Positions 1-34,187 of a stretch of DNA of 34,187 nt are shown piece by piece; position 1 is the stretch's first letter, and each line of letters starts with the position of its first letter. The notes under the pieces are model-generated. The model was not told where the DNA came from, did no database searches, and saw only the letters and a list, made by a program, of their open reading frames with translations. A program made the position numbers and the translations under genes. Location of the stretch: NCBI GenBank assembly GCA_031271325.1, contig JAISVY010000075.1, forward strand, positions 1-34,187, in the 5' to 3' direction. The DNA comes from Oscillospiraceae bacterium (GTDB lineage Bacteria > Bacillota > Clostridia > Oscillospirales > UBA929).

Positions 1-674
1 ACGCGGCAGCAGCCGCACATACCGGTGCCGTCCACCATCAGCGGATTCATGCTGACCGTGGTTTTCACGCCGAACGGCTTTGTGGCCGCCGCGACAAACT
101 TCATCATAACCAGCGGTCCAATGGCGAACACCTCGTCATACGCTTCGTTCTCAAGAAGCCCGCGCAGCGCGTCGGTGACAAGCCCTTTCTGCCCGTAGGA
201 GCCGTCGTCGGTGCAGAGGTGCAGGGCGGCGCTGTCCCGCGCCAGTTCTTCTTCCAAGATCACGAGGTCTTTGCTGCGGAAACCCGCCACCATATCCACA
301 TGCGCGCCGTTCTCTTTCAGCGCCCGCGCCACCGGCCACGCGATGGCGCACCCGAGACCGCCGCCGACCACTGCGGCGCGGCTGATATGCGCAATCTCGG
401 TGGGTCTGCCGAGCGGTCCCGCGAGCGTCACGACCGCGCCGCCGACGGGGATCGCGTCCAGCTCTTTGGTGCTGTGCCCCACTTTTTGATAAATCAGTGT
501 AACCGTTCCGTCGCCGTTGGCGGAAGCGACCGTCAGCGGAAACCGTTCGCCCATCTCGTGTGTGCGAAGGATGACAAACTGACCGGCTTTCGCTTTCGCC
601 GCCACGTCGGGCGCGGCTATGTCCAGCCGGCCGGTCTGGTCGTTCAGCGCTTGCTTTCGTATAATCTCAAACAT
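1..674 (-). CDS. Sulfide/dihydroorotate dehydrogenase-like FAD/NAD-binding oxidoreductase subunit (NfnA/PyrK-like); 3' end runs off the window
   Basis: Absent from the ORF track because it has no stop inside the window. Hand translation from ATG (674-672) gives MFEIIRKQALNDQTGRLDIAAPDVAAKAKAGQFVILRTHEMGERFPLTVAS...VVGGGLGCAIAWPVARALKENGAHVDMVAGFRSKD...SMNPLMVDGTGMCGCCR. This is a PyrK/NfnA-type fold with a C-terminal Cys cluster. GGAGA lies ~10 nt upstream. Confidence 0.75.
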   Translation of the reverse strand, partial: MFEIIRKQALNDQTGRLDIAAPDVAAKAKAGQFVILRTHEMGERFPLTVASANGDGTVTLIYQKVGHSTKELDAIPVGGAVVTLAGPLGRPTEIAHISRAAVVGGGLGCAIAWPVARALKENGAHVDMVAGFRSKDLVILEEELARDSAALHLCTDDGSYGQKGLVTDALRGLLENEAYDEVFAIGPLVMMKFVAAATKPFGVKTTVSMNPLMVDGTGMCGCCR

Positions 675-751
675 AAGTTGGCGATCTCCTTTGGGTCACA
701 GTGTAGCATAAAAACGCGGCGTTGGCAAGCGATGAAACATGCGCGTCCCGG

Positions 752-780
752 TTGCCTCTCTTGCCGCGATGTGGTATAAT
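752..780 (+). promoter_or_regulatory. Sigma-A-type promoter for the PHP/ABC operon
   Basis: TTGCCT (752-757), 17-nt spacer, TATAAT (775-780). Structured repeat copy 1 begins 14 nt downstream. Confidence 0.5.
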
Positions 781-794
781 CATCTTTGATATAC

Positions 795-904
795 GAAGTG
801 TTGAAAATTGCGTGTTCGCCTGAAAGGCGAACGAGCGGAGCGCTTGCGAACAGGCAGCTGTGCTGCGGCATCGCAAGCCGGAGCGGGCAATTTTCAACAT
901 GCCC
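795..904 (+). repeat. Dispersed structured element, copy 1 (full length, 110 nt)
   Basis: GAAGTGTTGAAAATTGCGTGTTCGCCTGAAAGGCGAAC...GGGCAATTTTCAACATGCCC. It has 14-nt terminal inverted arms and internal hairpins. It is 103/110 identical to the reverse complement of 18590-18699. Confidence 0.85.
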
Positions 905-938
905 TAATATTCAAACACAAACAGAAAGCGTTGATTCC

Positions 939-1637
939 ATGTATCAATACGAAACCCATATGCACACGTCGCCGGTCAGCTACTGCGCGTCTGTGTCGCC
1001 GGAGGAACAGGTTCGCGCGTATAAAGACAGGGGGTACGCGGGGATTATCGTCACCGATCATTTTTTCAACGGCAACTCCGCTTGCCCGAAAGGGTTATCT
1101 TGGGAAGACGCGGCGGCGTTTTTTCTCTCGGGTTATGAGCGCGCAAAAACGGAGGGTGACAAAATCGGGCTGGATGTCTTTTTCGGCATGGAATACGCCG
1201 TTTTCGGCACGGAGTTTTTGACCTACGGTCTGACGCCGGAGTTTGTGCGGACGAACCCCGCCATGGACAAACTGTCGCCGCGGGAGTTCAGCGCCCTCGT
1301 GCGGGCAAACGGCGCTTACCTCGCACAGGCGCACCCATACAGAACCGGATCGTGGATCCAAAACCCCTACCCCGTGGATCCCGCTCTGATTGACGGCGTA
1401 GAAATCTATAACGTCTGCAGCGGCAACGAAACGACCAACGGGATGGCGCGTCAGTTCGCGCGCCGGCACAAACTCCCGGCGCAGGCGGGAACCGATTCCC
1501 ACAGCGCCGAGCTGCCGTTCACAAGCGGCATCGCGCTGCGGGAAAAAGCGCGTAACATATTTGACATCATAGAGGCGATAAAAACAGGGCGGGCAGAACT
1601 GATGATTCCGGAGGACACGCATGGGTCTATACGGTAA
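939..1637 (+). CDS. PHP domain-containing phosphoesterase (histidinol-phosphatase family)
   Basis: MYQYETHMHTSPVSYCASVSPEEQVRAYKDRGYAGIIVTDHF is a typical PHP N-terminus. I chose ATG 939 rather than the track start 786, because 786-938 runs through the non-coding repeat. Confidence 0.8.
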   Translation: MYQYETHMHTSPVSYCASVSPEEQVRAYKDRGYAGIIVTDHFFNGNSACPKGLSWEDAAAFFLSGYERAKTEGDKIGLDVFFGMEYAVFGTEFLTYGLTPEFVRTNPAMDKLSPREFSALVRANGAYLAQAHPYRTGSWIQNPYPVDPALIDGVEIYNVCSGNETTNGMARQFARRHKLPAQAGTDSHSAELPFTSGIALREKARNIFDIIEAIKTGRAELMIPEDTHGSIR

Positions 1638-3381
1638 ATACCTCCCGAAATATAAAAAGCGCTTCATAGCAGGGGTGCTGTGCGTGGCTTGCGAAGCGTT
1701 CTGCGATCTGCTCGGGCCTACCCTGATGTCGCGGGTGATCAACGACGGCGTGGAACCGGGCAGTTTGAACGGGGTGCTGGTTTGGGGCGGTTGGATGCTT
1801 CTGGTCACCGCGTTCGGCGCGGGATTCGCCGTCACGCGGAATATATTGGCCTCCCGGGTATCGCAGCGGATCGGGGCGGAACTGCGAAGCGACCTCTTTG
1901 TGAAAATCATGAATTTCTCCGAAGCCGACGCGGACAAAATCGAGAGCGGTTCGCTGATTACGCGGATGACCAACGATACGGCGCAGGTCACGCAGTTTAT
2001 CAACGGCGTTATGCGCGTATTTCTCAAAGCCCCGATCAACTGCATCGGCAGTATTGTCTTGGCTTCGGCGCTGAACCTGCGGCTGAGTTTGATCATCTAC
2101 GGCGTAGCCGCCGTGGTGGGGACGCTGATCGTGATCAGCATGAAACTCTCTTACCCGCGCTTCGCGGCGCTCCAGAAAGCGACCGACCGGCTGAACACGG
2201 CGGTGCAGGAGCACCTGATCGGTGTGCGTCTGGTCAAGGCGTTCGGCACGGTGGAGCAGGAAACGGCGCGGTTTTGGGAGGCGAACGACACGTTGCGGCA
2301 GCGGGGCGTCGCGTCGCAGAAGATCATCACGCTGACTTCGCCGGTGATGACGCTGGCGGTGGGGTTGGGTTCGGCGCTCGCGATCTTTTGGGGCAGCCGC
2401 CTGTTCGAGGCGGAGCTTGCGCGCCCGGGCGACATTTCGGCGTTTATCATCTACATGGCGCAGATTTTAACGTCACTGCTGATGATCACCAACATTTTCA
2501 ACACATTCGTCCGCACCCGGGCGTCCGCCGCCCGTATCGGCGAGGTGTTCGCCTGCGGCGATGATTTTCAATCCCTTTCTCTCTCCAAAGAAAAAGGGAG
2601 CCAGACGACAATCGACCCCCTCTCCGCCGACGGCGAACGGGCGGGGCGGAAAACGGGCAGTTTGGTTTTTGAGGACGTGACGTTTTGCTATCCCGGCTCG
2701 TCTGTGCCCGCCGTAAAAAACCTCAGCTTCTCGGTCGCGCCGGGCGAGAGCCTCGCGATCATCGGACCGACCGGGAGCGGGAAATCCACCGTCTGCTGGC
2801 TTTCACTGCGGTTTTACGACGTAAACAGCGGCCGGATTCTTTTGGACGGAACGGATATACGGGAACTTCCGGCGGAAGCGGTGCGCAGTCAGATCGCCAT
2901 CGCGCCGCAAAAGGCGGCGCTCTTCTCCGGCAGCGTCTCCGACAATCTCCGCTGGGGCGACGCGGACGCGACGGAGGAACAGATGCGCGAGGCGGCGGCG
3001 CGGGCGCAGGCCGGTTTTATCGAAGAGATGAGCGCGGGATACGGCAGTCCGTTGGGCGCGGGCGGCGTCAACCTCTCCGGCGGGCAGAAACAGCGGGTGT
3101 CGATCGCGCGGGCGCTGCTGAAACGCGCTCCGGTCCTGATACTGGACGACGCCACCGGCGCGCTGGACGCGATCACCGAAGCCAAGGTGCGCAAAGAGCT
3201 GCTCGCCGTGAAGCAAACGCTGGTTACGGTAACCCAGCGCTGCACCACCGCGATGTTCGCGGATAAAATCCTCGTACTGGAAAACGGCGAAACCGCCGGC
3301 TTCGGTACCCACACCGAGCTGATGGAGACTTGCGAGATATACCGCCAGATTTATCAGTCACAGGTGGACAAGGAGGGATAG
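1621..3381 (+). CDS. ABC exporter permease/ATPase fusion, subunit with degenerate nucleotide-binding site
   Basis: N-terminal six-helix TMD plus NBD. Walker A is GPTGSGKST and the signature is LSGGQKQR. Walker B is VLILDDA (Asp replaces the catalytic Glu) and the H-loop is TQR (Gln replaces His). Overlaps the PHP gene end by 17 nt. Confidence 0.9.
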   Translation: MGLYGKYLPKYKKRFIAGVLCVACEAFCDLLGPTLMSRVINDGVEPGSLNGVLVWGGWMLLVTAFGAGFAVTRNILASRVSQRIGAELRSDLFVKIMNFSEADADKIESGSLITRMTNDTAQVTQFINGVMRVFLKAPINCIGSIVLASALNLRLSLIIYGVAAVVGTLIVISMKLSYPRFAALQKATDRLNTAVQEHLIGVRLVKAFGTVEQETARFWEANDTLRQRGVASQKIITLTSPVMTLAVGLGSALAIFWGSRLFEAELARPGDISAFIIYMAQILTSLLMITNIFNTFVRTRASAARIGEVFACGDDFQSLSLSKEKGSQTTIDPLSADGERAGRKTGSLVFEDVTFCYPGSSVPAVKNLSFSVAPGESLAIIGPTGSGKSTVCWLSLRFYDVNSGRILLDGTDIRELPAEAVRSQIAIAPQKAALFSGSVSDNLRWGDADATEEQMREAAARAQAGFIEEMSAGYGSPLGAGGVNLSGGQKQRVSIARALLKRAPVLILDDATGALDAITEAKVRKELLAVKQTLVTVTQRCTTAMFADKILVLENGETAGFGTHTELMETCEIYRQIYQSQVDKEG

Positions 3382-3384
3382 GGC

Positions 3385-5214
3385 TTGCAGCAAAACAGCA
3401 AACAACCCACAATGGGGCGTTTCGGCGCGGGCGGCGGTCCCGGGCGCTTCGCGCCCACGGCAAAGCCCTCCGACGCCAAAGGGACATTCCGGCGGGTGAT
3501 CGGGGTGTATCTGCGCTGGAAAAAACCGGTGCTGGCTGCGGGCGCCCTGACGCTGGTGTCTTCCGGGGTTGCGGTCGCGGCGCCGTACCTTTCGGGGCTG
3601 TGCTTCGACGCGATGAACGTCAAAACCCTGACGACGGATACCAAGACGCTCTACATACTGCTGACGGCTTTGGTGGTTTTGCATCTCGCCGGATGGCTGG
3701 TGTCTACCGTCAGCGGGGTGCTGCTGCTGAACGTATCGCAGCGGCTGGTCTTCACCCTTCGCTCCGAGTTTTTCGAGAAACTGCAGCGTCTGCCGCTGCG
3801 GTTTTTCGACACCCGTTCCCACGGCGACACGATGAGCCGCCTGACCAACGACGCGGACAACATCAGCTCCACAATCGCCCAAACGACCACGCAGCTCGTC
3901 TCTTCAGCCCTTACCCTGATAGGGTCGCTTTCTGTCATGCTCTACCTCAGCGTACCGCTGACTCTGACCATTTTGGTCAGCGTTCCCCTGGTCGCGGCGC
4001 TGACGCGGGTGATCACCAAAAAAAGCCGCGCCCATTTTCTGGCGCAGGCGGGGCAGCTGGGAGCGCTGAACGGCATCATCGAAGAGAGCGTGCTGGGGTT
4101 GAAAATGGTCAAAGCCTTCGGACGCAAGCAAGCGGTGCGAGAACAGTTCTCCGGCGTCAACGAGCAGCTGTACCAGTCGAGCGTCAAGGCGCAGATCTGG
4201 TCGGGCGGGATGATGCCGCTGGTCAACGTGATCAACAACCTGATCTTTACGCTGGTGGCGGTCGTGGGCGGCCTGCTCTCGGTGCGGTCGGGGCTTCTGG
4301 TGGGAACGCTGGTCAGTTTCCTGAGCTATTCCAAACAGTTCGGGCACCCTCTGAACGCGATCGCCAGCATGTTCAACACCATCCAAAGCGCGCTGGCCGG
4401 CGCGGAGCGTATCTTTGAGGTGATGGACCAAGCCGAGGAACCGCCCGATCAGCCCGGCGCGGTTGAACTGCCCGACCCGAAGGGCGCGGTGACGTTTGAC
4501 AACGTCAGCTTTGCCTACGAGGCGGGACGTCCGGTGCTGAGCGGCGTGAGTTTTTCCGTGAACGCGGGCGAAACGGTCGCGCTGGTGGGCGAGACGGGCG
4601 CGGGGAAGACTACCGTCGTCAATCTGCTGACCCGTTTTTACGATCCGACGGAGGGCACGATCACCATAGACGGCGTGCCGATAGACACAGTCGCCCGCGA
4701 CAGCCTGCGGCAGTGCTTTTCGGCGGTTCTGCAGGAGACGTGCCTCTTCTCCGGCACGGTGATGGACAATATCCGCTACGGCGCGCCCGGCGCGACAGAC
4801 GGGCAGGTCGTCGCGGCGGCGAAACTCGCGAGCGCCCACGCGTTTATCGAGCGCCTGCCCGACGGGTATGACACATGGGTGTCGGGCAGCGCCGACAGCC
4901 TGAGCGAGGGGCAGCGCCAGCTTCTGGCGATCGCCCGCGCCGTACTGCGCGAAGCGCCCATCCTGATTCTCGACGAGGCGACGTCCTCGGTGGACACCAA
5001 AACGGAGAAAGACATCCAGCGGGCGCTGGTGCGGCTCACCCGCAACCGCACCAGCTTCCTGATCGCCCACCGGCTCTCCACCATCCGCGACGCCGACCGG
5101 ATCATGGTGATCGGCGGCGGCCGAATCCTCGAAAGCGGCGGCCACGCGTCCCTGATGGCGGCGAAAGGCGCGTATTACACGATGGTGGCGTACCAGATGG
5201 GAAACGAAACCTGA
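3385..5214 (+). CDS. ABC exporter permease/ATPase fusion, subunit with consensus nucleotide-binding site
   Basis: TTG start 8 nt after AGGAGG (3371-3376); ATG 3412 is an alternative start. Walker A is GETGAGKTT, Walker B is ILILDEATS, and the H-loop is IAHRLST. The signature is LSEGQRQ, which is degenerate. Confidence 0.9.
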   Translation: MQQNSKQPTMGRFGAGGGPGRFAPTAKPSDAKGTFRRVIGVYLRWKKPVLAAGALTLVSSGVAVAAPYLSGLCFDAMNVKTLTTDTKTLYILLTALVVLHLAGWLVSTVSGVLLLNVSQRLVFTLRSEFFEKLQRLPLRFFDTRSHGDTMSRLTNDADNISSTIAQTTTQLVSSALTLIGSLSVMLYLSVPLTLTILVSVPLVAALTRVITKKSRAHFLAQAGQLGALNGIIEESVLGLKMVKAFGRKQAVREQFSGVNEQLYQSSVKAQIWSGGMMPLVNVINNLIFTLVAVVGGLLSVRSGLLVGTLVSFLSYSKQFGHPLNAIASMFNTIQSALAGAERIFEVMDQAEEPPDQPGAVELPDPKGAVTFDNVSFAYEAGRPVLSGVSFSVNAGETVALVGETGAGKTTVVNLLTRFYDPTEGTITIDGVPIDTVARDSLRQCFSAVLQETCLFSGTVMDNIRYGAPGATDGQVVAAAKLASAHAFIERLPDGYDTWVSGSADSLSEGQRQLLAIARAVLREAPILILDEATSSVDTKTEKDIQRALVRLTRNRTSFLIAHRLSTIRDADRIMVIGGGRILESGGHASLMAAKGAYYTMVAYQMGNET

Positions 5215-5227
5215 AGAGGTGGATCAT

Positions 5228-5347
5228 ATGACAGAAATTTTACCGCCGGACATATCCGCCTTTCTTGACGGCAGCAGCTGTGAACAGAACCGTGTTGGCT
5301 GCTCCTCTTCCAAGGTGTACCGAATCCTGCTGGACGAGCTGTTTTAA
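5228..5347 (+). pseudogene. 39-codon ORF resembling the N-terminus of an aminoglycoside/choline-kinase-type phosphotransferase; probable truncated remnant
   Basis: MTEILPPDISAFLDGSSCEQNRVGCSSSKVYRILLDELF* with GAGGTGG 5 nt upstream. The G-x-S-x-x-x-VYR motif resembles APH-family N-termini. No kinase core follows. Confidence 0.3.
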
Positions 5348-5419
5348 TCCGGTCTCTCGAAAAACATGGATTTTTTAGGGCGGCGCGCCGCCGCCCGCAG
5401 CCGAAAGGAGCAAGCCCCC

Positions 5420-6073
5420 ATGCTGAACATCACAACCCTTGCGGTAGGCGCGGTATCCACCAACTGCTACATCGTGAGCGATCCGCAGACCCGAGAGGCG
5501 GCGGTCGTCGACCCCGGCGACAGCGCCAAGCTCATTTTAGGACGCATTCAGGCGGACAACCTGTCCGTGCGGACGATCTTCCTGACGCACGGGCATTTTG
5601 ACCACATCCTCGCGCTGGATGAGGTGCGCCGCGCGACCGGCGCAAAGGCGGTCATCCACGAAGCCGACGCGGCGTATCTGCGGGAACGCGCCCTTTCCGG
5701 TCCGTTCCGGGGCGTTTCGCCGCCGGTGACCGAAGCCGATGTCCTGACCCGCGAAGGGGAGACGTTCCCGCTGGGCGCGTTCACTTTCGAGGTGCTGCAC
5801 ACGCCGGGGCATACGCCGGGCAGCATCTGCCTGCGCGTCGCGGCGCCCGGCGGCGGGAAGAACGGCGTTCTGTTTACCGGCGACACCCTGTTTGAAGACG
5901 ACTGCGGGCGGTGCGACCTGCCCGGCGGCGACTATGGCGCGATGCTGGCGTCACTGCGCCGCCTCGCCGCGCTGGACGGGGACTATGTTGTCTTCCCCGG
6001 TCACGACGTATCCACAACCCTCTCCCGCGAACGCGAGAAAAACGTCAACATGAAAGAAGCGGCAGGTTTTTAG
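5420..6073 (+). CDS. MBL-fold metallo-hydrolase (hydroxyacylglutathione hydrolase-like)
   Basis: MLNITTLAVGAVSTNCYIVSD...THGHFDHI (HxHxDH motif)...HTPGHTPGS. AAAGGAG lies 9 nt upstream of ATG 5420. Confidence 0.88.
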   Translation: MLNITTLAVGAVSTNCYIVSDPQTREAAVVDPGDSAKLILGRIQADNLSVRTIFLTHGHFDHILALDEVRRATGAKAVIHEADAAYLRERALSGPFRGVSPPVTEADVLTREGETFPLGAFTFEVLHTPGHTPGSICLRVAAPGGGKNGVLFTGDTLFEDDCGRCDLPGGDYGAMLASLRRLAALDGDYVVFPGHDVSTTLSREREKNVNMKEAAGF

Positions 6074-6087
6074 TGTGACACAAACTG

Positions 6088-8349
6088 TTATTTGACAAGC
6101 GCCGCCCATGTGGCGGGACCGACAATGCCGTCTTGGGTCAACCCCAGCGCGCGCTGCGCCGCCAAGACCGCGGCGTGGGTCGCGGCGCTGAACACGCCGT
6201 CTACGGCGACCTTCGGAACGGCGGAGTTCTTGCCGGCCAATTTGTTGATATAGATTTGCACGGTGCGTACGCTCTCGCCGTAGGAACCCTGCTGAACTAC
6301 AGCGCCGGGGTAAGCGGGGACGGGCGTGACCGCGCCTCCGACGACCGCGTCCCACGTGAGGGGTCCGACAAGCCCGTCATCGTCCAGCCCGAGCGCTTTC
6401 TGCGCCGCCAAAACCGCCGCCTGAGTCGCGGGGCCGAAGATGCCGTCCGCCGTGACCTTGGGAATGGACGAAAACCGGTTTGACAGCTGAATCAGGGCGT
6501 TCTGCAAAACGCGAACGCTTTCGCCGACGGAACCCTGCTGCAGCACAACGCCGGGATAAGGCGGCGCGCTTGCGGGAGGGGGTGCGGCGCTGCCCGTATC
6601 GCCGTAAAAATACGCGTTCATGATCGCGTTCCATGTGGCGGGACCGACGACGCCGTCCGGCGTCAGCCCGAACAGGCGCTGGAACGCCGTCACCTGCGCC
6701 TGCGTGGTGGCGCCGAAGATCCCGTCCCGGATAACGCGGGGGATAGAAGGATGGTCGTCGGCAAGCGCGTTGAGCAGCGACTGGATGAGATCGACGTTGC
6801 CGCCTCTGGAACCTGTCTTCAGAGGCGCGCCGGGATAAACGGGGATGTCACCGCCGCCGCTGTCCAGATTCAGGCTCTTGTACACCTCGTACAGTTTTTT
6901 CCATGTGGCGGGTCCCGCGATGCCGTCCTGCGTCAGCCCGAACTGCTTCTGGAACGCTTTGACCGCGCTGGCCGTGGCGGGTCCGTACGCGCCGTCTTCC
7001 AGCAGAACAGGGATGCCGTTGTAATACGCGGCGATGGCGTTGATCAGGAATTGCAGCTGCACGACGTTCCCGCCCGCGGAACCCTGACTGATCGTCGCGG
7101 TGGGCGGGTTCGCGCCGATTCCCACGCGCTGCCCCTCGCTGCCCAGTTCCGCGAGCTTTGTTACAGACAGATAATAGAAATTAATCTTGTTCCATGCGGC
7201 GCGGTCGATCACGCCCGTTTGCGGCAGACCGCTGAGCTTTTGAAACTCTCTGACCGCGGCGGCGGTATTGGCACCGTAACGCCCGTCCGGCGTGACCTTA
7301 GGCAGGGCGGGGAAATTGCCGGCAATGCGGTTGAGGTAGCTTTGCATCACCGCGACCGACGCGTTCATCGAGCCTTGCGAAAGTGTGTATCCGGGATATG
7401 AGGTCAGCACGTCGCTGATTCTGTCTGTTTGCGCAAGCTCGATGTTGTTCCCGTAATAGTATTTTAAAATATTCATGGCGGAGTACCCGGAGTTCGCCAA
7501 GCTGACTGTCCCCCATTGCGACATCCCCGGGCAGGCAGCGGTGACGCCGTCGCAGTAGGAGGAAAACAGCGGCTCTTTGTATCCGGTCCGCCGGATATAC
7601 TGTTGAAAGATCCGGTCGACGATCTGCGAGATGTTATCGGGGATCGTCTGCCCCTCTTTATAATATTGATCGTAGCGCGTGTCGTTGGTGATGTCGAAAT
7701 TATAGCCCTGCGTTCTGTACCACTCGGTGTAGACGCGGTTCAACGCCAGAGAGATAATCGCCTGAATGTTGGCTTCCAGCGACGCCTGCGGCCATGTGGC
7801 GTATATCTCGCTCGCCGCCGCGTTTTTTACATAGTTCGGGAAACTGACGGAGATGTTTTTCGCGGACGTGCTGCTCGGAGCTCCCATATGTACCGTAATC
7901 CGTGACGGAATCACAACGTCGGCGAGCGTAAACGGCACAAAGGGCGACGGCGTCGGTTTGGGCTGCTGCCCCGCGGGCGGGTCATGCTTGAGGGAACTGT
8001 CGGGGACGACGACGGTTTCCGATTCTTCGCCGCTCTCGTAACGCGGATACAGATAGACGGGCTGTGTTTGATAAATTCCGTCCAACACCTCCGCGCCCAC
8101 GATGTTTTCACCGATATAGCCGTCTTTTGTCACGGTTACGTTATAAGCCGCGTACGCTTCCCCTCCGGGTTGCATGGTGGTGGCGCTGTCCGGCGCGGAT
8201 AGGGAGACGGAGTCGGTTTGACCGTCCGCGTTGGTCGTCAGAGTGTACAGCTGCTGCCCGCCCTTATCGGAAATGATGACCTGCGCGCCCTCGACGGGCA
8301 GCGCTCCGTTCGCCGTCCGCACCTCTGCTTTCAGGGTTCCCTGTCCCAT
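6088..8349 (-). CDS. SleC-like spore cortex-lytic enzyme with five tandem peptidoglycan-binding (PG_binding_1) modules
   Basis: The N-terminus MGQGTLKAEVRTANGALPVEGAQVIISD is like a carboxypeptidase-regulatory domain. The core ITVHMGAPSSTSAKNISVSFPNYVKNAAASEIYATWPQASLEANIQAIISLALNRVYTEWYRTQGYNFDITNDTRYDQ...YCDG...CPGMSQWG matches my memory of the clostridial SleC catalytic region. Five repeats of the DGxxGxxTxxAVxxFQxxxGLxxDGxxGxxTW type follow. AGGAGG lies 8 nt upstream. No signal peptide. Confidence 0.75.
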   Translation of the reverse strand: MGQGTLKAEVRTANGALPVEGAQVIISDKGGQQLYTLTTNADGQTDSVSLSAPDSATTMQPGGEAYAAYNVTVTKDGYIGENIVGAEVLDGIYQTQPVYLYPRYESGEESETVVVPDSSLKHDPPAGQQPKPTPSPFVPFTLADVVIPSRITVHMGAPSSTSAKNISVSFPNYVKNAAASEIYATWPQASLEANIQAIISLALNRVYTEWYRTQGYNFDITNDTRYDQYYKEGQTIPDNISQIVDRIFQQYIRRTGYKEPLFSSYCDGVTAACPGMSQWGTVSLANSGYSAMNILKYYYGNNIELAQTDRISDVLTSYPGYTLSQGSMNASVAVMQSYLNRIAGNFPALPKVTPDGRYGANTAAAVREFQKLSGLPQTGVIDRAAWNKINFYYLSVTKLAELGSEGQRVGIGANPPTATISQGSAGGNVVQLQFLINAIAAYYNGIPVLLEDGAYGPATASAVKAFQKQFGLTQDGIAGPATWKKLYEVYKSLNLDSGGGDIPVYPGAPLKTGSRGGNVDLIQSLLNALADDHPSIPRVIRDGIFGATTQAQVTAFQRLFGLTPDGVVGPATWNAIMNAYFYGDTGSAAPPPASAPPYPGVVLQQGSVGESVRVLQNALIQLSNRFSSIPKVTADGIFGPATQAAVLAAQKALGLDDDGLVGPLTWDAVVGGAVTPVPAYPGAVVQQGSYGESVRTVQIYINKLAGKNSAVPKVAVDGVFSAATHAAVLAAQRALGLTQDGIVGPATWAALVK

Positions 8350-8380
8350 AGCAATAAACCTCCTATGATAAATCTAACCG

Positions 8381-8408
8381 TATTTTATGCGAATCGCCCG
8401 GGAAACGT
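8381..8408 (-). promoter_or_regulatory. Candidate mother-cell (sigma-K-like) promoter for the SleC-like gene
   Basis: The minus strand reads AC, then 17 nt, then CATAAAATA. This fits the AC-N17-CATAnnnTA sigma-K consensus. It lies about 30 nt upstream of the start codon. Confidence 0.35.
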
Positions 8409-8446
8409 GTAAACGGTGAAGAGATTCGGGATTTTTTTGATTTTCG

Positions 8447-8475
8447 TTGACAGCCTGCCGGCTGGGTGCTATACT
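8447..8475 (+). promoter_or_regulatory. Sigma-A-type promoter for ilvBN
   Basis: TTGACA (8447-8452), 17-nt spacer, TATACT (8470-8475). Confidence 0.6.
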
Positions 8476-8535
8476 GTTGCAAACTTTTATGACGGCTGTA
8501 AAGGGATAAAAAACGGTGCCGGGAGGACGCAGCAG

Positions 8536-10140
8536 ATGACGCTCACAGGCGCGCAAATCATCACCGAGGTTCTGACCGAGCAGGGTGTGGATACCGTCTT
8601 CGCGTATCCCGGCGCGTCGGTGCTCGGGGTCTTTGACGCGCTGGGCGACAAAGCGGACGCGCTGCGGGTGATCCTCCCGGCGCACGAGCAGGGCGGGTGC
8701 CACGCGGCGGACGCGTATGCCCGCGTGAGCGGGAAATGCGGCGTGATGATCGCAACCTCCGGTCCGGGCGCGACGAATCTGGTCACGGGAATCGCGAACG
8801 CCTACATGGATTCCGTCCCGCTGGTCGCGATTACCGGAAACGTCCCGCGTTCGCTGATGGGGCGCGACTCGTTTCAGGAAGTGGACATCTGCGGCGTGAC
8901 GATGCCGGTTACGAAGCACGGCTTTTTGGTGCAGGACATCGACTCTTTGGCGACGACCCTGAGGGAAGCGTTTGTGATCGCCATGTCCGGCAGACCGGGA
9001 CCGGTGCTGGTGGATATTCCTAAGGACATAACCGAAGAGCGAACCGGCTATATCCCGGTCGGACATTACCGGGTGCGGGCAGCCGCGCCGCCGGACGAAG
9101 GCGCGATCCGCGCCGCCTCGGAGCTGATTGCGCGCTCAAAACGCCCGCTGTTGTTCTGCGGCGGCGGCGCGGTGAACGCGTCGGCCGCGCTGCGCTCGTT
9201 CGCGGAGCGGTGTTCGGTGCCGGTGGCGGTATCGCTGATGGGGCTGACGGCGCTGCCTTCAACGCATCCCCTGATGCTCGGGATGATCGGGATGCACGGC
9301 ACTCCCGCGTCACATATCGCGGGTGAACGGTGCGACCTGTTAATATCCGCCGGTTCGCGCTTTTCGGACCGTGTGGCCGGGAACAGGAGGCGTTTCGCGC
9401 CCGGCGCGAAGCTGATCCACATCGACATAGACCCTTCGGAGTTTGACAAAAATGTCGTGAGCGATATTCATATACAGGGCGACGCCGGCGCCGTGCTGAC
9501 GCGTTTGACCGAGCTTGTGCCGCCCAACGCCGCGAGCGGCTGGGCGGACGAACTGGCGGAACTCGCGCGTTCCGCGCCCGAAAAGCCGGACAGCCCCCAA
9601 TACGCCTCTCCTCGCGGCATCCTCCGGGCGGTTTCGGAAGCGGCGGCGGACGCGATCATCGTCACCGACGTAGGACAGCACCAGATGTGGACGGCGCAGC
9701 ATTATCCCTTCAGCATGCCGCGCAGCTTCGTGACGAGCGGGGGGCTGGGCGCGATGGGGTTCGGTATGGGCGCGGCCGTCGGAGCGAAAGCCGCCGCTCC
9801 GCACCGCCCGGTGGTTCTGATCACGGGCGACGGGAGCTTGCATATGGATATGGCGGAGATGGCCGCCGCCGTGACGGAAAACCTGCCGGTAATCGTGGCG
9901 GTGATGAACAACAACGCGCTGGGGATGGCGCGGCAATGGCAGCGGATGTACTTTGACGCCCGCCTCCGCTACACAAGCCCCGCCCGGCAGACCGATTTCG
10001 TTAAGCTCGCCGAAGCGTTCGGAGCGGCCGGTTACCGCGCGCACACCACGGAGGAGTTTTCGCGGGCGTTCCGCGCCGCTCTGGACGCGGGGCGAACCGC
10101 CCTGATCGATTGCCGCATCGACCCCGACGAAAGGGTATAG
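8536..10140 (+). CDS. ilvB: Acetolactate synthase large (catalytic) subunit
   Basis: MTLTGAQIITEVLTEQGVDTVFAYPGASVLGVFDAL, plus the ThDP motif GDGSLHMDMAEMAAAVTENLPVIVAVMNNNALGM. GGGAGGA lies upstream of ATG 8536. The track start 8416 would include the promoter. Confidence 0.92.
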   Translation: MTLTGAQIITEVLTEQGVDTVFAYPGASVLGVFDALGDKADALRVILPAHEQGGCHAADAYARVSGKCGVMIATSGPGATNLVTGIANAYMDSVPLVAITGNVPRSLMGRDSFQEVDICGVTMPVTKHGFLVQDIDSLATTLREAFVIAMSGRPGPVLVDIPKDITEERTGYIPVGHYRVRAAAPPDEGAIRAASELIARSKRPLLFCGGGAVNASAALRSFAERCSVPVAVSLMGLTALPSTHPLMLGMIGMHGTPASHIAGERCDLLISAGSRFSDRVAGNRRRFAPGAKLIHIDIDPSEFDKNVVSDIHIQGDAGAVLTRLTELVPPNAASGWADELAELARSAPEKPDSPQYASPRGILRAVSEAAADAIIVTDVGQHQMWTAQHYPFSMPRSFVTSGGLGAMGFGMGAAVGAKAAAPHRPVVLITGDGSLHMDMAEMAAAVTENLPVIVAVMNNNALGMARQWQRMYFDARLRYTSPARQTDFVKLAEAFGAAGYRAHTTEEFSRAFRAALDAGRTALIDCRIDPDERV

Positions 10141-10153
10141 ACCGGAGGAAAAT

Positions 10154-10645
10154 ATGAAACCGTTTATCATCGCGCTGCTTGTCAACAACCATTTCGGCGT
10201 TCTGACCCGTGTGACGGGGTTGTTCAGCAGGCGCGGCTACAACATCGCCTCTCTGTCCGTCGGCGAGACGGCGGATCCGGCGACCTCGCGCATCACGATC
10301 GAAACACGCGCCGATGAGCCGTCCGTCCGGCAGATCGTGCGCCAGCTGGAAAAGCTGGAAGACGTAAAGACCGTGTCGCTGCTGCCCGGCGCGGAGACGG
10401 TGGCGCGGGAACTGCTGCTGATCAAGCTGGTGGTTCCGCCCGCGCGGCACTCGGCGCTCTTTGAGGCGCTCGAAGGATTCGACTGCCGCGTGCCGTACGA
10501 TGTGGAAGGGCGGCTGATTCTGGAGTTTTCGGGGTCGCCCGCGCGCTGCCGCGAACTTCTCGCAGCCGTGTCGGACTACACCGTCCTGGAATTGTGCCGC
10601 ACCGGCACCACCGCGGTTTCGACGCTCGGGGAGCTGACCTTATAG
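10154..10645 (+). CDS. ilvN: Acetolactate synthase small (regulatory) subunit
   Basis: ACT-domain N-terminus LLVNNHFGVLTRVTGLFSRRGYNIASLSVGET. Lies directly after ilvB, with a GGAGG RBS. Confidence 0.92.
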   Translation: MKPFIIALLVNNHFGVLTRVTGLFSRRGYNIASLSVGETADPATSRITIETRADEPSVRQIVRQLEKLEDVKTVSLLPGAETVARELLLIKLVVPPARHSALFEALEGFDCRVPYDVEGRLILEFSGSPARCRELLAAVSDYTVLELCRTGTTAVSTLGELTL

Positions 10646-10647
10646 AA

Positions 10648-10693
10648 ACGGCCGTCTCCGGGCGGGGGTCATTCCCCCGCCCGGCCGTGTTTT
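10648..10693 (+). terminator. Rho-independent terminator after ilvN
   Basis: An 11-bp GC stem, CCGGGCGGGGG-tcatt-CCCCCGCCCGG (10658-10684), extended by ACGG/CCGT and followed by GTTTT. Confidence 0.7.
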
Positions 10694-10754
10694 ACGTATT
10701 TCCGCTTCCCGAATCCGCATATACTTAACCACCGGCGGATTGGGGGAGTTTTGC

Positions 10755-12380
10755 TTGCAGGAAGTCATTGTGAAATACAACGGAGACATTTCCGTGTTGG
10801 GCTATCCGACCGAAATCCTGAGTGAGACATACGCCATTCTGAATGTCCCGGAAAGGGATATAGCCTCGCTGAACGGGTTCGCGGAAGTGGAATACTTTGA
10901 GCTGCCAAAACGCCTCTCGCTCTCGCAATTCATGGATGAAACCTGCGTTTCCGCCGTTCAGAGCGCGCGGGGGGTTCACCTCGGCGGCGACGGCGTGCTT
11001 GTCGCCGTGCTCGACTCCGGTATAGACTACCGCCTTGAGGATTTCAGGAACGCGGACGGCACTTCGCGTATTCTGGCCATATGGGACCAAACGCAGTCCG
11101 GGCTGCCGCCGCCGGGGTTTTTATACGGCACGGAGTATACAAACGCGCAGATCAACGAAGCGCTGAAGAGCCCCGACCCGCTTTCCGCTGTGCCGCATCA
11201 GGATTTCGTCGGTCACGGAACGGCTGTCGCGGGAATCGCCGCCGGCAACGGCCGCGCTTCGGGCGGCGCGGACACGGGCGTCGCGCCCGGCGCGTCGATC
11301 GCCGCCGTCAAGCTGGGCGAACGGGATAACGCGCGGTTCGCCCGCGCCACCGAGATTATGCGCGGGATAAAATACGTCTACGATTTGGCGCGCGCGCGGA
11401 ATATGCCGCTCGCGGTCAACATCAGCTACGGCACTAACGACGGTTCCCACGACGGGAAGTCGCTGTTCGAGACATACATCGACGACATGGCGGAAAAGTG
11501 GAAAAGCGTGATCGTCGTTCCGACCGGCAACGAAGGCGACGCGGGGCATCACTGTCAATACACCCTCAGTCAGGGGGAAACCGCGGACATCATCTTCACG
11601 GTCGGCGCGAGCCTTAGCGATCTGACCGTGAACCTGTGGAAGAACTTTGCCGATATTTTTAACTTCGAGATCATCGCGCCCAACGGCACGACGACCGGTA
11701 CGATGCGGTATATCGGGCTGCCTCCGGTCATCCACCTCGACGGCGCGCTTCTGCGCATCGGCTATAAACAGCCGAACCATTACAACCAGGACAACGCCGT
11801 GGTGCTGCGCCTGGAACCGGACAAAAACAGGGGCGAAATCCCGAAGGGTTTGTGGACGCTCCGCTTGGGCGGGGAGTATATTGTCGAGGGGAAACTGGAC
11901 GTATGGCTTCCCACCGCCGAAGAGGTATCCGCGGGGACCGTTTTTTTAGCGCCGTCGGCGGCTACGACGCTCACGCTGCCGTCCTGTGCGGATAAGGTTA
12001 TTTCGGTCGGCGGGTACGACGCGGAGGTCGGTACGTTCGCGCCGTTTTCGGGAAGAGGGCTGACCCGGGATTTACGGGTGAAGCCCGATATAACCGCGCC
12101 CGCTGTGAATGTGCGGAGCTGCCGCCCCGGCGGCGGTTACGGCCGGTTTACCGGAACCAGCGTGGCGGCGCCGTTCGTCACGGGCAGCGCGGCGCTGATG
12201 ATGCAGTGGGGTATTGTGATGGGCAACGATCCGTTTCTGTACGGTCAGCGTATAAAAGCGTTTTTGCGAAAAGGCGCGAAGCGGGACAAAAAAACAGCGT
12301 ACCCCGATGAAAAGTGGGGGTACGGAACGCTCTGCCTGAAAGCCGCAATGGACTTTTTGACCGACTATGTATTCAAATAG
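10755..12380 (+). CDS. Csp-type germination-specific subtilisin-like serine protease (S8 family), paralog 1
   Basis: (M)QEVIVKYNGDISVLGYPTEILSETYAIL resembles the CspB N-terminus. The triad and oxyanion motifs are intact: VLDSGIDY, GHGTAVAG, TGNEGD, GTSVAAP. TTG 10755 lies 6 nt after GGGGAG; the track start TTG 10740 is also possible. Confidence 0.8.
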   Translation: MQEVIVKYNGDISVLGYPTEILSETYAILNVPERDIASLNGFAEVEYFELPKRLSLSQFMDETCVSAVQSARGVHLGGDGVLVAVLDSGIDYRLEDFRNADGTSRILAIWDQTQSGLPPPGFLYGTEYTNAQINEALKSPDPLSAVPHQDFVGHGTAVAGIAAGNGRASGGADTGVAPGASIAAVKLGERDNARFARATEIMRGIKYVYDLARARNMPLAVNISYGTNDGSHDGKSLFETYIDDMAEKWKSVIVVPTGNEGDAGHHCQYTLSQGETADIIFTVGASLSDLTVNLWKNFADIFNFEIIAPNGTTTGTMRYIGLPPVIHLDGALLRIGYKQPNHYNQDNAVVLRLEPDKNRGEIPKGLWTLRLGGEYIVEGKLDVWLPTAEEVSAGTVFLAPSAATTLTLPSCADKVISVGGYDAEVGTFAPFSGRGLTRDLRVKPDITAPAVNVRSCRPGGGYGRFTGTSVAAPFVTGSAALMMQWGIVMGNDPFLYGQRIKAFLRKGAKRDKKTAYPDEKWGYGTLCLKAAMDFLTDYVFK

Positions 12381-12391
12381 GAGGCTGACCA

Positions 12392-14047
12392 ATGGTTTCG
12401 CTGATCGTACGGGATGATTCTACCGTTCAGAACCTTGTCCGTGAACGGCCGTCCGTTCGCGAGGGGAAGCTGCTTTCGGGCAGTTACCGGATCCTGAGCG
12501 TGCCGGACGACGAAGTGCTGCCGGTGATGCAGCAGTTGGGCAATACAAAGATAGACGCGTATTCGATCGTGGTGGGCTTGCTGGGGAAGGAAGCCCTTGA
12601 CGCGGCCGGGATTACCCCCGTTCAGCAGCAGCCGTTTTTGGATTTGAAAGGGCGCGGCGTCCTTTTGGGGTTTGTGGATACCGGAATCGACTATACCCAA
12701 GACGCATTCCGCTATGAGAACAACACCAGCAAGATTCAATATATCTGGGACCAGACGGCCGAGGGGGACAGTCCCGCCGAGTACGGGTTCGGCGCGGAAT
12801 ACGCCAACAGCGAGATCAACCGGGCGCTGCGTTCTCCGAATCCGTTTGAGATTGTGCCGCATAGGGACACGGTGGGGCATGGGACGTTTTTAGCGTCCGT
12901 CGCGGGCAGCAGGAAGGCTGGGGAGGGCGCCGCCCCCGAAGCCGAGATCGTCGCGGTGAAACTGCGCAAGGCAAGCCCGTTTTACCTGAATACCTTTTCG
13001 GTTCCCCCCGGGCAAGAAAACGTTTTTGATTCGGCGGATGTCATACAGGGGATAGAGTATATTTTAGACAGGGCGTTTGAGCTTGGCCGCCCCGTCGCGG
13101 TGTGCGTATCCGTCGGCACAAACCTCGGAGGGCACGACGGGTTTACCGTATTTGAGGAGTACCTTTCCCGCGTATCGCACCGCACAGGTGTAACCCTATG
13201 CGCCGCCGCGGGCAACGAGGCGGATACCGAGCATCATACCTCGGGCGTGATCAAAAAAGAGGGGGAAGTAGAGGAAATCGAAATCAATGTCGGGCAGAAC
13301 GCGGGCGACGTGTATATGCATATCGTAAACAACGCGGCAAACCGCCTTTCGGTGGCGGTATCGTCTCCGACCGGGGAGATGGTAGGCCGTGTCCCCGCGA
13401 AAAACGGTTCGGTCACCACCGAACGGCTGATTTTTGAGAAATCCAGTATAGAAATATTCTACTTTTTCCCGATTGAAGGCAGCGGCGCTCAACTCACGGT
13501 GATCAAGATTCTCGACGCCACTCCGGGTATCTGGACAATTCTGGCACACGGGGACATCATCATCGACGGCAAATATCACGCATGGCTCCCGCTCACCGGG
13601 TTGGGCAACCCCGGCGCGCAGTTTTTGGCGCCGATCCCCGAAAGCACCGTCGTCGTACCCGCCAGCGCCGTGGGCGTGATCACCTGCGGCGCGTTCAGCA
13701 GCTTGGACAAGAGCTTATACCCCGATTCCAGCTGGGGGCCGACGCGTCTTCCCTCGCCTGCGCCGGATTTGGCGGCTCCGGGTTCGCAGGTGAGCGGAAC
13801 CTTCCCTACAGGGACCGGCGAAATGTCGGGCACCAGCGTAGCCGCCGCGATCACGACAGGCGCGTGCGCGCTGCTGCTGCAATGGGGGATTGTCGACCGA
13901 AACGAAATCTATGTGGATACATATCTTGCCCGCGCGTATCTGATCCGCGGCTGCGACCGCGACCCCGCGCTGAATTACCCCAACAGCCAATGGGGTTACG
14001 GGCGCTTGAACCTGCAAAACACATTCAACCTGCTCCGCCGGACATGA
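12392..14047 (+). CDS. Csp-type germination-specific subtilisin-like serine protease (S8 family), paralog 2
   Basis: Same architecture and length as paralog 1. Motifs FVDTGIDY, GHGTFLAS, AGNEAD and GTSVAAA are present, so Asp/His/Ser are retained. AGGAGG lies 6 nt upstream. Confidence 0.8.
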   Translation: MVSLIVRDDSTVQNLVRERPSVREGKLLSGSYRILSVPDDEVLPVMQQLGNTKIDAYSIVVGLLGKEALDAAGITPVQQQPFLDLKGRGVLLGFVDTGIDYTQDAFRYENNTSKIQYIWDQTAEGDSPAEYGFGAEYANSEINRALRSPNPFEIVPHRDTVGHGTFLASVAGSRKAGEGAAPEAEIVAVKLRKASPFYLNTFSVPPGQENVFDSADVIQGIEYILDRAFELGRPVAVCVSVGTNLGGHDGFTVFEEYLSRVSHRTGVTLCAAAGNEADTEHHTSGVIKKEGEVEEIEINVGQNAGDVYMHIVNNAANRLSVAVSSPTGEMVGRVPAKNGSVTTERLIFEKSSIEIFYFFPIEGSGAQLTVIKILDATPGIWTILAHGDIIIDGKYHAWLPLTGLGNPGAQFLAPIPESTVVVPASAVGVITCGAFSSLDKSLYPDSSWGPTRLPSPAPDLAAPGSQVSGTFPTGTGEMSGTSVAAAITTGACALLLQWGIVDRNEIYVDTYLARAYLIRGCDRDPALNYPNSQWGYGRLNLQNTFNLLRRT

Positions 14048-14060
14048 GGTTTTTCGAGTG

Positions 14061-14115
14061 ACACAGCTCGCGCCTGCGGCGCTTCTGGTCGAAAAGAAGT
14101 TGTTCGGCAGCTCCT
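14061..14115 (+). repeat. Second intergenic repeat family, copy A (~55 nt)
   Basis: ACACAGCTCGCGCCTGCGGCGCTTCTGGTCGAAAAGAAGTTGTTCGGCAGCTCCT aligns with 17836-17889 at about 46 of 55 positions with one 1-nt gap. Confidence 0.6.
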
Positions 14116-14125
14116 AAATATATTA

Positions 14126-14157
14126 GGGGGCACCGTTTTTCGGTGCCCCCTTGTTTG
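14126..14157. terminator. Bidirectional Rho-independent terminator between the convergent csp paralog 2 and membrane-protein genes
   Basis: GGGGGCACCG-ttttt-CGGTGCCCCC is a 10-bp stem. It is followed by TTGTTTG on the plus strand and by TAATATATTTA on the minus strand. Confidence 0.75.
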
Positions 14158-14166
14158 AACGGGTTC

Positions 14167-15483
14167 TTAACCCCCGGTTGCCTCTGTTTCGGACAAATCC
14201 ACCGTAAACCGGATTTCGTTGCTCTTTCGTTCCTGCCCGCCCACGGTCACCGTGCCGCCGGTGTAGACGACATCGCGCAGGATGTCCGCCGGGGGCCAAT
14301 AGTCGCTGTTGACAATCAGGTTTACCCGGCTCACGCCGCCGGGTACCCAGACGAAGAAATTCACGGCGGCGCTTTTCCCCGCTTGCAGACGCGACGGCAG
14401 CGGCATATCAACGCCCACATACCCCGGCGGCGTTCTGGACGCTTCCAGCGGAACCGTCCCGCCGTCATCGGTTATTCCGGTAAACGACACGTTGGTCGGG
14501 CTGTCTTTGAAAGGGGTTCCGGCGCGCAGGCGTATATCCGAACCGTTGCCGTTGCGGATGTCCATCAAAACCTGATAGCAGACGCCGCGGGCGTCGCTTC
14601 CCGCCTGCGCGGCGCTGTTCAGCGTAAAATCGCAGCCGTCAAGCGTGACCGTGTCGCCGATGCCGAACCGCCCGGTCAGGAAAGACAGCGCAGTGGCAGG
14701 ATATGGGGTATACGGGTGTTTCGCGTTGTACCCTCGGATGCTCAAAACCGTCATCAGCGAAGCGAGGAAAAAGAGCAGCGCGCAGACGCACATCGGGCGG
14801 AGCAAGCCGCGTTCGCGCCGAAGCCCCGGCAGGTCGCGCAGGTCGGCGTAATCGTCCCCGCGCATGGCGGGATGGATAAAAACGCCGCTCCGCTTCTCGA
14901 TCTCCCGCACAATCTGTTCCGCCTGATCGTAAAACATCGTGATTTCCAGCGTCGTGTCGCCCGGCGCGTACGCCGAGATTAAACGCAGTGTTTTTGTCGC
15001 GCGGTCATAGTCCAGCCCGACAATCCGGCTGTAGAGAAACTCACGCCGCACGGTGGGGGAGTATTTTCCGCGGAACACCATTCTACGCCGCATTTCCAAG
15101 ATCACGCGGTCGGCTCCCAGCGTCAGGGTGGGGCTGTGATACTTATGCAATTTGGACGCAAGCCCGAAAGCCTGCCGGATGTACAGCGCCGCGAGCACCG
15201 GCACAGCCAGCAAAAGCGAAAGGAAAAACCATGTGCGCAGCACCAGCGTGGCGTTGCGGAACCCCGCGCCCCAAACCAACAAACTGAGCGCCGCGAGGGC
15301 GCAGAACAATCCCATCCCGATTTTGCACAGCCGGTCGGGCAGCGCGTTTGCCGGGTTGCGCTCCCGCGCCAGCCGCAGGAAGCGGCTCACGCGGTCGGGC
15401 GTGGGAGCGAAGCGCACGCCGTCGTGCGCCGGAAGCTCAATCTCCCGCGTGATCTGCCTTGTGCGCCGGAACCCAAAATCCAT
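14167..15483 (-). CDS. Hypothetical membrane protein (three predicted TM helices, cytoplasmic PH-like middle region, C-terminal beta-rich extracellular domain)
   Basis: 438-aa ORF. Hydrophobic segments are IGMGLFCALAALSLLVWGAGF, TWFFLSLLLAVPVLAALYI and PMCVCALLFFLASLMTVLSI. I recognise no catalytic motif. The domain assignments are impressions only. Confidence 0.6.
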   Translation of the reverse strand: MDFGFRRTRQITREIELPAHDGVRFAPTPDRVSRFLRLARERNPANALPDRLCKIGMGLFCALAALSLLVWGAGFRNATLVLRTWFFLSLLLAVPVLAALYIRQAFGLASKLHKYHSPTLTLGADRVILEMRRRMVFRGKYSPTVRREFLYSRIVGLDYDRATKTLRLISAYAPGDTTLEITMFYDQAEQIVREIEKRSGVFIHPAMRGDDYADLRDLPGLRRERGLLRPMCVCALLFFLASLMTVLSIRGYNAKHPYTPYPATALSFLTGRFGIGDTVTLDGCDFTLNSAAQAGSDARGVCYQVLMDIRNGNGSDIRLRAGTPFKDSPTNVSFTGITDDGGTVPLEASRTPPGYVGVDMPLPSRLQAGKSAAVNFFVWVPGGVSRVNLIVNSDYWPPADILRDVVYTGGTVTVGGQERKSNEIRFTVDLSETEATGG

Positions 15484-15556
15484 TTCTTCACCACGGTTTC
15501 AACCGAATCCGGTTATTATGGTAACCCCCAAAGAACCCGTACCTGCTTGTCTGTGC

Positions 15557-15619
15557 GAAGTGTTGAAAATTGCGTGTTCGCCGGAAAGGCGAACGGGCGC
15601 AACGCTTGCAAACATGCCC
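15557..15619 (+). repeat. Dispersed structured element, copy 2 (internally deleted, 63 nt)
   Basis: GAAGTGTTGAAAATTGCGTGTTCGCCGGAAAGGCGAACGGGCGCAACGCTTGCAAACATGCCCC. It keeps the 5' arm, the P2 hairpin and the last ~9 nt, but lacks P3, P4 and the 3' arm. Confidence 0.75.
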
Positions 15620-15675
15620 CTATGGCAGGGCAAAGCTTTTTCGGGCGGCTGTATCGACATTATGCCACGATATAG

Positions 15676-15704
15676 AGTATATAACCGTTTATTTGGGAAG
15701 TCAA
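15676..15704 (-). promoter_or_regulatory. Sigma-A-type promoter for the membrane-protein gene
   Basis: The minus strand reads TTGACT (15704-15699), 17-nt spacer, TATACT (15681-15676). Confidence 0.5.
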
Positions 15705-15757
15705 CCCATTTTCGGCAAATTCCCCACAAATTTTATGTTAACCGGCAAACCCCGCGC

Positions 15758-15796
15758 ATGAAAAACGCACCGAGGCGCGATACCCCGGTGCGTTTG
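15758..15796 (-). terminator. Rho-independent terminator downstream of the PEP carboxykinase gene
   Basis: The minus strand reads ACGCACCG-gggtatcgcgcct-CGGTGCGT followed by TTTTTC. Confidence 0.6.
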
Positions 15797-15860
15797 GCAT
15801 CATTAGGCTCTGCAGGCGCGATCGTCCCGACCGCCCGCGAGGCAAGGGAAACGTGACACT

Positions 15861-15934
15861 GCGGCACAGCCGCCTGTTCGCAGCAACCCGCTCCGCTCGT
15901 TTGCCTGCCGGCAAACATGAGAATTTAGCGCTTC
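15861..15934 (-). repeat. Dispersed structured element, copy 4 (decayed, 5' two-thirds only)
   Basis: The sense strand is GAAGCGCTAAATTCTCATGTTTGCCGGCAGGCAAACGAGCGGAGCGGGTTGCTGCGAACAGGCGGCTGTGCCGC. It shares AACGAGCGGAGCG and GCGAACAGGC with copy 1. The P2 and P4 stems are kept through compensatory changes. It abuts the pck stop codon. Confidence 0.6.
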
Positions 15935-17728
15935 TTAATTGCCCGTCAGTCTCTGTTCCAGCGCCGCAAGCTGTTCGGACAGCACCTTCGGCAGTTTTTC
16001 GCCGTACTTCGCGTAATGCTCTTTAATCGACTGCACTTCGGCGAGCCAGGATTCTTTATCCACCTTCAGAAGTTCCGCCATGTCGGATTCACTCACGTTC
16101 AGCCCCGCGACATCAATGTCGCCAAGCGCCGGCATGTTGCCGATCGGGGTCTTGACCGCGTCCGCAGCGCCGGAGACGCGCTCCACGATCCATTTGAGCA
16201 CACGGCTGTTTTCGCCGTATCCCGGCCACAGCCATTTGCCGTCCGCGTTTTTGCGGAACCAGTTGACATAGTATATGCGCGGCAGTTTCGTCTCGTCCGA
16301 CTTCTCGCCGATGTCCAGCCAATGCTGCAAATAGTCGCACACATGGTAGCCCATGAAGGGGAGCATCGCGTACGGGTCGCGGCGTACCTGCCCGATCTTG
16401 TCGGAAATGGCGGCGGCGGTGATCTCCGAGCCCATGATCGAGCCGAGGAACACGCCGTGCTTCCAGTCAAAGCTCTCGTTGACCAGCGGGATGGTGTTGG
16501 GGCGGCGCCCGCCGATCAGAATCGCCGAGATGGGCACACCGGCCGGGTCTTCCCATTCGGGCGCGATCACCGGGCATTGGCTCGCGGGCGCTGTGAAGCG
16601 CGCGTTGGGATGCGCCGCTTTTTTATCCGAATCCGGCGTCCAGTCGTTGCCCTGCCAGTCGATCAGATGCGCGGGCGGCTCGGTTCCGATGCCTTCCCAC
16701 CACACATCGCCGTCGTCGGTCAGACCGACGTTGGTAAAGATGGTGTTGGTGGCAATCGAGCGCATGGCATTGGGGTTGGAATCCATCGAGGTGCCGGGCG
16801 CGACGCCGAAGAAGCCCGCTTCGGGGTTGATGGCGTACAGCCGCCCGTCCGCGCCGAACTTCATCCAGGCAATGTCGTCTCCGATTGTCTCGACCTTCCA
16901 GCCGGGGATGGTGGGGACGAGCATCGCGAGGTTGGTTTTGCCGCAGGCGCTGGGGAAAGCGCCGCAGACGTAATGGGATTTCCCTTCGGGGTTTGTGAGT
17001 TTCAGGATGAGCATATGTTCGGCCATCCAGCCTTCGTCGCGGGCCTGCACCGAAGCGATGCGCAGCGCGAAGCACTTCTTTCCGAGCAGCGCGTTCCCGC
17101 CGTAGCCGGAACCGTATGACCAGATCATCCGCTCTTCGGGGAAATGGCTGATATATTTCTGCTCAATCGGGGCGCATGGCCACGCCACGTCTTCCTGTCC
17201 CGGTTCCAGCGGCGCGCCGACCGAATGCAGGCAACGCACGAACTCCCCGTCGCCGAGGGTTTCAAGTACTTTTGTGCCGATCCGGGTCATGATGCGCATG
17301 TTGACCACGACATACGGGCTGTCGGTAATCTCCACGCCGATTTTGGAAATCGGCGAACCGATCGGACCCATTGAATAGGGGATGATATACATCGTCCGCC
17401 CCTTCATCGAGCCGTCGAAAAGCCCGGTCATCGTGGCTTTCAGCTCGTCCGGGTCAATCCAGTTGTTGGTAGGGCCCGCGTCTTCCTGCTTCTTAGACGC
17501 GATGAAGGTTCTGTCCTCCACCCGCGCGACGTCGGACGGGTGGCTCCTGAACAGGTAGCAGCCGGGGCGCTTTTTCAGCGGGGTAGCCATCCCCGAATCG
17601 ACCATCTCCCGGATCAGCCGGTCGTATTCCTGCTGGGTGCCGTCGCATAAATAGACGCTGTCGGGTTTGCAAAGACCGGCGATTTCTTTTATCCACGCGT
17701 TTAAGGCTTTGTTTGCGGTAGAAACCAT
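15935..17728 (-). CDS. pckG: Phosphoenolpyruvate carboxykinase (GTP)
   Basis: 597 aa. Contains [28 protein letters not shown] and [12 protein letters not shown] (the kinase-1a loop of GTP-PEPCK). Confidence 0.93.
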
Positions 17729-17770
17729 TTGGCGTAACCCCTTTCTTCGGCAAATATGCCGCTATCGGAT

Positions 17771-17799
17771 ATTGTATCGTATCCAATTTACCGTGTCAA
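17771..17799 (-). promoter_or_regulatory. Sigma-A-type promoter for the PEP carboxykinase gene
   Basis: The minus strand reads TTGACA (17799-17794), 17-nt spacer, TACAAT (17776-17771). Confidence 0.55.
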
Positions 17800-17835
17800 G
17801 ATATTGGGAAATCATTTTACGTTTATCGATGCCGA

Positions 17836-17889
17836 ACACAACCCGCGCCTGGGCGCTTCGGGCTGAAAAAGCGTTGTCCGGCAGCTCCT
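17836..17889 (+). repeat. Second intergenic repeat family, copy B
   Basis: ACACAACCCGCGCCTGGGCGCTTCGGGCTGAAAAAGCGTTGTCCGGCAGCTCCT; see copy A. It ends 3 nt before the stop codon of the XRE gene on the opposite strand. Confidence 0.6.
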
Positions 17890-17892
17890 GCC

Positions 17893-18558
17893 TTACAAAA
17901 ATTTCTTCGCCGCACGGGAACCCGCCTGATGCGTGATCGTCAGCAGACTGCGCACCAGCTGGGGGTACTCTTCGGTCAGGGTGTCGTTGGAGATGCCGGG
18001 CAGATTGGGCGGGTTGTTTTTTTGGTGCAGCACGGCGAGCAGCCGCGCCTCGCTCTCGGCCATATCCGCGTCGGAAGCGGGACCGTAGGCGCAGTCCGGG
18101 GCGGGGAATAGCCCCGAAACGCCCGATTGCGTGCAAAAATGGCGGAACATCTTATATACCGCGCCGCCGAAATAGTTGGTCAGTTCGGCGGCCAGCGCCG
18201 TGCTGCCAGAACGCCCCGCGAGGTCAAACAGGACGCATATGGCGTTGACGACCATCTTGCGCCCCAGCAGCGAAGAGACGGAAGATCGCCCCAGACGGTT
18301 CTGCTTATCTTCCTGCGCGTCGTATAACTCGTCGGCGTTCAGCGCCGCGCCGTCGCGCACCAGCGTCCGCCCCAGCAGATAGTCGGCGGATACGCCGTAG
18401 AAGTCGCAGGCGCGCACGAGGAACGGCAGACCCGGTTCCCTCGCGCCCGTTTCATAGTGGCTCAGAAGCGCCTGCGATATCCCCAGCGCCTCGGCCGCGC
18501 CGCGCTGGCTGAGTCCGCGTTCCTTCCGTAAAAACGCCAACACGCGGGAAAAGTCCAT
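17893..18558 (-). CDS. XRE-family helix-turn-helix transcriptional regulator with an uncharacterised ~150-aa C-terminal domain
   Basis: LRKERGLSQRGAAEALGISQALLSHYETGAREPGLPFLVRACDFYGVSADYLLGRT is a canonical HTH_3 motif. AGGAGGG RBS present. Confidence 0.85.
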   Translation of the reverse strand: MDFSRVLAFLRKERGLSQRGAAEALGISQALLSHYETGAREPGLPFLVRACDFYGVSADYLLGRTLVRDGAALNADELYDAQEDKQNRLGRSSVSSLLGRKMVVNAICVLFDLAGRSGSTALAAELTNYFGGAVYKMFRHFCTQSGVSGLFPAPDCAYGPASDADMAESEARLLAVLHQKNNPPNLPGISNDTLTEEYPQLVRSLLTITHQAGSRAAKKFL

Positions 18559-18589
18559 ACCCGTGCCCTCCTACTGTGTGTCACCTTAT

Positions 18590-18699
18590 GGGCATGTTGA
18601 AAATTGCCCGCTCCGGCTTGCAATGCCGCGCCAAAGGCGCCTGTTCGCAAGCGCTGCGCTCGTTCGCCTTTCAGGCGAACACGCAATTTTCAACACTTC
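18590..18699 (-). repeat. Dispersed structured element, copy 3 (full length, 110 nt)
   Basis: Its reverse complement matches copy 1 at 103/110 positions. It lies between the predicted promoter (18718-18746) and the XRE start codon, in the same orientation as the gene. Confidence 0.85.
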
Positions 18700-18717
18700 A
18701 CTTAAAACAGTAGGTAT

Positions 18718-18746
18718 AGTATACGCGGCAAATTACGGATTGTAAA
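18718..18746 (-). promoter_or_regulatory. Sigma-A-type promoter for the XRE regulator gene
   Basis: The minus strand reads TTTACA (18746-18741), 17-nt spacer, TATACT (18723-18718). Confidence 0.45.
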
Positions 18747-18847
18747 GAAGATTTTGAAAAAAACGCCGAATTTTGGGGGATTTACAAAAATAACCGGGAC
18801 TACCGGCATCCGCCCCCGGCGCGGGGACGGGTGTAACAAGAATATAG

Positions 18848-18876
18848 TTGCATGTTTGGGGGCTTTATGCTAAAAT
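18848..18876 (+). promoter_or_regulatory. Sigma-A-type extended -10 promoter for the pduL-glg gene string
   Basis: TTGCAT (18848-18853), 17-nt spacer ending in TGC, TAAAAT (18871-18876). This fits a TGnTAAAAT extended -10. Confidence 0.6.
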
Positions 18877-18917
18877 AGACCTATAAAACCCAAGTTAATT
18901 ATTACGAGGTGGATGCG

Positions 18918-19511
18918 ATGCCAGACTATCCTGCTTCCGGCGGCGGCCGGAGTGTGCTGATCGAGGGTTCAGCCCGCCATGTCCATTTGAAACGCGAAGA
19001 CTTGGATGCGTTGTTCGGCAGCGGTTACACGCTGCGCAAGAAGCGCGATTTGCTTCAGCCGGGAGAGTTTCTGACCGAAGAAAAGGTCACCCTGACCGGA
19101 CCCCGCGGGTCGGTGGAACGGGTTTCCGTGCTGGGACCCCTGCGGAGCGCCACGCAGGCGGAGATCTCGATCACGGACGCGCGCGCGCTGGGGGTTTCGG
19201 CTCCGGTACGCCTGAGCGGCGACATCGCCGGTTCCGCGCCGATACGCCTGACCGGTCCGGCAGGCAGCGTCGAGCTGGCCGAGGGCTGCATCGTCGCCAA
19301 GCGCCATCTGCACGTCACCCCCGCCGACGCCGAAACGCTCGGTATCACCGGGCGGAACACGGTTCGGGTGAAGGTGGGCGGCGAACGCGCGGTGACCTTT
19401 GACGAGGTGACGGTGCGCGTTTCCGAAAACTTCTATACCGAAGTACACCTCGACTACGACGAGATGAACGCCGCCGGGCTGTCCGGCGAAGTTTACGGCG
19501 AAATACTATAA
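18918..19511 (+). CDS. pduL: PduL-type phosphate acyltransferase (phosphate propanoyl/acetyltransferase)
   Basis: SARHVHLKREDLDALFG...LTGPRGSVERVSVLGP, then a second half-repeat AKRHLHVTPADAETLG...VRVSENFYTEVHLDYDEMNAAG. This is the typical two-repeat PduL pattern. ATG 18918 follows GAGGTGG; GTG 18909 is an alternative start. Confidence 0.85.
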   Translation: MPDYPASGGGRSVLIEGSARHVHLKREDLDALFGSGYTLRKKRDLLQPGEFLTEEKVTLTGPRGSVERVSVLGPLRSATQAEISITDARALGVSAPVRLSGDIAGSAPIRLTGPAGSVELAEGCIVAKRHLHVTPADAETLGITGRNTVRVKVGGERAVTFDEVTVRVSENFYTEVHLDYDEMNAAGLSGEVYGEIL

Positions 19512-19523
19512 AAAGAGAGTAGG

Positions 19524-21419
19524 ATGCGTATGTCCGGGTTAACAAAGGGAACCGACGTGAAGAACCATTTGTATCTGTTCCACGAGGGCAGCGACTGCCG
19601 GGCGTATGAGTTTATGGGCGCGCATTTCGAAACGCGGGGCGGCGAAGACGGCGTGGTGTTCCGGGTGTGGGCGCCCGACGCCAAGAGCGTTTCGGTGATC
19701 GGCGAATTCAACGGCTGGGCGCACGGGCAATGCCCGATGGAGCGCGTCTCGGTCGGCGTATGGGAACGCTTTGTGCCGGGACTTGCCGAATTCGACTCGT
19801 ATAAGTACGCCGTGGAGGGCAAAGACGGCGAGACGCGCGAAAAAAGCGACCCTTACGCTTTTCATGCCGAAGTGCGCCCCAAGACGGCTTCGAAGGTCTA
19901 CGAGATAGACGGCTACGGGTGGGGCGACGGCGATTGGATCGCCGCCCGGAGCACTCCCTACGATAAGCCGCTGAACATCTACGAAGTACATATGGGCTCT
20001 TGGCGGCGCGGCAAGGACGGAGAGCTGCTCTCCTATACCGAGATTGCCCGGCAGCTCGTGCCGTATGTAAAGGAAATGGGCTATACACACATAGAGCTGA
20101 TGCCGGTGATGGAGCATCCGTTCGACGGCTCGTGGGGGTATCAGGTGACAGGCTATTTCGCCGCCACCAGCCGCTACGGTACGCCCAAAGACCTGATGCG
20201 GCTGATCGACCTGTGCCATCAGGCGGGCGTGGGCGTGATTCTCGACTGGGTTCCCGCGCACTTTCCGAAAGACGGGCACGGGCTGATCGACTTCGACGGC
20301 GGCTGCTGCTACGAATACTCCGACCCCGAGCGCCGGGAGCACCCCGACTGGGGTACGCGCGTCTTCGACTACGGGCGCAACGAAACGCGCTCCTTCCTGA
20401 TGTCCTCGGCGATCTTCTGGCTCGATCTGTTCCACGCCGACGGGCTGCGGGTAGACGCCGTGGCCAGTATGCTCTACCTCGATTACGGCAAGCGCGGCGG
20501 CGGCCCCCGCAACATCTACGGCGGCCGCGAGAACCTAGAAGCGCTGGCGTTTCTGCGCAAGACCAACGAGCAGGTCTTCGCGGCGTTCCCCCACGCGCTG
20601 ATGATCGCCGAAGAATCCACCGCCTGGCCGATGGTGACCAAGCCCGTGTATATGGGCGGTCTCGGTTTCAACTTCAAGTGGAGCATGGGGTGGATGAACG
20701 ACACCCTGTCGTATATCAAGCTCGATCCGGTCTTCCGGCAGTATAACCACAACAAAATGACCTTCTCGATGATGTACGCGTTTACCGAAAACTATGTGCT
20801 GCCGCTCTCGCACGACGAAGTCGTGCACGGCAAATGCTCGCTGGTGGAGAAAATGCCGGGCTATTATGTGGATAAGTTTGCGGGGCTGCGCGTATACCTC
20901 TCTTATATGATCGCGCATCCGGGCAAGAAGCTGACCTTTATGGGCGCGGACTTCGCGCAGTTTGTCGAGTGGAACAGCGAGCAAAGCTTGGACTGGCATC
21001 TGCTGGACTACGATATGCACAGGATGCACCGCGAATTTGTCAAAGAGCTGAACCATTTCTACTTACGTAACCCGGGTCTGTGGGAAATCGAAGACTCGTG
21101 GGACGGCTTTACATGGATTACACCCGGCGACTATCAGGGCAATACCCTCGCGTTTATCCGCACGGCGAAGCGGGAGAGCGGCGGGCAATCCTTAATCTGT
21201 CTGTTCAACTTCTCCCCGGTAAACCGGGAGGGGTACCGCTTGGCGCTGCCGGATTCGGGGGTTTATCAAGAGGTGCTGAACAGCAACGAAGAGCGGTTCG
21301 GCGGGTTCGGACAGGTCAACGGAACCGTCACCGCCGTAAACATACCCTGCGGTCAGATGCAATGGTCGGCGCAGCTCACCCTGTCGCCCTACGGCGCGGT
21401 GTTCTTGACAAAACTGTAG
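19524..21419 (+). CDS. glgB: 1,4-alpha-glucan branching enzyme
   Basis: 631 aa. GH13 conserved regions are present: GVILDWVPAHF, DGLRVDAVASM, IAEESTAWP, LSHDEVVHGK. Confidence 0.93.
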   Translation: MRMSGLTKGTDVKNHLYLFHEGSDCRAYEFMGAHFETRGGEDGVVFRVWAPDAKSVSVIGEFNGWAHGQCPMERVSVGVWERFVPGLAEFDSYKYAVEGKDGETREKSDPYAFHAEVRPKTASKVYEIDGYGWGDGDWIAARSTPYDKPLNIYEVHMGSWRRGKDGELLSYTEIARQLVPYVKEMGYTHIELMPVMEHPFDGSWGYQVTGYFAATSRYGTPKDLMRLIDLCHQAGVGVILDWVPAHFPKDGHGLIDFDGGCCYEYSDPERREHPDWGTRVFDYGRNETRSFLMSSAIFWLDLFHADGLRVDAVASMLYLDYGKRGGGPRNIYGGRENLEALAFLRKTNEQVFAAFPHALMIAEESTAWPMVTKPVYMGGLGFNFKWSMGWMNDTLSYIKLDPVFRQYNHNKMTFSMMYAFTENYVLPLSHDEVVHGKCSLVEKMPGYYVDKFAGLRVYLSYMIAHPGKKLTFMGADFAQFVEWNSEQSLDWHLLDYDMHRMHREFVKELNHFYLRNPGLWEIEDSWDGFTWITPGDYQGNTLAFIRTAKRESGGQSLICLFNFSPVNREGYRLALPDSGVYQEVLNSNEERFGGFGQVNGTVTAVNIPCGQMQWSAQLTLSPYGAVFLTKL

Positions 21420-21432
21420 CAATCATTCCGCC

Positions 21433-21617
21433 GGTTCCCCGCTTGCGCGCGGGCGCATACGGTGTGCGCCTGTCCACGGCGCGTCAAGGATGCCGCGCCC
21501 TACGCGGTTCCCCCGCTTGCGTGCGGGCGCATACGGTGTGCGCCTGTTCACGGCGCGTCAAGGATGCCGCGCCCTACGCGGTTCCCCGCTTGCGCGCGGG
21601 CGCATACAATGTGCGCC
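21433..21617. repeat. Tandem repeat, 73-74 bp unit, about 2.5 copies, GC-rich hairpins, in the glgB-glgC intergenic region
   Basis: Units are 21433-21505, 21506-21579 and a partial 21580-21617. Units 1 and 2 differ by two substitutions and one extra C. Each unit holds three hairpins: CCCGC-ttgcgc-GCGGG, GGCGCA-tacggtg-TGCGCC and GGCGCG-tcaaggatgc-CGCGCC. Confidence 0.9.
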
Positions 21618-21667
21618 CATGAAAACTGCGTTTCTGTAATTATTTTCTCTATATGGAGGCGCTGCCA

Positions 21668-22864
21668 ATGAAAAAAGACTGTATCGCCATGCTGCTGGCC
21701 GGCGGGCAAGGGAGCCGTTTGTATGTGCTCACCGCCCACGTGGCGAAACCCGCGGTGCCGTTCGGGGGGAAATACCGCCTGATCGACTTCCCCCTCTCCA
21801 ACTGCATCAATTCCGGCATCGACACGGTCGGCGTGCTGACGCAGTATCAGCCGCACGAGCTGAACGCGTACATAGGCACGGGACAGCCGTGGGATCTCGA
21901 CCGCTTGGACGGCGGCGCGCACGTTCTGCCGCCTTATATGACCAGCAAGGGCAGCGAATGGTACAAAGGCTCGGCCAACGCCGTTTACCAAAACATCGGG
22001 TTTATCGAGCAGTATGACCCCGAATACGTGCTGGTGCTGGGCGGCGACCACATCTACAAGATGGACTACTCCAAAATGCTGGAACACCATAAAGCCACCG
22101 GCGCCGACTGCACGATTTCGGTCATCGGCGTGAGTTACGAGGAAGCGAAGTCGTTCGGGATCATGAACGTCAACCCCGACGGCACGATCTACGAGTTTGA
22201 GGAAAAACCCGCGAAGCCCAAGTCTACGCTGGCGTCGATGGGCATCTATATATTTACCTGGGAGAAGCTCAGGAAACACCTGATTGACGACGAAGCCGAC
22301 CCTCGCAGCGTCAACGATTTCGGCAAAAACATCATCACGAATATGCTCAACGCCGGAGAAAAGATGGTTGCCTACCGCTTTTCCGGCTACTGGAAAGACG
22401 TGGGCACGATCGACAGCCTGTGGGAAGCCAACATGGATATGCTTTCGGGCAACGAGATCGATCTGCTCAGCCCGACGTGGCGCATATATTCCCGCAACTC
22501 CGCCTCGCCCCCGCATTCCGTGGGCGAAAACGCGATTATATCGCACAGCTTGGCGGCCGAAGGCTGCGACATAAACGGTCTGGTTTACAATTCGGTGCTG
22601 TTCACCGACGTTACGGTGGAGCAGGGCGCGTATGTGGAATACTCAATCATCATGCCGGGCGCGGTGATCAAGAGCGGCGCGGCGGTGAAGTACGCGATTG
22701 TCGCCGAAGGCGCTGTAATCGAAGGCGGCGCGAAGGTCGGCGCTTCGCCCGACGAATGTAACGGTTCCGGCGATTGGGGCGTGGCCGTCGTCGCCTCCGG
22801 CGTCACCGTCGGTGCGGGGAAAACGGTCAAAGCGCGGGACATGATCGACGCGGACATACGATAG
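21668..22864 (+). CDS. glgC: Glucose-1-phosphate adenylyltransferase, catalytic subunit
   Basis: [55 protein letters not shown] lies 8 nt upstream of ATG 21668. Confidence 0.93.
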
Positions 22865-22876
22865 GGGGGACACGAA

Positions 22877-24049
22877 ATGAATGATATGCACGGCATCCTT
22901 TTCGCGTATTCTTCCGACCATCGGCTCAAACCGCTGACCGCGCACCGTACCGCCTGTTCGCTTCCGTTCGGGGCGCGTTACCGCGTCATCGACTTCATGC
23001 TGTCCAACATGGTGAATTCCGGGATTCCCGACGTGGGCGTGATTATGCGGGAGGACTATCAGTCGCTGCTCGACCATCTCGGCGCGGGGCGCGACTGGGA
23101 TCTCGCGCGGAAGCGCGGCGGGCTGCGGATTTTGCCGCCGTTCGCCTATGCGGGCGGATCGCGGGAAGCCGGCACCTACCGAGGCAAAATCGATGCGCTG
23201 AACGCCATACAAAGCTATATCTCGTTCATCCGGCAGGAATATATCGTACTGGCCGACGGCGACCTGATCGTCAACCTGCCGCTGGAAGAAATCTTCGAGC
23301 GTCACGTAAAATCCGGCGCGGACATGACCTGCGTATGCACATCGCGCAAAGACAACGGGTATGCCGCCGACGCGGCCTTCGTGCGGCTCGGCGCGGGGGA
23401 GCAGGTGACCGAGGTGCTGCTGTCCGCGCTGGGGGAAGACGTATATCCCTGCATCGGCGTGTACATCCTATCCAAAGACCTGCTGGTGAATCTGATGAAC
23501 AGATGCAACGCGGAAAATTCCGTGGACTTCACCAAAGACGTGCTGCAGCGGTACTATAAAGAAATGCGCATCAAAGCGTTTGTATACGACGGGTTCGCCG
23601 CGCGTCTGCACACCGTCGCCGATTATTTTGAGCAATCGATGAACCTGTTGAAACCCGAGGTGCGGGACGACCTGTTTTCGCGCAGCCGCCCGATCAAAAC
23701 CAAAATACGCGACGACGCCCCCACCTACTATTCGCCCGAAAGCAAAGTGAAATGTTCCGTCGTAGCCGACGGATGCTCGATCCGGGGCAATCTGGAAAAC
23801 TGCATCGTCTTTCGCGGCGTGCAGATCGAAGAGGGCGCGGTGCTCAAGAATTGCATCTTTATGCAGGATTCCCATATCGGTAAAAACACGAATCTTTCTA
23901 TATATATCACCGACAAGGAGGTCACCATTGAAGAAGGTTGTTCCGCGAAAGGACACCGGACGTTCCCGCTGACGATTCCCAAGGGGTCGGTCGTGGAGTT
24001 GTCCGACATGAAAGGTCTCTTCGATAAGCGCAGCAACGAAAAGCAGTAA
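22877..24049 (+). CDS. glgD: Glucose-1-phosphate adenylyltransferase, GlgD subunit
   Basis: Paralogous to glgC (PFGARYRVIDFMLSNMVNSG) but lacks the GGxGxRL loop. It sits at the Firmicute glgC-glgD position. Confidence 0.88.
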   Translation: MNDMHGILFAYSSDHRLKPLTAHRTACSLPFGARYRVIDFMLSNMVNSGIPDVGVIMREDYQSLLDHLGAGRDWDLARKRGGLRILPPFAYAGGSREAGTYRGKIDALNAIQSYISFIRQEYIVLADGDLIVNLPLEEIFERHVKSGADMTCVCTSRKDNGYAADAAFVRLGAGEQVTEVLLSALGEDVYPCIGVYILSKDLLVNLMNRCNAENSVDFTKDVLQRYYKEMRIKAFVYDGFAARLHTVADYFEQSMNLLKPEVRDDLFSRSRPIKTKIRDDAPTYYSPESKVKCSVVADGCSIRGNLENCIVFRGVQIEEGAVLKNCIFMQDSHIGKNTNLSIYITDKEVTIEEGCSAKGHRTFPLTIPKGSVVELSDMKGLFDKRSNEKQ

Positions 24050-24064
24050 GAAAGGAGCATGACC

Positions 24065-25507
24065 ATGAAAATCCTTTATGTCACCAGCGAAGCCGCGCCT
24101 TTCGCGAAAACCGGAGGTCTGGGAGACGTCGCGGGCGCTTTGCCCGCCGCAATCTCCGGGAAAGAAGACGAGGTGCGCGTCATCATGCCGCTCTACGCCT
24201 CTGTCTCCGACGATTGGCGTTCGCAGATGCGGTTTGTAAAGCAGCTCTATATCCCGCTCGCTTGGCGGAATCTTTACTGCGGTCTGTTTGAGCTGAAAAC
24301 CGGCGGCGGCACGGTCTATTTTGTGGACAACGAATATTACTTCAAACGCGGCGATATACACGGTCACTATGACGACGGCGAGCGCTTCGGCTTTTTCTCC
24401 CGCGCCGTCGCCGCCCTGCTGACCGAGCTTGACGGCTGGGTTCCCGAGGTTGTGCACTGCAACGATTGGCATACCGCCCTTGTTCCGGTTTATATGCGCC
24501 ATACATACGGCGGTGTTGCCGCTGTGGACGCGATGAAGACGGTCTTCACGATCCATAACGTCGAGTATCAGGGGCGCTTTGCCCGGGATACGCTGGAGAA
24601 TGTGTTCGGCTTGCCGCATACCCTCTTTGACGGCGGCACGCTGGAGTTTATGGGCGGCATTAACCTCATGAAGGGCGCGATCGAAATGTCCGACCGCGTG
24701 ACCACCGTCAGCCCCACCTACGCGCAGGAACTCAAAGAAGCCTTTTACGCCCACGGGCTGGACGGCGTGATTTCGGCGAACGAAGCCAAGCTTTCCGGCA
24801 TCCTGAACGGAATCGATACCAAGCTCTATAACCCCGAAAAAGACGAGTGCCTGACCAAAAACTATTCCCTGAAAAACCTTGCCGGCAAAGCCGTCTGCAA
24901 AGCGGAACTGCAAAAGATACTGGGGCTCGCGCAAAACCCCTCCGTACCGCTGATCGTATCGGTGGGCAGGCTGGTCAGCCACAAGGGCATTGATTTGATC
25001 GCGGACGGGCTGGACGAAATGATGGATATAAGGGGGGAAATTCAGTTCGCGCTGCTGGGGCGCGGCGACTGGCACTTCGAGCAGACCCTCTCCGCCATAC
25101 AGCACCGTTTCGAGGGGCGTGTTTCGGTATCCATCACCTACAACGCGGCGCTCTCAAACGCGTTTTACGCCGGAGGCGACATCTTCCTGATGCCGAGCCA
25201 GTCGGAACCGTGCGGGCTGAGCCAAATGATCGCGATGCGTTACGGCACGGTGCCGGTCGTGCGCGAAACGGGCGGCTTGCGCGACACGGTGGAGCCGTAT
25301 AACCCCGACACCGGCGAAGGGCTTGGATTCACGTTCGCAAACTATGACAAGTACGATATGCTGTTCGCCGTGCGCCGCGCCGTGGATTTGTATTACAGCG
25401 ACAAAGAGCGTTGGGGCGCGATTCAAAAACGCGGCATGTCCCGCAATTTCACATGGGCGGATTCCGCGAAGGCGTACAAGGCGCTGTATCAAGGACTGTT
25501 TGCGTAG
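24065..25507 (+). CDS. glgA: Glycogen synthase (ADP-glucose type)
   Basis: MKILYVTSEAAPFAKTGGLGDV is a canonical N-terminus. ATG 24065 lies 7 nt after AAAGGAG; the track start 24059 lies only 1 nt after the RBS. Confidence 0.92.
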   Translation: MKILYVTSEAAPFAKTGGLGDVAGALPAAISGKEDEVRVIMPLYASVSDDWRSQMRFVKQLYIPLAWRNLYCGLFELKTGGGTVYFVDNEYYFKRGDIHGHYDDGERFGFFSRAVAALLTELDGWVPEVVHCNDWHTALVPVYMRHTYGGVAAVDAMKTVFTIHNVEYQGRFARDTLENVFGLPHTLFDGGTLEFMGGINLMKGAIEMSDRVTTVSPTYAQELKEAFYAHGLDGVISANEAKLSGILNGIDTKLYNPEKDECLTKNYSLKNLAGKAVCKAELQKILGLAQNPSVPLIVSVGRLVSHKGIDLIADGLDEMMDIRGEIQFALLGRGDWHFEQTLSAIQHRFEGRVSVSITYNAALSNAFYAGGDIFLMPSQSEPCGLSQMIAMRYGTVPVVRETGGLRDTVEPYNPDTGEGLGFTFANYDKYDMLFAVRRAVDLYYSDKERWGAIQKRGMSRNFTWADSAKAYKALYQGLFA

Positions 25508-25605
25508 CTCTGTTGGGGGGTGGCCGTCTCTGACCGTCCGCCGCCCCTGCGGGGACGGTATCGTAAAACAGAGAGCGTATAAGATGGGTAAAGGAGAACG
25601 CGTAT

Positions 25606-28026
25606 ATGGGTTATACGCCAAAGCAGCTGGCAGACAAAGTAGAAGGACATTTGAAGAAAAACTTTGGCAGAACGTTGAAAACGGCCTCCAAAGAGCTGGT
25701 ATTCCGCTCTTTCGCACTGGCGCTGCTGGGATTGATGGAAGACAGCACCGTGCCTTCCACGGTTAAGCAGCAAAAAAAAGAGGTGCATTACCTGTCCCTG
25801 GAGTTCTTGCTGGGGCGCAGCCTGATGAAGAACGCCTTTAATTTGGGCTGCCTCGACGCGCTCAAAGAAGCGGCGGAACGCTTGGACATCAACCTAAGCG
25901 ACCTGACCGAGCAGGAACCCGACCCGAGCCTCGGCAACGGAGGCTTGGGACGGCTTGCCGCCTGCTACCTCGAGGCGATGACTTCGCTCGGGATTTGCGC
26001 CACCGGGTACTCCGTGTTTTATGAATACGGGATGTTCTTGCAGGGTATTCTGAACGGTGAGCAGGCGGAGATGTCCGACCCGTGGTTTGAAAAAGGGGGC
26101 GTTTGGTGGACGAAACGCCCCGACGACGAATACGTCGTGTCGTTCGAGGGACGTGTCGTGCAGACAGAAGAGAACGGGCGCTTATGCTTCAAAACGGAAG
26201 AGGATACCAAAGTGCTCGCGATTCCGGTCGATATGACGATCACCGGTTACGGCAAAAGCGAGACCAACCGGCTCCGCGTGTGGCAGGCGGAAACCCCCCC
26301 GAAGAAGATCGACATCCGCCGGTATACCGAAGACGCCTGGGACACGCGCCTGACGGAAGCCGACCTGGTCGCAGAAGACATCAATAAGGTGCTTTATCCG
26401 AACGACAAGAATCTGTCGGGGAAGATGCTGCGCCTGCGGCAGCAGTATTTTCTCGTTTCCGCGACCGCGCAGAACATTGTGAAGCGGTATAAACGCAAAT
26501 ACAAAAAGCTGCAGGATTTCCATAAGTGGAACGTAATCCAGATCAACGACACGCACCCAACCCTCGTAATCCCCGAACTGATGCGCATCTTCATGGACGA
26601 AGAGGGTATGGAATGGGACGAAGCGTGGAGCATCGTCACCAAGTCGGTCGCCTATACCAACCACACTGTGATGGCGGAAGCGTTGGAGTGCTGGCCGCAG
26701 CATCTGATCGAGCGTCTGATGCCGCGCATCTGGATGATTCTGTGCGAGATCAACCGCCGGTATCTGTCCCTTCTGTGGGTGGCGCTGGGCGACGAGGAAC
26801 GCGTGTCGGGCGCGGCGATTATATGGAACGGGCAGGTGCGGATGGCGAACCTTTGCGTACACGCCTGTTTTGCCGTCAACGGCGTGAGCGCCCTGCATTC
26901 CCGCATCCTGCGCGAGGAGCTGTTCAGAAGCCAGGTGACGCTGTACTCGAGCAAGTTCCGCAACGTCACCAACGGGATCGACCACCGCCGGTGGCTCGCG
27001 CAGATCAATCCCCGCCTCCACAGCCTCGTCTGCGACCTGTGCGGTTCCGACCGCTATCTGCAAAAACCCGAAGAGCTGGAGAAACTGACGGCGTATACGG
27101 AAAACCGTTCGGCGCTGGAACGTCTCGCCGAAGTCAAGCGTCAGAACAAGCGCGACTTTGCGCGTTACCTCGAGCGCACCGGCGGGATTTCCGTCGATCC
27201 CGAGAGCATCTTCGACGTGCAGGTTAAGCGCCTGCACGAGTATAAACGCCAGCTGATGAACGTTCTGCACGTTCTCTACCTCTACAACAAACTCAAAGAC
27301 GACCCGGGCGCGGATATAGCGCCCCACACCTTCTTCTTCGGCGCGAAGGCCGCGCCGAGCTACAAAATGGCGAAGCGCATCATCGAGCTGATTCACAGCC
27401 TGATCGGTCACATCGAGGCAGACCCGGCGATGAAAGGCCGTCTGTCGGCGGTGTTCCTGCAAAACTACCGTGTGTCGCTCGCGGAGCAGGTCATGCCGGC
27501 CAGCGAAATCAGCGAGCAAATCTCCACCGCCGGCAAAGAGGCGTCGGGCACCGGCAACATGAAGTTTATGCTGAACGGCGCGCTGACGGTCGGTACGCTG
27601 GACGGCGCGAATGTGGAGATCGCGGAGCTGGTGGGGCGCGAGAACATCTTCCTGTTCGGGCTGGACGCGCCGGAGGTGAAGCGCCTTCAGAACGAAGGCT
27701 ATTCCCCCCTCTCCTATATTTCGCGCAACGCCGCGCTGCGGCGGGTGCTGGACCAAATCACCGACGGCTTATACGACGGAAAGTCCTACGCCGACATCGC
27801 GAACAGCTTGCAAATCGGCGCGTTTGAGAGCGCCGACCGCTACCTGCTGATGGCCGATTTCGAGAGCTACTGCGCCGTTCACCGGGAAGCGGACGCCGCC
27901 TACCGCGACGCGGAGGGATGGAACCGGCGCTCACTGATCAATATCGCGAAGGCCGGCTTCTTCTCCGCCGACCGCGCGGTCGCCGACTACGCGCGCAACA
28001 TCTGGAACGTTCAGGGGAAGCGGTAA
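25606..28026 (+). CDS. glgP: Glycogen/maltodextrin phosphorylase
   Basis: 806 aa. Contains the PLP-lysine region EASGTGNMKFMLNGALTVGTLDGANVEI and GNGGLGRLAACYLE. Confidence 0.93.
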   Translation: MGYTPKQLADKVEGHLKKNFGRTLKTASKELVFRSFALALLGLMEDSTVPSTVKQQKKEVHYLSLEFLLGRSLMKNAFNLGCLDALKEAAERLDINLSDLTEQEPDPSLGNGGLGRLAACYLEAMTSLGICATGYSVFYEYGMFLQGILNGEQAEMSDPWFEKGGVWWTKRPDDEYVVSFEGRVVQTEENGRLCFKTEEDTKVLAIPVDMTITGYGKSETNRLRVWQAETPPKKIDIRRYTEDAWDTRLTEADLVAEDINKVLYPNDKNLSGKMLRLRQQYFLVSATAQNIVKRYKRKYKKLQDFHKWNVIQINDTHPTLVIPELMRIFMDEEGMEWDEAWSIVTKSVAYTNHTVMAEALECWPQHLIERLMPRIWMILCEINRRYLSLLWVALGDEERVSGAAIIWNGQVRMANLCVHACFAVNGVSALHSRILREELFRSQVTLYSSKFRNVTNGIDHRRWLAQINPRLHSLVCDLCGSDRYLQKPEELEKLTAYTENRSALERLAEVKRQNKRDFARYLERTGGISVDPESIFDVQVKRLHEYKRQLMNVLHVLYLYNKLKDDPGADIAPHTFFFGAKAAPSYKMAKRIIELIHSLIGHIEADPAMKGRLSAVFLQNYRVSLAEQVMPASEISEQISTAGKEASGTGNMKFMLNGALTVGTLDGANVEIAELVGRENIFLFGLDAPEVKRLQNEGYSPLSYISRNAALRRVLDQITDGLYDGKSYADIANSLQIGAFESADRYLLMADFESYCAVHREADAAYRDAEGWNRRSLINIAKAGFFSADRAVADYARNIWNVQGKR

Positions 28027-28065
28027 TCAGCGTCCCCCAATATACAGAGAGCAGGGTTTTGGAAT

Positions 28066-29592
28066 ATGGGCAAATACTATGTCACCACCGCGATTCCCTA
28101 CGCTTCAAAGAAACCGCATATCGGCAACACGCACGACGCGCTGCTGACCGACGCCGTGGCGCGTTACCGGAAACTGCGCGGCGACGACGTGTATTTTCTG
28201 ACCGGCGCGGACGAACACGGAATCAAGGTTCAGCGCGAAGCGGAAAAAGCCGGGGTTACGCCGCAGCAGTACGTCGACGGGGTGACCGCCGAGATGCGCT
28301 CAATTTGGGATTTGTGCATGGTGGGGTATGACGACTTCATCCGCACCACCGAAGAGCGTCATAAAAGCATCGTAAAAAAAATGTTCAAAAAGCTCTATGA
28401 TCAGGGAGACATCTACAAGGGCGCGTATGAGGGCTGGTACTGCGTACCCGACGAGGCGTTCTACACCGATTCGCAGGTGGTCAAAACCGAGACGGGAAAC
28501 GTATGCCCCGACTGCGGCCGCCCGGTGGAGCGGCTGAAAGAGGAAACCTATTTCTTCCGCCTGTCGGCTTACGCGGACAGGCTCGCGGCGCATATCGAGG
28601 CACACCCGGAGTTTATCCAGCCGGAGAGCCGCCGGAACGAAATCGTCAACGGCTACATCAAGCCGGGGCTGCAGGATTTCTCCGTGTCACGCACGACGTT
28701 TACGTGGGGGATCCCGGTGGAGTTTGATCCGGAGCACGTGATGTATGTCTGGGTGGACGCGCTCTCCAACTACATCACGGCGCTGGGTTACGACCCGGAC
28801 GGGAACCACGGCGGGCTGTTCCAAAAATATTGGCCCTGCGACGTACACTTCATCGGCAAGGACGTGCTGCGCTTCCACACGCTGTATTGGCCGGGGATGC
28901 TGATGGCGCTGGGGGTGCCGCTGCCGCGTTCGGTTTACGCGCATCCTTGGTGGATGATGGGCGGCGGACGCCTGAGCAAGACGTCCGGCAATGTGCTCTA
29001 CGCCAGCGATTTGGTGGAAAAATACGGCATCGACTGCGTACGCTACTACTGCCTGCGCGAGATGCCGGTATCCCGCGACGGCAACATCACCCCTGAGCTG
29101 CTGGTGTCCCGCTGCAACACCGACTTAGCCAACGACCTCGGCAACCTCGCCTCCCGCAGCATCACGATGGCGGAGAAGTATTTTCAAGGGGAGGTTTTTC
29201 CGGCGGAAAAACCGGAGAACGAAGTATTGACGCTCTGTGAGAATTCCAAAGAGCGTTACGCGGTCGCGATGGACACGCTCTCGCTGCAGCAGGCGCTGAC
29301 CGAGGCGATGGGTCCGGTGGCGCGGGCGAACCGCTTCATCGACGAAACCGCGCCGTGGATTTTAGCCAAAGAGCCTGAAAAGGCGGAGGCGCTGAAACAT
29401 GTCCTGTACACCCTGCTGGAAACGCTGCGGTGCGCTTCGGTGACGCTGTATCCCGTGATGCCCCGCGCGATGGGCAAACTGCGCCTTCAGCTGGGACTTC
29501 CCGGCGTTCCGGTGTGGGAAGAAGCGCCGCCGCAAGGGTTTTCGGTGCGGCGGGGTGATAATTTATTCCCGAGAATTACCGAAGAGTTATGA
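28066..29592 (+). CDS. metG: Methionine--tRNA ligase (short form without a C-terminal tRNA-binding domain)
   Basis: YYVTTAIPYASKKPHIGNTHDALLTDAVARYRKLRGDDVYFLTGADEHG contains the HIGH-type motif. RLSKTSGN is the KMSKS-type loop. The zinc knuckle CPDCGRP is present. Confidence 0.9.
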   Translation: MGKYYVTTAIPYASKKPHIGNTHDALLTDAVARYRKLRGDDVYFLTGADEHGIKVQREAEKAGVTPQQYVDGVTAEMRSIWDLCMVGYDDFIRTTEERHKSIVKKMFKKLYDQGDIYKGAYEGWYCVPDEAFYTDSQVVKTETGNVCPDCGRPVERLKEETYFFRLSAYADRLAAHIEAHPEFIQPESRRNEIVNGYIKPGLQDFSVSRTTFTWGIPVEFDPEHVMYVWVDALSNYITALGYDPDGNHGGLFQKYWPCDVHFIGKDVLRFHTLYWPGMLMALGVPLPRSVYAHPWWMMGGGRLSKTSGNVLYASDLVEKYGIDCVRYYCLREMPVSRDGNITPELLVSRCNTDLANDLGNLASRSITMAEKYFQGEVFPAEKPENEVLTLCENSKERYAVAMDTLSLQQALTEAMGPVARANRFIDETAPWILAKEPEKAEALKHVLYTLLETLRCASVTLYPVMPRAMGKLRLQLGLPGVPVWEEAPPQGFSVRRGDNLFPRITEEL

Positions 29593-31487
29593 TTTACGCT
29601 TCAAGAAGCGCGCTTCACAAAACCCCGTTCGGCGCGGTTCGCGCCGGGGAAGCCGTTACCTTTACCCTGACGCCGCTCCGCGCTTTGGCTTGGAGCGGGG
29701 TAACTTTGTGCGTCAGCGACGAATTCGGGGGGAAATATACCGAATATCCGCTCCGCTGGCGCGGATTGCGCCGGGACTGCGACCTCTATGAGGTGACGCT
29801 GGATACGGCGGAACTGCTGGGCCCCGTGTGGTACTGGTTTCGCTTTGCCCTTGCGGGCGGCGGGAGCGGCATATACGACAACCCCGGAACCAAAGACGAC
29901 GGCGAGGGCGAGGTCTCTTCGGGCGGGGAGGCGCGGGCATGGCAGCAGACGGTGACGCTGGCCGGCGCGGAGGAGCCGCCCGATTGGTTTGGGCGGGGCG
30001 TGACCTACCACATCTTCCCCGACCGGTTTCGCAAGGGAGGCGCCAATACGCCGCCGCTCGCGTCGATGCCCGGCGAACGGGTGCTGCACAAAAACTGGGG
30101 CGACTGCCCGGATTTTCTGCCCGACGCCAACGGCGAGGTGCGCAACCGCGACTTTTACGGCGGCAATATCGCCGGGGTTTTGGAAAAGCTGCCGTATCTG
30201 CGCTCGCTCGGCGTGAACACGGTCTATTTCAGCCCGGTGTTTGAAGCGGCTTCCAACCACCGCTACGACACCGCGTGTTATACAAGAATTGACCCGCTGT
30301 TCGGCACGGAAGAAGAGTTTTCGCTGTTATGCGCCAAAGCCCGCGAGCTTGGCATACGGATCATTCTGGACGGCGTATTCAACCATACCGGTTATAACAG
30401 CGAGTATTTTAACGGCGCGGGATTCTACGGAACCGTAGGGGCAAAGCAGTCTAAAGCGTCGCCGTATTACCGTTGGTATAACTTTTCGCATTGGCCGGAC
30501 GAATACGAAGCCTGGTGGGGCGTGTACACGCTGCCGCAGGTCAACGAAGCGGACCCGGAATACATAGACTTTATCGTACGGGGCAAGGATTCGGTGGTGC
30601 GGCGCTGGCTGCGCGCGGGCGCGGGCGGCTGGCGGCTGGACGTGGCCGATGAACTGCCCGATTCGTTTATCGCCGCCCTTCGGGACGCGTCGCGGGAGGA
30701 AAAGCCCGACGCGGTGATTATCGGCGAGGTGTGGGAAGACGCGTCCAACAAGGTCGCCTACGGGGTACGGCGGCAGTATCTGCTGGGGCGCGAACTGGAC
30801 GGCGTGATGAATTATCCGCTGCGCAACTGCCTGATCGGCTATATACTGGGCGGCGACGCGGCGCACTTCAAACGGGATATGGAGACGCTGCGGGAGCATT
30901 ACCCGCGCGGCGCTTACCAGAGTTTGATGAACGCCCTGGGCACCCATGACACCCCGCGTATCCTGACCGTACTGGGCGCAACACCCGAGGAATGGTCGCA
31001 AACGAAGGAGGAGCGCGCGGAAACCTTCCTGCCGCCGGAACGGCGCGAACTGGCGATCCGCCGCCTCATGGTGGCGTCGGCGCTGCTGTATACCTTTCCG
31101 GGGTCGCCCTGCGTGCTGTACGGCGACGAGGCGGGGTTGGAGGGGTTTGAAGATCCGTTTAACCGGCGCGGGTATCCGTGGGGCAGCGAAGAAAAGCGCT
31201 TGCTGCGCTGGTACGCGGCGCTCGGCGCTTTGCGCGGCGCGTCCGAAGCGCTGCAGGCGGGAGAAATTCAGTATATAACCGCCGATCGCGGCATATTGGC
31301 TTATGAGCGCATTTATAAAAACGAAAGGGTTTTGATCTGCGCGAACCGCGGTGACAATCCCGGCGAGGCGGCGGTGCGCGAAAGCGGGCGTGTGGTTCTG
31401 GATAAACTGAGCGGTCAGGTGTTCCGCTCAAAGAGCGGAACACTGACGGTTCCGCTGGAGCCGCTCAGTGTGAGGATTCTTATGTAG
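29589..31487 (+). CDS. GH13 alpha-glucosidase/neopullulanase-like glycoside hydrolase
   Basis: N-terminal Ig-like domain followed by GH13 regions: ILDGVFNHTG, GGWRLDVADELP, IIGEVWEDA, LGTHDTPR. The ATG overlaps the metG stop (ATGA). Confidence 0.85.
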   Translation: MIYASRSALHKTPFGAVRAGEAVTFTLTPLRALAWSGVTLCVSDEFGGKYTEYPLRWRGLRRDCDLYEVTLDTAELLGPVWYWFRFALAGGGSGIYDNPGTKDDGEGEVSSGGEARAWQQTVTLAGAEEPPDWFGRGVTYHIFPDRFRKGGANTPPLASMPGERVLHKNWGDCPDFLPDANGEVRNRDFYGGNIAGVLEKLPYLRSLGVNTVYFSPVFEAASNHRYDTACYTRIDPLFGTEEEFSLLCAKARELGIRIILDGVFNHTGYNSEYFNGAGFYGTVGAKQSKASPYYRWYNFSHWPDEYEAWWGVYTLPQVNEADPEYIDFIVRGKDSVVRRWLRAGAGGWRLDVADELPDSFIAALRDASREEKPDAVIIGEVWEDASNKVAYGVRRQYLLGRELDGVMNYPLRNCLIGYILGGDAAHFKRDMETLREHYPRGAYQSLMNALGTHDTPRILTVLGATPEEWSQTKEERAETFLPPERRELAIRRLMVASALLYTFPGSPCVLYGDEAGLEGFEDPFNRRGYPWGSEEKRLLRWYAALGALRGASEALQAGEIQYITADRGILAYERIYKNERVLICANRGDNPGEAAVRESGRVVLDKLSGQVFRSKSGTLTVPLEPLSVRILM

Positions 31488-31501
31488 AGGTGTTTTCCCG
31501 C

Positions 31502-31921
31502 ATGAAGATTGTAATCCGTGAGGATATCCTTACGCCCGATACGTTCGCGGGTCTGCGCGCCGCCTGCGGGATGCCGGAACTGGAACCCGCGCTGGTCGAA
31601 CGCGCCATCCGCACGTCGCTCACGGCCTTTTCGGCGCTCAGCGGCACGCGGACGGTGGGGATGGCACGGCTGGTGGGCGACGGCGCGTTTGTATTTTTGC
31701 TGTGTGACCTGCTGGTGGTGCCGCAGTGGCGGCGGCAGGGCATCGGCAGCCTGCTGGTGAAGACCGTCGTCAACCGCGCGAAGTCATTTCTGCCGCAGGG
31801 GCGGGCTGCCGTGGTCTCGCTGTTTTCCGCCGAGGGGCGCGAGGGGTTTTATACGCGGCTGGGTTTCACCGAGCTTCCCGCGGCCGGGCTCGGCGCGGGG
31901 ATGCAGATTTTTCGGCTGTAA
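31502..31921 (+). CDS. GNAT family N-acetyltransferase
   Basis: LLVVPQWRRQGIGSLLV contains the acetyl-CoA-binding R/Q-x-x-G-x-G motif. The start is uncertain (ATG 31502 or TTG 31490). Confidence 0.75.
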   Translation: MKIVIREDILTPDTFAGLRAACGMPELEPALVERAIRTSLTAFSALSGTRTVGMARLVGDGAFVFLLCDLLVVPQWRRQGIGSLLVKTVVNRAKSFLPQGRAAVVSLFSAEGREGFYTRLGFTELPAAGLGAGMQIFRL

Positions 31922-31931
31922 AATCCCCCCA

Positions 31932-31960
31932 TTGATTCCCTCCGCGTTTTTGTGTATAAT
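31932..31960 (+). promoter_or_regulatory. Sigma-A-type promoter for asp23-yloV
   Basis: TTGATT (31932-31937), 17-nt spacer, TATAAT (31955-31960). Confidence 0.6.
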
Positions 31961-31990
31961 GTAATATCAGCAAAGAGGAGGTGCTTGCCG

Positions 31991-32344
31991 GTGAAAATTA
32001 AAATGGAGAAGGGGCTTCTCTATATATCCGCCGAGGTTTTTACCGCGATCAGCGGGTATGTGACCACCAAGTGCTTCGGCGTTAAGGGAATGGCTTCGCG
32101 CAGCGTGCAGGACGGCATCGTTCGGCTGCTGAAACGCGAATACCTCTCCAAGGGCGTGAAGGTGGTCTGTCCGCCGGACGGGAATACCGTTGACATCGAT
32201 TTGCATATTGTGGTTGAGCATGGGATCAACATCCCCGAGATTTGCCGCTCTATCATGAATGCGGTGCGCTACAATATTGAAAAGCTGACCGGCGTGACGG
32301 TCAACTCGGTCAATATCTGCATCGACTCGATTGTTATAGGCTAG
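31991..32344 (+). CDS. Asp23/Gls24 family envelope stress protein (YloU-like)
   Basis: LLYISAEVFTAISGYVTTKCFGVKGM...DIDLHIVVEHGINIPEICRSIMNAVRYNIEKLTGVTVNSVNICIDSI. GTG 31991 lies 9 nt after AGGAGG. Confidence 0.85.
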   Translation: MKIKMEKGLLYISAEVFTAISGYVTTKCFGVKGMASRSVQDGIVRLLKREYLSKGVKVVCPPDGNTVDIDLHIVVEHGINIPEICRSIMNAVRYNIEKLTGVTVNSVNICIDSIVIG

Positions 32345-32355
32345 GAGGCATACCG

Positions 32356-33993
32356 TTGGTTCAGCATATCGACGGCAACCAGTTTGCCGGAATGTTTTTA
32401 TCCGCCGCCGCGGCTATAGAAGGGTCACGGCAGCCGATCAATGAATTGAATGTATTCCCCGTGCCGGACGGCGATACGGGGACGAATATGTCCCTGACGA
32501 TGGCCGCCGCCGCCGCGGAACTGCAAAAGAACCCCACCGCGCATATCGGCACGGCGGCGGATATCGCCGCGCAGGGGCTTTTACGCGGGGCTAGGGGGAA
32601 TTCCGGCGTTATCCTCTCGCTTTTGTTCCGCGGATTCGCAAAGAACGTGCGGGAAAGCGCAACCCTTTCGGGCACGGGGCTTGCCGCCGCGCTCCGCGAA
32701 GGCGTTGACGCGGCGTACCGCGCCGTTATGAAGCCCACCGAGGGCACCATCCTCACCGTATCCACCCAAGCCGCGAAGCGGGCGCAAGCCGCCGCCGCCG
32801 AAGACACGGCGTTTGAGTTCGTGCTGAGCGAGGCGCTGATTGCCGCCGAGCTGGCGCTGGAAGAAACGGTGCGCCAAAACCCGGTTTTGGCGAAAGCCGG
32901 CGTGATCGACGCGGGCGGAAAAGGTTACTGCGTGATTCTGGACGGGATGCTCTGCGCTCTGCGGGGCAAGCCGTTTACCGCGGCGACCGCCGGGGAGAGC
33001 GTACGGCGTGAACAGGCCAACTTCGCCGAATATACCGGAGAGGACATCCGCTTCTGTTATTGCACGGAGTTTATCATCCTGCGCGAGAGCGCCCGCGACG
33101 CGATGACGCTGAACGCGTATCTCGGTTCGATCGGCGACAGCCTTGTGCTTGTGGATGACGAACGCATAATCAAAGTGCATGTGCATACAAACAACCCCGG
33201 CGCGGCGCTGGAGGAAGCGCTGGCATACGGTCAGCTCACCGCCGTGAAGATCGAAAACATGCGGGAGCAGCATTCGCAGAAGGTCATTGACGTTTTGCCG
33301 GAAAATGAGACAGGCCGCGTCGTAGCGGAGCCGAAACGCCGCTTCGGATTCGTCACCGTGTGCGCGGGGGAAGGCATTTCGGGGGTTTTCCTCGATTTGG
33401 GCGCGGACGGCGTGATCTCAGGCGGGCAGACGATGAATCCATCCACCGAAGACATCCTGAAGGCGATCGACGCGACGCCGAGCGAGATCGTGTTTGTACT
33501 GCCGAATAATAAAAACATCATCATGGCGGCCGAGCAGTGCGCCCCCCTCTCCGAAAAGGAGGTCATCGTGCTGCCCACCCGCTCCGCGCCGCAGGGGATG
33601 TCTGCGATGCTCGCGTTCGATCCGTCGCTGGACGCGGAGCAGAACCGTGAGGCGATGCTCACGGCGCTGACCGGCGTCACGACCGGAACGGTCACGTACG
33701 CCGCTCGGGAATCGGTTTTCGACGGGCAGACGATCCACGAGGGCGACTACATGGCGCTGCTCAACGACCGCCTGCTGTTTACCCATCGCGAAGCCGGCGC
33801 GGTATATACGCGCCTGGTGGATGAAATCGCCTCCGGTTCCCCCTCGTTTGTCACCGTCTTCTACGGAGAAGCCGTGAGCGGGGAAGACGCGAACGTCATG
33901 CTGGACTTGGTGCGCCGGCACTGCTCCGGTGCGGAAGTCAACCTGATCAACGGCGGCCAGCCGGTGTATTCGTATTTGATTTCGGCGGAGTAA
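32356..33993 (+). CDS. DAK2 domain-containing protein (YloV-like)
   Basis: The DAK2 signature NVFPVPDGDTGTNMSLTM is present. 545 aa. It follows an Asp23 gene, as in the Bacillus yloU-yloV pair. TTG start after AGGAGG. Confidence 0.88.
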   Translation: MVQHIDGNQFAGMFLSAAAAIEGSRQPINELNVFPVPDGDTGTNMSLTMAAAAAELQKNPTAHIGTAADIAAQGLLRGARGNSGVILSLLFRGFAKNVRESATLSGTGLAAALREGVDAAYRAVMKPTEGTILTVSTQAAKRAQAAAAEDTAFEFVLSEALIAAELALEETVRQNPVLAKAGVIDAGGKGYCVILDGMLCALRGKPFTAATAGESVRREQANFAEYTGEDIRFCYCTEFIILRESARDAMTLNAYLGSIGDSLVLVDDERIIKVHVHTNNPGAALEEALAYGQLTAVKIENMREQHSQKVIDVLPENETGRVVAEPKRRFGFVTVCAGEGISGVFLDLGADGVISGGQTMNPSTEDILKAIDATPSEIVFVLPNNKNIIMAAEQCAPLSEKEVIVLPTRSAPQGMSAMLAFDPSLDAEQNREAMLTALTGVTTGTVTYAARESVFDGQTIHEGDYMALLNDRLLFTHREAGAVYTRLVDEIASGSPSFVTVFYGEAVSGEDANVMLDLVRRHCSGAEVNLINGGQPVYSYLISAE

Positions 33994-34006
33994 AGGGGTT
34001 ATTCAA

Positions 34007-34187
34007 AATGGACAAGTCACAAATGGACGAGCTTCTTGAAGTCATGAGGGAGATACTATCCGAACTGCAGGAGATCAACGTCAAGCTGGACGACTACACC
34101 GGCGACGTACATTCCTCGCTCGACGAGATTACCTCCAAGCTCGAAAACATCGAAACGGAAGTAAGCGACATCTCAACGAACGTGTCC
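34007..34187 (+). CDS. Hypothetical protein, N-terminal fragment (coiled-coil-like); continues beyond the window
   Basis: MDKSQMDELLEVMREILSELQEINVKLDDYTGDVHSSLDEITSKLENIETEVSDISTNVS is open to the window edge. AAAGGGG lies upstream. I recognise no family. Confidence 0.45.

Follow-up and report, generated by a model that had tools for sequence, protein, structure and literature searches.

A probable MITE-like repeat with a covarying three-way-junction fold in a small clade of uncultured Oscillospiraceae

The stretch of DNA analyzed in this work (34 kb, hereafter the window) carries two full 110-nt copies and two decayed copies of an element that is probably a non-autonomous, MITE-like transposable repeat, specific to a small clade of uncultured Oscillospiraceae. 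The covariation within its fold is real, but it belongs to a structured mobile repeat, with no gene-specific regulatory RNA behind it. The element represents a new repeat family of an already known bacterial kind rather than a new regulatory RNA.

The full copies lie at positions 795–904 on the forward strand (copy 1, GAAGT...ATGCCC, covariance-model score 127.7 bits) and 18590–18699 on the reverse strand (copy 2, 131.9 bits), and a repeat search of the window pairs 795–919 with 18575–18699 at 89%. A first-pass annotation had described a dispersed structured element in four copies, with the two full ones at these coordinates and differing at 7 of 110 positions; the description is borne out, and alignment A1 returns exactly that count. 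Three occurrences of the 23-mer GTGTTGAAAATTGCGTGTTCGCC were counted in the window, compared to none in 100 shuffles. In copy 1, all on the forward strand, the 5′ arm of helix P1 (GTGTTGAAAATTGC, 798–811) is the left terminal inverted repeat (TIR) and pairs with the 3′ arm (GCAATTTTCAACAT, 887–900), which is the right one. The P2 hairpin (UGUUCGCCU-GAA-AGGCGAACG) follows at 813–833, and an arm made of P3, a 4x4 internal loop and P4, the best-conserved core of the family, at 841–880. The 5′ arm of P1 shows no variation in the main family and covaries in diverged subfamilies; compensatory changes in P2 are present at locus L031 and in subfamily b.

Both full copies sit between a promoter-like site and a start codon, at the distances reported in the first-pass annotation. 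Upstream of copy 1 by 14 nt is TTGCCT-17-TG-TATAAT (752–780, forward strand), which is a property of the host gene and not of the element; the start codon of the downstream gene (939–1637, forward strand; no Pfam match at 1e-5) is 34 nt past the element. On the reverse strand, copy 2 lies 18 nt downstream of the promoter-like site TTTACA-17-TATACT (18718–18746) of an XRE-family HTH regulator gene (17893–18558), whose start codon is 31 nt past the copy. Neither full copy contains a promoter-like or terminator-like site.

The two remaining copies are decayed. Copy 3 (15557–15664, forward strand; 35 bits, E = 1.7e-7) is intact over its 5′ 60 nt and degenerate in its 3′ half; 4 nt are deleted and the 3′ arm of P1 is broken. 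It lies upstream of the start of the minus-strand gene 14167–15483, antisense to that gene. Although first described as internally deleted, it aligns to the covariance model over its whole length, as a full-length copy that has decayed. Copy 4 (~15834–15934, reverse strand; 19 bits, E = 0.005) starts directly after the stop codon of the ORF 15935–17728; its existence was correctly noted, while the extent originally given (15861–15934) falls short of the span found by the covariance model. Direct reading of copy 4 gives the P2 helix GTTTGCC/GGCAAAC and the P4 helix GCGGC/GCCGC, as first reported. The P4 variant GCGCC/GGCGC and the G-U pair in P3 also exist, but they belong to the full copy at 18590–18699 and not to copy 3, to which they had been assigned. 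A further weak covariance-model match at 31403–31473 was rejected as an unrelated hairpin within a coding region.

The element matches no known RNA family, in agreement with the first reading of the sequence: Rfam 15 gave 0 matches at the gathering score across the whole window and 0 at E ≤ 10 within 700–1000. Scanning 185,579 species-representative genomes with the pattern GTTGAAAATTGC-N60-90-GCAATTTTCAAC identified 21 loci in three MAGs (15 in Oscillospiraceae Mx356_bin29, 5 in Clostridiales bacterium UBA929 and 1 in Mx356_bin4), and the same pattern found 5 further copies in one metagenome assembly. Three other metagenome matches (L029, L032 and L035) were discarded as unrelated 114-nt palindromes with only the 12-mer in common. 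A covariance model built from 28 full copies was then searched over the same loci for diverged and truncated relatives. Beyond the window, the family comprises 26 full and ~9 diverged or truncated copies from three Oscillospiraceae/Clostridiales MAGs and one metagenome. Aligned copies set the boundaries of the unit at GAAGT-[P1...P1′]-ATGCC(C), with a mean column identity of 95%. The ends read GAAGTGTTGAAAATTGC ... GCAATTTTCAACATGCCC in the main family and CTCTAAAACCC ... GGGGTTTTAGAG in subfamily b. No match to the element was found by blastn in plasmid and phage collections. In viral contigs, a scan with the 17-nt left end returned chance matches only (in DNA of 34–45% G+C) and a scan with the core pattern returned none. 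A full-text literature search with the 12-mer found no relevant paper.

MFE folds of both full copies reproduce the four helices P1 (14 bp) to P4 proposed in the first-pass annotation. Their z-scores are -5.0 and -4.6, and folding of the reverse strands is nearly as strong (z = -4.9 and -3.6). In element coordinates, P1 runs over 14 bp from G4-U106 to C17-G93, P2 from U19-G39 to U27-A31, P3 from C47-G86 to A55-U77 with one bulge, and P4 from G60-C72 to C64-G68. The result is a Y shape, in which P1 closes a three-way junction carrying the hairpin P2 and the extended hairpin P3-P4. Across the 28 full copies in A1, 98.2% of cells are standard pairs and 7 pairs are doubly changed, compared to 2.3±0.9 in shuffles and 0–3 with slid partners. 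In an alignment of 37 sequences to the covariance model that includes diverged copies (A3), the paired fraction is 97.2% of cells, and double changes affect 22 of 40 pairs (6.7±1.8 in shuffles, 4–8 with slid partners), 10 of the 14 P1 pairs among them. An independent analysis with MAFFT and RNAalifold finds the same four helices and 17 of 37 pairs compensated. Individual pairs illustrate this behavior: 52:80 takes all four Watson-Crick types (G-C, A-U, U-A and C-G), 53:79 switches from C-G to U-A three times, 63:69 is split between C-G (14 rows) and G-C (12), and P2 of L031 switches from T-A to C-G. These data show that all four helices are kept by compensatory changes, upholding the claim of compensatory substitutions in a far larger copy set and against both shuffle and slide controls; a larger set lacking supported covariation, the outcome named in the first-pass annotation as speaking against its proposal, is not what we observed. 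An alternative pairing of GTTCGC (20–25) with GCGAAC (52–57), also suggested there, does not stand. Position 52 becomes A, T or C in three copies with compensation at its P3 partner 80, while C25 is constant, and this alternative is therefore not conserved.

Could such covariation arise in an ordinary decaying MITE with unselected hairpins, through intrastrand template switching, by which quasi-palindromes are corrected, gene conversion between copies and subfamily structure? P2, P3 and P4 are DNA palindromes, in which templated correction is known, and several of the double changes, including that at 63:69, define subfamilies. Signatures of lineage also co-occur at non-pairing positions (A56 with C75 A76, versus G56 with T75 G76), and the shuffle control ignores kinship between copies. 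The slid controls keep this kinship, however, and give 0–3 and 4–8 doubly changed pairs where 7 and 22 are observed. Moreover, the four Watson-Crick pairs at 52:80 are singletons, and the P1 arms, 75 nt apart, differ at 10 of 14 pairs between subfamilies with pairing intact. A strand-symmetric DNA mechanism also does not predict the excess of G-U over A-C pairs described below. Taken together, we consider a purely mutational origin of the compensation improbable.

Single-sided changes within the helices are not symmetric between strands. On the strand designated as sense in the first-pass annotation they produce 28 G-U cells versus 12 A-C cells, and some of the latter stem from decayed or poorly aligned copies. 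Two G-U pairs, 4:106 and 19:39, are constitutive, and both are helix-terminal. Few events, partly non-independent, make up these counts. Among copies antisense to host transcription, a tally from A1 and the context table gives ~5 G-U versus 1–2 A-C. Because the bias persists in these antisense copies, the polarity of wobble pairing seems to be the element's own and not that of the local transcript.

We determined the position of copies relative to genes using GC3 gene calls with refined starts. Among 23 copies from the window and the genome scan, those codirectional with both neighbors comprise 9–10 in sense and 5 in antisense orientation; a further 5 lie between divergent starts and 3 between convergent ends. 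A start codon preceded by a Shine-Dalgarno sequence is found 14–44 nt from 22 of 35 examined copies. These start-proximal copies are ~14 in sense, ending 14–44 nt before the start, and ~8 in antisense, beginning 15–22 nt away, a ratio of 14:8 that does not depart significantly from 1:1. At the other side, the TGA at element positions 8–10 serves as the stop codon of the upstream ORF in four copies. Under a null of uniform insertion, 11.2 of 22 copies would be expected within 45 nt of a start and 15 are observed (P = 0.02); this excess is modest after allowing for short intergenic spacers, which explain much of it. A promoter-like site lies just outside the element, 1–43 nt away, in 7 of 20 start-proximal cases; all 20 lack such a site within the element and in the stretch that separates it from the start codon. 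Start-proximal copies in either orientation would therefore be co-transcribed with the adjacent gene. The neighboring genes are functionally unrelated, encoding an SLH protein, RACo, an HtrA-like protease, glycogen synthase, glycosyltransferases, FBPase, SpoIIR, an OmpR-type regulator, XRE, a MATE transporter, an FGGY kinase and an ABC transporter, which rules out a riboswitch-like or regulon-specific leader.

Several lines of evidence indicate that the element has moved. At 110 nt it is non-coding and too short for a transposase gene, as is typical of MITEs, which stay below ~400 bp, and its 14-bp TIRs, likewise a MITE feature, lie 3–4 nt inside each end; the outermost 4–6 nt (GAAG and TGCCC) are not inverted repeats. 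Its flanks carry target-site duplications (TSDs). Exact flanking repeats of at least 5 bp are found at 6 of 23 copies, where 0.3 would be expected and none of 2000 permutations gave more than 3, and comparison of fixed 6-bp flanks gives a mean of 3.39 of 6 positions matching, versus 2.09±0.21, a value reached in 0 of 5000 permutations. The exact direct repeats are ATACTC, TGTATC, CTGATC, TTTTATT (TTTATT as a 6-bp unit), ATTAT and TAAAA; duplicated targets are A/T-rich, usually with C as the last nucleotide. Subfamily b has similar flanks: L034:912-1018 lies between two copies of ATACGG, and L011:5751-5871 between ATATAT and ATATGT. For copy 2, the upstream flank TTAAGT (18700–18705, reverse strand) and the other flank ATAAGG (18584–18589) represent a decayed 6-bp TSD with 4 of 6 positions matching.

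Comparison with related genomes reveals filled and empty sites. Window positions 17903–25479 are syntenic with the UBA929 contig L008 over 7.5 kb at 75–83% identity, and the differences are reciprocal: copy 2 is absent from L008, and copies in L008 correspond to window spacers of 9 nt and 14 nt. With 15 copies in one MAG, the element displays the many dispersed copies and presence/absence polymorphism characteristic of MITEs. To the window and L008 we added XRE orthologs from five other assemblies (L036–L040). The XRE-leader site lacks the element in L008, L036/37, L038/39 and L040 (reported as five relatives), all of which keep the promoter TTTACx-17-TATAxT, corresponding to the site at 18718–18746, and the sequence 'ctgtttt', followed directly by the ribosome-binding site. 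The 110-nt insert is found only in the window among the compared relatives, and a covariance-model search of 45 kb from the XRE-site relatives found no copy. Because orthologous leaders keep the promoter without the element, copy 2 is a derived insertion into a pre-existing 5′ UTR.

These observations bear on a reading suggested by the 5′ leader placement described in the first-pass annotation, in which the element is a cis-regulatory leader RNA (a riboswitch, attenuator or protein-binding leader) inherited with the genes it controls. Consistent with such a role, both full window copies are in sense orientation between a promoter-like site and a start codon, and the fold is strongly conserved. 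The description as sense 5′ leaders indeed holds for these two copies; it fails as a rule for the family, which occurs in both orientations, after stop codons and in convergent spacers. The promoter-to-ribosome-binding-site placement of the window copies reflects genuine insertions. An inherited leader is further at odds with the unrelated downstream genes, the TSDs, the orthologous XRE leaders that lack the element in five relatives, and the absence of a conserved terminator or of an alternative fold sequestering the ribosome-binding site. Copies within one genome are also ~95% identical, which, judged from sequence similarity, indicates recent spread. We consider a cis-regulatory leader very unlikely. 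The REP/MITE-like option that the annotation had also raised was right on its MITE-like side, with a fold that is unusually well conserved; random orientation together with TSDs had been named there as the mark of a plain MITE, and mixed orientation and TSDs are what we find.

The data fit best with a transposase, putatively supplied in trans, that would make 6-bp staggered cuts at A/T-rich hexamers. In these genomes, of ~57% G+C, such hexamers would lie mostly between a promoter or preceding stop codon and a Shine-Dalgarno sequence. Each insertion duplicates ~6 bp of target. Most copies occupy short spacers, either closely upstream of a ribosome-binding site or directly past a stop codon. Start-proximal and intra-operon copies would be transcribed together with their neighbor, placing a predicted, very stable stem-loop (~-54 kcal/mol) in a 5′ UTR or intercistronic spacer. 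The fold may be selected as a self-contained module that spares the neighboring ribosome-binding site and perhaps stabilizes the mRNA. Alternatively, it may be selected for propagation through a strand-specific single-stranded form, an option suggested by the observation that wobble intermediates follow the polarity of the element and not the direction of host transcription. We infer mobilization by a DDE transposase solely from the TIRs and the fixed-length TSDs. A search of ~265 kb found no autonomous element or transposase with matching ends, and solitary P1 arms in copy-bearing loci proved to be truncated copies only, none of which adjoins a transposase gene.

Diverged subfamilies show which parts of the element are constrained. 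Of four diverged copies compared, three have a core (junctions and P3-P4) 81–94% identical to that of the main family; the fourth, L001:2968-3112, has an extra hairpin and a core identity of 51%. P1 of the diverged subfamilies is 43–62% identical, with much of this identity from a common A4/T4 tract, and its arms are still complementary, as in the arm pairs CTCTGTAAAACTCC / GGAGTTTTCAGAG, CCGGAAAACTCC / GGGGTTTTCCGG and CTCTAAAAACCC / GGGTTTTTAGAG. P2 is replaced by a different hairpin in some subfamilies, and shorter variants lack P3-P4 altogether (L016:1866-1945 and L003:2404-2485). A classical MITE would be expected to conserve its terminal repeats best; a conserved core with a variable P1 is the reverse of this usual pattern. 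Subfamilies may use different transposases, with the core homogenized by intragenomic gene conversion; other possible causes are recombinational swapping of the ends, or recognition of the core instead of the ends.

This contrast raises the possibility of a structured mobile element that spreads through a strand-specific single-stranded intermediate (reverse-transcribed RNA or folded ssDNA) and is recognized by its shape instead of its terminal sequence; it would then not be a classical MITE of the transposase/TIR type. Such a route could account for the better conservation of the core in three of four diverged copies, for a P1 whose sequence changes completely with pairing maintained, and for the strand-polar wobble pairs (28 G-U versus 12 A-C, two constitutive G-U pairs, and a bias that persists in antisense-lying copies). 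The asymmetric outermost ends and the lack of a cognate IS among the sequences searched point in the same direction. However, fixed ~6-bp TSDs are a signature of DDE-type staggered double-strand cutting. To our knowledge, neither ssDNA (HUH) transposons nor group II introns produce a TSD, in contrast to the element described here, and target-primed retroelements produce variable TSDs and tails, which are absent here. Furthermore, we saw no linkage to a reverse transcriptase or HUH gene, the wobble counts are small, and gene conversion within genomes could homogenize the core. We therefore view a single-stranded route as unlikely. Its more specific form, in which the core of a strand-specific folded intermediate is recognized and P1 acts as a drifting structural clamp, appears slightly less likely still; if true, it would be a mode of transposition undescribed for elements that leave fixed 6-bp duplications.

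As a MITE-like repeat, the element resembles several known families. Bacterial MITEs are small, have TIRs and TSDs, and form stable RNA hairpins (PMC3184786). Four of five defining MITE features were tested and are present here: size, TIRs, TSDs, and dispersed polymorphic copies. For the fifth, a cognate autonomous IS that shares the ends and supplies its transposase in trans, the ~265 kb searched gave no candidate. By function, the closest analog, treated here as such and not as a family to which the element belongs, appears to be bcr1 of the Bacillus cereus group, an intergenic repeat of Firmicutes whose distribution is not conserved between related strains and whose mobilizing enzyme is unknown. 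It has 5-bp direct repeats, is transcribed, and has a cruciform-like RNA fold kept by compensatory changes (PMC3184786, summarizing Okstad 2004, Klevan 2007 and Kristoffersen 2011). Like bcr1 (100–155 bp in group A), the element has short flanking direct repeats (5 bp for bcr1 versus ~6 bp here), a multi-stem fold with compensatory changes and a patchy distribution, a likeness that is functional only. Unlike bcr1, which is found in Bacilli and whose transcription has been shown, its hosts are uncultured Oscillospiraceae MAGs and its transcription is deduced from gene context. The modular combination of a variable P1 with a conserved core is a feature of the Oscillospiraceae element and is not attributable to bcr1 on the basis of this analysis.

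Other MITEs share its size and placement but differ in their ends and fold. The Correia elements of Neisseria (NEMIS/CREE) are MITEs of ~100–155 bp with TIRs and TSDs, often 5′ of genes and co-transcribed, that form long mRNA hairpins (PMC3184786). The element is similar in size class, TIRs, TSDs and gene-5′ placement, but the TIRs of Correia elements measure 26 bp and their duplication is TA, compared to 14-bp TIRs and a 6-bp TSD here, and their fold is one long hairpin rather than a three-way junction. They also carry an IHF site and outward promoters, whereas the two full window copies contain no promoter-like site. ERIC/IRU of Enterobacteriaceae and RUP of Streptococcus pneumoniae are 107–127 bp MITEs, imperfect palindromes found in transcribed intergenic regions in either orientation (PMC3184786, Table 1). 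These are likewise similar in size and placement; unlike in the Oscillospiraceae element, their duplications are of the TA type and their fold is one extended hairpin. For RUP, a partner of the IS630 family has been proposed.

Dispersed extragenic repeats that form hairpins with conserved structure are also a hallmark of the REP/REPIN-RAYT system, and the element could in principle be of this type, moved by a RAYT (IS200-like Y1) transposase; the strand-biased fold would be in keeping with this. REPs are GC-rich palindromes of 20–40 nt that carry a conserved tetranucleotide on the 5′ side, leave no TSD and are linked to a RAYT gene. In size, 5′ sequence and flanks the element differs from them. 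It has TSDs, which REP/IS200-type transposition does not make, it lacks a GTAG-type 5′ tetranucleotide, and it forms a 110-nt three-way junction and not a 20–40-nt palindrome or palindrome doublet. We regard a REP-type element as highly improbable.

Candidates of other kinds were also rejected. Integron attC sites have the polarity 5′-RYYYAAC ... GTTRRRY-3′ and lie in cassette arrays next to intI. Direct reading of the element shows the reverse polarity, with GTTGAAA at the 5′ end and TTTCAAC at the 3′ end, and it occurs as single dispersed copies with TSDs. A repeat resembling intrinsic terminators (such as SPRITE), in which a U-run follows a GC-rich stem, was dismissed, as no terminator-like site overlaps the full copies and CAUGCCC follows P1. 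Readings as attC, retron ncRNA or a hammerhead-like RNA were dropped given wrong polarity or missing core motifs, multi-copy dispersal and TSDs.

Together, these findings describe dense structured insertions upstream of unrelated genes in uncultured gut anaerobes that form a poorly known group. Two of their features are unusual: a conserved core with swappable paired ends, and a strand-polar wobble spectrum. Such repeats break metagenome assemblies, and comparative screens can mistake them for riboswitch-like motifs; the family is a clean case of real covariation without a gene-specific regulatory RNA. For their hosts, repeats of this kind can alter mRNA stability and operon polarity.

Insertion of the 110-nt element appears to alter the ends of some host genes. 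At L003:1118-1227, L013:2838-2947, L016:3407-3516 and L021:6917-7026, loci from the scans of public collections, and likewise at L008:1603-1711, on the UBA929 contig syntenic with the window, the upstream ORF is ended by a stop codon that the element itself supplies. This codon is TGA at element positions 8-10, and TAA in the subfamily-b copy. Because these upstream ORFs run into the element and terminate at its stop, the last codons of the gene have been replaced in some insertions. At L013:2942-2973, a 16-nt tandem duplication (ATGCCCTGAGAGGAAC / ATGCCCTGAGAGGAAG) takes in the 3′ end of the element. Copies also occur in pairs, with a full copy followed 5-10 nt on by a second, 3′-truncated copy (L008:1603-1780 and L034:542-680), an arrangement that points to tandem or nested insertion, or to a copy having landed beside one already present.

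Two kinds of sequence resemble the element in part. Near-perfect palindromes of 114 nt on metagenome contigs of ~40% G+C (L029:1476-1589, L032:1920-2033 and L035:73-186) share with it only the 12-mer GTTGAAAATTGC; they appear to be a long-hairpin repeat with no relation to the element. The covariance model built from the 28 full copies also matched L021:4575-4668 and L007:2593-2689 weakly (23 and 16 bits; 67-71% G+C). The flanks of these two matches resemble each other (gagcgcatc.cccga ... gcgaggg), and both could be portions of a paralogous gene, or else a separate structured sequence that is conserved.

The window holds further repeats. A 74-nt GC-rich unit, present in ~2.5-3 tandem copies with 93% matches (21429-21649), lies in the glycogen-operon region, where it separates ORF 19524-21419 from ORF 21653-22864; the syntenic L008 spacer is ~100 nt shorter. 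The fold of this unit is unremarkable (z about 0), and it has no Rfam matches. At 6094-7255, a unit of 66-128 nt is present in five copies at a spacing of 246-291 nt and 61-82% identity, within the minus-strand ORF 6088-8349; they most probably correspond to domains repeated inside the 753-aa protein that this ORF encodes. The protein encoded at 939-1637, 3′ of the copy at 795-904 and assigned to PHP in the first-pass annotation, has no Pfam match at E <= 1e-5.

Within the element, the internal-loop bases at positions 56, 75 and 76 of the 28-copy alignment co-vary by genome without pairing. Most copies in the Oscillospiraceae MAG Mx356_bin29 and both window copies carry A56 with C75 A76, while G56 with T75 G76 is found in 4 of the 5 UBA929 copies (the exception being L008:6213-6321) and in some copies of the QMCE01 assembly. 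The subfamily-b copy of UBA929 carries the signature of its own genome at these positions. Either homogenisation within each genome keeps the core of the element uniform, or the loop is co-evolving with a partner specific to that genome.
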